A program made the translations under genes and the position numbers. From contig CAVPSB010000014.1 of the NCBI GenBank assembly GCA_963708025.1, forward strand, positions 96,001 to 160,000: DNA of 64,000 nt, written 5' to 3'. Below are positions 1 to 64,000 of the stretch, piece by piece. The stretch is from an uncultured Candidatus Rokubacteria bacterium. GTDB lineage: Bacteria; Methylomirabilota; Methylomirabilia; Rokubacteriales; DASRDR01. Below the pieces are notes generated by a model. That model worked only from the letters and a program-made list of their open reading frames with translations, was not told the origin of the DNA and made no database searches. Position 1 is the stretch's first letter; each line of letters starts with the position of its first letter.

Positions 1-44
1 GCACGCGACACTCCTTTCGACGACGGCCCACATTATAGGGCCGT

Positions 45-73
45 TTGACAGGCCTGGCGTCCCTGGCTAGGAT
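45..73 (+). promoter_or_regulatory. sigma70-type promoter for the first ABC operon
   Basis: TTGACA (45-50), 17 nt, TAGGAT (68-73). A divergent TATAAT lies on the minus strand at 37-32. Confidence 0.65.
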
Positions 74-125
74 GAGGGCCACCCCGAAGACGGTTCCGCG
101 GCCTCACCGTATCAAGGAGGATCCT

Positions 126-1665
126 ATGGGTCGTGCCGTCCTTTCCGCCGCCCTCGTCGCGCTGGTCCTGGGCCTCGCGCCCGCGCCCGACCTGGCCGCC
201 CAGACGAAGGAGGACACCCTCGTCTACGCGCTCCAGTCGGACATCGACAACTGGGACCCGCCCAACTCGGTCCTCCGGGAGGCGATCATCCTCGGCTACC
301 ACGTGTTCGACCACCTCGCCGTCCGCGACCTCAAGACCCGGAAGGTCGGCCCCAACCTGGCCGTCTCGTGGAAGACCCTCGACGACACGACCTGGGAGGT
401 CAAGCTCCGCCCGAACGTGAAGTTCCACGATGGCAGCCCGTTCACCGCGCGGGACGTCAAGGCGACGTTCGACCGGGTCCTGGACCCCGAGAAGAAGATG
501 ACGGCCCGGGGGAACCACGCCAAGATCAAGAGCGTGGAGGTCGTGGACGACCTCACGGTGCGCTTCAAGACGGACGGGCCGTACCCCCTCTTCGTGGAGC
601 GCATGAGCGCGCTCGTCATGCAGTCCGAGAAGCAGATCAAGGAGAAGGGGCACGAGTGGATGCAGGAGCACCCGGTCGGCACCGGCCCCTACAAGCTGGT
701 CCGCTGGAACCGGAAGCAGGAGCACCTCCTGGTCCGCAACGACGACTACTGGGGGGCCAAGCCGTACTTCAAGCACGTCCGGGTCCGGATCATCCCCGAG
801 CAGGCGACCCAGATCGCCGAGCTGATCTCGGGCGGGGTGGACGTGATCAAGGCGGTCCCGCCCGACCAGATGGACGTGATCGACAAGTCGGGGCAGGCCC
901 GGACCGCGACCTCGCCGATCCTCCGGACCGCGATGCTCCAGCTCGACCAGGCCGGCCGCGGCGGCCCCAACCCCTTCCAGGACCGGCGCGTCCGGCATGG
1001 CCGCCAACCTGGCCGTGGACATCGACGCGGTGATCAAGCACGTGCTGAACGGCCTCGGCGACCGGACGCCGACGGCCGTCAACCCCATGGCGTTCGGCTT
1101 CGACCCCGCCGTCAAGCCGTACCGGCAGGACCTGGCCCAGGCCAAGAAGCTCCTGGCCGAGGCCGGGTTCCCGAACGGCCTCGACGTCCGCTTCAACACC
1201 GGACCGCCGATCGTGGAGCCGGCCATCCAGCAGACCAACGACGCCATCGTGGCCGACCTGACCAAGGCCGGCTTCCGCGTCCAGCAGCACTACATCGGCG
1301 ACAACACCGTGCTGGTCGCCCAGATCCGGGACAGCAAGGCCGGGCCGATGTTCAACTGGTCGTGGGGCTACTACTCGGTGTTCGACGCCGACGCGATCCT
1401 CTACGACGTCTTCAAGTGCGGCGAGACGTACAGCTACTACTGCAACAAGCAGCTCGACGACCTGATCCACGCCGGGCGCTCGACGCTCGACGCGAAGCGG
1501 CGGACCGAGATCTACTCCCAGGCCCAGAAGCTCCTCTCCGAGGACGCCGCCTACCTCTACAAGTGGGGGCTGCGGGGCGTGTGGGGGATCAGTAACCGCG
1601 TGGAGTACCAGGCCCCGGCCGACGAGGTCGACCGGATGTTCACCGCCACGCTCCGCAAGAAGTAG
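126..1665 (+). CDS. ABC peptide/nickel-type (family 5) solute-binding protein, one frameshift near 998
   Basis: AAGGAGG RBS, signal peptide, VKFHDGSPFTARDV and PVGTGPYK motifs. CGGCATGGCCGCC versus paralog CGGCAGGCGGCC shows an extra base; the reading frame continues in ORF 997-1665. Confidence 0.85.
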
Positions 1666-1676
1666 AGGAGGCGGTC

Positions 1677-3215
1677 ATGGCTCGTGTCCTCGCCCTCGCC
1701 GTCACGCTCGCCCTGGTGCTCGGGCTCCTCGCGGCCGGTGAGGCCCGGGCCCAGACCAAGGACGACACCGTCGTCTACGCGCTCCTCTCCGACGTCGGGA
1801 CGTGGGACCCGCCGAACTCGGTCCTCCGGGAGGCCATCATCCTCGGCTACCACGTCTTCGACCACCTGGCCGCCCGCGATCAGAAGACCGGGAAGGTCGG
1901 CCCGAGCCTGGCCCTCTCCTGGCGGGCGCTCGACGACACGACGTGGGAGGTCAAGCTTCGCCCCAACGTGAAGTTCCACGACGGCTCGCCCTTCACCGCG
2001 CGCGACGTCAAGGGTTCGTTCGAGCGGGTCCTCGATCCCGAGAAGAAGATGCCGGCTCGCGGCAACCACCTGAAGGTCAAGAGCGTGGAGGTCGTCGATG
2101 ACCTCACGGCGCGCTTCAAGACCGACGGCCCCTATCCGCTCTTCGTCGAGCGCATGACCGCGCTGGTCATGTCCTCCGAGAAGGCGATGCGGGAGAAGGG
2201 CCACGAGTGGATGCAGGAGAACGCGGTCGGCACCGGGCCCTACAAGCTCGTCCGCTGGAACAAGAAGCAGGAGCACCTCCTGGTCCGGAACGACGACTAC
2301 TGGGGGCCCAAGCCCTCCTTCAAGTACGTCCGGGTCCGGATCATCCCCGAGCAGGCCACCCAGATCGCCGAGCTCGTCTCGGGCGGGGTGGACATCATCA
2401 AGTCGGTGCCCCCCGACCAGATGGACGTGATCAGCAAGTCGGGCTCGGCCCGCGTCGGGACGTCGCCCATCCTGAGGACGGCCTTCCTCCAGCTCGACCA
2501 GGCGGCGCGCGGCGGCCCCAACCCGTTCACCGATCGCCGGGTTCGGCAGGCGGCCAACCTCGCGGTCGACGTGGACGCGGTGATCAAGCACGTCCTCAAC
2601 GGGCTCGGCGACCGCGTGGCGACCGTCGTCAACCCGATGGCCTTCGGCTTCGACCCCGGGCTCAAGCCGTACCGGCAGGATCAGGCCCAGGCCAGGAAGC
2701 TCCTGGCCGACGCCGGCTACCCGAACGGCTTCGACGTCCGCTTCCAGACGGGACTCGAGGGGACGGAGCCGGCGACGCTCCAGACCAACGAGGCGATCGT
2801 GGCCGACCTGGCCAAGGTCGGGATCCGGGCCCAGCAGCAGTACATCGGGGAGACCGTGGTCTTCTCGACCCGGACCCGGGACGGCAAGGCCGGCCCCATG
2901 TCCAACTTCAACTGGGGCTACTACTCCGTGTTCGACGCCGACGCCATCGTGTTCGACATCTTCAAGTGCGAGCAGCCGTTCAGCTACTACTGCAACAAGG
3001 AGGTGGACGAGCTGATCGTGGCCGGCCGCTCGACCCTGGACCAGAAGAAGCGCGCCGACATCTACGTCCGGGTCCAGAAGATGCTCTTCGACGACGCGGC
3101 GGCGCTCTTCAAGTGGGGACTCCGGGGCGTGTGGGGGATCAGCAACCGCGTGGAGTACGAGGCCCCCCGGGACGAGATCGACCGCATGTTCGTCGTGACG
3201 CTCCGCAAGAAGTGA
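1677..3215 (+). CDS. ABC family 5 solute-binding protein (tandem paralog)
   Basis: Intact 512 aa ORF with RBS, signal peptide and family 5 motifs. Confidence 0.92.
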   Translation: MARVLALAVTLALVLGLLAAGEARAQTKDDTVVYALLSDVGTWDPPNSVLREAIILGYHVFDHLAARDQKTGKVGPSLALSWRALDDTTWEVKLRPNVKFHDGSPFTARDVKGSFERVLDPEKKMPARGNHLKVKSVEVVDDLTARFKTDGPYPLFVERMTALVMSSEKAMREKGHEWMQENAVGTGPYKLVRWNKKQEHLLVRNDDYWGPKPSFKYVRVRIIPEQATQIAELVSGGVDIIKSVPPDQMDVISKSGSARVGTSPILRTAFLQLDQAARGGPNPFTDRRVRQAANLAVDVDAVIKHVLNGLGDRVATVVNPMAFGFDPGLKPYRQDQAQARKLLADAGYPNGFDVRFQTGLEGTEPATLQTNEAIVADLAKVGIRAQQQYIGETVVFSTRTRDGKAGPMSNFNWGYYSVFDADAIVFDIFKCEQPFSYYCNKEVDELIVAGRSTLDQKKRADIYVRVQKMLFDDAAALFKWGLRGVWGISNRVEYEAPRDEIDRMFVVTLRKK

Positions 3216-3236
3216 CCCGCCTCTTCCTCCGCCACC

Positions 3237-3277
3237 CCCTCTCCCTCCCCCGGGGAGGGAGAGGGTCGGGGTGAGGG
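3237..3277. repeat. REP-like palindromic repeat, family A
   Basis: CCCTCTCCCTCCCC-C-GGGGAGGGAGAGGG hairpin followed by TCGGGGTGAGGG. Confidence 0.8.
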
Positions 3278-3305
3278 TGGAGGAGAGCAGCCGGCCGGTC
3301 GCCCC

Positions 3306-4226
3306 GTGAGAAACTACTTCGCCCGCCAGCTCGTCCAGCTCGTCGTCGTCGTCGTCGGGATCTCGGTCCTCTCGTTCGCCATCCTCTACGTGATCGGCGA
3401 CCCGGTGCTGCTGCTCCTGCCCCAGAACGCCGGCAAGGAGGAGTTCGAGCGCTACCGGAAGCTCCTCGGCCTCGACCAGCCGCTCTGGGTCCAGTACTGG
3501 CGCTTCGCCAGCCAGGCCGTCCAGGGCGACTTCGGGAAGTCCTGGTACGCCGACACGCCGGCCTTCCGCCTGGTGCTGGAGCGGATGCCGCCGACGATCT
3601 ACCTCACGCTGGCCGGCCTGGGGGTCGGGCTCGCCATCGCCCTGCCGCTCGGCGTCCTGGCCGCGCTCAAGCGGCACTCGCTGGTGGACAACCTGTGCAC
3701 GGTGGTGGCGGTGGCCGGGCAGGCGATGCCGCTCTTCTGGCTCGGCATCATGCTGATCATCGTCTTCGCGGTCCACCTCCGGCTGCTCCCGGCCTCCGGC
3801 TACGGGACCTGGCAGCACTTCGTCATGCCGGCCCTCTGCCTCGGCGCCTTCCTGGCCCCGGTGTCGATGCGCCTGGTCCGGTCGGGCGTCATCGAGGTGA
3901 TGAGCACGGAGTACATCAAGACGGCCCGCGCCAAGGGGGTGCGGGAGTGGCGGGTGGTAGCCAAGCACGCCTTCCGCAACGCGTGCATCCCGGTCATCAC
4001 CGTGCTCGGCATCCAGTTCGGCCAGCTCCTCGGCGGCGCCATCATCACCGAGACGGTCTTCGCCTGGCCTGGCGTCGCCACGCTGACCGTCGAGTCGATC
4101 CGGAACCAGGACTTTCCGGTGGTCCAGTGCGCCGTCGTGCTCCTGGCCCTGGTCATCGTCGTGGTGAACGTGCTGGTGGACCTGGCCGTCGGCCTGATCG
4201 ACCCCCGGATCCGGGTCGGCGCGTGA
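3306..4226 (+). CDS. ABC permease, DppB/OppB type
   Basis: GLDQPLWVQY, EYIKTARAKG (EAA loop), ETVFAWPG, DPRIR. Confidence 0.92.
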   Translation: MRNYFARQLVQLVVVVVGISVLSFAILYVIGDPVLLLLPQNAGKEEFERYRKLLGLDQPLWVQYWRFASQAVQGDFGKSWYADTPAFRLVLERMPPTIYLTLAGLGVGLAIALPLGVLAALKRHSLVDNLCTVVAVAGQAMPLFWLGIMLIIVFAVHLRLLPASGYGTWQHFVMPALCLGAFLAPVSMRLVRSGVIEVMSTEYIKTARAKGVREWRVVAKHAFRNACIPVITVLGIQFGQLLGGAIITETVFAWPGVATLTVESIRNQDFPVVQCAVVLLALVIVVVNVLVDLAVGLIDPRIRVGA

Positions 4227-5146
4227 GCGCGGTCACCGCCCGCACCGAGGCCGCCGTCGACGGCCGCGTCGTTCCAGGGTCGAGCGCGGCGGCCGAGCGC
4301 CGGGTGGCGTGGCGGCGGCTGTGGCGGCTCAAGTGGGGCGTGGCGGCGAGCGTCGTCCTCCTCGGCATCGTGGCCAGCGCCGTGTTCGCGCCGCGGGTGG
4401 CCCCCCACGATCCGCTGGCCGTGAACATCCGGCACCGCCTGGCCCCGCCGGCCTGGATGGCGGGCGGCGCCGCGCAGCACTGGCTGGGGACCGACCAGGT
4501 GGGGCGCGACCTGCTCTCGCGGGTCGTCTACGGGGGACGCGTCTCCCTGGTGGTGGGCGTCGCCGCGGTGGCGATCTCGGCCCTCCTCGGCGTCCTGCTG
4601 GGGCTGGGCGCCGGCTACTTCGCCGGTCGCGCCGACGGGCTCATCATGACGCTCGTCAACGTCATGCTCACGTTCCCGTTCGTCCTGCTGGCGCTGGCGG
4701 TGATCGCCGTGCTCGGCCCCAGCCTGGTGAACATGATCGCCGTGCTCGGCGCCGCCGGCTGGCCGATCTACACGCGGGTGGTGCGGGCGGAGACGCTGGC
4801 GATCCGGGAGCGCGAGTTCGTCCTGGCGGCGCGGGCGCTGGGGAGCGGCCACGCCCGGATCGTCTTCCGCCAGATCCTCCCCAACGTGGCCTCGGCGATC
4901 GTGGTGATCGCCACGCTCCAGGTGGCCCAGGTCATCATCCTGGAGTCGTTCCTGTCGTTCCTGGGCCTCGGCGTCCAGCCGCCCACGCCGGCCTGGGGCA
5001 ACATGCTGGGCGAGGGGCGGGTCTACATGCTCAACTCGTGGTGGATCGCCGCCTTCCCCGGCCTCGCCATCTTCGTCACCACCCTGGCCATCAACCTGGT
5101 GGGGAACGCCCTGCGCGACTGGCTCGACCCCCACCTGAAGCTGTAG
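4223..5146 (+). CDS. ABC permease, DppC/OppC type
   Basis: GTGA overlap with the upstream gene; LGTDQVGRDLLSR, LSFLGLGVQPPTPAWG. Confidence 0.9.
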   Translation: MSAVTARTEAAVDGRVVPGSSAAAERRVAWRRLWRLKWGVAASVVLLGIVASAVFAPRVAPHDPLAVNIRHRLAPPAWMAGGAAQHWLGTDQVGRDLLSRVVYGGRVSLVVGVAAVAISALLGVLLGLGAGYFAGRADGLIMTLVNVMLTFPFVLLALAVIAVLGPSLVNMIAVLGAAGWPIYTRVVRAETLAIREREFVLAARALGSGHARIVFRQILPNVASAIVVIATLQVAQVIILESFLSFLGLGVQPPTPAWGNMLGEGRVYMLNSWWIAAFPGLAIFVTTLAINLVGNALRDWLDPHLKL

Positions 5147-5184
5147 CGGGCGGGGCCGATGAGCGTCGCATCGTTCATCTCGGT

Positions 5185-5329
5185 CGGGACGCGCTCGGCC
5201 TGCGGCCTCTCGGCCGTCCCGACCTATGGTCGTGCTTGGTGTACAGCCGCTCCCCGACCGCGAGCGGCACCCGCGTCCGGCCGGCGACGCGGGACGCGCT
5301 CGGCCTGCGGCCTCTCGGCCGTCCCGACC
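5185..5329. repeat. Two identical 40-bp hairpin repeats (5185-5224 and 5290-5329)
   Basis: CGGGACGCGCTCGGCCTGCGGCCTCTCGGCCGTCCCGACC occurs twice; the ends are self-complementary (GGGACG...CGTCCC). Confidence 0.85.
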
Positions 5330-5489
5330 GTGGCGTCCTCGGTCGTCGCCGATCCTCGGCGCATGCAGCATACGCCTGCGGTCGGCGACTCCCTGCGTCT
5401 TTCGGAAGACCCCCGAAGCCCCGAGCCGGGCGGCGGCGAGGCCGGCGCTCGGAGTTCTTCGTGGCCGGGGCGCCAGGGCGCGAGACCAC

Positions 5490-5658
5490 GTACGAGTTCA
5501 GGTAGAGGAACACGACGGGCAGCACCGTCACGGCCCGAGGCGACCAGCAGCACCACCTGGCGGCCGGCGGCCACCGCCCGAGATCGCGCGGCCTTCGGCC
5601 TGTGGCGGGGCGAGGGGGGGGCCGGAGCCACCGATTGCTTCACGCATGCACTCACCAC
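5490..5658 (-). pseudogene. Truncated N-terminus of a second sugar ABC permease (MalG-like)
   Basis: Directly follows the first permease. Reads RAVAAGRQVVLLVAS/AVTVLPVVFLYLNS across a frameshift, typical of a first TM helix, then similarity ends. Confidence 0.6.
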
Positions 5659-5665
5659 CGGGGCC

Positions 5666-6622
5666 TCACGTCAGGTCGCGCTCCCGCCGGCGGAGCGCCC
5701 ACAGGAGCGCTGCCGACAGGACGAGCAGGAGGAGCGACGACGCCACGGCGACGGCCATCGCGTAGCTCATCCGGAAGGACGTGCTGTAGGCCCCGCCCGT
5801 CCCGAAGGCCGACGAGTAGATGACGGTCCCCAGCGTGCTGGTGCGACCGACCGGCGAGCCCGTCGGCCCCGCGAGGACGTAGACGATGTCGAATACCTTG
5901 AACATCCGGATGAACGACAGCATGGTCATCGCGGTGAAGGCTGGGGCGAGCTGGGGGAACACGACGTGCCGGAAGCGGGTCCACCGGCCGGTCCCGTCGA
6001 TCTGGGATGCTTCGAGCAGCTCCCGCGGCACGCCCTGGAGCCCGGCCAGGAAGACCACGATCGGCAGGCCCATCCACTGCCAGGCCTGGACCAGGATCAC
6101 CGTCGGCAGCGCCGTCAGGGGGTCGGCCAGCCAGGGGCGGGCCAGGGCGCCGAGGCCGACGGCGCGGAGGAGCGGGTTCACCAGGCCGAACTGGGCGCTG
6201 AGCATGAGCTGCCAGATGAAGCCGGTGTTGACCAGGGAGAGCGTCACCGGAAGGAAGAGGAGCACCCGGTAGACGGCGTGGAAGCGGGGCCGGGCGTTGA
6301 GCTGGACCGCGAGGAAGAGCCCGACCGTGGACTGGAAGGCCACGATCGCCGCGAAGAACCAGATGGTGTGGGCCAGCGCGCTCCAGAACTCCTCGCCGGC
6401 CAGCATCTCGCGGAAATTCGCCAGCCCGACGAAGTTCCGCTCGTGTCCGATCCCGCTCCAGTCGTACAGGCTCAGCACGAACGCCGAGCCGGCCGGGTAG
6501 AGCACGAACGTCACGTAGAACGCCGCAGCCGGCAGGATGAGCCAGACCGCGGCCCACCGGGTTCGGTCGGGCCAGGCCAGGCGCCAGGCTCCCGCCCCGC
6601 GGACCGCTGCGGCGGTGCCCAC
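5666..6622 (-). CDS. Carbohydrate ABC permease (MalF/UgpA-like)
   Basis: FVGLANF, AGLQGVPRELLEASQIDG EAA motif, FKVFDIVY. Confidence 0.9.
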   Translation of the reverse strand: MGTAAAVRGAGAWRLAWPDRTRWAAVWLILPAAAFYVTFVLYPAGSAFVLSLYDWSGIGHERNFVGLANFREMLAGEEFWSALAHTIWFFAAIVAFQSTVGLFLAVQLNARPRFHAVYRVLLFLPVTLSLVNTGFIWQLMLSAQFGLVNPLLRAVGLGALARPWLADPLTALPTVILVQAWQWMGLPIVVFLAGLQGVPRELLEASQIDGTGRWTRFRHVVFPQLAPAFTAMTMLSFIRMFKVFDIVYVLAGPTGSPVGRTSTLGTVIYSSAFGTGGAYSTSFRMSYAMAVAVASSLLLLVLSAALLWALRRRERDLT

Positions 6623-6627
6623 GTCGC

Positions 6628-7872
6628 CTACGGGGTGACCAGGGCCGCCTGCGCCCGCTGCCCCAGCTCGGCCGGCTTGAGCTGGTTGAGCAGCACCGCC
6701 TGCATGTTGCGGGTGAGCGCGGTCCAGACCGGGGCGGTGGCGTCCACGTCGCGCCAGGTCGGCACGTCGTGCTTCGCCTCTTGCACCTGCTTGGCCCAGA
6801 TCGGGTTGTTGCCGGGGACCACGCCCTTGACCGTGGGCAGCGTGATGGAGCTGGCGAAGAGCGCGTTCGACTCCGGCGTGGTGAGCCAGTCCACGAACTG
6901 GACGGCCGCGTCCACGTGCTTGCCCTTGGCGTTGACGGTGTAGATCAGCTCGAGCCCGCTCACCGTGGCGGGGACGCCGCTGGTCGCCCCGGGCGGCGGA
7001 AACGCGAAGAAGTCGAGCTTCACGTCCTTGTTCACGGCCACGTAGCCGGCGTAGTCGGCGGTGCCGCCGAGGATCATGGCGGTCGCTCCGCGGGCGAAGG
7101 TCGCCTTGCCCTCGGCGTAGGAGATGGCGGCGAAGCCCTCGGGGTAGTAGGGCACCAGGTCGAGCAGGAGCTGGGCCGCGGCCACCAGATCGGCGTCGGT
7201 CAGCTTGCGCTTCCCGGCCAGCAGGTCCACGAAGCCCACCGGCCCCATGACGCTGGAGGCCGTCAGCATGTAGTAGAAGGCCGGGATGACGCCGTCGCGG
7301 GCCGGCATCATGAGCGGCGTCACTCCCGCCCGCTTGAGCGTCTGGCAGATCGCCTTGAGATCCTCCCACGTCCGCGGCGGCTGGAGCCCGTGCTTGGCGA
7401 AGACGTCGGTGTGGTAGTAGACGCCGACCGTGTACTTGCCGAAGGGCGTGCCGAGCACCTTGCCGTCGCGGACCACCCGCTGCTGGACGATGTCGAGCAG
7501 GCGGTCGGCGTGGACCTTGCCGGTCAGGTCCACGATGTAGCCGCTCTTGAAGAACTGGGAGACGAGCGGGCCCGGCGGGATCCCGGGCAGATCAGGGCCC
7601 TCACCGGCTTGCATCGTCGTGGACAGGATCTGAAGGTACTCGGGCCCCGGCTTGGGCTCGAGGGCGACCTTGATCCCGCTGCTCTGCTCGAAGACGTCGA
7701 GGTTCCGGCGGAGCGCGTCCTTCCACTCCGGATGATTGGACCAGAGGCGCAGCGAGGCCCCGCTGCCCGGGCGAGCCTGGGCGGCGGCCGGCCGGGGTCG
7801 TGCGGCCAGGGCCAGGGCGCCGGCCGTGGCCAGCCGGAGGATGTGGCGGCGGTTCATCGTCGTCGTGAGCAT
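6628..7872 (-). CDS. Carbohydrate ABC solute-binding protein with Tat signal
   Basis: GAGGGAGG RBS; MNRRHILRL twin-arginine signal; YYHTDVFAKHGLQPPRTWEDL. Confidence 0.88.
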   Translation of the reverse strand: MLTTTMNRRHILRLATAGALALAARPRPAAAQARPGSGASLRLWSNHPEWKDALRRNLDVFEQSSGIKVALEPKPGPEYLQILSTTMQAGEGPDLPGIPPGPLVSQFFKSGYIVDLTGKVHADRLLDIVQQRVVRDGKVLGTPFGKYTVGVYYHTDVFAKHGLQPPRTWEDLKAICQTLKRAGVTPLMMPARDGVIPAFYYMLTASSVMGPVGFVDLLAGKRKLTDADLVAAAQLLLDLVPYYPEGFAAISYAEGKATFARGATAMILGGTADYAGYVAVNKDVKLDFFAFPPPGATSGVPATVSGLELIYTVNAKGKHVDAAVQFVDWLTTPESNALFASSITLPTVKGVVPGNNPIWAKQVQEAKHDVPTWRDVDATAPVWTALTRNMQAVLLNQLKPAELGQRAQAALVTP

Positions 7873-8138
7873 CGTTCCTCCCTCATCGTCGCGGGAACTG
7901 GGCTCAGCACGTGGACCGTGCGGAAAACCCGTTGGCCTCGCCGGCTGCGGCGGATGGCGCCGGCGCCGCCGGTGACAGGCGCGCCGTGTACCGTGGCCCC
8001 ACCGGCCAGGAACTGTCAAGAGCGTCAGCCCGGTCTCGGCTCGCCCCGGACGGGCACAAGTGCCTGGGAGGGCGTGCGTGCGCCCCGTGGGCCCCGGATG
8101 ACGCTCGCTCGTCGGCCCCGCCGGCGCGGGCCTTCGAC

Positions 8139-9359
8139 TCAGCCGCGGGCGAACTCTTCCTTGGCCGCCTTGACCTTCGCCGGGTCGGCCAGGAGGTCGT
8201 AGGTGGTCATCGCCATCGTCTTGGCGGCGGCGAGCATCGCGGTCCAGGCCATCGGCTGGACGGCGGCCGCGGCGAACTCCCGGGTGTGGATCGCCATCCC
8301 GGTGGGGGCGATGCCGATCATGGGCTGGATGGCCGGGATCACCTGGCTGACGTTGCCGATGTCGGAGGAGCCCAGGCGGTCGGGGATGGCCTGGCCCTCG
8401 GCGAGGCCGACCTGCCGCATGTTGGCGTCGAACAGGTCGAGGAGCGTCTGGTTGCGCTTGAGCGGCTCGTAGACGTTGTCGGCCTGGTCGACCTTGAGGG
8501 TCGCGCCGGTGGCGCGGGCGGCCGCCTCGGCGCAGGCGACCACGCGCCTGGAGAGGTCCCACATCGTGTCGATGCGGGGCGCCCGGACGTAGAAGCTGGC
8601 CGCCGCGTACTCCGGGATGATGTTGGGGGCGGCGCCGCCGCTGGTGATGATCCCGTGGATCCGGCAGTCGGGCCGGACCTGCTGCCGGAGCATGCTCACC
8701 GCGGTGTAGGTCTGGACGCACGCGTCGAGCGCGTTGATCCCCGCCCACGGGTCGGCCGAGGCGTGGGCGGCCTTGCCGGTGAACTCGAAGGTGATCCGGA
8801 CGATCCCGAGGAGGTCCTGGTGGAGGAGCGTCCGGTCGAAGCCGTGGATCATCATGGCGCAGTCCACGTCCCGGAAGATGCCGGCCCGGATGAGCTTCAC
8901 CTTGCCGCCGCCGCCCTCCTCGGCCGGGGTGCCGACCACGAGGATGCGGCCGCGGGGCAGGCGGGCCTTCACCGCCGCCAGCGCCGCTCCCGCGCCGGCG
9001 CCGGCGCCGGCGATGACGTTGTGGCCGCAGGCGTGGCCGATGCCGGGGAGGGCGTCGTACTCGCACAGGATGGCGATGGTCGGGCCGTCGCCCGTCTCCA
9101 GACTCGCGCGGAACGCCGTCTCCACGCCGCCGGCCCCGCGCTCGACCTTGAAGCCGTGGCGCTCGAGGAACTCGCCCAACCAGGCGCTGGCCTTCGTCTC
9201 CTGGTAGCCCAGTTCGGGGTGGTCGTGGATCGCGCGCGACAGTGTCTCCAGCTCGCCGGCCAGCCCGTCCACGGCCGCGCCGATCGCGTCTTTCGTCTGG
9301 TCGTCCCGCCTTCGGCCTTCGGCCTTCGGGACGGCACTTCCTTCTGGGTCAGCACTCAT
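8139..9359 (-). CDS. M20 family amidohydrolase (PM20D2/AbgB-like)
   Basis: HPELGYQE, EYDALPGIGHACGHN, GTPAEEGGGGK, GSSDIGNVS. Confidence 0.92.
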   Translation of the reverse strand: MSADPEGSAVPKAEGRRRDDQTKDAIGAAVDGLAGELETLSRAIHDHPELGYQETKASAWLGEFLERHGFKVERGAGGVETAFRASLETGDGPTIAILCEYDALPGIGHACGHNVIAGAGAGAGAALAAVKARLPRGRILVVGTPAEEGGGGKVKLIRAGIFRDVDCAMMIHGFDRTLLHQDLLGIVRITFEFTGKAAHASADPWAGINALDACVQTYTAVSMLRQQVRPDCRIHGIITSGGAAPNIIPEYAAASFYVRAPRIDTMWDLSRRVVACAEAAARATGATLKVDQADNVYEPLKRNQTLLDLFDANMRQVGLAEGQAIPDRLGSSDIGNVSQVIPAIQPMIGIAPTGMAIHTREFAAAAVQPMAWTAMLAAAKTMAMTTYDLLADPAKVKAAKEEFARG

Positions 9360-9587
9360 GGAGGCCTCCTCGGGGTCGCGTTGGAGTGTCGGACCAGGGC
9401 CGGGGCGAGACTATCACGACCCGGCGAGCCGCTCAACGACGCTTGACCGGAAGGGTTAGCCCTAAACGGCGAATACAGCACCTTCATCAGCGGTCCGAGA
9501 GCCGCTACGGGGATGAGCGAGCGAGCCGAGCGCGGTACGAACTCACTCCAGGGCGAGGACGGGGTGACGGCACGGCGCCTCTCCGCT

Positions 9588-9681
9588 CCCTCTCCCTTCC
9601 AGGGAGAGGGTCGGGGTGAGGGTCGATCGGGGGGCATGACTTCCCCCTCACCCTCACCCTCTCCCCCAAAGGGGGAGAGGG
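9588..9681. repeat. Inverted pair of family A REP-like repeats (9588-9622 and 9645-9681)
   Basis: CCCTCTCCCTTCCAGGGAGAGGGTCGGGGTGAGGG followed by the opposite-orientation CCCTCACCCTCACCCTCTCCCCCAAAGGGGGAGAGGG. Confidence 0.8.
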
Positions 9682-9759
9682 AAAAGAGGGTGCAACCCGA
9701 GCCGGATGGTCGCCGATTTGGGGTTTGGTGAGCAGCGATGGGCCGCCCGCGGGCCCGCC

Positions 9760-9951
9760 CTACTTGAGGAGCTGGGAGAGCGCGAAGTCCGGGGCGCGGA
9801 CCGGGCCGAGGCCGGCCGGACGCGACGCCACCGCGCTCTGCCCCAGCCACTGACCCACCTGGCTGACGGCGATCGCGATGGCCAGCGCGAGCAGCACTTT
9901 CCACACGCTCATGCCCATCTCCGGCGGAACCCGTAGCAAGTCGCGGGCCAC
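9760..9951 (-). CDS. Small hypothetical membrane protein
   Basis: 63 aa ORF with one hydrophobic stretch (WKVLLALAIAIAV); GAGG upstream. Confidence 0.4.
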   Translation of the reverse strand: MARDLLRVPPEMGMSVWKVLLALAIAIAVSQVGQWLGQSAVASRPAGLGPVRAPDFALSQLLK

Positions 9952-10080
9952 GGAGGCCTCGCCGGTTGCCGCGCCCGATGCGGCGTCGGAGTGGGAGCGA
10001 GTGCCGGCTGCCGATTCTCGAACAGTCGGCTGTCGATTTCCGTGCAGTGTGTCCGGGGATCGACAGCCGGGCGCCAGGCC

Positions 10081-11136
10081 TCACCCCCCGTCGCCGACGG
10101 CCCGGACCAGCTCCTCGTAGGCCACCCGCAGCACGATGGCGTAGATCGAGTAGATCGGGAGGGCCAGGATCATCCCCATCAGGCCGAACAGCTTGAAGGC
10201 CACCAACGGCAGGACGACCCCCAGCAGGGCGTCCAGCCGCAGGCGGCCGGAGATCATGAACGGCTCCAGGTAGTAGGTGTCGACGAGCTGCGCGATCGCG
10301 ATCGTGACGATGACGTAGAGGGCGACCACCGGGGCGTCGAGGAGGAGCGTGATGGCCAGCGGGGGTACCGCGGCGAGGACCGGCCCGATGAACGGGACGA
10401 TGTTGAGCGCCCCGGCGAGGACGCCGAAGACGAGCCAGCCCTTGACCCCGGCCAGGTAGAAGCCCAGACAGCACATGCTGCCCACCATCGTGCTCTCGAC
10501 GATGCGGGCGGCCAGGTACTCGGTCGTGCGGCTCGTTACCTCCCGCACCAGCCGGCTCACCCCGGCCCGGAACCGGCGCGGGGTGATGGCCAGAAGCCGC
10601 CGCAGCGTCTGCTCCCGGCGCCGGAAGTAGAGCACAGTCTGGAGGGGGATGAGGAGGATCCCGAGGGCGAGGACGGTGAGCAGGTCGCGGGCGAAGTCCG
10701 CGGCGAGGGCGACGACGGATTCGACCAGCCGGGTGACCAGGTCCTCGGGCAGCACGGTCTGGGCGACGAGGCGCGGGACGTACGGCTCGATCTTCTCGGC
10801 GTAGGCCGCCCGGAGCGACGGCTTCTCGGCGGCCAGGTGCTGGAGCGCCCCGCCGAGGTCGGTGATCGAGTCCTGGACCAGGAACAGCGCGGCGCCCAGC
10901 CAGAAGCCGGCCGTGACCGGACCGTACAGCGCCAGCATCCACGTCGAGAGCTTGAGGCTGGCCACTCGCCGGCGATAGTCGACGATGAGCCGCTCGGTGA
11001 TGACGATCAGCACGTGCCCGATGACGAGGGTCAGGAACATCTCCCGGAAGTAGAAGCAGAGCCCGACGACGGTGGTCAGCGCCAGGAAGAGGACGACGAG
11101 CACCTTCCAGACGGTGGGATGGGACGAGAGGGGCAT
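10081..11136 (-). CDS. AI-2E family transporter
   Basis: Multi-TM protein; GVLAGALNIVPFIGP and FGLMGMILALP. Confidence 0.85.
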   Translation of the reverse strand: MPLSSHPTVWKVLVVLFLALTTVVGLCFYFREMFLTLVIGHVLIVITERLIVDYRRRVASLKLSTWMLALYGPVTAGFWLGAALFLVQDSITDLGGALQHLAAEKPSLRAAYAEKIEPYVPRLVAQTVLPEDLVTRLVESVVALAADFARDLLTVLALGILLIPLQTVLYFRRREQTLRRLLAITPRRFRAGVSRLVREVTSRTTEYLAARIVESTMVGSMCCLGFYLAGVKGWLVFGVLAGALNIVPFIGPVLAAVPPLAITLLLDAPVVALYVIVTIAIAQLVDTYYLEPFMISGRLRLDALLGVVLPLVAFKLFGLMGMILALPIYSIYAIVLRVAYEELVRAVGDGG

Positions 11137-11148
11137 GCCGGCGTCGGG

Positions 11149-11660
11149 TCAGGTCCGGGCCGGCTCGAAGCCGAGGCGGTACACGCCGGCCATGACCGTG
11201 ACCGACATCACCCCGATCACCGTCTCGTAGAGGATGCCGGTCCAGAGGGCCGGCCCCGCCAGCGCGGTCGCCGGCATCAGACGGAAGAGCGCGAAGAAGG
11301 CCAGGTTCAGGACGTGGCCGAGCAGGAGCGCCAGGGCCGCGATCGGCGCCGGGGCCCGGCCGCGAAGCCAGCCGGCGACGAAGCCCATGACGCCGTGCGG
11401 CAGGATCGCCAGCCGCTCGAACGGCGGACCCCGCCGGGGAGAGGGCGTTCAGCGCCGTTCCCAGGACGCCGGCCAGGAAGCCGGTGGGTCGGCCCGAACA
11501 GGATGCCGGCCAGCACGGGCACCACCATGTTGACCGCGACGATCGCCCCCGGGATGAACGGGTTCGGCCGGATGGACCGCGCGTTCCCCAGGAGGACGTA
11601 CAGGGCGACGCAGGCGGCGACCCGGAAGAGCAGGATCCGCCCGACCCGACCGAGCGTCAT
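11149..11660 (-). CDS. ECF transporter S-component-like membrane protein, frameshifted
   Basis: VVPVLAGILFGP / GFLAGVLG / ILPHGVMGFVAG pieces across frames, with shifts near 11410-11490. Confidence 0.6.
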
Positions 11661-11663
11661 GCC

Positions 11664-14078
11664 TCAGGTGCCGGGAGGGGCGGGCCGCAGCCGGATGTCC
11701 TGCTGCGGGACCGGGATCTCGATCTTGGCCGCGGCGAGCGCCGCGTGGAGGGCCAGGCCGAGCTCGCTGCGGGTCTGCAGCCACAGGTCGAACTGGTCCG
11801 TCCAGACGCGCAGCTCGAAGTGCAGCGCGTAGTCGCCGAAGCGGATGAACAGCGCGATCGGCTCGGGCTCGCGGAGCACCAGGGGATGGCTGCGGGCGAC
11901 GTCCCGGAGGATCTCGAGCACCTGGGCCGGATCGGAGCCGTAGGTCACCAGCACCGACAGGTCGATTCGCCGCATCCGATCCGAGAGGGTCCAGTTCGTG
12001 AGCCGCTCGGACACCAGGGTGCCGTTCGGCACGATCACCTCGGCCCCCTCCCAGGTGCGGAGCGTGCTCGCTCGGATCCCGATCCGCCGCACCTCGCCGC
12101 TCACGTCCCCGAGCTGGACGGCGTCGCCCACGTTGATCGGCCGCTCGACGAGCAGGATCAGTCCCGAGACGAAGTTGTTCACCACGTTCTGGAGCCCGAA
12201 GCCGATGCCGACGCCGAAGGCGCCGGCCAGGATCGTGACCCGGTTGAGGTCGAAGCCGAGGGCGGCCACCGCCAGCGCGAAGCCGGCGAAGAGGATGGCG
12301 TAGTGGAGCAGGCTCGACACGGTGTTGGGCAGGCCGCGGGTGAGCTGGCCCCGCGGATAGACGTCCTCCTCCAGCACGAAGCGGACGAGCGCCGAGAGGA
12401 GGAACGCCGAGCAGACGGTGAGCCCGAACTCGACCGACGTCGCCCAGGGTCACCGTGAGGTGGCCGGGGATCAGGTCGGTGGCCAGCGCCGCCCGCGCCG
12501 TCGCCACCGCCGGCTCCAGGAGCGCGAACTGGTCGAGGGTGATCACCGGCCAGATGCCGACCGCCAGCCAGCGCAGGGCGGTGGTCACCCGCCGCTGGAG
12601 CAGGGGGCGGTGGCGCTGGACCAGGTTGAGCCAGACCAGGGGACGGACGCGGAGGGCGCACGCGACCAGCCCCTCGAGGACGCGAACGCTCGCGTAGAGC
12701 ACGAGGGCGAGGTAGCTGCTGCCGAGGACCCCGATCCCGAGCAGGCGGGCCAGTCCCATGTACCCGACGGCGCCGGCGAGGAACGCCGTCACCAGCACGA
12801 CGAGCACCACCCGGAAGGCGCCGCGCACCAGCGCCCGGGCGCCGCCCTGGCCCGGGGCGGCGTCGCGGGCGGCCGGGCGCGTGGTGGCGAGCAGCCAGGC
12901 GACGAGGACGACGCCGACGAGCATCTCCAGGAGGAAGAGCACCTGCTCGAGGAGCGGGAGGACCGCCGCCAGGTTCCGGAGGCGGTCGATCAGGAAGAAC
13001 CCGCCCAGCGCGTACAGTCCCGGGACGACGGGCGGATCGAGGAGCGGCCGCATGATCCGGAGCACCGGGACCAGCATCAGCGCGCCGACGAGGTCCCGCA
13101 GGACGCGGGGCTCCTGCGGGTAGAGGTAGGGGACGATCAGCAGGCTCAGGACCAGCGCCGACGAGATCGGCCGCGCCACGACCAGGGCGGCCGCCTCGAC
13201 GCCGGGGTCTGCCTCGACCCAGCGGCGCGCCCGGGCGCGCAGGGAGTAGAGGAGCCAGGCGAAGCCCAGGAAGAGCACCGCGTGGAGCGGGAGCTTGTGC
13301 CGGTGCGCGGCCATGAATCCGCTCAGCAGCGCCCACTCGACCCGGGCCGACTCGCGGATGTGAGCGGGCAGCTCGCGCCACGCCCGGGTCCTGAGCTCCG
13401 AGCTCCAGATGGGCACGCTGTCCCGCGCCCGGAGCTGGCCGACCGCCCGGCTCCGGGCCTGGCCGAGCTGGGCCAGGGTCTCCTCGCACAGCGCCAGCTC
13501 CTGGGCGGCCCGGGCCTGGATGCCGAGGATCGAGGCCCGCTGCGCCTCGAGCTTCGCGCGGGTCTCGGCGATGGCCCTGAGAATGGCGTCGATCCGCTCC
13601 GTCACGGGCTGGGGGGCCATCGACGCCCCGGCCGCGTCGCGCGAGCGGACCCAGACCTCGCGCAGGCCGGTGAGGCCGAGTCAGCTCCTGCTCGATCTGG
13701 CTCGCGCGCCGGGTGAGCCGCTCGTTCCACCCGACCAGGTCGAGCCGCGCGGCCTGCCATTCCTCCGCCAGGTCGTCGAGCACCATCAGCGGCGGCGACC
13801 CCTGCATCGCCTGCGCCGTCCGCTCCACCCGGAGCCGGAGGCGCTGGCCGGTGGCCTCGAGCTGCCGCTCGATCGCCTCGATCTCGGGGGACGGGACCAT
13901 GCAGCCGGTCGAGCGACCGAAGGAGCGCCGTCACCTCCTCGGCCCGCCCGGCGACCTCGGGGACCGGGATGGCGGTGACCGCCGGCTCGGGCGTCGGCTT
14001 CTCCTGCGCCGGGGTCGCGGTGGCGAGCAGCGCGAGCGCCAGGCCGACCAGCGCCCGGACGGGCGCGCGGCGTCCCAT
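11664..14078 (-). CDS. Large MscS/MscK-like mechanosensitive channel, frameshifted near 13901, 13676 and 12436
   Basis: Signal peptide, periplasmic coiled coil, many TM helices, GAFGVGIGFGLQNVVNNFVSGLILLVERPINVGD. Confidence 0.85.
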
Positions 14079-15545
14079 CAGATCGGGTCCAGCGGGAAGA
14101 TGGGCCGCCGCACCTTCTTGAACTCGAAGCGCGAGAGGTTCGAGGACGACAGCCCGGGGGCGTCCACCTCGAGGATCGCGTGGGCGATCGGCTCGAAGGC
14201 CGCCCGGTAGTGGATCGTGGACTTGAGGACCAGGAGCTTCTCGGCGAGGGGATCGATCCCCACGAACCGGAGCATCTCGGGATCGAGCGTCTGCCAGCGG
14301 AGCGAGATCAGGATGATCTTGATCCCGCCCGCGTCGAGCACCGCGGTGAGGCCGAGCCGGCCCTCGACGCCCCGGAGCATCGGCCCCTTGTGCACGAACC
14401 GCCCGTCGGCGAGCGCGCGGACGCGCCCGGTCACCTCCACCGGCGCCCCGTGGCGGTCGTCCACCTTGCCGCCGATCGGCAGCGTGACCGTGACGCCGAC
14501 CCCGGCCTTCGCGCAGGCCGCGGCGGCCGCGGGGTCCCAGATGCAGGCGACCACGGCCGAGGGCGCCCGGACCCGGAGCAGCTCCCGCAGGATCTCCGTC
14601 CCGTCCCCGGCGGCGCCGCCCCCGGTGTTGTCCGCCATGTCGGCGAGGACGACCGGCCGGCCCTCGAGCGCCTGGGCCCGGGCGACCGCCTCGGCGACCG
14701 GCAGCCCCTGGTGGGCGAACTCGTGCCGGTGCTCCCAGGCGACGGCCTCCAGCCGGTCGGCCAGCCGCTCGGCCAGCGGGGCGTCGTCGTGGGTCGCCAC
14801 GTAGATGCTGAGCCCGGCGTCGGCGATGTCGGCCAGCGGGAAGCCGGCGAAGATCGAGATGGAGGCGACCCCCGGGTCCCCGGCCATCTCGCCGGCCAGG
14901 TCGTAGAGCCGGCGCATCGGACCGACCGCGGTCCGCTGGCTGCCGATCGGCGGCAGCAGCCGGGGCTGGCGGAAGGGCCACGGTGGGCCGGAGCCGGCCG
15001 GCGACGACGTCGATCAGCCGCTCGGTCGCCTCGACGCCCCGCTCCGCCATGTCCACGTGCGGGTAGGTCTTGTAGCCGTGGAGGAGCGTGGCGTGCCGGG
15101 CCATGGCGGGGGTGACGTTACCGTGGAAGTCGAGCGTGACCGCGATCGGGAGGTCGGGTCCGACGGCGCGACGGACGGCGGCCAGCAGCTCGCCCTCGCC
15201 GTCGTCCGCGGTCTCCGCCACCATCGCCCCGTGGAGGTCGAGGAGGATGCCGTCGACGGGGCCGGCCGCCGCCAGGTCGGCGAGGAGGCGGTCGCGGACG
15301 TGACGGTAGACGTCGCCGGTGACGGGACCGGCCGGCGACGCGGCGGCGGCGACGGAGGGCAGGAGCGCGACCCCGTGGCGCTCGGCGGCTGCCAGCATGC
15401 CACCCAGGCAGGTGCCGGTGCCGCGGTAGACCTCGAGGATCTCGCCGCCGTAGCGCAGGTCCCGCGCCTCGAACTGGCGGCGGTCGGTCGGGATGTTGCT
15501 GAACGTGTTCGTCTCGTGGGCGAACATCGCGAGGAAGAAGCGCAT
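14078..15545 (-). CDS. MlrC/M81 family metallopeptidase, frameshift near 14975
   Basis: HETNTF, LDLHGAM, LDFHGN, YKTYPHVD, DNTGGG, VLKSTIHYRA. Confidence 0.88.
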
Positions 15546-15620
15546 GCCACAGGCCTCCCGTTCACTCGACGGTCCTCAGTGTAGTGCGGCCGGTCCGGCG
15601 TGTAAAATACCCCGACGCTC

Positions 15621-16652
15621 GTGAACGGCTCGGATCTCGGCTCGCTGCGTGCCCGGCTCGTCCTGCCCTTCGCGCTGGTGCTGGGGGTGGTGGCGGTGGG
15701 CACCGCCGGCTACTACGTGCTCTGGCGGGACACCGGCGGCTCCTGGCTGGACGCGCTGTTCATGACCGTCACCACCATCACCACGATCGGCTACGGCGAG
15801 GTCCGGCCGCTGACCGGCGCCGGCCGCGTCTTCACCATGGTCCTCGCCTTCGTCGGCATCGGGAGCCTCTTCTACACGCTGGGCGCGGTGATGGAGTACC
15901 TGGTCAGCGCGCGGCTGGCCGACCCGAAGGGGGTGCACCGGATGGAGCGCCGGATCGAGGAGCTGAGCGGGCACGTGATCGTGGCGGGGCTGGGGCGGGT
16001 GGGCCGCCAGGCCGCCCAGGAGCTGGCCGCGGCCGGCCGGCCGCTGGTGGCGGTGGACTCCGGGGAGGCGGCCGCGCGCCACGCCGAAGAGCGCGGCTAC
16101 CTCCACCTGCGGGGCGACGCCACCGAGGACGCGGTCCTGGAGCGGGCGGGGGTGCGCCGGGCCGGCGGGCTCATCGTCACCACGGGCCACGACGCCACCA
16201 ACATGTACATCGTCCTCTCGGCCCGGGTCCTCAACCCGGTGCTCTACATCGTCTCGCGGGCCGTGGACGAGTCGAGCGTGACGAAGCTGACCCGGGCCGG
16301 CGCCAACCGCGCCATCAGCCCGTACGCCATCGGGGGACACCGGCTGGCCCACCTGATCCTCAGCCCGGCGGTGATCGACTTCTTCGAGACGGCGCTCCGG
16401 CGTGGGTCGGAGGCGCTCGTCATCGAGGACATCGCGGTGCCCAACGAGAGCCGGGCGCTCGGGCAGACCCTGGAGACCCTCGACATCCGCCGGGCCACCG
16501 GCGCCACCGTCCTCGCCATCCTGCGGGACGGGAGCCCGGTCGGCCTGTCCGGCGACCTGGTGATCCAGGCCGGGGACCGCCTGCTGGCCCTGGGCACCGG
16601 CGAGCAGCTCAAGCGGCTGGAGCGCCTCCTGGCCGGTGGGTCAGGGTCATGA
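15621..16652 (+). CDS. Potassium channel with RCK (TrkA-N/TrkA-C) domains
   Basis: TTIGYGE selectivity filter; GLGRVG Rossmann motif; C-terminal TrkA-C. Confidence 0.92.
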   Translation: MNGSDLGSLRARLVLPFALVLGVVAVGTAGYYVLWRDTGGSWLDALFMTVTTITTIGYGEVRPLTGAGRVFTMVLAFVGIGSLFYTLGAVMEYLVSARLADPKGVHRMERRIEELSGHVIVAGLGRVGRQAAQELAAAGRPLVAVDSGEAAARHAEERGYLHLRGDATEDAVLERAGVRRAGGLIVTTGHDATNMYIVLSARVLNPVLYIVSRAVDESSVTKLTRAGANRAISPYAIGGHRLAHLILSPAVIDFFETALRRGSEALVIEDIAVPNESRALGQTLETLDIRRATGATVLAILRDGSPVGLSGDLVIQAGDRLLALGTGEQLKRLERLLAGGSGS

Positions 16653-17879
16653 TGCGCCGGCTGATCGGCGCGGTGTGCCTCGTGGCGTGCTCCGGGCTCG
16701 CGCACGCGGAGCCGGTCGCGCTGCCTGACGACCTCCAGCTGCCGCCGCCCGCCGCTGCCCGAGGCGACGGCGTCCATCCGATGCTCGGCGTCTGGGTCGG
16801 CGACGCCTGGAGCGGTGTGCTTCCCCACGTCCTCGTCGTGGAGAGCGTGGCCAGCGACGGCCAGGCGACGGTCGTCTACGCCGTCGGCGACGGGCCCGAA
16901 TGGAAGATCGCGGCGGCCTGGTCGAGGGTGACCGCGCGGATCGCCGACGGGACGCTGTCCTTCACGCTTCGGGGCGGGGCGGCCAGGGTGCGGTATGCCC
17001 TGACCCCGGTCGGTCGGCTGGAGGGACACTTCGACACGGACCGCTCGGGCGCGCTCGTCGTGCTGCACCGCGTGGAGCCGGCGACTCGCGATGCGCTGGC
17101 CGCGACTGGTCGCCGGCGAGACGTACCGGGTCGAGCCCGAGCCGATCTTCATCCCCGTGACGCCGGGCGCCGGGCCGGCGGTCCGGCTCGAGGCCACGCT
17201 CTACCGGCCCGACCGATCGGGCCGATTCCCCCTGGTGGTGTTCAACCACGGCTCGACGGGGCCCGGCGCCATTCCGGCGTCTCTCACCCTGACGTTCCAA
17301 GCGCAGGCCCACTACTTCGTGCGCCGTGGCTTTGCCGTCGTGGTGCCGATGCGCAAGGGGCGCGGCGCCTCGGAGGGCTCCTACGACGAGCCCTACGGCT
17401 GCGGGCCGGATGTGGTGGCGACGGGGGTGTCGAGTGCCCTCGGCGACGTGGACAGCGTCCTCGACTACGTGCTGCAGCAGGCCTACGTCGACGGCGACCG
17501 GCTGCTGATGGCCGGACAGTCGCGGGGCGGCTACCTGTCGGTCGTGTACGCGGCCCGCGGTCGCCATCGGAGCCGGCTGCGCGCGGTGATCAATTTCGCC
17601 GGCGGCTGGTCGGGCCAGCGCTGCGGCGATCGCAACTCGCCCGGCTATGCGGACGCCGGACGGGCCACGCGGCTCCCGATGCTGTGGCTCTACGGGGAGG
17701 GGGATTCCTACTACTCGGCGGCCGCCATCCGCGGGTACTTCGAGTCGTTCGAGAAGGCCGGCGGCAACGGGCGCCTGGTGCTGTTCGGCGGGCTGCCGCG
17801 AGACGGCCACCGGCTGGTGGACTTCGTCCCGGTGTGGAAGCCCGAGGCCGACCGGTTCCTCGAATCGCTGGGCTTCTGA
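16649..17879 (+). CDS. Exported alpha/beta hydrolase (dienelactone hydrolase-like), frameshift near 17100
   Basis: Signal peptide; VVFNHG, GQSRGG nucleophile elbow, LYGEGD, DGH. Confidence 0.78.
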
Positions 17880-17895
17880 CGCGGGCCCTTCCGTT

Positions 17896-17932
17896 CCCTC
17901 TCCCCCGGAGGGGGAGAGGGCCAGGGTGAGGG
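17896..17932. repeat. REP-like repeat, family A, between convergent genes
   Basis: CCCTCTCCCCCGGAGGGGGAGAGGGCCAGGGTGAGGG. Confidence 0.8.
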
Positions 17933-17942
17933 GGCGTCGTGT

Positions 17943-18929
17943 CTAGCTGACGCTGGCGAAGACGCGCTCGATGTTGGTCAGGATCCCCGTGCGCCAGGGC
18001 CGGTAGGCGCCGTACTTGGAGAAGGCCTGCTCGTAGGCCGGCGCCAGCCGATCCGGCACCCGCTGCTTGACCTCGTCCAGCGAGGCACCGGTCAGGACCT
18101 CCTGGCGCACCGCGTCCACCAGGTCCTCGACGTAGCCGCGGAAGACGGCGAGCCACTCCCGGCCGGCCGGCTCGCCGTGGCCCAGGAGCAGGAGGTCGGC
18201 GTCGAGCCGCTCGAGCCGCCGGAGCGTCGGGCCCCAGTCCTCGGGGTAGCCGTCGCCCATGAACGGCGCCCACGCGATCACGGCGTCGCCGGTGACCACC
18301 AGCTTCTCCTTCGGCAGGTGGACGAAGACGTCGCCCTCGGTGTGGGCCCGCCCCAGGTAGAGCAGGTGGATCTCCCGGTCCCGCTTGAAGATCCGCATCG
18401 TGTTCTCGAAGGCCAGGGTCGGCAGGGTCGGCTCGAGCGCGCGGATCTCTTCCAGGTAGGCCTCGGCCTGCTGGAGGTTCCAGGCCAGCTCGGCCCGCTG
18501 CTCGGGCCCGGTGGCGGCGGCCAGGTCGGCCCGGAGCTTCACGATCTCAGCCGGCACCGAGCGGACGTGGTCCTGGATCCGCTTGAGGCTCTTCCGGATC
18601 ATCGCCTCCCGGGTGATGGTGTTGGTGATGACTTCCACGTTGGGGTAGGTCGCCGGGTACACCTCGTTGCCCTGCCAGTGGTCCCAGTGGAAGTGGGTGT
18701 TGACCACGTAGCGCACCGGCTCCCGGGTGATGTCCCGGAGCTGCTGGACGACCGCCCGGGCCGCCGAGGGCTTCGAGTGCGAGTCCACGATCAGGACGCC
18801 GTCGCCGGTCTCGATGATGGCGGTGTTGGAGTTGACCTTGTAGGCCGGCGCCGCCACCGCCACGTGAACCCCGTCGGCCACCTTCCGGAACTCGAACAGC
18901 GGGGCTCGGGGAGCGTGCCGGGTCGACAT
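17943..18929 (-). CDS. MBL-fold metallo-hydrolase
   Basis: NTHFHWDHWQGN, AHTEGD, TGD, GHG. Confidence 0.9.
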   Translation of the reverse strand: MSTRHAPRAPLFEFRKVADGVHVAVAAPAYKVNSNTAIIETGDGVLIVDSHSKPSAARAVVQQLRDITREPVRYVVNTHFHWDHWQGNEVYPATYPNVEVITNTITREAMIRKSLKRIQDHVRSVPAEIVKLRADLAAATGPEQRAELAWNLQQAEAYLEEIRALEPTLPTLAFENTMRIFKRDREIHLLYLGRAHTEGDVFVHLPKEKLVVTGDAVIAWAPFMGDGYPEDWGPTLRRLERLDADLLLLGHGEPAGREWLAVFRGYVEDLVDAVRQEVLTGASLDEVKQRVPDRLAPAYEQAFSKYGAYRPWRTGILTNIERVFASVS

Positions 18930-18959
18930 TGGCGCCTCCTGGTCAGTTGCGGGGGATTC

Positions 18960-19187
18960 TCATCGCAGCCGAAGATAGTCCTCGACGGAAAAGCCTGCGT
19001 CCTCGAGGATGCGCGCGGCGAGACCTCGACCGATGTCGGCCCCGGTGTGGATCGGAACGGTGGCTGCTACCCGCCGCTCCTCGTGCCAGAACGTCAGGTG
19101 ACTGCCAGTCTGTCGATCCTCGACGAAACCCTGTGACTTGAGGAATCGCACCAGCTCACGCGCAGTGAGCTGGGGCAGCCGCGGCAT
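18960..19187 (-). CDS. hicA: HicA family toxin
   Basis: 75 aa; GFVEDRQTGSH with the catalytic His, TVPIH, LAARIL. Confidence 0.9.
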   Translation of the reverse strand: MPRLPQLTARELVRFLKSQGFVEDRQTGSHLTFWHEERRVAATVPIHTGADIGRGLAARILEDAGFSVEDYLRLR

Positions 19188-19423
19188 CAGGGAACCCCGA
19201 CGGTCAACTCCTCGACGTGAACGAGCCGCTCGTTCTGCGGAACCGACTGGCCGTGGGCCAGCAGGGCCTCGATGTGCTGCTGAATCGCTTCGCGGATGTT
19301 CCGCTTGGCCTCCTCGATCGTCTTGCCGTTGCTGAAGCAGCCGGGAAGGGTAGGACTGTAGGCCGCGTAGCCGTCGTCCTCGGCTTCCTTCTCGATGACG
19401 ATCTCGAAGGTGTAGAAACGCAT
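19187..19423 (-). CDS. hicB: HicB family antitoxin (short form)
   Basis: YAAYSPTLPGCFSNGKTIEEAKRNIREAI; TGATG overlap with hicA. Confidence 0.9.
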   Translation of the reverse strand: MRFYTFEIVIEKEAEDDGYAAYSPTLPGCFSNGKTIEEAKRNIREAIQQHIEALLAHGQSVPQNERLVHVEELTVGVP

Positions 19424-19449
19424 GGCGCACGATCCTCCCGACCCCCATT

Positions 19450-19884
19450 CTATCCCAGGCTGCCGGCGCCCTCGATCTCGAACGAGGTGGTGAAGGCGAT
19501 GTCTTCCCGGAGCGAGTGCCACACCGAGCAGTACTTCTCGCGGGAGAGCGCCAGGGCCCGCTCGACCTTCTCGGGCGGCACCTCGCCGGTCACGACGAAG
19601 TGGAGGTCGATCTTCACGAAGCGCCGGGGCTCCTCGCTCCGCCGCTCGCCGACGAGCCGGGCCCGGAGGCCGCGGAGCGGCGCCCGCCCCTTGACGAGGA
19701 TCGCGACCACGTCGCTGGCCATGCAGCCGGCCAGCGCGAAGGCCAGCGCCTGGACCGGCGACGGCCCGGCCGCCCTGGCCGCATCGATCACCAGCGAGAC
19801 CGTCTCGGCACGGCCCCTGAACCGGAGATCGCCCTCCCACTCGAGGTCGAGCGTGACAGGCGGTGGGGGCGGCGGCGTCGCCAT
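19450..19884 (-). CDS. OsmC family protein
   Basis: GPSPVQ..LAGCMASD and EKYCSV cysteine pair. Confidence 0.9.
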   Translation of the reverse strand: MATPPPPPPVTLDLEWEGDLRFRGRAETVSLVIDAARAAGPSPVQALAFALAGCMASDVVAILVKGRAPLRGLRARLVGERRSEEPRRFVKIDLHFVVTGEVPPEKVERALALSREKYCSVWHSLREDIAFTTSFEIEGAGSLG

Positions 19885-19896
19885 GGCGGTCCGATT

Positions 19897-20721
19897 CTAT
19901 CGCAACCGGGGATCGAGGGCTTCCCGGAGCCCCTCGCCGAGGAAGTTGACGCCGGCCACCGCGGCCACGATCGCCAGCCCCGGGAAGATGCCGAGCCACG
20001 GTGCCTCGACGAAGTGCACCTGGGCCGCGTGGAGCATGCCGCCCCAGGTGGCGGTCGGCGGCGGCACGCCGAAGCCGAGGAAGGACAGTGCCGACTCGAT
20101 CAGGATCGCGTTGGCGACCAGGAGGGTGCCGGCGACCAGCACGGGGGCGATCACGTTCGGCATGACGTGGCGCGCCAGGATCCGGAGGCGCCCGGCGCCG
20201 AGGCCGCGGGCGGCCTCGACGAACGGCCAGCCGGCCAGGCCGAGGACCTGGCCGCGCACCAGGCGGGCGACGGTGGTCCACGACAGGAGCGACAGCACGA
20301 GGATCAGCCGGCCCGGCGTGAGCTGGACGAGCGCCGCCGCCACCATGGCCAGGGCGAGGGTCGGGATGGACAGGAGCGCGTCCACCAGCGCGGCCACGGT
20401 CGTGTCGACCCAGCCGCGGAGGTAGCCGGCGAGGCCGCCGAGGACGCTGCCGAGCCCGACCGCGGCGACGGCGACGCCCACGCCGAGGAGCAGGGAGGCG
20501 CGACCGGCGTGGAGCAGGCGGCTCAGCACGTCGCGCCCGATCTCGTCGGTGCCGAGCCAGCCCGCGGGGCCCGGCGCCCGCAGCATCGCGCGGAGGTCAA
20601 CCGCGTCCGGCGGGCGGGGCGCCAGCCAGGGGGCGGCGAGGGCGGCCAGGGCCAGGACGGCGAGCGTCAGGGCGCCGGCCATGCCCAGCGGGGACGACCG
20701 GAACCGCCGCCAGGCGGTCAC
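19897..20721 (-). CDS. ABC permease, DppC type
   Basis: LGTDEIGRDVLSR; ESALSFLGFGVPPP. Confidence 0.88.
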   Translation of the reverse strand: MTAWRRFRSSPLGMAGALTLAVLALAALAAPWLAPRPPDAVDLRAMLRAPGPAGWLGTDEIGRDVLSRLLHAGRASLLLGVGVAVAAVGLGSVLGGLAGYLRGWVDTTVAALVDALLSIPTLALAMVAAALVQLTPGRLILVLSLLSWTTVARLVRGQVLGLAGWPFVEAARGLGAGRLRILARHVMPNVIAPVLVAGTLLVANAILIESALSFLGFGVPPPTATWGGMLHAAQVHFVEAPWLGIFPGLAIVAAVAGVNFLGEGLREALDPRLR

Positions 20722-21683
20722 CGGGCTTCCTCGCTCACCCGGACCCGCGGGTCGATCCACCCGTAGGCGAGATCGGTCGCGAGGTTGGTGACCACGACCG
20801 CCACCGCCAGCAGCATCAGCACGCCAAGCGCGACGGGATAGTCGCGCGCGAGCAGGCTCGCCGTCAGGAGCCGGCCGAGCCCGGGCCAGGCGAAGACGAC
20901 CTCGGTCACCATGGCCCCGGCCAGGATCCGGGGGGTCTCGAGCCCGATCACCGTCACCAGCGGGATGGCCGCGTTGGGCAGGGCGTGCCGGAGGAGCAGG
21001 CCACCCTCGCGGACGCCCTTGGCGCGGCCGGTCCGGACGTAGTCCTCGCGGAGCGTCTCATTGAGTCCCGCCTGGACGTAGCGGGTCCACTGGGCCACGT
21101 AGACGGAGCCGAGCACCATCACCGGCGCCGCCAGGTGGGCCAGCCGATCCGTCAGCGAGAACGCGCCGCCGATCGTCGCCATGCCGCCGGCCGGGATCCA
21201 CCGGAGCCAGACGGCGAACACCAGGATGACGAGGGTCCCGCTCCAGAAGGTCGGCACGCTCATGCCCAGGACGGCGAGCGCCTGGACGCCCGCCTGCAGG
21301 CCGCGTCGGCGGGTCGCCGCGGCGGCGGCGCCGAAGGCGAGCCCGAGGATCAGCGAGAAGGCGAGCGCGCTCCCGCTCAGGGCCAGCGTCGCCGGTAACC
21401 GCTCGAGGACGACCGCGGCGACCGCCCGGTGCTCGCCGAAGGACTGGCCCCAGTCGCCGGTGACGGCCCGGCGGAGCCAGATGCCGTACTGGGCGAGCAG
21501 TGGGCGATCGAGGCCCCAGAGCGTCCGGAGGCGCGCGACGGCGTCCGGCGAGGCCGAGGGGTCAGCGGCGTAGATGTCGGCGGGGCCGCCGGGCGGCACC
21601 TGGAGCAGCAGGAAGAGGAGCAGCGAGATGAAGAGGAGGCGGGCGCCGGCGCCAAGCACCCGCCTCCCGAGGTAGGAGAGCAT
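20718..21683 (-). CDS. ABC permease, DppB type
   Basis: GLDRPLLAQY, DYVRTGRAKG, EVVFAWPGLG. Confidence 0.88.
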   Translation of the reverse strand: MLSYLGRRVLGAGARLLFISLLLFLLLQVPPGGPADIYAADPSASPDAVARLRTLWGLDRPLLAQYGIWLRRAVTGDWGQSFGEHRAVAAVVLERLPATLALSGSALAFSLILGLAFGAAAAATRRRGLQAGVQALAVLGMSVPTFWSGTLVILVFAVWLRWIPAGGMATIGGAFSLTDRLAHLAAPVMVLGSVYVAQWTRYVQAGLNETLREDYVRTGRAKGVREGGLLLRHALPNAAIPLVTVIGLETPRILAGAMVTEVVFAWPGLGRLLTASLLARDYPVALGVLMLLAVAVVVTNLATDLAYGWIDPRVRVSEEAR

Positions 21684-21702
21684 CCGGACGGAAGGCGGCG
21701 GG

Positions 21703-21997
21703 CTACTCCCTCGTCCAGTCGGCGGCGTTCCAGAGGCTGCCGACCGGGCTCGGCGCGTAGCCCCGGAGCCGTTTGCTCGCCGCGTTCAGGAGCACCCGCG
21801 GCGCCAGCGGCAGGGTCGGCACGTCCTCGGCCGCCTGGGCCTGGAACGCGCGGATCAGCTCGAGTCGCTTGGGCCGGCTCGGGGTCGTCAGCGCCTGCTT
21901 CAGGAGGTCGAGCGCCGCCTCGTTCCGGTAGCGCTGCCAGTTGGTCCCGAGCCACAAGTTGAAGACGGGCTCCGCCTGAGAACCGCTCGGTGGTCAT
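21703..21997 (-). pseudogene. Internally deleted family 5 solute-binding protein
   Basis: GGAGG RBS and MTTERFS start joined out of frame to about 90 C-terminal residues (NWQRYRN...AEDVPTLPL...WNAADW). Confidence 0.75.
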
Positions 21998-22050
21998 GCG
22001 CTGTCCTCCCGAGAGAAGGGTGGGCGGTCCGGCGTCGATGGTAACACCAA

Positions 22051-22059
22051 TGCTAGAAT
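22051..22059 (+). promoter_or_regulatory. Extended -10 element; probable leaderless transcript
   Basis: TGCTAGAAT with only 6 nt before the GTG start at 22066 and no SD sequence. Confidence 0.55.
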
Positions 22060-22065
22060 CGCGCG

Positions 22066-22848
22066 GTGCGGCTCACGGGCCAGGTGGTCGCCATCACGGG
22101 GGCGGGGGGCGGGATCGGCCGGGCGATCGCCCTCGCCTTCGCCGCCGAGGGGGCCGGCCTGGTCCTCGGCGATCTGATCGACGCCGTCGAGGGCGTGGCC
22201 GACGAGGCGGGACGGGCCGGCGCCCGCGCGCTCGCGGTTCGCTGCGACGTGAGCCGGAGCGAGGACATGCGCGCGCTCGCCGATCGCGCGGTGGCAGAGC
22301 TCGGCGGGCTCGACGTCCTGGTGACCTGCGCCGGCATCGACGGCCCCGGCCTTCTCGCCGAGCAGGACGAGGCGAGCTGGATCCGGGTGATCGACGTGAA
22401 CCTCAACGGGACCTACCGGGCCATCCGGGCCGCGCTCCCCGAGATGATGCGGCGGGGCCGCGGGCGAATCGTGACGATCGCGTCGGTCTTCGGCAAGATG
22501 GGGGGCCACGGCTTCATCACCGCCTACGCCGCCTCCAAGCACGGGGTGGTCGGGCTCACCCGGGCGCTGGCCGCCGAGCTGGGCTCCCAGGGCTACGTGG
22601 GCATCACGGTGAACGCGATCTGCCCGGGCTACGTGCGGGCCGGCATGGGCATCAGGGCGCAATCGACGAAGGCGGGCCCGATGGCGGGGACCGAGATCTT
22701 CGAGCGCTACTACAAGCGGCAGGTGCCCCTCCGGCGGATGATCGAGGCGGAGGAGATCGCCCACGCGGCCGTCTTCCTGGCGCTGCCCGGATCGGGCGGG
22801 ATCACTGGCCAGGCGCTGAACGTGGACGGCGGCTTCATGATGTCCTGA
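22066..22848 (+). CDS. SDR family oxidoreductase
   Basis: TGAGGGIG, YAASK, NAICPG, NVDGG. Confidence 0.92.
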   Translation: MRLTGQVVAITGAGGGIGRAIALAFAAEGAGLVLGDLIDAVEGVADEAGRAGARALAVRCDVSRSEDMRALADRAVAELGGLDVLVTCAGIDGPGLLAEQDEASWIRVIDVNLNGTYRAIRAALPEMMRRGRGRIVTIASVFGKMGGHGFITAYAASKHGVVGLTRALAAELGSQGYVGITVNAICPGYVRAGMGIRAQSTKAGPMAGTEIFERYYKRQVPLRRMIEAEEIAHAAVFLALPGSGGITGQALNVDGGFMMS

Positions 22849-22865
22849 GGGCGTGAGAAACCGAT

Positions 22866-22927
22866 CCTCCGACTCCCCCCTCCCCCCCGGTGGGTGGGGG
22901 AGGGGGGCTGGGGGGGTAGGCGGGAGG
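22866..22927. repeat. Palindromic repeat, family B
   Basis: CCTCCGAC-CCCCCTCCCC...GGGGAGGGGGGCTGGGGGG..GGCGGGAGG; second copy at 50256. Confidence 0.75.
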
Positions 22928-22933
22928 AGATAA

Positions 22934-23902
22934 ATGGACTATCGCACGCTTGGGAAGACCGGGCTGCGCGTCTCGGCGCTCGGCTTCGGCTGCGGCAACG
23001 TCGGCGGGCTGATGATCCGCGGGGCGCCGGCCGAGCGCGAGCGGGCGGTGGCCCGGGCGCTCGAGCTGGGCATCAACTACTTCGACACGGCGCCGGCCTA
23101 CGGCGACGGGGTGTCGGAGCGCCACCTGGGCCAGGCCCTCCGGGCGCTCAAGGCCTCGGTGTACGTCGGGACCAAGTTCCGCGTGGAGGCGACGGAGTGG
23201 GGCGACGCCGCGGGGGCCATCACGCGCTCGCTGGAGGCGAGCCTCCAGCGCCTCGGCATGGAGCGCGTGGACCTCTTCCAGCTCCACAACCTCGTCGGCG
23301 CCTCGCCGAGCGCCGACCAGGTTCTCGACGCCGTGGTCCCGGTGCTGGACCGGCTCCGCCAGCAGGGGAAGATCCGGTTCTACGGCATCACCGCGCTCGG
23401 CGAGACGGCCGCCCTCCACCGGGTCATCGACGCCGGCGTGCTCGACACGGCTCAGGTCTGCTACAACCTGCTCGAGCCGAGCGCCGGCGTGGCGGTCCCG
23501 GCCGGCTTCCCGGCCCAGGACTTCGGGCGGCTCCTCGACCACACCCGGCGCCAGGGCGTCGGCGTCATCGTCATCCGGGCCCTGGCCGCCGGGGCGCTCT
23601 CCGGGACCGAGACCCGCCACCCGGTCGCGGTGCCCTCGGTCGAGCCGATCGCCTCCGGGCCCGACTACGCGACGGACGTGCGGCGCGCCCGCCGGCTCGA
23701 GGCCCTGGTCCGCGACGGCCACGCCGGCAGCCTGGTGGAGGCCGCGCTCCGCTTCCCGCTCGGCTCGGAGGCCGTCTCCACCGTGCTCCTCGGCTACTCC
23801 AGCCAGGAGCACCTGGAGTACGCGGCGGCGGCGATGGCGAAGGGGCCGCTCCCGCCGGCGGCCCTCACGGAGCTGGCGAAGCTCTGGCGACAGCTCGCGT
23901 AA
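22934..23902 (+). CDS. Aldo/keto reductase
   Basis: LGKTGLRVSALGFG, GINYFDTAPAYG, TK, DLFQLH. Confidence 0.93.
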   Translation: MDYRTLGKTGLRVSALGFGCGNVGGLMIRGAPAERERAVARALELGINYFDTAPAYGDGVSERHLGQALRALKASVYVGTKFRVEATEWGDAAGAITRSLEASLQRLGMERVDLFQLHNLVGASPSADQVLDAVVPVLDRLRQQGKIRFYGITALGETAALHRVIDAGVLDTAQVCYNLLEPSAGVAVPAGFPAQDFGRLLDHTRRQGVGVIVIRALAAGALSGTETRHPVAVPSVEPIASGPDYATDVRRARRLEALVRDGHAGSLVEAALRFPLGSEAVSTVLLGYSSQEHLEYAAAAMAKGPLPPAALTELAKLWRQLA

Positions 23903-23918
23903 CTTGAGCGGAGACTCG

Positions 23919-23973
23919 TTGACATACGCGACTTCGATCGATAGCATGTTCGACATACGATTAATCGATCGAT
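23919..23973 (+). promoter_or_regulatory. sigma70 promoter overlapped by a direct-repeat operator candidate
   Basis: TTGACA-17-TAGCAT; GACATACG-N5-TCGATCGAT at 23921 and 23952. Confidence 0.7.
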
Positions 23974-23982
23974 GGAGGCGCC

Positions 23983-24186
23983 ATGACGCTGACGATCTCC
24001 CCGAAGTTCCAGGTGGTCATCCCGAAGGCCATCCGCGAGAGGCTGGGTCTCGCGCCCGGGCAGAAGATCCAGGCGATCCTGTACGAGGACCGCATCGAGC
24101 TGATCCCGCTTCAGCCAGCGCGGCGCTTACGAGGCTTCCTCAAGGGGATCGACACCCGGGTTCCCCGTGAGCCCGATCGCGCATGA
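23983..24186 (+). CDS. AbrB/MazE-type antitoxin
   Basis: ISPKFQVVIPKAIRERLGL swapped-hairpin signature. Confidence 0.9.
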   Translation: MTLTISPKFQVVIPKAIRERLGLAPGQKIQAILYEDRIELIPLQPARRLRGFLKGIDTRVPREPDRA

Positions 24187-24560
24187 ACGTCGTCGATTCG
24201 AGCGCGTGGCTCGAGTACTTTGCCGATGGCCCGAATGCTTCCTTCTTTGCCGGGGCCATCCAGGAGACCGGGTCACTGGTCGTCCCCTCGCTGACGATCT
24301 ACGAGGTCTTTAAGCGTGTCCTTCAGCAGCGAAGCGAGGGTGAGGCGCTGCGTGCCGTCGCTGTCATGCAGCAGGGTTCCGTCGTCGATCTCGATGTTCG
24401 GGTCGCCTTGACCGCCGCCCGCGCGAGCCTGGACGCGCGGCTCCCGATGGCCGACAGCGTCGTCCTGGCGACCGCCCGACTCCACCACGCCACGCTCTGG
24501 ACCCAGGATGCCGATTTCGACGGCATGCCCGGGGTTCGCTACCGCGCCCGGAAGACGTGA
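24183..24560 (+). CDS. vapC: PIN-domain VapC toxin
   Basis: VVDSSAW, IYEV, MADS, TQDADF acidic residues; ATGA overlap. Confidence 0.9.
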   Translation: MNVVDSSAWLEYFADGPNASFFAGAIQETGSLVVPSLTIYEVFKRVLQQRSEGEALRAVAVMQQGSVVDLDVRVALTAARASLDARLPMADSVVLATARLHHATLWTQDADFDGMPGVRYRARKT

Positions 24561-24593
24561 CGAGACGCCGCGCCCGTGGCCCGGAGCGGTCGG

Positions 24594-26195
24594 TCAGTCG
24601 GCGGCCAGCCAGACCGTGTCGAGCTGGTTGTTCAGGAAGTGGCTCGGCGTGATCGTCCAGCCCCGGACCCGGGCGCTGTGGACGACGATGCGGTGCCACT
24701 GGAAGGTGTAGAGGTAGTGCGCCTCCTCGTCGAGGAGGCGCCGCTCGAAGTCGCGGATGTGGCGTCGCCGCTCGTCCCGGTCGGTGGCCCGGCTCTGCTT
24801 CTCGTACAGCGCGTCCAGGACCCGGTCCGTGTAGCGGCTGTAGTTCACCGGGCTGACGTTGACCGACTGGAACTTGAACAGGGCGAGGTCCGGCTCCACG
24901 ATGTAGCTGCAGTGGAAGTCGGCGGCGACCTCGAAGCTGCCGGCGCGGATGTCCGCGTAGAGCGCGCCGAGCTCCAGCGTCTCCACCTTCACGTTGAGCC
25001 CGACCTGCCGCCACTGGTCGGCCAGCCAGACCCCCAGCGCCTCGTACGGGTTGGGGATCGCCCGGTTCTTGAAGGTGAACGCGAACCCGTCGGGCACGCC
25101 GGCCTCGCGGAGCAGCCGGCGGGCCTCCGTGCGCGACCGGCCGATGTCGCGGCCGTACCCGGCCAGCTGCTCCAGCTCGGCCGGTGAGGCCGCGAAGGGC
25201 GTGCCGACCCCCTGCACGCCCGCGACCTCCTTGAGGATCGTGAGGCGCGAGAGCGCCTGGGCCCCCTGGTGGCGGTCCAGCGCCAGGGAGAGCGCCCGGC
25301 GCACGCGGCGGTCGTCGAAGGGCTTCCGCTCGTGGTTGATCGCGATCGGGTTCCAGCACTCCCACGGGCTCTCCTGCACCGCGCTCGCGCTCCCCAGGGC
25401 GCGGACCAGGGTGTCGCGCTCCGGGGGCGAGAAGCCGCGGAACTGGATCATCGCCCGCTGGCCGCGGATGGCCGCCACCTGCGCCGCCGAATCCCGGATG
25501 AACAGGGCCCGGTAGCCGTCGAGATAGGGCTTCCCCTTGTCCCAGTAGCCCGGGTTCCGGCGGCCGACCCAGTGGCTGCCCTTCACGTACTCGACGAAGA
25601 CGAAGGGGCCGGTGCCCATCACGTTCCGCTCGTACCAGTGGATGTCCCGGGCCAGGAGGTCGGCCTTGTAGATCCAGTTGAACGGCGAGGCCAGGGAGGC
25701 GAGGAACGAGGCCGAGGGCCATTTCAGCCGGAACACGACCGTGGACGGGTCGGAGGCCTCGACCGACTCCACGTTGACGTACTCACCCTTGCGGTTCGAC
25801 GCCACCCCCGGCGGCGGGAAGATGATCTTGTCGTAGGTCGCCTTGACGTCGCGCGCGGTGCAGTCGCTGCCGTCGTGGAACTTCACCCCCGGTCGCAGCT
25901 TGAACGTGTAGGTCTGCCCGTCCCGGGAGACCGACCATGACTCCGCCAGGTCGCCGACGATCCGGGTCCCGCTCCGGTCGGCGGGATCGACCCGCAGCAG
26001 GGTGCTGTAGTGCGGCGCCGCCGGGTGCACGATCGCGAAGGTCTCCTCGCGATGGGCGTCGTAGGAGGGGGGCTCGGCCGGGACCACGAACACCAGCTCG
26101 CCCCCGGAGCGCGGGGTCTCCTGGGCGCGGGCCGGCAGTGCGGCGACCCCGAGCAGCAGCAGGGCGGAGAGCGCGACGCGGAGCCGATCAGACAT
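24594..26195 (-). CDS. ABC family 5 solute-binding protein
   Basis: Signal peptide; DLAESW, GVKFHDG, GTGPF. Confidence 0.92.
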   Translation of the reverse strand: MSDRLRVALSALLLLGVAALPARAQETPRSGGELVFVVPAEPPSYDAHREETFAIVHPAAPHYSTLLRVDPADRSGTRIVGDLAESWSVSRDGQTYTFKLRPGVKFHDGSDCTARDVKATYDKIIFPPPGVASNRKGEYVNVESVEASDPSTVVFRLKWPSASFLASLASPFNWIYKADLLARDIHWYERNVMGTGPFVFVEYVKGSHWVGRRNPGYWDKGKPYLDGYRALFIRDSAAQVAAIRGQRAMIQFRGFSPPERDTLVRALGSASAVQESPWECWNPIAINHERKPFDDRRVRRALSLALDRHQGAQALSRLTILKEVAGVQGVGTPFAASPAELEQLAGYGRDIGRSRTEARRLLREAGVPDGFAFTFKNRAIPNPYEALGVWLADQWRQVGLNVKVETLELGALYADIRAGSFEVAADFHCSYIVEPDLALFKFQSVNVSPVNYSRYTDRVLDALYEKQSRATDRDERRRHIRDFERRLLDEEAHYLYTFQWHRIVVHSARVRGWTITPSHFLNNQLDTVWLAAD

Positions 26196-27253
26196 GGAGC
26201 ACCACCTTGAGCGCGTTGCCGGCGCGCTTGACGTAGGCGTCGAAGGCGTCGTGGATCCGGGCGAGCGGGAAGTGGTGGGTGATGATGGGATCAGCCACGA
26301 TCTTCCCGGCGCCCATGAGGGCCAGCGACCGGCCGCAGTTCATCCCGCCCTCACCCCGGGCGGCGTAGATCCGCACGTTGCTCCGCACCGCCAGGTTCAT
26401 GTCCACCTGGACCGGCCCGGCGTACCAGGCGACGACGCCGATCCGGCCGCCGCGCTTCACGCACTCGAGCGCCTCCTGCATCGAGGTCGGGCCGCCCGCG
26501 CACTCGAGGACCGAGTCGGCGCCCTTGCCCCCGGTGATCTCGTGGACCCGCGTCATCAGGCTCTCGTTCCGCACGTTGACGACGTGGTCGGCGCCGAGCC
26601 GGCGGCCGATCGCCAGACGCTCGTCCCGGGTGCCGCTCAGGATGACCCGCTCGGCTCCCAGCGCCTTGCAGAGCTGGACCGCGATGAGGCCGATGGGGCC
26701 CGGGCCCTGGACCAGCACGGTCTCGCCGGCGACGTAGCCGCCCATCAGGTCGATGGCCCAGAGCGGCGAGGCGGCGGTTGTCACCATGCACGCCTGCTCG
26801 AAGGTGAGGTTGTCCGGCAGGCGATAGAGCGTGTTGATGTGGTTGACCGCGTACTCGGCGAAGCCGCCGTCGCAGGTCAGCCCCTTGGCCCGGTGACCCT
26901 TGGCGACGTTGCCGTAGTTCAGAGCAGGACGTGTACCAGCCCTTGACGCAGTTCTCGCAGCGCTCGCAGCCCTTGTGCACTTCCACCGCGACGCGGTCGC
27001 CGACCGCGACCTCGTCCACGTCGGGACCGAGGGCGGCGACCGTCCCCGCGTACTCGTGGCCCATGACGAACTCGCCGTCGGGCTGGCCCATGAGCTTCCG
27101 GTGGAGCACCTTGACGTCGGTGCCGCAGATGGACGCCACGCTCACCCGGAGCAGGACCTCGCCGGGGCCGGGCTCGGGCACCGGCCGCGGCTCGACGTGC
27201 ATGTCGTCGGCACCGTGCAGGACCACCGCCGTCATCGTGGAGGGTATGGTCAT
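26188..27253 (-). CDS. Zinc-dependent alcohol dehydrogenase (MDR), frameshift near 26920
   Basis: ICGTD, GHEYAG, CERCENC, GPGPIG. Confidence 0.88.
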
Positions 27254-27283
27254 CGCGTCGCTCCTCGTTCGATGCCTCGCGCG

Positions 27284-27693
27284 TCAGCGGAGCAGCATCT
27301 GGGTGCAGCGGAAGAGCGCGAGCACCTTCCCGTCGCCTCGTCGGTCACCCGGGCGTCCCACACCTGGGTGGTGCGGCCGCCGTGGACCAGGGTCGCCTCG
27401 CAGGCGATGGCGCCCTCGCGCGCCGTCCCCAGGAAGTTCGTCTTCAGCTCGATCGTGGTGAAGCCCCGGGCGCCCTCGGGCAGGCTGGCCACCGTCCCGT
27501 AGCCGCAGGAGGTGTCGGCCAGGGCCACCACGCTGGCGGCGTGAAGGTAGTCGTTGGGCGCGAACAGCTCGCGGCGCACCGGGAGCCGGCTGGCGACGCG
27601 CCCCGGCTCGATCTCGCGGATCTCCAGACCCAGGAGACCGGGGAGATAGCCCTGGCCCAGGGCGTTCCACCTGGCGCGCTCCGACTCAGTCAC
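27284..27693 (-). CDS. PaaI-family thioesterase, frameshift near 27335
   Basis: PNDYLHAASVVALADT, TIELKTNFL; ends ALFRCTQMLLR in the second frame. Confidence 0.85.
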
Positions 27694-27772
27694 GGCGGCC
27701 GTCCTTTTCCCCGTACGGCCGCCACCCTTGGATCGACGACCTCGATCCGAGACGGGTCGGGCGGCGGCCTCC

Positions 27773-28744
27773 TCACTGGATGACCTCGTCGGCGCGGAGG
27801 AGGATCGACTGCGGGATCGTCAGCCCGAGCGCGCTGGCGGTCCGCAGGCTCACGATGAGCTCGAACGTCGTCGGCTGCTCGACCGGGATCCGATCGGGCC
27901 GGGAGCCCTTGAGGATCTTGTCCACGAGCGTGGCCGCCCGGTGGAAGTTGTCGACGATCCGGGGACCGTACGCCATCAGGCCTCCCGCCTCGACGAACTC
28001 TCTCGCCTCGTAGACCCCCGGCAGCCGGGCCCGGGCGGCGAGCGCCACGATCCGGGCGCGCTGGCCGTAGAGGACCGAGTCCGGCAGGACCAGCAGCGCC
28101 CTCAGGCGCTCGCCGGCCACGCTCGCAAAGGCCTGGTCGACGCCCGCCGCGTCTCGCGCCTCGACGACCCGCAGCGCCACGCCGAGCGGCTTCGCCGCCT
28201 CTCCCAGCTCCCGGACCTGGATCGGCGTGATGGGGTTGTCCGGGTTCCCCAGGACGAGGACCCGAGGATTGCCGGGCGCCAGCTCGCGGATCAGCTCGAG
28301 CCGCTTGGCGTTGAGCTCGGTCGTCACCAGGGTGAGGCCGGTGACGTTCCCCCCCGGGCGGACCAGGCTGGCCACGAACCGGCTGCCCACCGGGTCGCCG
28401 ACGGTTCCCATGACGATCGGGATCGTCTTCGTGGCCCGCATGGCGGCGCGCGTCGAGGCCGAGTTGTCGGTCACGAGGACGTCGGGCTTCAGGCGCAGCA
28501 GCTCGGCCGCGGCGCCGGGCAACCGGTCCGGCCGGCTCCCCGCGTCCCGGCAGTCGACGGCGATGTCGCGCCCCTCGAGGTAGCCGAGCTCGCGGAGGCC
28601 CCGCCGGAACGCGTCGTAGTTGCGATTCGCCTCGCAGCGACCGGTGGCCAGCAGGCCGACGCGGGGGAGGGGGGCCGCGTGCAGGTCGGCCGCGCCCGAA
28701 GCGGCGAGGATCGCCAGGGCCAGGGCGGCCGCCAGCCGAGTCAC
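27773..28744 (-). CDS. ABC solute-binding protein, Trp/Tyr-type (ABC_sub_bind)
   Basis: ASLVRPGGNVTG, GGLMAYG, PVEQPTTFEL, IPQSILLRADEVIQ. Confidence 0.9.
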   Translation of the reverse strand: MTRLAAALALAILAASGAADLHAAPLPRVGLLATGRCEANRNYDAFRRGLRELGYLEGRDIAVDCRDAGSRPDRLPGAAAELLRLKPDVLVTDNSASTRAAMRATKTIPIVMGTVGDPVGSRFVASLVRPGGNVTGLTLVTTELNAKRLELIRELAPGNPRVLVLGNPDNPITPIQVRELGEAAKPLGVALRVVEARDAAGVDQAFASVAGERLRALLVLPDSVLYGQRARIVALAARARLPGVYEAREFVEAGGLMAYGPRIVDNFHRAATLVDKILKGSRPDRIPVEQPTTFELIVSLRTASALGLTIPQSILLRADEVIQ

Positions 28745-30252
28745 CGCCGCTCGCGTCCGACGACCGTGCGGATCGCCGGCTCGAAGTCGTCGTCGAAGGG
28801 GAAGAGCGGCCGGCTGACGTGGCGCCAGTCGAGCCGCTTCAGGTTGGCCGTGCTCGGCCCCGGGGTGTCGACCACCCACATGGCCTTCGCGAAGGGGCCG
28901 TAGCCGTCGCGGAACTGGAGGGCCGACTTCACCACGACGATCTTGGCGTCCTTCGGCTCGAGGCCGACCGCGCGGTAGAAGGCGGGATCGACGGTGAACG
29001 CCGGCCGCTCGGTGACCAGCACGGAGACCGTGCCGACCTCGATGACCGCGGCCCGCCCCATGTGGCCCTCGGTGCCCCGCGACTTCTGGTCGCTGAAGAT
29101 GAACCGGCCGTCGGAGAGGAGGCGGACGCGACCGGTGATCGTGACCGGCCGGTTGTAGCGGGGGTCGAGCCGCCCGCCCACGGGGACGGTCAGGTCGTGG
29201 CCCACCCCGACCTCGATCGCCCGGGCGACGGCCGGCGCGTCCACCACCGTCACCAGGCAGCGCTCCCGCACGCCGAGGGCGAGGAGCCGCTCGAGGACGG
29301 CGGCGCTGTCGCCGGGCGAGCCGGCGCCGGTGCCGTCGGCGGAGTCGGAGAGGATGACCGGCCCACCCTCCAGCGCGAGGGCGCGCCGGATCGCGTCGTC
29401 CACCGCGAGCAGGTTCGCCTCGAACTTCCGCCGGGCCTCCCACGCCTTCCAGGCCAGCTCGCGGACCACGGGCTCGAGCTCGGCCGCGCGCCGGGCGCCG
29501 TCGGCGACCGCCACGACGCTGAAGCCGGTCTCGGGGATGTCGAGCCAGGGCTGGACCGGGAACAGCGAGACGGACAGGACGCCCGGTCGCTGCTCGAGCC
29601 GCTTGGCCTCGGCCAGGAGGCCGGCCATGGGCTGGTCGGCGGTCCCCATGCCCTCGGCAGGGACGATCATCGGCGAGCGGGCGAAGACGGTCACCGGCTG
29701 GACCTCGCCGCGGGCGGCGGCCACGACGAGGTTGGCGCCCTTGACGCCGGTCTCGTAGAGGTCGATGTGCGGGTAGGTGTCGTAGCCGACGAGGGCGTCG
29801 GCCGCCTCGACCATGCGGGGGGTGATGGTGGCGTGGAGGTCGAGCGTGGCCACGACCGGCATCCGCGGGCCGACCTGCTCCCGCACGGCGGCGAGCAGCT
29901 CGCCGTCGCCGTCGGGGGCGTCGTCGAGCACCATGGCGCCGTGGAGGGCGAGCAGCACGCCGTCCAGCGGGCCGGCAGCCGCCAGCCGCTCGAGGATCTC
30001 CGCCTTCAGGGTCTCGAAGGTCTCCCGGGGGACCGGCCCGCTCGACACGCAGTTGGCCGCCACCGTGGGCACGACCTCGACGCCCAGCCGGCCGAGGGCG
30101 TCCAGGAAGCCGCCGACCTCGGCCCGCGTCCCCCGGAGCTTCGCGACGTCATCGTCCAGGAGGAGCTGGTTGTTCCGGAAGTGCTCGAGGTCCGCCAGCT
30201 GGCGGACGAAGGTGTTCGACTCCTCCATGAACTGGCCGATGGCGATGCGCAC
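28741..30252 (-). CDS. MlrC/M81 family metallopeptidase (second copy)
   Basis: ESNTF, LALHGAM, LDLHA, YDTYPHID, VVKS. Confidence 0.9.
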   Translation of the reverse strand: MRIAIGQFMEESNTFVRQLADLEHFRNNQLLLDDDVAKLRGTRAEVGGFLDALGRLGVEVVPTVAANCVSSGPVPRETFETLKAEILERLAAAGPLDGVLLALHGAMVLDDAPDGDGELLAAVREQVGPRMPVVATLDLHATITPRMVEAADALVGYDTYPHIDLYETGVKGANLVVAAARGEVQPVTVFARSPMIVPAEGMGTADQPMAGLLAEAKRLEQRPGVLSVSLFPVQPWLDIPETGFSVVAVADGARRAAELEPVVRELAWKAWEARRKFEANLLAVDDAIRRALALEGGPVILSDSADGTGAGSPGDSAAVLERLLALGVRERCLVTVVDAPAVARAIEVGVGHDLTVPVGGRLDPRYNRPVTITGRVRLLSDGRFIFSDQKSRGTEGHMGRAAVIEVGTVSVLVTERPAFTVDPAFYRAVGLEPKDAKIVVVKSALQFRDGYGPFAKAMWVVDTPGPSTANLKRLDWRHVSRPLFPFDDDFEPAIRTVVGRERR

Positions 30253-30258
30253 GGGACC

Positions 30259-30298
30259 CCCTCACGCTGACCCTCTCCCCCGCCTCGGGGGAGAGGGA
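30259..30298. repeat. REP-like repeat, family A
   Basis: CCCTCACGCTGACCCTCTCCCCCGCCTCGGGGGAGAGGGA. Confidence 0.78.
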
Positions 30299-30304
30299 AT
30301 CGAA

Positions 30305-31608
30305 TCAGCCGCGGGCGGCGCGGCGGGCGGCGACGTCGACGGCTTCCAGCGCCCGCTCGACGTCGGCCATGGTGTGCGTCGCCGAGATGCCGTGGTGCCA
30401 CTGGAAGTGGAAGTAGGCGCCTTCCTCGACGACGGCGGCGTAGAAGCGGCGTGCCATCTCCCGGTCGTGGCGGGCGGCCTGGCGGTACGTCGTCGGCTCC
30501 GCCTCGAGCCCGAAGAGCAGGCTGAAGCGGGCGCCGAGGGCCTGGACCCAGACCGGAAGGCCGGCGCGCTTGAAGGCGTCGCGGAGGCCGGCGTAGAGGG
30601 CGGTGTCGAGCTGCTCGAGGCTCGCCCAGAAGTCCGGCCGGGCGATCTCGTCGAGGAACGCGTTGGCGGCCATGATCGGGATCAGGTGGGCGTTGAAGGT
30701 CCCGCTGTGGACCGCCCGGCCGCGCGGGGCGACCGCGTCCATCACCTCCCGCCGGCCGGCGAAGGCGCTGAGCACCGTGCCGCCGCCGAGCGCCTTGCCC
30801 AGGGTGCACATGTCGGGCGTGACGCCCGAGTAGCCCTGGATGCAGCTCGGCCCGGTGCGGAAGCCGGAGAGGATCTCGTCGAAGATCAGGACGATCCCGG
30901 CGTCGCGCGTGAGCTGGCGGGCCGCCTGCAGGTAGCCGGGGGCGGGCAGGATCGTCCCCGAGTTGTAGTTGACCGGCTCCATGATGACGGCGGCGATCTC
31001 GCTGCCGTGGCGGGCGATGGCGCGCTCGAGCGCCCCGGCGTCGTTCCAGGGGAGCACGATGACGAACGCTGGCGCAGCTCGGGCGGGATGCCGCCGCTCT
31101 CGGGGACCGCCGCCGGCGCGTCCTCGGGGCCGGCCTGGTCGAGCGGCGGCCACGAGCTGTAGCCCAGGTAGTCGTGGTAGCCGTGGAAGTGCCCCTCGAA
31201 CTTCACGACCTTCGACCGGCCGGTGTACGCGCGCGCCGTCCGGATCGCGTGCCACGTCGTCTCGGTGCCGGAGCTGGTGAAGCGGACCAGCTCGGCGCAC
31301 GGGATGATCGCGCTCAGCTTGCGGGCGACCTCTCCCTGGTACGGCGTCTCGTGGGCGCAGACGATCCCCAGGTCGAGGGCCTGCTGGACGGCCCGGCGCA
31401 CCGCCGGGTGGCCGTGGCCGAGGAGCGAGGCGCCGGACCCCGTGTGGAGGTCGACGTAGGCCTTGCCGTCCACGTCGTAGAGCCGCCCGCCTTCGCCCCG
31501 GGCGACCATGAGCGGCCGCCCCAGGGCCGCGTGCACGCGCGCCGCCGCCGACACGCCGCCGGCGAGGTGGCGCTGCGCTTCCTGGTAGAGCCGATCGGTC
31601 TCGCTCAT
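30305..31608 (-). CDS. Class III aminotransferase (glutamate-1-semialdehyde aminomutase-like), frameshift near 31070
   Basis: SSGTE, KFEGHFHG, LIFDEILSGFR, TLGKALGGG, HSGTFN. Confidence 0.88.
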
Positions 31609-32186
31609 GACCTGGGTCCCTTTCTGGACACCTGCCGGTATCGGAAGCAATCCACGGTGTGGTCGTTGACCATGCCGACCGCCTGCATGTGAGCGTAGCA
31701 GATCGTCGAGCCGACGAACGTGAAGCCCCGCTGCTTGAGCGCCTTGCTCAGCGCGTCGGACTCCGGCGACCGGGGCGGCACCTGCCCCATGCGCGTCCAG
31801 GCATTCCGCTTCGGGCGGCCGCCGACGAACTGCCAGACGAAGCGGTCGAAGCTGCCGAACTCCTGCTGGACCGCCAGGAACGCCTTGGCGTTCCGGATGG
31901 CCCCCTCGATCTTCAGCCGGTTGCGGACGATGCCGGCGTCGCCGAGGAGCCGCCGCACGTCGCGGGCGCCGAAGCGGGCGACCGCCGCCGGGTCGAAGCC
32001 GGCGAAGGCCTTCCGGTAGTTCTCGCGCTTGCGGAGGATGGTGATCCAGGAGAGCCCGGCCTGGGCGCCCTCCAGGATCAGGAACTCGAACTGCACCCGA
32101 TCGTCGTGGACGGGGAGGCCCCACTCGCGGTCGTGATAGGCGACCGAGAGGGGATCCTCCCCGACCCACTGGCAGCGCGCCGTCAC
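31605..32186 (-). CDS. tag: DNA-3-methyladenine glycosylase I
   Basis: RCQW..YHDREWG, LEGAQAGLSWITIL, IVRNRLKI, GMVNDHTVDC. Confidence 0.95.
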   Translation of the reverse strand: MTARCQWVGEDPLSVAYHDREWGLPVHDDRVQFEFLILEGAQAGLSWITILRKRENYRKAFAGFDPAAVARFGARDVRRLLGDAGIVRNRLKIEGAIRNAKAFLAVQQEFGSFDRFVWQFVGGRPKRNAWTRMGQVPPRSPESDALSKALKQRGFTFVGSTICYAHMQAVGMVNDHTVDCFRYRQVSRKGPRS

Positions 32187-33710
32187 TTCTCCAGGCTCAC
32201 CTGCTCCAGCACGGCCATGTCGTCCACCGTGAAGGCGAAGTCCTGGACGTGCTTGGCCAGGCCGAACACGCTCTGGCGGTAGGCGATGCTGATCACCCAG
32301 GCCTCGTCCAGGATCGCGGCGTTCAGCTTCGCGAACGCCGCCTTCTGCCTGGCGGGGTCGACCGTGCCGGCTCGCCTCGGCGACGGCGTCCGCATACGCC
32401 TTGGGGGTATTGTTGCCCCAGACCGGGTTGTTGGCGATGCGGTAGATGCTGTTGAGCGAGACGCGGGACGGGTACTTCTGGGTGTTGCCGGAGAACGACA
32501 TGGCGAGCTGGAAGTCGCCGCCCAGCACGCGCTTGTAGTACTGGGTCGAGTCCAGGATCACCAGCTCCATCTCGAAGCCGATCTTGGCCAGGTCCGCCTT
32601 GATGATCTGGGCGATCGCCGGCAGCTCGGGGAACTGCGGGAGCGCGAGACACTCCGCCTTGCCGCCCTTGATCCCGGCCTTGTCGAAGAGCTCCTTGGCC
32701 TTCTTGAGGTCGAAGGCGTACTTGGTGAGGGCGGAGGCGGTCGTAGGCGGCCGACGCCCGGCTGAAGGGGAGCACCGCCGGCTGGCTCACGCCGAAGAGC
32801 ACGTTCTCCACCACGCCGTTCCGGTCCATCGCGTAGAGGAGCGCCTGGCGGGCCTCCTTCTTGTCGAACGGCGGCTTGGCGCCGTTCGACGCGCAGCTCG
32901 TAGGTCAGGGCACCGGGGTGGCCGCGGACCAGGTTGAACTCCTTGGCGAGCCGGGCGACGTCCTTGGGCGGCAGCGAGACGACCAGGTCGCAGATGCCCG
33001 ACTGGAGGGCGGCGACCATGGCGTCGGAGTCGCCGAAGACCTTGAACACCACCCGGTCCACCCACGGGGCCGGCGCCCCCCAGTAGGTCGGGTTGCGCTC
33101 GAGCGTGGTGTGATCGCCCGGGACCCACTCGACGAACTTGAAGGGGCCGGTGCCCGACCCCCGGTTCTTCAGGGAGTCCATCGGCGGACGGCTCGATGAT
33201 CGCCATCGCCTGGAGGAGGTCGGTGATCTCCGGCGACACCTTCTTGAACCTGATGACCACGGTGCCGGCGTCGGGCGCCGTCACGCCCTCGACGTTGGCC
33301 ACCGCCGGCAGCATGTTCCAGCCCCGGTCCTTGTCGGCCGCCTTCTCGAAGTTCTTCACGACGTCGGCGCCGGTCAGATCCTTCCCGCTGTGGAACTTGA
33401 CGCCCTTGCGGAGGGTCAGCGTCACCGACTGGCCGTCGGGGGCGATGACCCAGCGCTCGGCCAGTCCCGGCAGCGGCTTGAGGCTCTGGTCGTAGCGGAT
33501 GAGCGTGTCGTAGAGGTTCTGCTGGAGCGTGAAGTTGGCGAAGGAGAGGTCGTGGGGATCGAAGGTGTTCCAGTCGTTCGGCATGCCGACGGTCAGGGTG
33601 CCGCCCTTCTTCTTGGCGGCCGCCCGGCGGGCGGTGAAGAGGCCGGGGCCGAGGACGGCGCCGGCGCCGAGGCCGGCGAGGACGGCGCGACGGGACAGGG
33701 GACGGGTCAT
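32183..33710 (-). CDS. Tat-exported family 5 solute-binding protein, about four frameshifts
   Basis: SRRAVL signal; GVKFHSG, GTGPFKF; pieces in ORFs 32787, 32558, 32323 and 32183. Confidence 0.8.
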
Positions 33711-33725
33711 GGCAGTCTCCTTTGC

Positions 33726-34670
33726 TCAGGAGTAGCGGATCCGCGGGTCGAGGAACGCGTAGGCGAGGTCGGTCAGCAGGTTGATGACGACGAAGGCGGA
33801 GACGACGAAGAGGATCGTCCCCTGGACCACGGTGTAGTCGCGGGTCAGGATCGCCTGGAGCAGCATCCGCCCCAGGCCGGGGTAGTCGAAGATCGCTTCG
33901 GTGATGACGGCGCCGCCCATGAAGGCGCCGAACTGGAGCCCGAGCACGGTCACCACCGGGATCAGGGCGTTCTTGAGCGCGTGGACGCCGACCACGCCGG
34001 GCTCGCCGACCCCCTTGGCCCGGGCGGTGCGGACGTAGTCCTGGCCGAGCGACTCCAGGAGCGCCGCCCGGGTGAAGCGGGCCAGGACCGCCGACACGTA
34101 GGCGCCGAGCGTCACGGCGGGAAGGACGAGGAAGCGGAGGGCCCGGAGGGGCTCCTGCCAGATCGGGACGAAGCCGGAGGTCGGCAGCCAGCGGAGGTAG
34201 AGGCCGAACAGCAGGACGAGCAGGATCCCCAGCCAGAAGGTCGGCACGGCCATGGCGAGAGCATTGTAGCCGGCCGCCACCCGTCCGATCCAGGAGCGGG
34301 GTCGGACCGCCGAGAGGATGCCGAGCGGGGCCGCGATGAGGAGCGCCACCACGAGCGAGGCGACGGTGAGCTGGAGGGTCACCGGGACCCGCTGGGCCAG
34401 CATGGTGCGGACGGGGAGGCCGTTCAGATACGAGACGCCGAGGTCGCCCTCCAGGACCCGGCCCAGCCAGAGCGCGTACTGGACCGGCCAGGGCCGGTCC
34501 AGGCCCATCTGCGCGCGGGCGCGCTGGAGCTGCTCCGGGGTCACATCCGGGCCGAGGAGCGCCACCGCGGGATCCCCGGGGATCAAGTAGATCAGCAGCC
34601 AGACCGCGATCGACGTGAGCAGGAGGACGGGGAGCAGGTGGACCAGCCGGACTAGGGCATAACGCAGCAT
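33726..34670 (-). CDS. ABC permease, DppB type
   Basis: GLDRPWPVQY, DYVRTARAKG, DPRIRY. Confidence 0.9.
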   Translation of the reverse strand: MLRYALVRLVHLLPVLLLTSIAVWLLIYLIPGDPAVALLGPDVTPEQLQRARAQMGLDRPWPVQYALWLGRVLEGDLGVSYLNGLPVRTMLAQRVPVTLQLTVASLVVALLIAAPLGILSAVRPRSWIGRVAAGYNALAMAVPTFWLGILLVLLFGLYLRWLPTSGFVPIWQEPLRALRFLVLPAVTLGAYVSAVLARFTRAALLESLGQDYVRTARAKGVGEPGVVGVHALKNALIPVVTVLGLQFGAFMGGAVITEAIFDYPGLGRMLLQAILTRDYTVVQGTILFVVSAFVVINLLTDLAYAFLDPRIRYS

Positions 34671-35617
34671 CAGGCCGAGCCTCGCGCGCCGGCCGCTGGC
34701 CGGGCGCCGCCGAGCGCGCCGCCGGCGAAGGCCCGCTGGAGCCCGTCGGCCAGCCCGTTCAGCGAGAGCACGGCCAGCGTGATCATGACCCCGGGAAAGA
34801 GGCCGTACCACGGCGCCTGGTAGAGAAAGGAGCGCCCGGTGTTCAGCATCGAGCCCCAGCTCGGCTCCGGCGGCCGGGAGGAGAGGCCGAGGAAGGACAG
34901 CGCCGCTTCGAGCAGGATGGCGTAGGCGGCGGCGACGGTGGCCTGCACCAGGAGGGGCGAGGCGGCGTTGGGCAGGATCGTCCGGAACATGAGGTAGCCC
35001 GGTCCCCCGCCCATGGCGCGGGCGGCGACGACGAACTCCCGCTCCTTGAGCGCCAGCGTGCTCGCCCGCGCGATGCGGGCGAAGGCCGGGATGCTGACCA
35101 CCGCCACCGCCAGCACGGCGTTGAGGACGCCCGGCCCCAGCACCGCGATGATGGCCATGGCCAGGAGGATCGCCGGCACCGCCAGCAGGAAGTCGAGGAA
35201 CCGCATGATGACGGTGTCCGTCCAGCCGCCGGCGTAGCCGCCGAGGAGCCCGAGCGGGACGCCGACGAGGCCGGCGGCCAGGACCACCGCGGCCCCGGTC
35301 AGGAGTGAGACCCGGGCGCCGTGGACGGCGCGGCTCCAGATGTCCCGGCCGAACTCGTCGGTGCCGAAGAGGTGCCGGAGCGAGGGCGCCTCGAAGCGGC
35401 TCTGCCGGTCCTGGTCGAGGGGGTCGTAGCGGCCGACCACGGGCGCCGCCGCCGCCAGCACCGCCAGGACCCCGAGCACGATCAGCGCCGCCGCGGTGGC
35501 GGCCTCGCGCCGGAGCCAGCCGAGGAGGCGGCCCGACCCGGCCCGCCGCGCCGCGTCCGCGGACGGCGAGCGCTCCACCCGACCGGACGACCGCGAGAGC
35601 GCCACCGGCCCCGTCAC
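34670..35617 (-). CDS. ABC permease, DppC type
   Basis: FGTDEFGRDIWSR, EAALSFLGL. Confidence 0.88.
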   Translation of the reverse strand: MTGPVALSRSSGRVERSPSADAARRAGSGRLLGWLRREAATAAALIVLGVLAVLAAAAPVVGRYDPLDQDRQSRFEAPSLRHLFGTDEFGRDIWSRAVHGARVSLLTGAAVVLAAGLVGVPLGLLGGYAGGWTDTVIMRFLDFLLAVPAILLAMAIIAVLGPGVLNAVLAVAVVSIPAFARIARASTLALKEREFVVAARAMGGGPGYLMFRTILPNAASPLLVQATVAAAYAILLEAALSFLGLSSRPPEPSWGSMLNTGRSFLYQAPWYGLFPGVMITLAVLSLNGLADGLQRAFAGGALGGARPAAGARGSA

Positions 35618-35626
35618 CGTGCGGTC

Positions 35627-35655
35627 CTTATATCAACCGCCTCGGACTGCGTCAA
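35627..35655 (-). promoter_or_regulatory. sigma70-type promoter in a short intergenic gap
   Basis: Minus strand TTGACG-17-TATAAG with a TGn extension. Confidence 0.55.
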
Positions 35656-35669
35656 CGCGCCGTCCACGG

Positions 35670-36569
35670 TCACAGCCTGCGCAGGCGCGGGTCCAGCCGG
35701 TCGCGGATCCAGTCGCCCAGCAGGTTGATCGACAGCACGGTCAGCAGGATGGCGAGTCCGGGGAGCGTCGTGAGCCACCAGGCGCGGCCGATGTAGGCCC
35801 GCCCGTCAGCGAGCATCGAGCCCCAGGTCGGGATCGCGGGCTCCACCCCGAGACCCAGGAAGCTGAGGCTCGCCTCGGTGATGATGTTGGTGGCGATCGC
35901 GAAGGTGCCGACCACGATCACCGGGGTGAGGACGTTCGGCAGCAGGTGGCGCGGGATGATCACGTGGCTCGGCGCCCCCAGGGCGCGGGCCGCCACCACG
36001 AATTCCCGCTCCTTCAGGGCGAGCACCTCGCCGCGGACCAGGCGCGCGTAGTACATCCAGCCGGCGACTCCGAGGACGATGATCACGTTGCGGAGCCCGG
36101 CGCCGAGCACCGCCACCACCGTGATGGCGAGCAGGATGAACGGGAAGGCGAGCTGGATGTCCACCAGCCGCATGATCAGGGCGTCCAGCCGCCCGCCGTA
36201 GTAGCCGGCGAGGAGCCCGAGCGTGACGCCCAGCAGGCCGGAGATGACGACCGCGGTGATCCCGATCACCAGGGACACCCGGGAGCCGTAGATCAGCCGG
36301 CTCAGGATGTCGCGGCCGAGGTGGTCAGAGCCGAGCGGAAACGCCCACTGGCCCCCGGCGGTCCAGGCGGGTGGGAGCAGCCGCCGCTCGAGCACCTGCT
36401 CGCGCGGGTCGTGGGGGGCGATCCAGGGCGCCGTGAGCGCCGCCAGGCAGACGCTCGCCAGCACGAGCGCCGCGGCGATCGCGGCCGAGGGCCGACGGGC
36501 GATCCGTCGCTCCGCGGGCGGCGCGGCGACCCTCCCCGGGGCGCCCAGGGCCCGCGCCTCGGCGCTCAT
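35670..36569 (-). CDS. ABC permease, DppC type
   Basis: LGSDHLGRDILSR, EASLSFLGLG. Confidence 0.9.
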   Translation of the reverse strand: MSAEARALGAPGRVAAPPAERRIARRPSAAIAAALVLASVCLAALTAPWIAPHDPREQVLERRLLPPAWTAGGQWAFPLGSDHLGRDILSRLIYGSRVSLVIGITAVVISGLLGVTLGLLAGYYGGRLDALIMRLVDIQLAFPFILLAITVVAVLGAGLRNVIIVLGVAGWMYYARLVRGEVLALKEREFVVAARALGAPSHVIIPRHLLPNVLTPVIVVGTFAIATNIITEASLSFLGLGVEPAIPTWGSMLADGRAYIGRAWWLTTLPGLAILLTVLSINLLGDWIRDRLDPRLRRL

Positions 36570-37486
36570 GCCAGCCGCACGCGGGGATCCAGCCACGTGT
36601 ACAGGACGTCGACGGCGAAGTTGATCACCACGAAGGCGACCGCGATGACGAAGACATCGGCCTGGACCACCGGGAAGTCGCGGACGGCGATGGAGTCGAT
36701 CGCCAGCCGGCCGACCCCCGGCCAGGCGAAGACGGTCTCGGTGATCACCGCGCCGCCGAGGACGGTGCCGATGTCGAGGCCGATGATCGTGACGATCGGG
36801 ATGGCCGCGTTCTTGAGCGCGTGGCGGACGACGACGGCGCGCTCCCCGAGACCCTTGGCCCGCGCCGTCCGCACGTAATCCTGGTCGAGCACGTCGAGGA
36901 GCCCCGAGCGGACCAGGCGGGTCAGCCGGGCCATGAAGAAGCCGCCGAGTGTGATGGCCGGCAGGATGACGTGCCTGATGTCGCCCCGGCCCGACGAGGG
37001 CAGGAGCCCCAGGTTGACCGAGAAGACGAGGATCAGCATGAGGCCCAGCCAGAACGTCGGCATGGACTGGCCGAGCAGGGCGGTCAGCATCGCGGCGTTC
37101 TCCTGGAGCGAGGCGCGCCGCACCGCCGAGACGAGGCCGAGGATGAAGGCGAAGGGGATCGCCCAGGCCAGGGTCGCCGACGCCAGCTCGACGGTGGCCG
37201 GGAGGCGCTCGAGGACCACCGCCAGCGCCGGCTGGTCGCGGTAGCGCAGCGAGCTACCGAAGTCACCCCGGACCGCGCCGGCCAGGAAGCGCGCGAACTG
37301 GATCGGCAGGGGCCGGTCGAAGCCCATCTGCCGGCGGAGGCCATCGATGTCCTCGATCGTGGCCTCGGGCGGCAGCATGAGCCGGGCCGGGTCGCCGGTG
37401 AGCTGGAGGATCACGAAGACGAGGAGCAGCACCCCGAGGATGACGACGACCGACTCGACGAGGCGGGCAAGGATGTAGCGGGTCAC
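36566..37486 (-). CDS. ABC permease, DppB type
   Basis: DYVRTARAKG, ETVFAWPGVG. Confidence 0.9.
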   Translation of the reverse strand: MTRYILARLVESVVVILGVLLLVFVILQLTGDPARLMLPPEATIEDIDGLRRQMGFDRPLPIQFARFLAGAVRGDFGSSLRYRDQPALAVVLERLPATVELASATLAWAIPFAFILGLVSAVRRASLQENAAMLTALLGQSMPTFWLGLMLILVFSVNLGLLPSSGRGDIRHVILPAITLGGFFMARLTRLVRSGLLDVLDQDYVRTARAKGLGERAVVVRHALKNAAIPIVTIIGLDIGTVLGGAVITETVFAWPGVGRLAIDSIAVRDFPVVQADVFVIAVAFVVINFAVDVLYTWLDPRVRLA

Positions 37487-37501
37487 GATGACGAGGAGAC
37501 C

Positions 37502-37551
37502 CCCTCACCCCGACCCTCTCCCCCCACTGATGAAACAGTCGGGGGAGAGGG
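37502..37551. repeat. REP-like repeat, family A
   Basis: CCCTCACCCCGACCCTCTCCCCC-loop-GGGGGAGAGGG. Confidence 0.8.
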
Positions 37552-37574
37552 AGGATGGGGAAGGGCGAGCGGGG

Positions 37575-39134
37575 TCAGGCTTTGAGCGTCATCTCGTAGT
37601 GGCGGACCATCTCGTCGGAGCGGGGCTTCCACTCGACGCGGGTGCTCGCGCCGTAGATGTCCTCGAGGGCATGCATGAACAGGGCAGGGGCGTCATCGAT
37701 CATCAGCCGCTGGACCTTGCCGTAGATCTCGCGGCGCTTTCCCTCGTCGAGCACCGTGCGGCCTTCCTCCAGCAGGGCGTCGAGCGCCTCGTTCCCGTAG
37801 CCGGTCCAGTTCTTGGTGTAGCGCCCGCCGCTTCGGAAGAGCGGGAAGTAGGTGCCGTCGGCGTCCATCCAGGGATTGCCCCAGCTCGCGAAGATCAGGT
37901 CGTCGAGCTTCCCGGCGTCCGCCGCGTCCTGCCAGGCCCCCCACTCCCAGAACTTGAGGGTCACCTTGATGCCGACCTTGCCCAGCTCCCCGGCCAGGGC
38001 CTCGGCGATCTCCTTGTCCTTCGGGTAGCGGCCCTGGATCGCGTGCATGTTGAGGCTGATGCCGCCGGCGTAGCCGGCCTGGGCCAGCAGAGCCTTGGCC
38101 TTGTTCGGGTCGTAGGGATAGGGCGGGACCGTCGGGTCGAAGCCGAAGTGCCAGGGGTTGGAGATGACGGCCCGGCGGAAGCCGTGGCCGCCGAGGATTG
38201 CCTTGATGATGCCGTCCATGTTGGAAGCGTAGTTGACGGCCTGGCGGACCAGCTTGTTGCTGAGCGGCTCCTTGCGGACGTTGATGAAGTAGAACGGGAT
38301 CCGGTTCCCGGGCAGCGCGGTAGCCCGGGCCTTGCCGCTCTTGTTGACGCGGTCGATCTCGTCCGGGGGCACGGCCGTGATGATGTCCACGTCGCCGGCC
38401 AGGAGCGCGGCCAGCCGGGTGCCCGTCTCCGGGATGGTCCGCATGGTGACCCGCTGGATCGTGGCCTTCGAGCCCCAGTAGCCGGCGTTGACCTCCATGA
38501 CGAAGTCGGCGTCCTTCTGCCAGCTCACGAACTTGTAAGGGCCGGTGCCCACCGGCTTCCGGGCCAGCTCATCGGCCGAGGCCGTCCCGAAGTATTTCGG
38601 CGGCAGCATGTTCATGTGGAAGCTGGACATGCGGCGGGCCAGCATCGGGTCAGGCTTCTTGGTCACGACGTTGACGGTGTAGCGGTCGAGAATGTCCACC
38701 CGCTCGATGGTCTGGTAGGTGGTGCGGAGCGGCGCCTTGGTGTCGGGATTCAGCGTCCGCTCGACGGTGAACTTGACCGACTGGGCGTCGAAGTCCTCCC
38801 CGTTGTGGAACTTCACCCCCTGGCGGAGCTTGAACTGCATCGTGAGGTCGTTGAGCCGGGAGAACGACGTCGCCAGGAGCGGGTCGACCTTGGTCAGGTC
38901 GGCGCTGAGCGTCACCAGCGGCTCGAACATGTTCCGGAGCACGCTCTCGTGGACGCTGTTGTCGTGCTTGTGGGGGTCGAGGGTCAGTAGCGGGATGCCG
39001 TATGCGATCACCAGCTTCGACTCGCCGGCGGCGTGGAGGTCCCCGAGCCGTCCGGCGGCGACGGCGCCGGCGACGAGGCCGGCGGAGGTCCTCAGGAAGT
39101 CGCGGCGCGTGTGACGGTGAGCCTGCGTGGCCAT
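37575..39134 (-). CDS. Tat-exported family 5 solute-binding protein
   Basis: TRRDFLR signal; GVKFHNGE, PVGTGPYKF. Confidence 0.93.
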   Translation of the reverse strand: MATQAHRHTRRDFLRTSAGLVAGAVAAGRLGDLHAAGESKLVIAYGIPLLTLDPHKHDNSVHESVLRNMFEPLVTLSADLTKVDPLLATSFSRLNDLTMQFKLRQGVKFHNGEDFDAQSVKFTVERTLNPDTKAPLRTTYQTIERVDILDRYTVNVVTKKPDPMLARRMSSFHMNMLPPKYFGTASADELARKPVGTGPYKFVSWQKDADFVMEVNAGYWGSKATIQRVTMRTIPETGTRLAALLAGDVDIITAVPPDEIDRVNKSGKARATALPGNRIPFYFINVRKEPLSNKLVRQAVNYASNMDGIIKAILGGHGFRRAVISNPWHFGFDPTVPPYPYDPNKAKALLAQAGYAGGISLNMHAIQGRYPKDKEIAEALAGELGKVGIKVTLKFWEWGAWQDAADAGKLDDLIFASWGNPWMDADGTYFPLFRSGGRYTKNWTGYGNEALDALLEEGRTVLDEGKRREIYGKVQRLMIDDAPALFMHALEDIYGASTRVEWKPRSDEMVRHYEMTLKA

Positions 39135-39200
39135 GGCGTGCCTCCTTTCGGAGTGGACGGACGGTCGACACTGCAGCGGAGCCCGGACGCGGCTGGTGGC

Positions 39201-39253
39201 ATTCTACCCGAGCGCAGTCGGCCGTTGCAAAGGGCGGCCGGCGCGGGTAGTGT
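39201..39253. promoter_or_regulatory. Divergent promoter pair sharing a palindromic -35
   Basis: TTGCAA at 39225-39230; plus-strand TAGTGT 17 nt away; minus-strand TAGAAT 18 nt away. Confidence 0.55.
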
Positions 39254-39290
39254 CCTTCGAGCAGGGACGAATCCACGAGAGGGAGGACTC

Positions 39291-40934
39291 ATGGGGCACG
39301 AGACCTACGCGAACAAGTTCGGGCTGCGACCGGTGGCGCTGGGACGGCGCGGCATGGTGGCGACGGCGAATCCGCTGGCCACCCTGGCCGGCCTGCGGCT
39401 TTTGGCGCGCGGCGGCAACGCGGTGGACGCCATCGTGGCGGCGGCGGCGGCGATCGGCGTGGCCGAGCCCTACATGTCCGGCCTGGCCGGCTGCGGCGTC
39501 CTGCTGCTGAGCCGACCGGGCCGGACACCCCAGGCGCTGAACTTCCTGGGGCGCGCGCCGGAGGGCGGCACCCCCGAGAAGCTCTCGCAGGCCGCGCGGG
39601 ACAGCGGGCCGCTGTCGGTCGCCGTGCCCGGCAACCTGGCCGGCTGGGCGCGCCTGCTCGCCGACCACGGGACGGTCTCGCTCGCCGACGCCCTGGAGCC
39701 GGCCATCGAGCTGGCCGAGACGGGCTGCCCCCTGACCGTGTTCGACCGCCAGATGTTCGACGAGCACTACGAGCGGCTGAACGCCGAGGGCGCCCGTGTC
39801 TACCTCCAGGGCGGCCGGCCGCCCGCCGTCGGCGCGCCCATCGTCCAGCGCGACCTGGCGCAGACCTTCCGCCGCATCGGGCGCGACGGGATCGGCGCTT
39901 TCTACGACGGCGAGCTGGGCGAGGCCCTGGTCCGGGACCTGGCCGAACAGGGCGGCCTGATCACGCGCCGCGACCTGGCGGGCTACCCGGCGACCCTCCA
40001 GTGGACCGAGGCGCTCAGCACGACCTACCGGGGCGTCCAGGTCTTCGCCCCCCCGCCGCCGGCGAGCGCCCTCCAGATTCTCCAGACGCTGAACGGCATG
40101 AGCGGCTGGGAGCTGGGCCGGATGGAGCACCTTGGGCCGGACCACCTGGCGGTCATCGCCGAGGCGTGCCGGGCGGCGCGGATGGACACCGAGCGGTTCG
40201 TCGGCGATCCGGACTTCGTCGAGGTCCCGGTGGCGCGGCTGCTCGGCGCCGAGCGGACCGAGACCCTGCGGGCCGAGATGCGGCAGCGGCTCGGGTCGCC
40301 GGCGGGGACGCCGCTGGCGGCCGGGGCCGGCATCCGCGGCGGCTCGGCCGGGACGGCGTCCACGACCCACCTGGCCGCGTGCGACGCCAGCGGCCTGGCG
40401 GTCAACATCACCCACAGCCTGGGCGGCGGCTTCGGCAGCGGCGTCGTCGTGCGCGGGACCGGCATCGCGCTCAACAACGCGCTCCACTGGACCAGCTCCG
40501 ACCCCGCCCATCCCAACGTGGTCCGGCCGGGGAAGCGCCACGAGTGGCCGGTCGCGCCGCTCCACCTCTTCCGCGACGGCGCCTTCTGGGCGACGGTCGG
40601 GACCCCGGGCAGCTACGGGATCCTGGTCACCACCGTGCAGGTCGTGGCCAACATGCTCGACTTCGGCCTCAACGTCCAGGACGCCATCGGGGCGCCGCGG
40701 TTCCGCTGGGCCGACGAGGCGGTCGATGGGCTCCCGGCCCGGATGCTGCGCCTGGAGTCGCGGGTGCCGGAGGCGACGCGACGGGCCCTCGAGTCGCGGG
40801 GCTACGCGCTCGACCTGCTCGGCGCCTGGTCGATGCGGGTCGGCGGCGTCCAGGCGGTATTACAAGATAGGGCGAGCGGCTGGCTCATGGGCGGAGCCGA
40901 CCCCCGGCGCAACGGCTACGCGATGGGGTGGTAG
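39291..40934 (+). CDS. Gamma-glutamyltransferase family Ntn-hydrolase
   Basis: GGNAVDA, VAVPG, STTHL nucleophile, GFGSG, GADPRR; no signal peptide. Confidence 0.9.
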   Translation: MGHETYANKFGLRPVALGRRGMVATANPLATLAGLRLLARGGNAVDAIVAAAAAIGVAEPYMSGLAGCGVLLLSRPGRTPQALNFLGRAPEGGTPEKLSQAARDSGPLSVAVPGNLAGWARLLADHGTVSLADALEPAIELAETGCPLTVFDRQMFDEHYERLNAEGARVYLQGGRPPAVGAPIVQRDLAQTFRRIGRDGIGAFYDGELGEALVRDLAEQGGLITRRDLAGYPATLQWTEALSTTYRGVQVFAPPPPASALQILQTLNGMSGWELGRMEHLGPDHLAVIAEACRAARMDTERFVGDPDFVEVPVARLLGAERTETLRAEMRQRLGSPAGTPLAAGAGIRGGSAGTASTTHLAACDASGLAVNITHSLGGGFGSGVVVRGTGIALNNALHWTSSDPAHPNVVRPGKRHEWPVAPLHLFRDGAFWATVGTPGSYGILVTTVQVVANMLDFGLNVQDAIGAPRFRWADEAVDGLPARMLRLESRVPEATRRALESRGYALDLLGAWSMRVGGVQAVLQDRASGWLMGGADPRRNGYAMGW

Positions 40935-40964
40935 TCACCCCCTGACCGCGAAGGAGACGCCATC

Positions 40965-41891
40965 GTGCCAGCCAAGCGGACGGTCCTGCTCACCGGGGCC
41001 AGCGGCTACCTGGCCGCCCAGCTCCTGCCCGCCCTCCGGGACGCCTACGAGCTGCGGCTGGTGGACGTGCGGGAGGTCGATCGGGACGGGACGCCGGTGC
41101 CGGGCGTCACCGTGGCCGACCTGAGCGCCCTCGATCGGACCCGGTACCGGCAGCTCTTCGACGGCATCGACACGGTCGTCCACCTCGGCTACCGCCATCC
41201 CGGCCGTGAAGGGGCATGGGGCGCCGACGTGCCGGCGATCGACCGCTTCGACACCGAGCTCGGCAACGTCCAGATGGCCCAGAACGTCTACCGCTCCGCC
41301 TACGACGCCGGCGTGCGCCGGGTGGTGATGGCCAGCTCGAACCACGCCGCCGACTGGTACGAGCACGCGCTCGTCCACGTCAGGCTGCGCGAGGTGGTCT
41401 CGCCGGCCGACCTGCCGCTCTCCGACAACTTCTACGGGTGGGCCAAGGCCGGCTACGAGCTTCTCGGGTTCGTCTACGCCTGCGGGGGATTCGGGCGGAA
41501 GCTCGAGGTCGTCCTGCTCCGCATCGGGGCGCCCCGCGACGTGGCGGGGCGCCACTACGAGGGGGCGCTCCGCGAGCAGCACGCCGGGCCGGGCGGCTCC
41601 GGCCTGGCCAACTTCAAGCGCGACCTGGGCGCCTGGCTCAGTGAGCGCGACTGGCGCCAGCTCGTGCGCCGCGCCATCGACACCCCGCGGATCGAGAACG
41701 AGCACGGCGTGCCGTGGCTGGTCGTCTACGGGATCAGTGGCAACACCCGGGCTTTCTGGTCGCTGGAGAGCGCCCGGCGGGTCCTCGGCTACGCCCCCGA
41801 GGACGACAGCGAGGTGACCTACGCCGACGACATCCGCCGCCTCCTGACCGGCCCCGACCGCCAGGCCCCCGTCGGCCGCCTCGGCGCGTAG
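40965..41891 (+). CDS. NAD-dependent epimerase/dehydratase (uronate dehydrogenase-like)
   Basis: TGASGYLA, MASSNHA, YGWAK, LGYAPED. Confidence 0.85.
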   Translation: MPAKRTVLLTGASGYLAAQLLPALRDAYELRLVDVREVDRDGTPVPGVTVADLSALDRTRYRQLFDGIDTVVHLGYRHPGREGAWGADVPAIDRFDTELGNVQMAQNVYRSAYDAGVRRVVMASSNHAADWYEHALVHVRLREVVSPADLPLSDNFYGWAKAGYELLGFVYACGGFGRKLEVVLLRIGAPRDVAGRHYEGALREQHAGPGGSGLANFKRDLGAWLSERDWRQLVRRAIDTPRIENEHGVPWLVVYGISGNTRAFWSLESARRVLGYAPEDDSEVTYADDIRRLLTGPDRQAPVGRLGA

Positions 41892-41895
41892 CCCA

Positions 41896-42249
41896 TCAGG
41901 GCCAGCAGGAAGGGTAGGCCTTCGCTAGGCGGCTGAAGGTCTTCGGGTTTGGGAAGGCGGGGTCGCGGGCCTCCCGAAAGCGCAGGTCCCCTCGATTAGG
42001 CAAGCGGCCGAGGTCGAGCGACAGGGTTGCCAGCTTGTCGAGGAGCAGATCGTTCTCGTACGCCGGATTGAGCCGGTTAGGAGAGAAGCCGGCTTCGCGG
42101 ACGGCATCGCTCCAGCGCGCCCAATGGACGCCAAGCCAGTCAGCCTCCCTGATGCCTGTCTCCGCGAGGAAGCGGCGCCAGCCGAACGGCTTGCCACCAT
42201 TCGCCTCTGCCGTCCTCCGGATCTCACGGAGGGCGAGGTTCCTTTCCAT
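41896..42249 (-). pseudogene. N-terminal half of a GIY-YIG/T5orf172-type nuclease, truncated
   Basis: EIRRTAEANGG..ETGIREADW..WARWSDAVREAG matches, from recall, the N-terminus of that family; no nuclease domain precedes the stop. Confidence 0.6.
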
Positions 42250-42269
42250 GTCAGTCGTATCGCCGGTGC

Positions 42270-42330
42270 TGCCAACCTCCGCGGTTAGCGGCGGGCCGCC
42301 GGGCGGCTCGTCCGCTGAACCGAGTCAGAC
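42270..42330 (-). mobile_element. Degenerate integron attC-like site
   Basis: GTCTGAC-TC-GGTTCAGC-GGACG...CGCC-GCTAACC-GCGGAG-GTTGGCA; L boxes pair leaving the extra C and extra A. Confidence 0.6.
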
Positions 42331-42614
42331 CTCCTCGTGCGGCCATTGCGCTGTCGCAATTCCTCCTCGATGCGCTCGGCCAGGAAGACCTTGAGTAGCG
42401 ACTGGTAGGGAATGTCTCGCTTGTTCGCGAGGAGCTTCAACTCCTCGAGCATCAGTTCAGGAAGCCGAAGCGAGATCGTCTTGAGCGAAGGGCGCAGATC
42501 GGGGAGCACGGTTTTCTGCGCTCGGCTCCAATCGATGTACCTGGTCGAGTCAGCGGTTGCCCAGAACTTGCGCTCCTCCGACTCGGACTTGAAGTGCGGG
42601 ACCTTCTTCCTCAT
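42285..42614 (-). CDS. brnA: BrnA/CopG-type antitoxin
   Basis: FKSESEERKFW..DST, TISLRLP, DIPYQSLLK. Confidence 0.88.
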   Translation of the reverse strand: MRKKVPHFKSESEERKFWATADSTRYIDWSRAQKTVLPDLRPSLKTISLRLPELMLEELKLLANKRDIPYQSLLKVFLAERIEEELRQRNGRTRRSDSVQRTSRPAARR

Positions 42615-42916
42615 TTCGCTTGGTACTCCAGCTTCTCGCGGCGGTTCATCTCCCTTGCCGAGATCACCCGAATGAGAGTGCCGCGCACGGTGAACACCAC
42701 GAACAGTCGCCTGCCAGAGTCCGTCTGACCCAGGGCGTAGAAACGAAACTCTTGGCCGGAGTGCCTCTCGTCCTCGCCCGCGACCAGCGGTTGGTTGAAG
42801 AAGACCTGCTCACATTCGGATGCCGAGACCCGGTGCTTCTCCCAGTTCTTGAGGATGTTGCCTTCATCCCACTCGAACCCGGTGCACCCGGCCAGATCTG
42901 GTTCGCTCGCCACCAC
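42611..42916 (-). CDS. brnT: BrnT family toxin
   Basis: FEWDEGNILKNWEKH, LFVVFT, IRVISAR. Confidence 0.9.
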   Translation of the reverse strand: MVASEPDLAGCTGFEWDEGNILKNWEKHRVSASECEQVFFNQPLVAGEDERHSGQEFRFYALGQTDSGRRLFVVFTVRGTLIRVISAREMNRREKLEYQAK

Positions 42917-42947
42917 TCATGTATATGCCACAGATATACGTACCGGG

Positions 42948-43076
42948 TCAACGGGCTCGGCCATCCTTGTAGGTCAACGCTCGAGCCTCGACCTGGAGCC
43001 GGGTCCGGGGCGTCCCCGCGGCGACGACCTCATATGCCTGCACCGGCTCGGGCTTGCCCTTCCGGGTCAGTTGTAA
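42948..43076 (-). pseudogene. Fragment resembling the class III cyclase-AAA ATPase junction
   Basis: Translates LQLTRKGKPEPVQAYEVVAAGTPRTRLQVEARALTYKDGR; no start codon. Confidence 0.5.
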
Positions 43077-43091
43077 GTCAGTGGGCCCGCC

Positions 43092-43854
43092 TTAGATGCA
43101 GCGGCCGCCGTCGACCTCGACGCAGGTGCCGGTCATCATGGCCGCGTCGTCGGAGGCCAGGAACAGCGCCGCCTTTGCCAGGTCCTCCGGCGTGTTGAGC
43201 CGGCCGAGGGGAATCGTCGCGATGTAGCGGGCGCGGCTCTCGTCGTCCACCGCCGGCTTGCCCATGAAGGTCGGGAGCATCGGCGTCTCGGTGGCGACGG
43301 GGGCGATCGCGACGACGCGGATGCCGAACGGCGCCAGCTCGAGGGCCAGGCTCTTCACCATCGAGACCACGGCGCCCTTGGACGCCGAGTAGCACTGGAC
43401 GCCGGGCCGGGGGCGGATGGCCGAGGTGGACGCGGTGACCAGGATCACCCCGGCCTTCTGGCGCTTCAGCACCGGCGCGACGGCCTTCACGCCGAGGAAC
43501 ACGCCCTTGACGTTGACCGCCATGATGCGGTCGAAGGTCGCCTCGTCCACGTCCTCGACCTTCGTCGGGTCCCTGGGGAACCCCGGCGTTGGCGAAGAAG
43601 ACGTCGAGCCGCCCCCAGCGGGCAAGCGTCTGGCTCACCGCCGCCTCGTTGTCGGACGCCCGGCTCACGTCGGCGCGGATGGCCAGGGCCTGGCCGCCGG
43701 CCTCCTCGATCGCCTGGGCGGTCGCCTTGGCCGCGTCCTCCCGCACGTCCACCACGGCCACCCGCGCGCCCTCCCGGGCGAAGAGGAGCGCCGAGGCCCG
43801 CCCGATCCCCGACCCGGCCCCCGTGATCAGCGCCACCCGGCTCTCGAGCCGCAT
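43092..43854 (-). CDS. SDR family oxidoreductase, frameshift near 43575
   Basis: TGAGSGIG, ANAG, YSASK, EVDGGR. Confidence 0.88.
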
Positions 43855-43925
43855 CGCGTACCCCCTTTGACTTTCCGGAGTGAGTCCGTCACCCTTATGC
43901 GGTTGGCCAATACCAGGAGGATGCC

Positions 43926-45582
43926 ATGAAAGGTGCCGCCGCGGTCGCCGAGATCCTCAAGCGCGAAGGGGTCGAGTTCCTCATCGGCTACCCCGTCAAC
44001 CCGATCATCGAAGCCGCCGCCGAGGCCGACATCCGGACGATCATCGTCCGCCAGGAGCGGACCGGCCTCCACATGGCCGACGCGGTCAGCCGGCTGTCCT
44101 CGGGCCAGCGGATCGGTGTCTTCGCCATGCAGCACGGGCCCGGCGTCCGAGAACGCCTTCGGCGGCGTGGCCCAGGCCTACGGCGAGTCGGTGCCGATCG
44201 TCGTCCTGCCGGCCGGCTATCCCGCGCCGGCTCACCAACATCCCGCCGAACTTCAACTCGTTCCTCAACTACCGCCACATCACCAAGTGGTGCGAGCAGG
44301 TCACGCTGCGCCGACGCCATCCCGGACGCCATGCGGCGGGCCTTCACCCAGGTGCGAGAACGGCCGGCCCCGGCCCGGTGCTGGTCGAGATCCCGGCCGA
44401 CGTCTTCGACCGAGGAGGTGCCGGAGCCGCTGACCTACCGGCCGACCTTTGCGGACCCGCTCGGGCCCGGACCCGCAGGCGGTCGCCGAGGTGGCGCCGG
44501 GTCCTGGTGGAGGCCAAGCGCCCGGTCATCTACGCCGGGCAGGGCGTCCACTACGCCCGGGCCTGGCAGCCCCTCCGCGAGCTGGCCGAACTGCTGGAGG
44601 CCCCGGTCACCACGAGCCTCCAGGGGAAGAGCGCCTTCCCCGAGGACCACCCGCTGTCGCTCGGGTCCGGCGGCCGCTCGATGCCCAAGGCCGGTCCACC
44701 ACTTCCTGCAGAACGCGGACGTGATCTTCGGCATCGGCTGCAGCTTCGCCACCACCAACTTCGGCGTGCCCATGCCGAAGGGCAAGGTCATCGTCCACGC
44801 CACGCTGGATCCCGCCGACCTCAACAAGGACGTCCCCGCCGAGCACGCCCTGATCGGGGACGCCGGCGCTCACGCTGGAGGCGCTGATCGCCGAGGTCCG
44901 GGATCGGCTGCACGGGCGGCCCCGGGGCGGGCAGCCGGGGTGGCGCCAGGCAGATCAAGAGCCGTGAAGGCCGAGTGGCTGGCCGAGTGGATGCCGAAGC
45001 TCACCTCGGACGAGGTGCCCGCTCTCGCCCTACCGGGTGATCTGGGACCTGCTGCACACGGTGGACGTCGGCCGAACACGATCATCACCCACGACGCCGG
45101 CAGCCCCCGCGACCAGCTCTCGCCGTTCTGGGAGCGCGGTGGCCCCGCTCACCTACATCGGCTGGGGCAAGACCACGCAGCTCGGCTACGGGCTCGGCCT
45201 GGCGATGGGGGCCAAGCTGGCCGCAGCCGGAGAAGCTCTGCATCAACGTCTGGGGCGATGCGGCCATCGGCTTCACCGGCATGGACTTCGAGACCGCGGT
45301 GCGCGAGCGCATCCCCATCCTGTCGGTCCTGCTCAACAACTTCTCGATGGCCATCGAGCTGCCGATCATGAAGGTGGCGACCGCAGAAGTACCGCAGCAC
45401 CGACATCTCCGGGAACTACGCCGACATGGCCCGGGCCTTCGGCGGCTACGGCGAGCGGGTGACCCAGCCGCGGCGAGATCATCCCGGCCATCCAGCGCGG
45501 CATCCGGAAGACGCAGGAGGGGACGCCGGCGCTGCTGGAGTTCATCACCGCCAAGGAGATCAGCTTCTCGATCTTCAAGTAG
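43926..45582 (+). CDS. Thiamine-diphosphate-dependent enzyme (acetolactate synthase-like), heavily frameshifted
   Basis: RQERTGLHMADA, PVIYAGQG, WGDAAIG...LNN ThDP motif pieced across more than ten frame changes. Confidence 0.8.
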
Positions 45583-45588
45583 CCGGGC

Positions 45589-46341
45589 ATGGCCCGGGGC
45601 TACGAGATCACGCCGCGCGACGGGCTGATCGAGATCCGGCTGGCCTGCGGCAAGGCCAACGCCCTGAACCCCCGGAGCCTCGACGCGCTGGCCGAGGCCT
45701 TCGGGGAGGCGGGGCGCGCGGACCCGGCCGGCGTCGTCCTCACCGGCTACGACGGGTTCTTCTCGGCCGGGCTGGACCTGGTCCTCCTGTACGGGCTGGA
45801 CCCGGCTGCCATGGACGCCTTCATGCAGGCCTTCGATCGCGTCATGCTCGAGGTGTTCGCGTTCCCCCGGCCGGTGGTGGCGGCGGTGAACGGCCACGCC
45901 GTCGCCGGCGGCTGCATCCTGGCTCTCGCCTGCGACGCCCGGGTGGCGGTGGACGGGCCGATCAAGATCGGGCTCAACGAGATCCGGCTCGGCGTGCCGT
46001 TCCCGTCCTCGGCGCTCGAGATCGCGCGCCATGGCCTTGCGGCCCGATCACTCGAGGAGGTGCTCTACGGCGGCGAGCTGTACTCTCCGGCGGAGGCGCA
46101 GTCGCGGGGCCTGGTCGATCGCGTGACCGGCGACGCGCTGGCCGAGGCCCGCGCGCTCTGCGCCCGGCTCGCCGGTCAGCCCCGCGGCGCCTTCGCCGCG
46201 ATCAAGGCCGCCCTGAAGGCGCCGGCTCTCGCCCGGGCCCGCGAGTCGCTCGACGACCTCCGCCGGGCGTTCGTCGAGGCCTGGTACGCGCCCGACGGCC
46301 GCGAGCGGATCGGCGCGGCGCGGGCGACCCTCCTCCGCTGA
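45589..46341 (+). CDS. Enoyl-CoA hydratase/isomerase family protein
   Basis: FSAGLDL, AAVNGHAVAGG, GLNEIRLG. Confidence 0.9.
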   Translation: MARGYEITPRDGLIEIRLACGKANALNPRSLDALAEAFGEAGRADPAGVVLTGYDGFFSAGLDLVLLYGLDPAAMDAFMQAFDRVMLEVFAFPRPVVAAVNGHAVAGGCILALACDARVAVDGPIKIGLNEIRLGVPFPSSALEIARHGLAARSLEEVLYGGELYSPAEAQSRGLVDRVTGDALAEARALCARLAGQPRGAFAAIKAALKAPALARARESLDDLRRAFVEAWYAPDGRERIGAARATLLR

Positions 46342-46354
46342 CGGCCGGCATCGC

Positions 46355-47443
46355 TCACGGGGTCCGGGCCCGCAGGCGGTCGATGCCCTGCCGCGCCGTC
46401 TCGTCCTTCCGGTCGGAGGCCTCCCAGCCGCGCTCGTAGGCCTGAAGAGCCTTGTCGGGCTGCCGGTCGCTCTCGTACACGTAGCCCAGCTCCACCAGGC
46501 TCGCGACGTGCCCCGGCTTCAGCCGGACGGCCTCCTCGATGGCGGCCGCCGCCGGCGCCCATTCGCCGGAGCGTGAGCGGGCCAGCCCCAGGTTGAACCA
46601 GGCGGCGGCGGAGTCGGCGTGGGCGCGGGCGTATCGATCGAGCAGCGGGGCGGCCTTCGCGAACTGCTTGTCGGCGAGGTAAGCCTGCCCGAGGAGACCC
46701 CAGGTGGCCTCGTCGTCGCGGACGGGCGCGAGCCGCTCCCCGACCGCGATGGCCTCCTGGATCGTCGCGGGGTCCTCCCGCGCCTGCTGCAGGTACACGT
46801 CGCCCAGCAAGAGGAGCGAGTCGGCGTCCCGGGGCGCGATGGCCAGGGCCTGCTTCAGTGCCGCTATCGCCTCCGGGGCGCGGCCGAGCCTCCGGTAGGC
46901 GTAGCCCAGGTAGTAGTGGTTGTTGGCGTTGCTCGGCATGCCGGTCGTCGCCGCGGAGAGGACGGGGACGGCGTCGGCGAAGCGGTCCGTGAAGATGTAG
47001 GCGCGACCCAGCGCCGACTGGCTGGCCGGCTCCACCGGTCCGCCGCTCTTCTGGGTGAGCGCGATGTAGCGGCTGAGGGGCGGGATCGCGTCCGCGTATT
47101 GCTGGAGCTTGTAGTGGGCGAACCCGATGAAGTACTCGCCGGTGGCCTGGTCCCGCGCGTTGTCCCCGGCGCCGGCCAGGTAGCGCCGGAAGGCGTCGAT
47201 CGTCTCGGGATAGCGGTCGAGCTGGAACTGGCTGGCCCCGACGTAGTACCAGGCCTGCCAGTACTCCGGCCGGGCCTTCGCGACGGCCTGGAAGGCGGCG
47301 ATCGCCTCCGGGTACTGCTTCTGCTCGTAGAGGGCGCGGGCCCGGTCCCAGTCCTGGGCGGCCGCGGCCGAGGCCAGCCAGAGCAGCGCGAGCGCGACGG
47401 CGGCCGCCCGCAGCGCTCGCCGTCCTCGGCAGACCCGCGTCAC
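46355..47443 (-). CDS. Exported TPR-repeat protein
   Basis: Signal peptide ending AAAQ; repeated TPR-like units (AWYYVG, NHYYLG, AWFNLG). Confidence 0.85.
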   Translation of the reverse strand: MTRVCRGRRALRAAAVALALLWLASAAAAQDWDRARALYEQKQYPEAIAAFQAVAKARPEYWQAWYYVGASQFQLDRYPETIDAFRRYLAGAGDNARDQATGEYFIGFAHYKLQQYADAIPPLSRYIALTQKSGGPVEPASQSALGRAYIFTDRFADAVPVLSAATTGMPSNANNHYYLGYAYRRLGRAPEAIAALKQALAIAPRDADSLLLLGDVYLQQAREDPATIQEAIAVGERLAPVRDDEATWGLLGQAYLADKQFAKAAPLLDRYARAHADSAAAWFNLGLARSRSGEWAPAAAAIEEAVRLKPGHVASLVELGYVYESDRQPDKALQAYERGWEASDRKDETARQGIDRLRARTP

Positions 47444-48561
47444 GCCCGCGTCAGCTCGTCGCGCAGCCGTCGGGCCACGATCGAGGCCTCGTCGCCGCGC
47501 AGGCAATGGGGGTCCACGAGCAGGTCCCCCTGGAAGATGCGGACCATGATCGGGGGCTCGCCCGCCCGGAGCGCGTCCATCACCGCGGCCGGCGTCAGCC
47601 CGGTCGCGCCCGTGTCGAGGCTCACCAGCACGGTCGGCGCCGACCAGACCGTCCGGTCGTCCTCGATCCGCGCGGTGACGCCGGGCAGCCCGGCCACGGC
47701 GCCCGCGATCCGCCGCGCCTCGCCCAGGTGCCGGTCCCACTCGGCCCGGTGGTCGTCCAGGAGGAACAGCTCGAGCGCGGCCACCAGGCCGACGATGGCC
47801 TCCTTGCTGACCTTGCACGGCCGGCCGATCGCCGAGTTCGGCGCCGCGTTGGCCGCCGCCGCCCGGATCAGCTCGGCCCGCCCGAGGAGGAGCCCGGTGT
47901 TCTGCGGCCCGCGGATCCCCTTGCCCCCGCTCAGGATGACCAGGTCGGCGCCCTCCTGCGTCCACCGCGTGAGGTGGGCCGTCGGGGGCAGCGTCGAGGC
48001 CGCGTCGACCACCAGCGGCAGGCCGTGGGCGTGGGCGAGCGCGGCCATCCGGGCGGCGGGCACGCCCTGCTCGGCGAGGCGCGGCGAGACGATGAAGACC
48101 AGCGCGGCCGTCCGGTCGCCGATCGCCGCCTCGACCTCGCGCTCGGAGCACCGCTCGGCGTCGCCGACCTCGACCAGCCGGGCCCCCGCGGTCCGCAGCG
48201 CCTGGTCGTAGTGGATGCGCCCGCAGCGCTGGAGGACCAGCTCGTTCCGCATGCCGGCGGTGTCGGGCAGCCGGGCGATGCGCTCGGGGTCCGTCCCCGC
48301 GATGCAGGCGGCCGCCGCCAGCAACAGGCCGCCGGCCGAGCCCGAGGTGACGTGGGCGCCCTCGACGCCGACGAGCCGCGCGATGTGCTCGCCGGCCCGG
48401 GCGTTCAGCTCGGTCATGTCGACGAAGGCGGTCGCCGCCTCGGCCATCGCCTCCAGCACCGGCTTGGGCATCAGGGAGCCGCTGGCCATGGTGTTCATGC
48501 CCCGGGCGTTGACGATCGGCCGGACGCCCAGCCGGCGGTACACCTCGACGGGTTCGTGCAT
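47440..48561 (-). CDS. SelA-like PLP enzyme (DgaE-like)
   Basis: LGVRPIVNARG, VVDAAS, SGGKGIRGPQ, IGRPCKV; short form lacking the SelA N-terminal tRNA-binding domain. Confidence 0.85.
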   Translation of the reverse strand: MHEPVEVYRRLGVRPIVNARGMNTMASGSLMPKPVLEAMAEAATAFVDMTELNARAGEHIARLVGVEGAHVTSGSAGGLLLAAAACIAGTDPERIARLPDTAGMRNELVLQRCGRIHYDQALRTAGARLVEVGDAERCSEREVEAAIGDRTAALVFIVSPRLAEQGVPAARMAALAHAHGLPLVVDAASTLPPTAHLTRWTQEGADLVILSGGKGIRGPQNTGLLLGRAELIRAAAANAAPNSAIGRPCKVSKEAIVGLVAALELFLLDDHRAEWDRHLGEARRIAGAVAGLPGVTARIEDDRTVWSAPTVLVSLDTGATGLTPAAVMDALRAGEPPIMVRIFQGDLLVDPHCLRGDEASIVARRLRDELTRA

Positions 48562-48632
48562 CGCGGGAGATTCCTCCTCGCGGTAGACTCTACCACGGGC
48601 TCGACACCACCAACCAGGCGAGGAGGGCATCC

Positions 48633-49401
48633 ATGCGCGGCCAGCCGGATCAAGGAGAAGCTACGGGCCGGGCGCCCGGTCTTCACGACCGGGCTCCGGT
48701 TCCACTCGCCACGGCTGGTCGAGATGCTGGCCCGGAGCGGCGTCGATCAGATCTTCCTGGACGCCGAGCACGGGCCGCTGTCCGAGGGCGAGTGCGAGGA
48801 GATGGTCCGGGCGGCCGACCTCTGCGACGTGCCGGTGATGATCCGGGTGCCGGCCAACGCGCCCCACGTGATCCTGCGCTACCTCGACATCGGGACCTCG
48901 ACGATCCTGGTGCCCCACGTGACGACACGGGCCGACGCCGAGCGGGCGGTGCGGGCGGTGAAGTATCCGCCGGAGGGGGCGCGGAGCTTCGCGCCCGGGC
49001 GGGGCGGGGAGCCGCTCGGGCTGGGGCCCGCCGAGTACGTCCGCCGGGCCAACGAGGAGACGGCGGTCATCGCCCTGTTCGAGGACGTCGCCGGCCTGGA
49101 CGAGGTCGAGGCGATCTGCCGGGTCCCCGGGATCGACGGCCTGAGCGTCGGCGCCTACGACCTGGCCGCCTCGATGGGGTACCCGGGGCAGCCCTGGCGC
49201 GACGAGGTCCAGGCCGTCGTGGAGCGCGTGCTCCAGACCTGCCGTGCCAGCCGGATGCCGTTCGGCACGGTGCCGCGCGACCGCGCCGACCTCCGCCGCC
49301 AGCTCGAGCGGGGCTGCCAGCTCATCGGCGTCGCCCCGCTCGAGTGGGGGATCCAGCTCGCGCGTGAAACGGTGGAGGAGCTGAGGAAGCTCTCCTCCTG
49401 A
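48633..49401 (+). CDS. HpcH/HpaI aldolase, frameshift near 48639
   Basis: GGAGG RBS; DAEHG, RVP, KYPPEGARS, VGAYDLAASMG. Confidence 0.85.
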
Positions 49402-49407
49402 CCCGCC

Positions 49408-50205
49408 CTACTTCACCTCCACTGAGCCCTTCATGTTCGGGTGGAGGCCGCAGATGTACTCGTAGACGCCGGCCGACGCGAAGCTGCGCGTGTGCGTCTG
49501 CCCCTTCAGCAGCATGTCGGAGCGCGCCTGACCCGTGACCGCCACCTGGTGGGGCGAGTCGTCGGTGTTGAGCCACGTCACCGATTGGCCCGGCGCCACC
49601 GTCAGCTTGCCCGGCCCGAAGACGAAGCCCGCGATCTTGACGTCGGCGGCCGGCGCCGCCGCGGCGGCGGGGGCGGCCGCGACCATCTGGCCGGCGATGC
49701 TGGAGTAGGAGATCACGAAGTCCCGGCCCTCGTGCGGCTTGTGGCACTCGAAGCAACCCTTGTAGTTGGCCTGCGTGTTCAGCTTCCCGTCCATCGAGAA
49801 GGCCGCGTACTCCCACTCGCCGTTCCGCAGGTCGCTCGGATACTCGGTGCCCCAGCCCTTCCGCTTCTCCATCACCGTGATGGCGACCGGGTCACCCTTG
49901 AGGAAACGGCCCCTGGCGTCCTTCGTCGGATTGCCCTGGGCGTCCACCTGGGCCTTGTACTGGACGAGGACCAGCACGGTGCCGTCGGGCAGCGGCCGGC
50001 CGGCCTTGGCCTCCGCCACCGCCTCCGACGAGGAGGCGTACAGCTCGCGGTACTGCTTGTTGTCGTAGCGATCCACGGTGTTGTAGAGCACGAAGCCCTT
50101 CCAGTTGGCCGGGAAGCCGATCTTCTCCGGCCCGGCGCTGGACGTGGCGGCCAGGCCCAGCAGGACGACCAGCGCGGCGGCGGCTCGGGTGACGGCTCGG
50201 TTCAT
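49408..50205 (-). CDS. Exported cytochrome P460/c'-beta family domain fused to an amicyanin-like cupredoxin
   Basis: GGAGG RBS, signal peptide, FPANW..PDGTVLV..GEWEYAAF..CFECH; Ala/Pro linker; DSPH...YICGLHPNM. Confidence 0.85.
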   Translation of the reverse strand: MNRAVTRAAAALVVLLGLAATSSAGPEKIGFPANWKGFVLYNTVDRYDNKQYRELYASSSEAVAEAKAGRPLPDGTVLVLVQYKAQVDAQGNPTKDARGRFLKGDPVAITVMEKRKGWGTEYPSDLRNGEWEYAAFSMDGKLNTQANYKGCFECHKPHEGRDFVISYSSIAGQMVAAAPAAAAAPAADVKIAGFVFGPGKLTVAPGQSVTWLNTDDSPHQVAVTGQARSDMLLKGQTHTRSFASAGVYEYICGLHPNMKGSVEVK

Positions 50206-50255
50206 GCGTTCCTCCCTCCGGTGAGTGTTGTGAACAACCTGTGAAGCACTCGGGT

Positions 50256-50335
50256 CCTCCGACACCCCCTCCCCCCCAGCCAGAGGCCGAAGGCCGTCCA
50301 TCGATGGGGAGGGGGGCTGGGGGGTGGGCGGGAGG
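50256..50335. repeat. Palindromic repeat, family B (second copy)
   Basis: Same arms as 22866-22927 with a longer loop containing GGCCGAAGGCC. Confidence 0.75.
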
Positions 50336-50356
50336 TCCCGAAATAACAAACGCCGG

Positions 50357-51124
50357 TCAGGCCCGCAAGGTTTCCAGGAAGCCGCGGGCGGCCCGGGCGA
50401 TCACGCTCCCGCTCGGCACCAGGAGGGCCTGGAAGCCGCGCTCGATGAGACGGCGGCCGTCCTCCGGATCGAGCGCCACGATCATCGCCGGGCGTCCGGC
50501 GTCACGGGCGGCCCGGGCGATGCGGTCCACCTCGGCCTGGACCCGGGGGTCGCTCCAGCCCCCGGGGATCCCCATGGAGAGCGCCAGGTCGGCGGGCCCG
50601 ATCAGGACCACGTCCACCCCGTCCACCCCCACCACGTCGGGCAGCACGTCCAGCGCCTCGCGGTCCTCGACGATCGGCAGGAACAGGGTCTCCTCGTTGG
50701 CGCGCCGGAGATAGTCGGCCGGCGATTGCGTCACGCCGTAGAACGCGGCGCGCGACATGGTGCTGGCACCGCGCGTGCCCCGGGGCGGGTACTTGATCGC
50801 CTGGACCGCGGCCTCGGCGGCGGCCTTGCTCGCGACGTTGGGGACGATGATGCCGCCCGCCCCCACGTCGAGGTACTCGAGGATCACCGACGGGTCGTTC
50901 CGCGGCACGCGCACCAGCGGCGTCATGCCGGTCAGCTCGGCGGCGCGGATCAGCTCCCGCGCGCTCTCGACGGTGAGGCCGCCGTGCTGGCCGTCCAGGA
51001 ACACGAAATCGTAGCCGAGGTGCCCGAACAGCTCGACCAGCTCGGCACTCTGGATCGTCAGCAGCACGCCGACCACCCGCCGGCCTTCACGGAGCTTCGC
51101 CTTCAGGCTGTTGGCTCGCATCAC
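50357..51124 (-). CDS. HpcH/HpaI aldolase (second copy)
   Basis: DGQHG, VRVP, KYPPRGTRG, IGPADLALSMG. Confidence 0.9.
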   Translation of the reverse strand: MMRANSLKAKLREGRRVVGVLLTIQSAELVELFGHLGYDFVFLDGQHGGLTVESARELIRAAELTGMTPLVRVPRNDPSVILEYLDVGAGGIIVPNVASKAAAEAAVQAIKYPPRGTRGASTMSRAAFYGVTQSPADYLRRANEETLFLPIVEDREALDVLPDVVGVDGVDVVLIGPADLALSMGIPGGWSDPRVQAEVDRIARAARDAGRPAMIVALDPEDGRRLIERGFQALLVPSGSVIARAARGFLETLRA

Positions 51125-51170
51125 CGTCTCTCCGGGCCCCTAGTGTACCGCAGCGGTATAGTCGAGGAGG

Positions 51171-52283
51171 TTAGGCCAAGACGGCGGAGAGCGGGGTCGG
51201 CGCCTCGCCGAGCGCTTCCGCGACACGCGGGTGGACGATCTTCCCGGCCCAGACGTTGACGCCCTTGGCCAGGGCCGGGTTCTCGCGCACCGCCGCCGCC
51301 ACCCCGCGGTTCGCCAGCAGGAGGACGTAGGGCAGGGTGGCGTTGGTGAGGGCGAAGGTCGAGGTGCGGGGCACCAGGGCCGGCATGTTCGCCACCCCGT
51401 AGTGGACGACGCCGCCCACCCGGTAGATCGGCTCCAGCAGCGTGGTCGGCCGGATGGTGGCGATGCAGCCGCCCTGATCGACGGCCACGTCGACGACCAC
51501 GGCGCCCTCCTTCATCCGGCGCACCATCGCCTCCGTCACCAGCACCGGCGCCCGGGCGCCGGCGATGAGGACGGCGCCGATCAGGAGGTCGGCCCGCTGG
51601 ACGACCTGGTCGACGTTGTAGCTGTTCGAGAAGATCGTGACGGCCTGACGGCCGAAGAGGTCGTCCACGTAGCGGAGCCGGTCGAGGTTGACGTCGAGGA
51701 TCGAGACGTCGGCGCCGAGGCCGACGGCAGTCCGGCACGCGTTGAGACCCACCGTGCCGGCGCCGAGGATGACGACGTTGCCGGGCGGCACCCCGGGCAC
51801 GCCCGATAGCAGGATACCGCGCCCACCGTGCGCCTTGCCGAGATAGAAGGCGCCCTCCTGGACGGCGAGTCGTCCCGCGACCTCGCTCATCGGGGTCAGG
51901 AGCGGGAGGCTCCCGTCCGGACGCTCGACCGTCTCGTAGGCGATCGCGATGACGTCGGTCCGGCGGAGCACGGCGGCCAGCTCCGGGGCCGGCGCCAGGT
52001 GGAGGTACGTGAAGAGGACCTGGCCGGGCCGGAGGCGCCCGTGCTCGGGCTCGATCGGCTCCTTCACCTTGAGCACCAGCTCGGCCTGTCGCCAGACCTC
52101 CTCGACCCCGACGAGGACCGCGCCGACGGCGGCGTACTCGTCGTCACGGAAGACGCTGCCGACCCCGGCCTCGCGCTCGACGAGCACCCGGTGCCCGGCC
52201 TCGGCCAGGGCGCCGGCGCCGGCCGGCGTGAGCGCGACGCGCTGCTCGCCGGGCTTGATCTCGCGCGGAACCCCCACGATCAT
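51171..52283 (-). CDS. ald: Alanine dehydrogenase
   Basis: GVPREIK..EQRVALTP, KVKEP, FTYLHLA, PMSEVAG, VANMPA. Confidence 0.95.
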   Translation of the reverse strand: MIVGVPREIKPGEQRVALTPAGAGALAEAGHRVLVEREAGVGSVFRDDEYAAVGAVLVGVEEVWRQAELVLKVKEPIEPEHGRLRPGQVLFTYLHLAPAPELAAVLRRTDVIAIAYETVERPDGSLPLLTPMSEVAGRLAVQEGAFYLGKAHGGRGILLSGVPGVPPGNVVILGAGTVGLNACRTAVGLGADVSILDVNLDRLRYVDDLFGRQAVTIFSNSYNVDQVVQRADLLIGAVLIAGARAPVLVTEAMVRRMKEGAVVVDVAVDQGGCIATIRPTTLLEPIYRVGGVVHYGVANMPALVPRTSTFALTNATLPYVLLLANRGVAAAVRENPALAKGVNVWAGKIVHPRVAEALGEAPTPLSAVLA

Positions 52284-52419
52284 GGCGGACCTCCCTGTCT
52301 CTTGTACCCCGAACGCCGGGAGAAATCCACGCGGGGGAGGGCCCGGTCGGCTTGACGGGCCCGGTGGCGCGGCGTAGCTTCTACCCACCGTTCGACTCGA
52401 TGCAACTCGGGAGGGGACG

Positions 52420-52758
52420 ATGCCCGATGCCCGCGGCGGTGACGTGCCGTTCCCGCGCTGGTTGATGATCGTGCGGCGCGACGAGAACACGCTCTACGAG
52501 AGCCTCGCGCTCAGCTTCCGGTTCAGCGACCGCGTGGACGTGCTGGTCGACCGTCGGGAGGACGACGTCCGGAGGTCGCCCAAGCCCATCAAGAGCGAGC
52601 GCCGGCGCCGGATCACGGCGAGGGAGCGTGCCCTCTGGAAGCACGTGGGGTTCCGCCTGATCTTCATCCCCGGCGAGCATGCCGAGACGGCGCCCGCCCC
52701 CCGGGCCGGGCGCTCCCGGCCCCGCCCGCGACGCCAGCCCCGGGCCGGCGACGCGTAG
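52420..52758 (+). CDS. Hypothetical protein
   Basis: TTGACG-17-TAGCTT at 52352-52380, GGGAGG RBS, GC-rich third codon positions. Confidence 0.6.
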   Translation: MPDARGGDVPFPRWLMIVRRDENTLYESLALSFRFSDRVDVLVDRREDDVRRSPKPIKSERRRRITARERALWKHVGFRLIFIPGEHAETAPAPRAGRSRPRPRRQPRAGDA

Positions 52759-52815
52759 CGGGGGCGTTCTCATTTGGGAGCATACCGATGTTAGGCGCAT
52801 TGCGCCGAGCGGCGT

Positions 52816-53019
52816 ATGCTCATCTGCGTGGTGCGACGCCGCGATGAGCCGAAGGTGCTCGATACCGGCCGCGTCACACTCGCCATGCGGGCGCGCCAGA
52901 CCGACGGCGGCCGCTTCCCCTTCCTGAGATCGGATCGCCGCCGCTACACTGTCGCCGCCCTCGCCGCTGCCCTCGCCATCGCCGCCCTCGCCGGCCTGCT
53001 GCTCGTCGCCGTCCGCTAG
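52816..53019 (+). CDS. Small hypothetical protein with C-terminal TM helix
   Basis: 67 aa ORF ending in a hydrophobic stretch. Confidence 0.35.
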   Translation: MLICVVRRRDEPKVLDTGRVTLAMRARQTDGGRFPFLRSDRRRYTVAALAAALAIAALAGLLLVAVR

Positions 53020-53063
53020 ATCCTTCGAACTCCGCAGGAGTCGCTACGGCGCGGCGGCCGGCC

Positions 53064-54299
53064 TCACTCGTACCGGAGCGCCTCGATGGGGTCGAGCCGC
53101 GCGGCCTGCTGCGCGGGGTAGAACCCAAAGAACACGCCCACGACGACGGCGAACGCGAAGGCCATCGCCACGGCCTGGACGGACACCTCCGTGGACCACT
53201 CGGCCATGGCGCCGATCACGAGCGAGACCAGGACCCCGAGCCCGATGCCGATGAGCCCGCCCAACGCCGAGAGGGTCATCGCCTCGACGAGGAACTGCGC
53301 CAGGATGTCGCGTCCCCGGGCGCCGACTGCCATGCGGAGGCCGATCTCGCGCGTCCGTTCGGTGACGGAGACCAGCATGATGTTCATGATGCCGATCCCG
53401 CCGACGAGGAGCGACACGGAGGCGATGGCCGCCAGCAGCGTTGTCATGACCTGGGCGGACTCCTCCTGGGCGGCGAACAGCTCCGCCAGGATGCGGACCT
53501 GGAAGTCGTCGTCCTGGCCCGGCTGGAGGCGATGGCGCTGGCGGAGAAGCTCGCGGATCTGGTCGCTGGCCTCGTCCATGAGCGCCGCGTCCCGGACCCG
53601 CACGGTCACCGATACGATCGCACGGGGGTTCGACCGGTTGACGCCGAGGACCTTCCGCTTGGCCGTCGAAAGCGGGATGAGGACCGCGTCGTCCTGGTCC
53701 TGGCCCACGACGTTCTGGCCCTTCGGCTCGAGGACGCCGACCACGGTGAAGGGGACGTTCTTGATCCGGATCATCTGACCGACCGGTTCGGCGTCGGCGA
53801 ACAAGCTGCGCCACACCGTGTCCCCCAGCACGGCGACCTTGGTGGCGGCGTCGACGTCCTCGGCGCTGAACATCTCGCCGCTGGCGACGCCCCACTCTCG
53901 GGCGTCGAGATACTCCGGCGTGACCCCGTGGAGCCACGTCGACCAGTTGAGGTTGCCGTAGACCGCCTGGACGGGTCCGCGGACCGAGGGTGCCGCCACC
54001 TCGACAGCCGGCGCCTCGATGGCGATGGCGCGGGCGTCGTCCTGAGTGAGCGTCTGCTGGCTGCCGAGGCCCCAGCGGATGCCGCCCGAGGTGCTCGAGC
54101 CGGGGGAGACGATGATGAGGTTCGACCCCACGGAGCGGATCTGCGCGGCGATGCGCTGCTGGGCACCGCTGCCCACCGACACCATGGCGATCACCGCCGC
54201 GACACCCATGATGATACCGAGCATGGTGAGCGTCGTCCGGAGCTTGTTCACCCGCAGCGCGCTGAGGGCCATGCCCACCGCCGCCCAGGCGGCCGTCAC
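53064..54299 (-). CDS. MacB/FtsX-type ABC permease
   Basis: NKLRTTLTMLGII, SLLVGGIGIMNIMLVSVTERTREIG, LDPIEALRYE. Confidence 0.93.
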   Translation of the reverse strand: MTAAWAAVGMALSALRVNKLRTTLTMLGIIMGVAAVIAMVSVGSGAQQRIAAQIRSVGSNLIIVSPGSSTSGGIRWGLGSQQTLTQDDARAIAIEAPAVEVAAPSVRGPVQAVYGNLNWSTWLHGVTPEYLDAREWGVASGEMFSAEDVDAATKVAVLGDTVWRSLFADAEPVGQMIRIKNVPFTVVGVLEPKGQNVVGQDQDDAVLIPLSTAKRKVLGVNRSNPRAIVSVTVRVRDAALMDEASDQIRELLRQRHRLQPGQDDDFQVRILAELFAAQEESAQVMTTLLAAIASVSLLVGGIGIMNIMLVSVTERTREIGLRMAVGARGRDILAQFLVEAMTLSALGGLIGIGLGVLVSLVIGAMAEWSTEVSVQAVAMAFAFAVVVGVFFGFYPAQQAARLDPIEALRYE

Positions 54300-54496
54300 G
54301 CCACGGCCTCCTCGACCCGGGTGGCCAGCTCGGCCTCGGCGTCGGTCGGATTGGCCACCGGCGTATCCGCCCGCACGCGGCCGTCCCGGAACGTGATCAC
54401 CTGGGAGGCGTGGCGGGCGATGTCATCCTCATGGGTGACCGGCACGACGGTGATACCGCCGCCGTTCAGCCGTTGCAGGATCGCCATGATCTCGAC
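54296..54496 (-). pseudogene. C-terminal remnant of a MacB/LolD-type ATPase
   Basis: VEIMAILQRLN..GITVVPVTHE (H-loop)..FRDGRV; Walker A, Walker B and signature motifs absent. Confidence 0.8.
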
Positions 54497-54769
54497 GCGA
54501 AATAGGAACGCGCCACCTCCGGCCACCTCCGGTGGGGCGGCGAGCGTCCGGCCAGGTCCGGCCTCCCTCAGCCTCCCCCACCCCGGCCCCCGGGACGGCC
54601 CACTTCGTCGGGCCGAAGCCGAGCGTCGGCCTCGCGATCGCCCGTGACCCCGAGCCATCCTGCCCCGGCGCGGACTCGCGGTCAAGGAGCGGGCGGAGGG
54701 GTGCGGTGGCGGGGCCCCGGTGGGGCCCCCGGCGAGAGAGACCCCTCGAGGGTCTGGCCGAGCGGCGGT

Positions 54770-55865
54770 CTACGCCCCTCTTGGGGTGCCGACCAGGTAG
54801 CGCCGGCCCGTCTGGCGCAGCCAGGCGAGATTCTTGGCACTCGTCATGCCGCGATCCATGACCCAGATCCGCTGGGCGGCCCCATAGCGGGTCTCCATGG
54901 TTTCGACAATCTCGCGGACCGTGGTCACGTCGGTGCGGTTGCCGGCGAACAGCTCGTAGCCCAGCGGCAGGCCCTCACGGGTGACGACCAGGGCGATGCA
55001 CACCTGGGGGCAGTCCGGCCGATGATCCCGGCTGTGGCCGCGCTGCGCCAGGGGATTCCGCGTCGCCTGGCCCTCGAAGTAGGTGCTGGTCACGTCGTAG
55101 AGCAGCAGGTCATAGTCGAGGGCGAAGAGCTCCCCGAGCCGCGCGACCAAGTGCTGCTCGAGGGCCGTCTTGTGGGCAGCAGCCGATCCAGGGCGCGATA
55201 GCAGCGGTCGTCGTTGACCAGCGGCGCCGGCAGGGCGAGCAGATCTTCGAGGGCGGTCCGGCGATACCAGTCTTCGGCGATGTGCAGCTCGCTGGAGGGC
55301 TCGCACAGCCGGGCGAGCACCAGGACGGCGGCCATCGTCGCCCACGGCACCTCCGCCCGGCCGGCCGGCAGCAGCCGCTCGCACACCTCGTCCAGGCGGA
55401 GGGCGCGCCAGAGCGTCCAGCCGAGCCAGACGTCGCCGAAGGCCCGCCCGCGCTCGACCCGCACGCGATCGAGTCGGACACGCATCGGTGCGGTCGGGGG
55501 CTCGGCTGGCGTGAAGAGATCGCCCTGCTCCCGGTCCCCAGTGATCGCGCGCGCCAAGGCCTTGGCCCGGGCGCGGCCCTCAACGTCCAGTTCCCCGAGG
55601 TGCGCGACGGTCTGCTGGATCACCCTGCGTCCCACGCGCACCGAGCGGACCAGCCGCCAGTACGTGTGGGTCTTCCCATCCTTCACGCGCGTCGTGTGGC
55701 GCAGGTACATCTACCCCGCATATGCGCCTGCCGCTGGAAGGAAGTCAACGCACTTGGTCGGCACTACACGCGCCCTCAGCGATCGCGGGCACGACCATCC
55801 GCGCACTTACGTGCCGAGCGACCCCGGAATCACCCGGGGCCGCTCGCCTTACTGCGGAAGTTGGG
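54770..55865 (-). mobile_element. Truncated IS1634-family element (transposase starts at 55710, frameshift near 55175)
   Basis: MYLRHTTRVKDGKTHTYWRLV, LYDVTSTYFEG, GHSRDHRPD, VMDRGM; C-terminal part missing. Putative end CCCAACTTCCGCAG abuts CTAG at 55866. Confidence 0.85.
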
Positions 55866-55929
55866 CTAGCGCCGCTGTTGACCCCGCCCCACCTCCCGCC
55901 GTAGCATCCCGGCTACCGGGAGGTGGCTC

Positions 55930-56058
55930 GTGAAGCGGTCAGCCGTCACCCTGCTCGCCCTTGCCCTCCTCGCCGCGCCGCTCGCCGCTCAGGCACAACA
56001 GGCGGGGAAGGTGTACCGGATCGGGCTCCTACCCCCGGCGCGACCGCCTTCAGCCTAG
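55930..56058 (+). pseudogene. N-terminal stub of a Trp/Tyr-type ABC binding protein
   Basis: GGAGG RBS; MKRSAVTLLALALLAAPLAAQAQQAGKVYRIGLL, then a stop after 42 aa. Confidence 0.7.
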
Positions 56059-56064
56059 CGCTCC

Positions 56065-56967
56065 ATGCCCAGACGCCCGCCCGCCAGACCCAGGCCAGCA
56101 CCACGCGAGTCGGCGGGTGCCGAGCTCTTCGGGGTGCCGCTCGGCGAGTTCACCCGTGCTCGCGACGCGCTGGCGGCGCGCCTGCGCCAGGCTGGCCAAC
56201 CGGATGCCGCCGCGGCGATCAAGCGCCTCACGAAGCCGACCTCGCCGGTGTGGGCGATCAATCAGACCGCGCGGCAGGACGCCGGGGCCGTCCAGGCGTT
56301 CCTCGACGCGGTGGACCGACTCCGGGCGGTTCAGGACGGGCGGGGGTCGGGCGACGTGGGGGCCGCCACGGCGGCGGAGCGGGCAGCGTTCCGCCGAATC
56401 ATGGATGGCGTGCGCGAGCGGCTCACGGCGGCGGGCTTTCGCGCGTCACCGGAGCTGCTGGCCCGGGTGACCGCCACGCTCCGGGGTGCGGCGGCGGACC
56501 CGGCGCGGCAGGAGGAGTTGACGCGCGGCACGCTGACGGTGGAGCTGCAGGCGCCGGGGTTCGAAGCGTTGGCCGGCGGGGCGCCGCCAGCCGAGATGGT
56601 TGGACGCGCCGAAAACCCCGTCGCGCAGCCCCCTCGGAACGAGACGGCCGCCGAGCGCCGAGACCGTGAGCGGCGGGAGCGGGCCCGCGAGGCCCTCCGG
56701 GTCGCGGAGTCGGACGTGGCGAGCTGGGAGTGCCGCGCGCAGGCGCTCGAGGCGGCGGTTGCCGAGCGGCGTCACGCCGTCGAGTTGGCCGGACACGCGG
56801 TTGAGGAGCTTCGAGCCCGGCTCACTGAAGCTCAGCGGCACCTCGACCAGGAGGAGCAGGCAGCGGAACAGGCTGAGCGCGAAGCCGAGCGAGCCCGGCG
56901 AGACGTCGAGCGGGCGACGGCACGACGCCGAGCGGCTGAACAGGCACTTCGGCGGGTACGGGAGTAA
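56065..56967 (+). CDS. Hypothetical protein with C-terminal coiled coil
   Basis: 300 aa ORF; ELFGVPLGEFTRARDALA..KPTSPVWAINQ; A/E/R-rich tail. Confidence 0.7.
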   Translation: MPRRPPARPRPAPRESAGAELFGVPLGEFTRARDALAARLRQAGQPDAAAAIKRLTKPTSPVWAINQTARQDAGAVQAFLDAVDRLRAVQDGRGSGDVGAATAAERAAFRRIMDGVRERLTAAGFRASPELLARVTATLRGAAADPARQEELTRGTLTVELQAPGFEALAGGAPPAEMVGRAENPVAQPPRNETAAERRDRERRERAREALRVAESDVASWECRAQALEAAVAERRHAVELAGHAVEELRARLTEAQRHLDQEEQAAEQAEREAERARRDVERATARRRAAEQALRRVRE

Positions 56968-56976
56968 TCGGAGACA

Positions 56977-57045
56977 GTCCGGGAGCAGGTTTGGCACCAC
57001 TCGATCAAGTTGACCGTCGATACCTACGGGCACTTGGTGCCTGGC
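56977..57045 (+). pseudogene. Tyrosine recombinase C-terminal remnant
   Basis: VREQVWHHSIKLTVDTYGHLVPG resembles the integrase box II pattern QLGH.SI.LTVDTYGH. Confidence 0.65.
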
Positions 57046-57069
57046 TTCTTCGGCAACATCGGCCCCGCC

Positions 57070-58462
57070 CTAGGCGGGGAGGTTGGGGCGGCGCCTGTGC
57101 CAGTCGGCTTACTTGCTGGTAGGCGTGGGCCACGCGGAGGAGCGTCGGCTCGGCCCAGGCGGGGCCCGCGAGCTGGAGCCCGATCGGCAGCCCCTGGCCA
57201 TCGAAGCCACACGGCGCCGTGAGAGCCGGCACGCCGGCCAGGTTGAACGGCGCCATGAAGTTGCGCGGCGAGAGCGCGTCGAGGTGCTTGCCGGCGGCGT
57301 CCATGCGCGGAGCGGTCTGATCCCGCCCGGGTAGCGCGAGCAGGTCCACGCGCTGGAAGCTTCGGCGGAGCGCGAAGCGGAGCCGCCCGGCGGCTCGCTG
57401 GGCATCGACGTAGTCGGGGGCCGGCGTCGCGGCGCCGCTCTCGAGCCGCTCGCGGACCTGGGGGATCAGGTCGGCGGCGCGCTCCTTCAGCACCGTCCGG
57501 TACTCCGCCGCCGCCTCGCAGCGGATGAGCACGTGGCTCGCGTCCACGGCCGCCGGCCACTCGGGAATCTCCACGTCCTGGACCACCACGCCGAGGCGCT
57601 GCAGCTCGCCCATGGCCGCGGTGACGGCGGCGGCGATGGCGGGGGGAAGCGCGTCGCGGAAATAGCCGCCGAGCCACCCGACCCGCAGCCCCCGGACCGG
57701 GGCCGCCAGCCCCGCCAAGTAGTCGGGGACCGCCTGGTCGGCCGACGTGGGATCTTCGGGATCGTGGCCGGCGATGGCGCCCAGCAGCAGCGCGGCGTCC
57801 TCGGCCGAGCGGGTCATGGGGCCGACGTGGTCGAGCGAGGTCGCCAGCGCGATGACCCCGCGCAGCGGGACGCGGCCCCACGTGGGCTTGAGCCCGGTGA
57901 TGCCGGACCAGTGCGCCGGCCCGCGGATCGAGCCGCCGGTGTCGCTCCCCAGCGCGCCGGGGACGAGGCCACCGGCCAGCGCGGCGGCGGCGCCCATGCT
58001 CGAGCCGCCGGTGAAGCGCTCGAGGTCCCAGGGGTTCCGCGAGGGGCCGTAGTGGTAGGCATCGAGCGGGCCGTAGGCGAACTCCGGCGTGTTGGTCTTG
58101 CCGAAGACGACCGCCCCCGCCGCCCGCAGCCGGGTCACGACGCTGGCGTCGGCATCGGGCACGAAGTCGGCGAGCACCTTCGAGCCCCCGGTGGTCCGCT
58201 GGCCCGCCGTCCAGCAGAGGTCCTTGACGGCGATCGGCACTCCGTGGAGACGGCCGCGCACGCGGCCGGCCGCCAGCTCGGCCTCGGCGACGCGGGCTTC
58301 GGCGAGGATGCGCTCGGGGTCCAGCGTGATGAAGGCGTTCAGGTGGGGCTCGAGCCGCTCGCAGCGCGCGAGCAGCGCCCGGCACAGCTCGACGGGCGAC
58401 AGCTCGCGCCGGGCCAGGCGCGGCGCCAGCTCGGCGATTCCGAGGTAAGCCAGCTCGTCCAC
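57070..58462 (-). CDS. Amidase signature family protein (GatA-like), frameshift near 57107
   Basis: GVPIAVKD, GKTNTPEF, TGGSSMG, GSDTGGSIR; shifted end DWHRRRPNLPA-stop. Confidence 0.9.
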
Positions 58463-58470
58463 GGTCCCCT

Positions 58471-58686
58471 CTAGCGTAAGCCTTCCTGCTCGCGGAGTCG
58501 CTGGATGGCCTCGATCCCAAGCTGCCTGACCCGCAGGGCAGCCCGTCGCGCCCGCTCGGCACGGCGGGCGCGCTCGGCCGGCGGCACGCGCATGTTGGAG
58601 CGGATCAGCGAGAGATCGACCCCGTGCTCGTCGTACTGGCCCGGGGCACCGAACGGGCGCCCCGCCTCGCGATCGCGCTCATCCAT
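58471..58686 (-). CDS. Small hypothetical protein
   Basis: GVDLSLIRSNMRVPPAERARR motif. Confidence 0.6.
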   Translation of the reverse strand: MDERDREAGRPFGAPGQYDEHGVDLSLIRSNMRVPPAERARRAERARRAALRVRQLGIEAIQRLREQEGLR

Positions 58687-58707
58687 GACGGCCCGCGTCC
58701 CCCACGG

Positions 58708-60336
58708 TCACTTGCCGGTCCAGCGGACGGCCTTGAGCGACTGGTAGATGCCGCCGTAGGTCGGGATCGGAACGAAGCCCTCGTAACCCTGGCGGGTGAC
58801 GTAGACCTGCTGCTGGAAGTAGAGGAAGACGTAGGGCGCGTCCTCCATCAGGATCCGCGAGAAGTCCCCGTAGTGCTTCTTCCGCTCGGCCTGGTTCGCC
58901 GTCCGGCGGGCGGCCTCCAGCTCTTCATCGACCTTCGGGTTCTTGTAGTGGGCGAAGTTCCGGCCCTTCCACTGGCTCGAGTGCCAGATGGTGTAGGCGA
59001 ACGGATCGGGATCGTGGTGGTTGGTCCAGCCGACGACGATGCCCTCGAACTCGGAGGCGAAGAGCTTCTTCACGAACGTCGGCCAGTCGAGCGGCTCGAG
59101 CCGCGCCTCGACGCCCACCTTCTTCAGGTACTCCTGGATGATGACCGCCGAGTCCTTCACCGACTGGTCGGCCTGGTCGTGACGGATCGAGAAGCTGAAG
59201 CGCTTGCCGTCCTTGACCAGGACGCCGTCGGGTCCGGGCTTCCAGCCCGCCTCGGCCAGGAGCGCCTTGGCGCGGTTCACGTCGTAGGCGTACGGCTTGA
59301 CCGTCGGGTCGAACGCCCACGACGACGGCGGGAACTGCCCGGTGGCGACCACCGCATAGCCCTGGAGCACCTCGCGGACGATCGTCGGCACGTCGATCGC
59401 GTGATTCAGCGCCCGGCGGACCCGGAGGTCGTCGAAGGGGGCGAGGTCCTGGCGCCAGCCGAAGTAGGTGTAGGAGGTGTTGTCGGTGGTCAGCACCTGG
59501 AGGCCGGATGTCTGCTTGAGGCGGCCGACCTCCTGGAGCGGCGGCCGATCGACGAAGTCCACGCCGCCGGCGCGTAGCTCCTGGAGGAGGACGACGGCGT
59601 CGGGGATCACGCGGAAGATGATCCGGTTCAGGGCCGGGCGGCCGCCGTGGTACTGGTCGTTGGCTTCCAGGACCAGACGATCACCGCGCCGCCACTCGAC
59701 GAACTTGAAGGGCCCGGTGCCCACCGGCTTCCGGTTGAACTCCGCGGTGTTCAGGTCCTGGCCCTTGAGCACGTGCTCGGGGACGATGCCGGCCCGCGGG
59801 TTGACCAGGACGGCGAGGAAGGCGCCCGACGGGTAACGCAGGCGGAACCGGACGGTGTGATCGTCGAGGATCTCGATGGGCTTGACCGCCAGCTCCTCGG
59901 GCTTCCTGGGGTTGTCCTTGTTGGTCAGCTCGGGAAAGCTCGCCAGCATGTCGAAGTAGGCGCGGTGAGGCGTGGTGACCTTGGGATCGAGCACGGAGTA
60001 GAAGGTGAAGGCCACGTCGCGGGCCGTGAAGGGCTTGCCGTCGTGCCACTTCACGCCCTTCTTGAGCTTGAACGTGTACGCGAGACCGTCCTTCGACACC
60101 TCCCACGACTCGGCGAGGAGGGGGCGGACGTTCAGCTTGTCGTCCAGCTCGACCAGGCTGTCGAAGATCGGCCACTCGGCGATGTACGACTGGCCGTCGG
60201 TCGCGATCACCGGGTTCAGCGAGGTGGCGTCCCCGGCGAAGCCGATCACCAGGTCCTTCCCGGCGGCACGGCTCTCGCTCGATCCGGCAACCACGAGGGC
60301 CAACACGACGGCAACTACCGCTCCGAGCCTTCTCAT
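58708..60336 (-). CDS. ABC family 5 solute-binding protein
   Basis: Signal peptide; GVKWHDG, PVGTGPFKF; promoter TTGACT-17-CACAAT at 60412-60384. Confidence 0.93.
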   Translation of the reverse strand: MRRLGAVVAVVLALVVAGSSESRAAGKDLVIGFAGDATSLNPVIATDGQSYIAEWPIFDSLVELDDKLNVRPLLAESWEVSKDGLAYTFKLKKGVKWHDGKPFTARDVAFTFYSVLDPKVTTPHRAYFDMLASFPELTNKDNPRKPEELAVKPIEILDDHTVRFRLRYPSGAFLAVLVNPRAGIVPEHVLKGQDLNTAEFNRKPVGTGPFKFVEWRRGDRLVLEANDQYHGGRPALNRIIFRVIPDAVVLLQELRAGGVDFVDRPPLQEVGRLKQTSGLQVLTTDNTSYTYFGWRQDLAPFDDLRVRRALNHAIDVPTIVREVLQGYAVVATGQFPPSSWAFDPTVKPYAYDVNRAKALLAEAGWKPGPDGVLVKDGKRFSFSIRHDQADQSVKDSAVIIQEYLKKVGVEARLEPLDWPTFVKKLFASEFEGIVVGWTNHHDPDPFAYTIWHSSQWKGRNFAHYKNPKVDEELEAARRTANQAERKKHYGDFSRILMEDAPYVFLYFQQQVYVTRQGYEGFVPIPTYGGIYQSLKAVRWTGK

Positions 60337-60465
60337 GCGCTGCCTCCCTTGTCCGTGCCTACTGGTCGGTAAAGTCCGGGTCGATTGTGTCGAGCCATCG
60401 CGTCCCAGTCAAGACCCGCGCCGGCGAGCCCGGATTAGCCCCGGGAGCGCGCTCGGCCCCGCCCG

Positions 60466-62642
60466 CTAGGCGTAGGGGGCGAGGGCGGTCTGCTGCATGC
60501 CGGTCGCCTCGACCCGCCCGGCGGCGACCTCCGTGGCCAGCCGCTTCAGGAGGGCCCGTCCATCCCGGCTCGACTCGCACACGACCACGAGCCGCTGGAA
60601 GGTGAAGTCGTCGTGCGCCACGTGCAGCAGGTGCTCCGGAGGCCAGCCGTGCCGGATGAAGCGCTCGATGAGCCCCCGCCGCAGCCGCTCGCGCGGGTCG
60701 CCGTCGCGCCAGCGGGCCACGGTGGGGAGGCGTGAGGACAGGAGCTTCCACGCCTCCGCCGGGAGCTCGTCGCCGGCCGCCGCCTTGTAGACGGGATCGA
60801 AGGCGCGGGCCACCAGCGCCTCGGCGCCGGGACCGGCGTTGTCGAACCCGAGGGCCAGCAGATACGCCATCAGCCCGAGACAGGCCGGCCGGTCCAGCGC
60901 CGTCTCGAGCCCCTCGGTCGCTCGCAGCCACACGTCGGCGCCGATCCGCCGCGCCTCGGACGAGTGGGGATCGAGGAGGCTCGCCACCAGGGCCACGGTC
61001 CAGGGGCGGGCCCCGGCGGCCCCGATGAGCCAGTCCGCCACCTCCGCCGGCCGATCCTCGAGCAGCCGCCGCCAGCCGGGGGGCCGCTCGGTGATGTCAG
61101 GGGGCCGCTCCGCGCCGTCCAGCCAGTCGAGGGTGCCGGCGACCGTGAGCGGCTCCGCGCCGCGGGCGGCGACCTCGTGCGTCGCCGCCGCTCCGGCGCG
61201 GGGCATCTCCCTTGACCCGGCCCGCGGCGGCTCGACCCGGACGAGCTTGGGGTCGGGGAAGGGGCCCGTGTCGCGACTGCCCACCAGGGTTCGGGGGGGC
61301 GGCGCGAGCGGGGGCGGGGGCGGGCGGCGGCGGGGGCGCGGCCAGCGAGGGATTGCGCAGCGTGAGCTCGGCGATCAAGCGCGGACTCCGCGCACGGATC
61401 ACCGGCGCATCCGCCGGCCCGAGGGCCTCGGCGAGGCCGCTCAGGATCTCGGCGCCCAGCCGGGTCGGCGGCCCCGCTTCGGCCACGTCCTGCCCGAGCC
61501 GGAGCGCTTCGGGCGGCTGCGTCTTCCACAACACCATCGTCCGCTGCTTGACCCCGAGAGCCTCGGCGTCCAGCCCCGCGTGCTCGGCCGTCGCGGCCAG
61601 GGCTCGGAGCAGGTCGCCTTCCGGGAGCGAGGGGAGCAGGGGCGGCTCCCCGGTCAGCCGGTCGCCGAAGAGCGCTGCCTTCAGGCGGCGGGCCTCGTCC
61701 GGCGCGCGGAACCGCGAGCCGACCGAGTCGACGAGTGCCCCCAGCGGCAGCCGGCCCTGGCGGACCGGCTCGATCTGGGTCGCGATCTCGACGAGGGCCG
61801 GGAAGACCGCCCGCCCGGCGGCCACCTCCTTGCCGAACTCCCACAGGAACTGCCGCACCTGTCCGTCCGACTCGCCCACGAGGTCCCGGGCCGCCTCGTC
61901 GGCCCACGGCGGGATCGCGCCGGATCCCGGCTCCTCGCCCCGGCGGGCGGCGAGGATCACGACGGCCTCGGCGTCCCGATCGCGCTGGAGCTGGCGCCTC
62001 ATGGCGGAAGGGACGACCTGGAGGTCGAAGGGGTCGCCTTCGAGCGCGCGAGGGGTGAGGGCCCACGTGCAGAAGTCGAGCGTCCGCCGGAGCCGCGGCC
62101 AGGCTTGACTCCAGACGGCCAGCACTAGATCTTCCACGCGCTCCGGGCCATCCGCGACGAGCCACGCCGGACCGTCGGCCCGGCCGTAGAGCGCCGCCAG
62201 CACCCGCGCGGCGTCCCGCTCGGAGTACGACCGGGCGGGCGGGCGGCTCGGGGCTGGACGGCGAGGGCGGGAGGATGACCGCCTGGCCGTACGCCTGCCA
62301 GGACTCGCCGCGCCGGGGCCGGCGGAAGAGGGTCCGGAGGCTCGCCAGGTCCGGGATGCGCGCGAGGTCCGTGACGTCGATGAGCAGCGTGTGGGTGAAG
62401 ACGCATCCCGGCCGGTTCAGCTCGGTCGCGAGCCAGGTCCGGGCGAGCGCGTAGGCGCCGGCGCCCGGAACCGCCCAGCCGGTCAGGTAGCTGTCGAAGA
62501 GCCCGGCGGTGGGCGGCCCGGAGATGTCCGTCAGCATCAGGAGGGCTCGCTCGGCCTCGCGCGGGAAATTGCGGGAGGCCGCCAGCAGCCGGTGACCGTC
62601 CGAGTAGCCGTGCAGCGTCTGGTGCAGCTTGACCGCGCTCAG
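60466..62642 (-). CDS. GAP1-N1-domain (GTPase-associated protein 1-like) protein, frameshifts near 62225 and 61300; start uncertain (62642-62695)
   Basis: LHQTLHGYSDGHRLLAAS..LTDISG..SYLTG..YALARTW..RPGCVFTHTLLI; later LAVWSQAWPRLRRTLDFCT. Confidence 0.8.
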
Positions 62643-62691
62643 GTCGGGATCTCCCGCCCGGAGGCCTCGGGTGGGAGGCCGCCGAGCGAAG

Positions 62692-63561
62692 TCAATTGGC
62701 CCAGCCCTTGGTCCCGCCCATCAGCCAGGTCACCGGCGCCGTCAGGTCGTGGGCCCGGCTCTCGTCGCCGACCACGACGATCCGCTCCGCCGGCATCGGC
62801 TTGCTGAGGAGCCGGTCGCCGTCGCGCCCCAGGTCGCCGCCCTGGGCGCTGATCCCGTAGATCCGGGTGGTGTAGCACTCGGGGTTGCCGCGGAGGTGCT
62901 GGTCGAGCAGCGGCAGCCGAGCCGCCAGCCAGGCGGCCGGCGTGGCCGCGCGCGAGGCGACCAGGTCCCAGGCCGACACGACGACGGCGACCCGCACATG
63001 CGGCAGCCCGATCGGCTCCCGGACGAGGAACTGGAGCAGCTCCACGAGCTTCACCTGCGTCGGGGCCCGGTCGGCGTCCCAGGGCGACGGCGCATCATCC
63101 TCGTCGTCGCCGCGGAGCGGGCCGACCTCGGCGACGATCGGCGCCACCTCGTCGATCCCCACCGGCTCGAGGACCGTGCCGGGGTGCACGAACAGGAGAA
63201 CCCCCGACGCCGCCCGCGCCAGCTCGTAGTGCGCGCGGGAGCACCGGCGCTCCTTCCACTGCAGGTTGAACAGCTCACCCGACATGTCGGGGAAGTAGAC
63301 GTCGGTCCGCTCCGTCCCGTCCGTGGACACCAGCTTCATCGACACGATCGTGTCCGACCCGATGGGCGTGCGCTCGACCGGGCGGCACGAGAGCCAGTCG
63401 CTGGAGATCCGGTTGAGGTGTTCCTTGTTGCCGTGGAGTCGATCCAGGCGGAGCGAGGTGGGGACCTCGGCCCAGACGACGAGATACCACAGCGCGGACA
63501 GGAAGGTGGTCTTGCCGCTTCCCGGCAGTCCCAGCACGAGCTGCCTGCTCTCGGGCGGCAT
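62692..63561 (-). CDS. TRAFAC-clade GTPase (double-GTPase type)
   Basis: G1 GLPGSGKTT, G2 ERT, G3 DMSGE, G4-like SAWD, G5 GISAQGG. Confidence 0.85.
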   Translation of the reverse strand: MPPESRQLVLGLPGSGKTTFLSALWYLVVWAEVPTSLRLDRLHGNKEHLNRISSDWLSCRPVERTPIGSDTIVSMKLVSTDGTERTDVYFPDMSGELFNLQWKERRCSRAHYELARAASGVLLFVHPGTVLEPVGIDEVAPIVAEVGPLRGDDEDDAPSPWDADRAPTQVKLVELLQFLVREPIGLPHVRVAVVVSAWDLVASRAATPAAWLAARLPLLDQHLRGNPECYTTRIYGISAQGGDLGRDGDRLLSKPMPAERIVVVGDESRAHDLTAPVTWLMGGTKGWAN

Positions 63562-63717
63562 CGGTCAGTCGGGCCGGGGGGGAGCTACGCGCTCCATCCG
63601 GATCGCCGCGGCGCCTCGGGCCTGCGGCCCTCGGGACGCCGCGTCCCTCCGGTGGCCCGGACCCCCCCTCCGGCTGTCCCGTCGCTCGCGCATCCGTGGC
63701 GACCGCCGCATGGCCTC

Positions 63718-64000
63718 TCAGCCGACCGGTCGCAGGGCAGGGAGCCGCCGCCAGAGGTAACGGTCGAACTCGGAGGCGCTCTCCGGCAAAGGGACCGGGA
63801 CCCGGTGCGCCGGCCCGAAGGCGGGACTGTCCTGGACCCAGGCCGCGAAGAGCTCGGCCAGCCCGTGCGCGAAGCCGAGCGGGCTCCCCGGCACCGGCCG
63901 CGCGGCCACCCGGATGAAGCGGAGCCGCCCGAGTCGCTCCGCGCAGTGCTGCCGCGTCCGCTCGGTGAAGGCCGTGACGAACTGCTCCATCTCGTCGAGC
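63718..64000 (-). CDS. C-terminus of a probable second TRAFAC GTPase (partial, runs off the window)
   Basis: FIRVAARP..HGLAELFAAW resembles a GTPase G5 strand and final helix; position fits a double-GTPase operon. Confidence 0.55.
   Translation of the reverse strand, partial: LDEMEQFVTAFTERTRQHCAERLGRLRFIRVAARPVPGSPLGFAHGLAELFAAWVQDSPAFGPAHRVPVPLPESASEFDRYLWRRLPALRPVG

Follow-up and report, generated by a model that had tools for sequence, protein, structure and literature searches.

A mobile DO-GTPase/GAP1 gene cassette without a recognisable effector domain in an uncultured Candidatus Rokubacteria bacterium

Bacterial gene neighbourhoods that pair DO-GTPases with a GAP1-N1-type GAP1 protein were predicted computationally to be conflict systems by Kaur, Burroughs, Iyer and Aravind (eLife 2020, PMC7159879). 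In the parts of that paper concerned with them, action against invading genetic elements is a prediction, the coupling of the GTPases to GAP1 is inferred solely from co-evolution, and the GAAD domain is combined with an effector in one polypeptide. A full-text literature search for experimental study of the DO-GTPase/GAP1 family returned this computational paper only, in agreement with the first-pass annotation of the present locus, according to which no experimental characterisation is known; the term "conflict system" is itself a prediction because, according to the same parts of the paper, no member of the family has been functionally tested. The predicted class extends to hundreds of bacterial species, with 297 relatives of GAP1 among species representatives, spread across many phyla. 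The locus described here adds an effector-less variant of the predicted system, apparently selected for and found in three genomic contexts.

The window, a 64,000-nucleotide stretch of contig CAVPSB010000014.1, contains three Pfam-matched minus-strand genes of such a system, with GASH and a GAAD ORF just past its edge (window positions, prefixed w where they stand alone, are continued beyond w64000; positions in the extracted locus, L001, equal window positions minus 60000). The order of transcription is GAAD mini-ORF, GASH, DO-GTPase2, DO-GTPase1 and GAP1, all five genes on the minus strand. The three co-oriented genes are present where the first-pass annotation had placed them, and GASH and the GAAD adaptor ORF are the further components that it expected upstream past the edge. 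In 70 of 80 related loci, GASH, DO-GTPase2, DO-GTPase1 and GAP1 follow one another in this order on a single strand, the remaining 10 being truncated at contig ends or broken over several frames. The E-values of the matches at the present locus are far beyond chance, and the same Pfam searches matched none of 14 control genomes. The reading of the locus as a GTPase-centred conflict system is supported: on each of the points named in advance as able to refute it, the outcome was favourable, since the GAP1-N1, DO-GTPase1 and DO-GTPase2 models all match their genes, the partial upstream ORF is a GTPase, and the core genes co-occur in other genomes.

The partial upstream ORF is DO-GTPase2 (63718..64000 within the window, running to w64728; L001 3718-4728; minus strand; PF19993, E 2.2e-38), whose longest ORF has 336 codons from an uncertain TTG start, the C-terminal 93 of them inside the window (w63718-63999). 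It has the motifs GPPDSGKT and TKWD, and its Walker B region reads TEIPGD, with Asp in place of the Glu of the GE ending seen in 65 of 67 relatives; L005, another locus from Rokuibacteriota, has AEVASD. The loss of the conserved Walker-B glutamate, here and in L005, could reflect relaxed constraint. DO-GTPase1 (62692..63561, minus strand) is an intact protein of 289 aa matching the full profile of PF19975 (positions 1-271, E 6.5e-66), with the motifs GLPGSGKT, PDMSGE (in which the Walker B Glu is kept), SAWD and SAQGG. Its description in the annotation as an intact GTPase holds, but "all G-motifs" was slightly too strong because G4 is SAWD rather than NKxD; [IVL]SAWD is the norm of the family (93 of 106 aligned sequences). 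The locus thus has two paralogous DO-GTPase genes upstream of GAP1. The zinc ribbon (ZnR) is not demonstrable in DO-GTPase2: at least two Cys occur within the 75 residues before the P-loop in 63 of 107 DO-GTPase2 proteins, with one in the window frame and four in L005, and blastn with the N-terminal region of the L005 protein found no alignable zinc-ribbon region in the window. There may be an additional frame change between w64730 and w64900. A check against PADLOC, proposed in the annotation, gave no support, the system being without a model there: in PADLOC-DB 2.0 five of six pieces had no match, and DO-GTPase2 had three weak ones (E 2.5e-4 to 8e-3), two of them to Csx3 models and one to mad8.

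The third gene had been annotated as a protein of roughly 720 aa. It is a real GAP1 of about that length, with intact homologues of 687-774 aa, but it is spread over three frames and is not one ORF. The N-terminal piece (62226..62633, minus strand, GTG start at 62631-62633) carries the GAP1-N1 domain, which extends down to about w62240 and matches PF20012 over profile positions 1-100 of 101 (E 3.4e-30, with 104.8 bits where the cut-off is 27). An apparent +1 frame change in a gccc-gccc-gccc linker (62222..62250, minus strand) leads to the middle piece (61298..62221, minus strand; 308 codons), a GAP1-M alpha/beta domain followed by a helical region, with homologous regions in 106 related loci and a weak match to PF20014 (E 0.037, below the cut-off). 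A second apparent +1 frame change (61288..61320, minus strand), in a Pro/Ala-rich linker with a run of 7 C, leads to the C-terminal piece in the third frame (60466..61287, minus strand, stop at 60466-60468; 273 codons), recognised by tblastn with intact homologues and with homologous regions in 86 related loci. The C-terminal piece has no Pfam match, as is normal for the GAP1-N1 family (nine typical GAP1-N1 proteins likewise match N1 only), and no domain follows GAP1-C. The intact homologues are collinear across all three pieces, giving GAP1 its three-part build (N, M and C); each piece has no internal stop and is 42-71% identical to them.

The split raises the possibility that the locus is a dead remnant, in which the effector was deleted, GAP1 was then truly frameshifted twice, and the genes are drifting to loss. 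A GAP1 in three frames and an absent effector domain are, taken together, also typical of a decaying system, and the missing Walker-B Glu and the undemonstrable ZnR of DO-GTPase2 point the same way. Moreover, two shifts in one 2.2 kb gene are uncommon even in this assembly, where about 0.12-0.22 would be expected per gene. A genome-wide scan of codon usage, however, found 439 apparent frame junctions, 363 of them +1 and 76 of them -1 (relaxing the threshold gave 828, with 653 of +1 type and 175 of -1), and recovered both GAP1 sites. On the other side, long G/C runs showed no enrichment at the junctions (runs of at least 6 in 5%, against 3%). At the first site, contigs from runs X1, X2 and X4 are one base shorter at w62228-62247, and at the second, one related contig (X3, record 13) has a net 28 letters fewer, equal to -1 modulo 3; these Logan contigs come from other strains, 95-99% alike, and not from the source strain. 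The two frame changes are probably assembly errors rather than decay, because hundreds of similar +1 shifts occur in the assembly and the additional base of site 1 is missing from the related contigs. With so many apparent +1 errors in this assembly, its split genes should not be called pseudogenes without reads.

Beyond the window edge, a GASH helical protein of 388 aa is encoded at w64903-66069 (L001 4903-6069, minus strand; PF19994, E 3e-28, profile positions 3-394 of 398), 40-41% identical to those of loci L006, L007 and L012. The GAAD adaptor ORF (w66082-66321, L001 6082-6321, minus strand; PF19976, E 1.4e-15) stands alone, with 79 codons from a GTG start, and ends 12 nt ahead of GASH; its frame is open across 89 codons only, upstream of which are 245 nt of non-coding DNA and then the stop codon of a permease gene. 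The genome, which is 99.67% complete, has no second significant GAAD. The annotation had looked to the next 10 kb for an effector gene or EAD; neither is found there, the GAAD adaptor being all that is present, and an anti-invader output is therefore not evident here. The variable effector domain that is elsewhere fused to GAP1 or coupled via EAD1 or GAAD has its adaptor at this locus and no catalytic partner: the effector catalytic domain is gone, and GAAD alone survives as a separate small protein. A complex prediction for GASH with the GAAD mini-protein scored 0.01 against a mark of 0.32, which in a run without controls speaks neither for nor against binding.

Among 74 related loci with GASH, 66 encode on the same strand a protein of at least 200 aa whose ORF stops where GASH begins, and 64 of these 66 putative effectors carry GAAD. 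The N-terminal domains of the 66 are Metallophos in 47, PNP_UDP_1 in 5 and TIR/SEFIR in 5, with no recognised family in the other 9. In two of the eight loci without such an ORF, a Metallophos or Patatin domain is separated from GAAD by a frame change. The GAAD-only form is found also in L005, L087 and L104, the first two in other genomic contexts. An N-terminal extension before GAAD in L087 was considered as a GNAT fragment and rejected, being without Pfam support or a phmmer match among the 66 effector proteins. Likewise, an ORF of 218 codons that precedes the GAAD of L005 in the same frame was dropped as a lost effector domain because its translation is Arg/Gly-rich, as if out of frame, and has no Pfam match.

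Phylogenetic analysis of GASH (45 rows, by a quick search only, with L104 and L089 outside it) groups the window with L005 and L087 as a small Rokuibacteriota clade (SH-aLRT 100) that lies within a range of systems with effectors. Pairwise dN/dS against three relatives, which are not mutually independent, is 0.17, 0.27 and 0.32 for GAAD, 0.34 for GASH, 0.39 for DO-GTPase2, 0.22 for DO-GTPase1, 0.28 for GAP1-N and 0.36 for GAP1-M, at dS of 0.7-1.4 (rows for L005 GAP1_C, at 37% identity with the contig ending inside GAP1, for L104 DOG2, and for L004 DOG1, at 43% identity, were left out as spurious alignments). These ratios show the signature of purifying selection maintaining the cassette in its disarmed form, the GAAD ORF included. 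They bear directly on the dead remnant, since lineages this far apart share the effector-less form at a low dN/dS in every gene, and every gene of L005 keeps one open frame up to the contig end; with these observations, the uninterrupted and conserved GAP1 pieces, and the abundance of +1 junctions in the assembly, decay of the cassette is considered unlikely.

The cassette extends from w60273 to w66590 (L001 6590), about 6.3 kb on the minus strand (60273..64000 within the window), and is inserted in an ABC transporter locus, where it separates the permease gene from the gene for the binding protein. Both flanking genes are outside the system and are also on the minus strand: an OppC-like permease gene beyond the edge (stop at w66596-66598, L001 6596; PF00528, 8.5e-27; PF12911, 1.2e-7) and a peptide-type substrate-binding protein gene (58708..60336), orthologues of which occur in 7 related genomes with 81-85% amino acid identity. 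Within the insert, upstream of the binding-protein gene, is a promoter-like site (TTGACT, a 17 nt spacer and CACAAT; 60384..60412, minus strand), a consensus match only, seen once in a consensus scan against 0.1 expected. The same-strand position between the two transporter genes, and a promoter-like site facing one of them, would suit a regulator of the peptide transporter that is not a conflict system here. This is very improbable: the related genomes G012, G011 and G006 have the transporter genes adjacent and no cassette, with orthologues of w58715-60272 and w66591-68374 only 84-116 nt apart; the same cassette lies in other contexts in L005 and L087; the GAP1 relatives are scattered across many phyla; and no consistent linkage to ABC transporter operons was seen across many genomes. 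GAP1-N1 is present in only 1 of 60 relatives searched, a genome of the same family as the source organism, and together with the three empty sites and the breadth of the GAP1 relatives this marks the neighbourhood as mobile and sporadically distributed. No direct repeat of at least 8 nt that might be a target-site duplication was found at the two insert junctions, where the only match is a 9-nt inverted one.

The AF2 model of GAP1-N1 (pLDDT 89.8) has the elements E2-10, E14-19, H25-35, E48-55, E60-68, E78-86, H87-92 and H96-102, in the beta-beta-alpha-beta-beta-beta-alpha-alpha order of the longin fold. When it was aligned to 48,161 chains with VIA-align, the best matches were 8yqg_B (Z 10.7, rmsd 3.4, 122 aligned) and 4zy8_C (Z 9.1), and every top match (Z 10.7, 9.1, 8.7, 8.2, 8.1 and 7.9) was the longin domain of a GTPase regulator. 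Foldseek likewise matched it to longins (E 0.008-0.03, probability up to 1.00), and found no match in the PDB at E <= 0.001 for either this model or that of the middle piece. GAP1-N1, as modelled, is a longin fold. For the middle piece (pLDDT 93), DENN domains lead the long structural matches, with Z of 5.9-6.5, under the tool's caution line of 8: DENND1A residues 181-320 (Z 6.5), FLCN 362-540 (Z 6.3) and DENND1B (Z 6.1). A P-loop-like NB-ARC match is above these (Z 7.1) over a shorter stretch of 94 residues, and the Foldseek matches to DENN are not significant (E 0.26-0.30, probability 0.57-0.87). The domain after N1 may be said to resemble DENN weakly, at the level of predicted structure.

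Across 105 sequences, Arg74, His14, Asp36 and Cys77 of GAP1-N1 are invariant, and H8 and H81 nearly so. With these conserved residues in N1, purifying selection on all five genes, and a cassette that is present in three different genomic contexts and therefore spreads in effector-less form, the locus might be a complete working defence system, drawing its output without a GAAD-linked enzyme from GAP1 (His14, Asp36 and Cys77), GASH or an untagged host factor. The same invariant residues are present in effector-bearing systems, however, and so are not an effector replacement; moreover, the predicted longin fold would be a non-enzymatic platform for GTPase binding, and no hydrolase fold is among its structural matches. 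A complete system is considered quite improbable.

The explanation judged rather probable is that of an effector-less mobile DO-GTPase/GAP1 cassette in which the switch and sensor are kept under selection and the killing output has been lost, the GAP1 shifts being most likely assembly artefacts. The paralogous GTPase pair would act as a nucleotide-dependent switch; GAP1 would dock on the GTPases via its N-terminal longin domain, perhaps continuing into the DENN-like domain, and would both regulate them, as GAP or GEF, and serve as sensor. In canonical systems, an effector enzyme, mostly a metallophosphoesterase but in some cases a PNP-type phosphorylase or a TIR/SEFIR domain, would be held on the GASH/GAP1 complex by a GAAD adaptor at its C terminus, and flipping of the switch would release or activate it. 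The Rokuibacteriota cassette would still assemble the switch/sensor complex, without a recognisable killing output. By isolating this core from toxic output, it offers a means of studying assembly and GTPase regulation free of toxicity, and a test case for the disarming or repurposing of systems of the abortive-infection type. Its stand-alone GAAD ORF is a simple handle for finding the partner of the adaptor, and the longin fold of GAP1-N1, with its invariant arginine, provides a concrete, falsifiable mechanism for GTPase-GAP1 coupling.

In comparison with the systems of Kaur and colleagues, as set out in the relevant sections of PMC7159879, the cassette has the same GAP1 with N1, paralogous DO-GTPase pair, GASH and GAAD domain, the same tight co-oriented order, and the same sporadic mobile distribution without a link to multicellular habit. 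It differs in that GAAD is a lone 79-codon ORF without an effector domain, that DO-GTPase2 is without the conserved Walker-B Glu and has a single Cys before the P-loop in its frame (one DO-GTPase there bears an N-terminal zinc ribbon), and that its host phylum, Rokuibacteriota, is outside those named as most common. The canonical metallophosphoesterase-GAAD form (for example L007, L012 and L014) shares the four core genes and their order, but with a Metallophos-GAAD protein of 430-470 aa directly upstream of GASH, of which the last 79 codons are what is found here.

Further afield, the predicted fold of GAP1-N1 is like that of eukaryotic longin-DENN regulators (FLCN-FNIP, C9orf72-SMCR8, the Nprl2/3 of GATOR1, and DENND1) and of Asgard Roadblock-Longin proteins (Z 7.2-10.7); the following domain is alike more weakly (DENND1A and FLCN), in the same N-to-C order, and GAP1 and these regulators are alike as dedicated partners of GTPase pairs. 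Sequence identity is just 6-11%, so that the likeness is one of predicted fold, with homology not established; the GTPases here are DO-GTPases and not Rag, Rab or Arf, and the GAP or GEF role of GAP1 is a predicted one. Conceivably, GAP1 has a genuine relationship to the FLCN, C9orf72 and DENN regulators of eukaryotic small GTPases and is a longin-DENN module of bacteria, which would make DO-GTPase/GAP1 a prokaryotic counterpart of their regulatory logic. The Rokuibacteriota cassette would then be not a defence system that broke but a GTPase switch that has been domesticated and is non-suicidal; this is entertained tentatively, as a possible though doubtful extension. MglA-MglB, a Ras-like GTPase with its Roadblock GAP, is similar in that a prokaryotic GTPase is paired with a longin/roadblock-superfamily protein (MglB Z 5.3, MglC Z 5.4), but MglB is a small single-domain dimer scoring far below the longin matches, and the MglAB pair functions in polarity and motility.

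The three co-oriented minus-strand genes that the first-pass annotation had placed at window positions 60466-64000 are borne out by their open reading frames and by Pfam matches to DO-GTPase2, DO-GTPase1 and GAP1-N1. The partial ORF at the window edge (63718-63999), rightly taken for a GTPase, encodes the C-terminal end of DO-GTPase2 (PF19993, 2.2e-38), whose gene extends to 64728; it is followed by DO-GTPase1 (62692-63561; PF19975, 6.5e-66) and by GAP1-N1, the frame of which opens at a GTG at 62633 with the protein start KLHQTLHGYSDGHRLL... (PF20012, 3.4e-30). The further components expected beyond the edge are present, likewise on the minus strand: a GASH gene (64903-66069; PF19994, 3e-28) and, 12 nt upstream of it, an ORF of 79 codons (66082-66321) for the adaptor domain GAAD (PF19976, 1.4e-15). 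Each family has a single copy in the source assembly (8.17 Mb, 49 contigs, 71% G+C; the window is G000:C14:96001-160000), according to whole-genome family searches. The system is known from computational prediction (Kaur, Burroughs, Iyer and Aravind, eLife 2020; PMC7159879); apart from this publication, literature searches for the family names and Pfam accessions gave one methods paper and otherwise brief mentions only.

A scan of the GAP1 alignment against one genome per species yielded 297 confirmed relatives, and 80 of their loci were retained. Phmmer searches with the window proteins found GASH in 74 of the 80, DO-GTPase2 in 77 and DO-GTPase1 in 79 (the two GTPases are paralogues that cross-hit in such counts). 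The predicted co-occurrence in other genomes extends to gene order: GASH, DO-GTPase2, DO-GTPase1 and GAP1 follow one another on the same strand in 70 of the 80 loci, the remaining 10 being interrupted by contig ends or multi-frame. Of the 74 GASH-bearing loci, 66 have a co-oriented ORF, 200 aa or longer, that terminates where GASH begins, and 64 of these 66 ORFs have a C-terminal GAAD (Pfam); the N-terminal domains of the 66 are calcineurin-like metallophosphoesterase (47), PNP_UDP_1 (5), TIR/SEFIR (5) or unrecognised (9). This architecture agrees with the effectors joined to GAAD that are described for the family in section 28 of PMC7159879. The eight exceptions comprise three loci ending at contig ends, two (L006 and L042) in which Metallophos or Patatin is separated from GAAD by a frame change, two (L015 and L065) with GAAD within longer frames, and L005, a Candidatus Rokuibacteriota locus with GAAD alone and no effector domain. 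The Patatin-type effector of L042 belongs to a class missing from the effectors listed in section 28 of PMC7159879. Nine systems, mostly of Acidobacteriota with one of Nitrospira (L056, L057, L061, L062, L067, L071, L076, L082 and L084), have a GAAD protein of 311-349 aa whose N-terminal ~240 aa gave no above-threshold Pfam match, although L082 and L084 show faint traces of GNAT/FeeM; this domain may be an undescribed effector class.

The effector domain has been lost from the system of the window. Its GAAD frame is open for 89 codons only. It is preceded by two stop codons and by 245 nt in which no ORF is credible, beyond which a permease gene ends; no second significant GAAD was found in the source genome (99.67% complete), the runner-up matching at E 0.6. 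With a GAAD profile built from 64 effector C-termini, a short GAAD ORF starting M-[DE]-[AP]-G-R-R-L-V-Y-R-F-F was found in three other places: L005, where it adjoins an RNase PH region; the metagenome contig L087, where it is preceded by an unrelated 88-residue extension; and L104, which has ~90% nucleotide identity to the window and an identical permease-GAAD-GASH arrangement. L104 (372-834) differs from the window locus L001 (6082-6559, numbered as window position minus 60000) by two indels, both in non-coding cassette DNA: L104 is 160 nt shorter in the permease-GAAD interval and 147 nt longer in the GAAD-GASH interval. The remaining genes are under selection, with pairwise dN/dS for the GAAD ORF of 0.17 (L005), 0.27 (L087) and 0.32 (L104), and for the core genes of 0.34 (GASH), 0.39 (DO-GTPase2), 0.22 (DO-GTPase1), 0.28 (GAP1-N) and 0.36 (GAP1-M) at dS 0.7-1.4, after three rows were dropped as spurious alignments. 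In a quick-search IQ-TREE phylogeny of 45 GASH rows with a coverage of 80% or more, which leaves out L104 and L089, the window, L005 and L087 form one clade (SH-aLRT 100) nested among effector-bearing systems, so that a single loss suffices for the pattern; the nearest sister seen is L089 (48% GASH identity), with Metallophos-GAAD. As far as these sequences go, the effector-less form is more than a chance event at one locus.

The cassette is an insertion. The ABC binding-protein gene of the flank has orthologues in seven related genomes (81-85% amino acid identity), and in three relatives (G012, G011 and G006) the counterparts of 58715-60272 and of the permease genes at 66591-68374 are separated by 84-116 nt; thus, 60273-66590 (~6.3 kb) is extra DNA here, and it contains exactly the five cassette genes. 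Neither an integrase nor a direct repeat of at least 8 nt at the insert junctions was found. The GAP1-N1 family was found in only one of 60 related genomes searched (G005, the genome of L005). Inside the insert, a promoter-like site (TTGACT-17 nt-CACAAT, 60384-60412, minus strand) lies 48 nt ahead of the binding-protein start codon and could, by its sequence, drive that gene, now parted from the permease genes by the insertion. At the upstream insert edge, directly after the permease stop, a G7-TCTTCCGAGA-C8 inverted repeat (66560-66590; L001 6560-6590) is a candidate terminator or insertion scar. Further upstream (68531-72435; L001 8531-12435), a minus-strand MiaB-like radical-SAM/TRAM gene and, on the plus strand, a gene for an Old-Yellow-Enzyme-type flavin oxidoreductase are ordinary housekeeping neighbours.

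The GAP1-N1 protein of about 720 aa proposed earlier exists but does not lie in one ORF. A search with its middle piece recovered ten intact homologues of 687-774 aa, all with PF20012, and in tblastn their residues ~1-136, ~103-491 and ~454-745 align collinearly with three successive minus-strand frames. Both switches are +1 and lie inside low-complexity linkers, site 1 in a gccc repeat (about 62225-62250) and site 2 in a Pro-rich tract with a seven-C run (about 61293-61320). A codon-usage score trained on 749 long ORFs was applied genome-wide, a junction being called where the coding signal ends more than 25 codons before the stop of its frame and another same-strand frame takes over within 75 nt. 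It recovered both sites and eight additional junctions within 1-80000 (near 992, 12435, 14975, 26929, 31068, 33191, 43581 and 55176); over the whole genome it gave 439 junctions at a score of at least 50 (363 of +1, 76 of -1) and 828 at a score of at least 25 (653 and 175). This one-sided excess points to systematic assembly error rather than gene decay. At site 1, three sequencing runs, each of a different study, have Logan contigs (95-99% alike) with one base fewer at 62228-62247, and at site 2 one contig of a fourth run has a net 28 letters fewer, which is -1 modulo 3. Against assembly error, these contigs come from other strains, long G/C runs are not enriched at the junctions genome-wide, and GAP1, a gene of 2.2 kb, with its two shifts exceeds the genome average of ~0.12-0.22. 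On balance the frame changes of GAP1 are probably an assembly artefact, and split genes in this genome need a read check before being labelled pseudogenes. The junction near 55176 falls among overlapping minus-strand ORFs of 204, 206 and 157 aa (54644-55933) that start like a transposase (MYLRHTTRVKDGKTHTYWRLV...), presumably an IS element, broken or mis-assembled. Frame-split effector/GAAD, GAP1 or GTPase genes also occur in other genomes (L006 4472-5847; L042 3758-6002; core genes of L012, L074, L037 and L076).

The motifs of DO-GTPase1 (GLPGSGKT, PDMSGE, SAWD and SAQGG) are all family-typical. DO-GTPase2 has GPPDSGKT and TKWD, and its Walker B region reads TEIPGD, that of L005 reading AEVASD, whereas GE closes this region in the remaining 65 of the 67 sequences aligned; thus, the conserved Walker B glutamate, which PMC7159879 names for the family GTPases, is altered precisely in the effector-less clade. 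The same paper describes a zinc ribbon fused to the N-terminus of one of the two GTPases. A pattern C..C..G.C[LV]EG..CPH occurs in many DO-GTPase2 proteins, at least two cysteines precede the P-loop in 63 of 107, and the ribbon is present in L005; it could not be shown in the DO-GTPase2 frame of the window.

The N1 domain of GAP1 has a longin fold. Its AF2 model (pLDDT 89.8, from a 105-sequence alignment) has the order beta-beta-alpha-beta-beta-beta-alpha-alpha, and its top VIA-align matches among 48,161 chains are only longin domains of GTPase regulators: Asgard Roadblock-Longin is best (Z 10.7, rmsd 3.4, 122 aligned), followed by Lst4 (Z 9.1), GATOR1 (Z 8.7), C9orf72-SMCR8 (Z 8.2), the SEA complex (Z 8.1) and FLCN-FNIP2 (Z 7.9), with DENND1A, TRAPP, VAMP7, roadblock, MglB/MglC, Mon1-Ccz1 and TagF lower; Foldseek agreement with longin is weak (E 0.008-0.03). 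The invariant residues are G9, Y10, G13, H14, D36, Y49, W67, A69, R74, C77, T80 and P106, of which R74 lies between strands E60-68 and E78-86 of the model; catalytic arginines are FLCN Arg164, Nprl2 Arg78 and SMCR8 Arg147. The middle piece (308 residues, pLDDT 93) has its best long matches in the DENN core of DENND1A (181-320, Z 6.5), FLCN (362-540, Z 6.3), DENND1B (Z 6.1) and the FLCN GAP complex (Z 5.9), all below Z 8 and not significant in Foldseek, beside an NB-ARC match of Z 7.1 over 94 residues. The words longin and roadblock are absent from the eLife main text (PMC7159879); a preprint of 2026 by that group (10.64898/2026.10.19.760177) states, citing unpublished observations, that profilin-longin-like domains are found alongside GTPases in further systems against selfish elements.

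The two GTPases would form a dimeric switch, as proposed from paralogy and co-evolution in PMC7159879. The longin domain of GAP1 may bind them and tune hydrolysis or exchange, perhaps via Arg74, and GAAD may dock cargo onto GASH or GAP1; with its cargo lost, the complex of the effector-less clade would sense or switch without a known output. This kind of system has already been predicted computationally and the effector-less variant may be new, though Figure 1-source data 1 of PMC7159879 may list stand-alone GAAD architectures. The order of longin then putative DENN in GAP1 is as in DENND1A/FLCN-type proteins. Compared with the GAP1-N1 DO-GTPase systems, the locus differs in lacking the variable effector and in its deviating DO-GTPase2 Walker B motif, and on every core feature it is a member of them.
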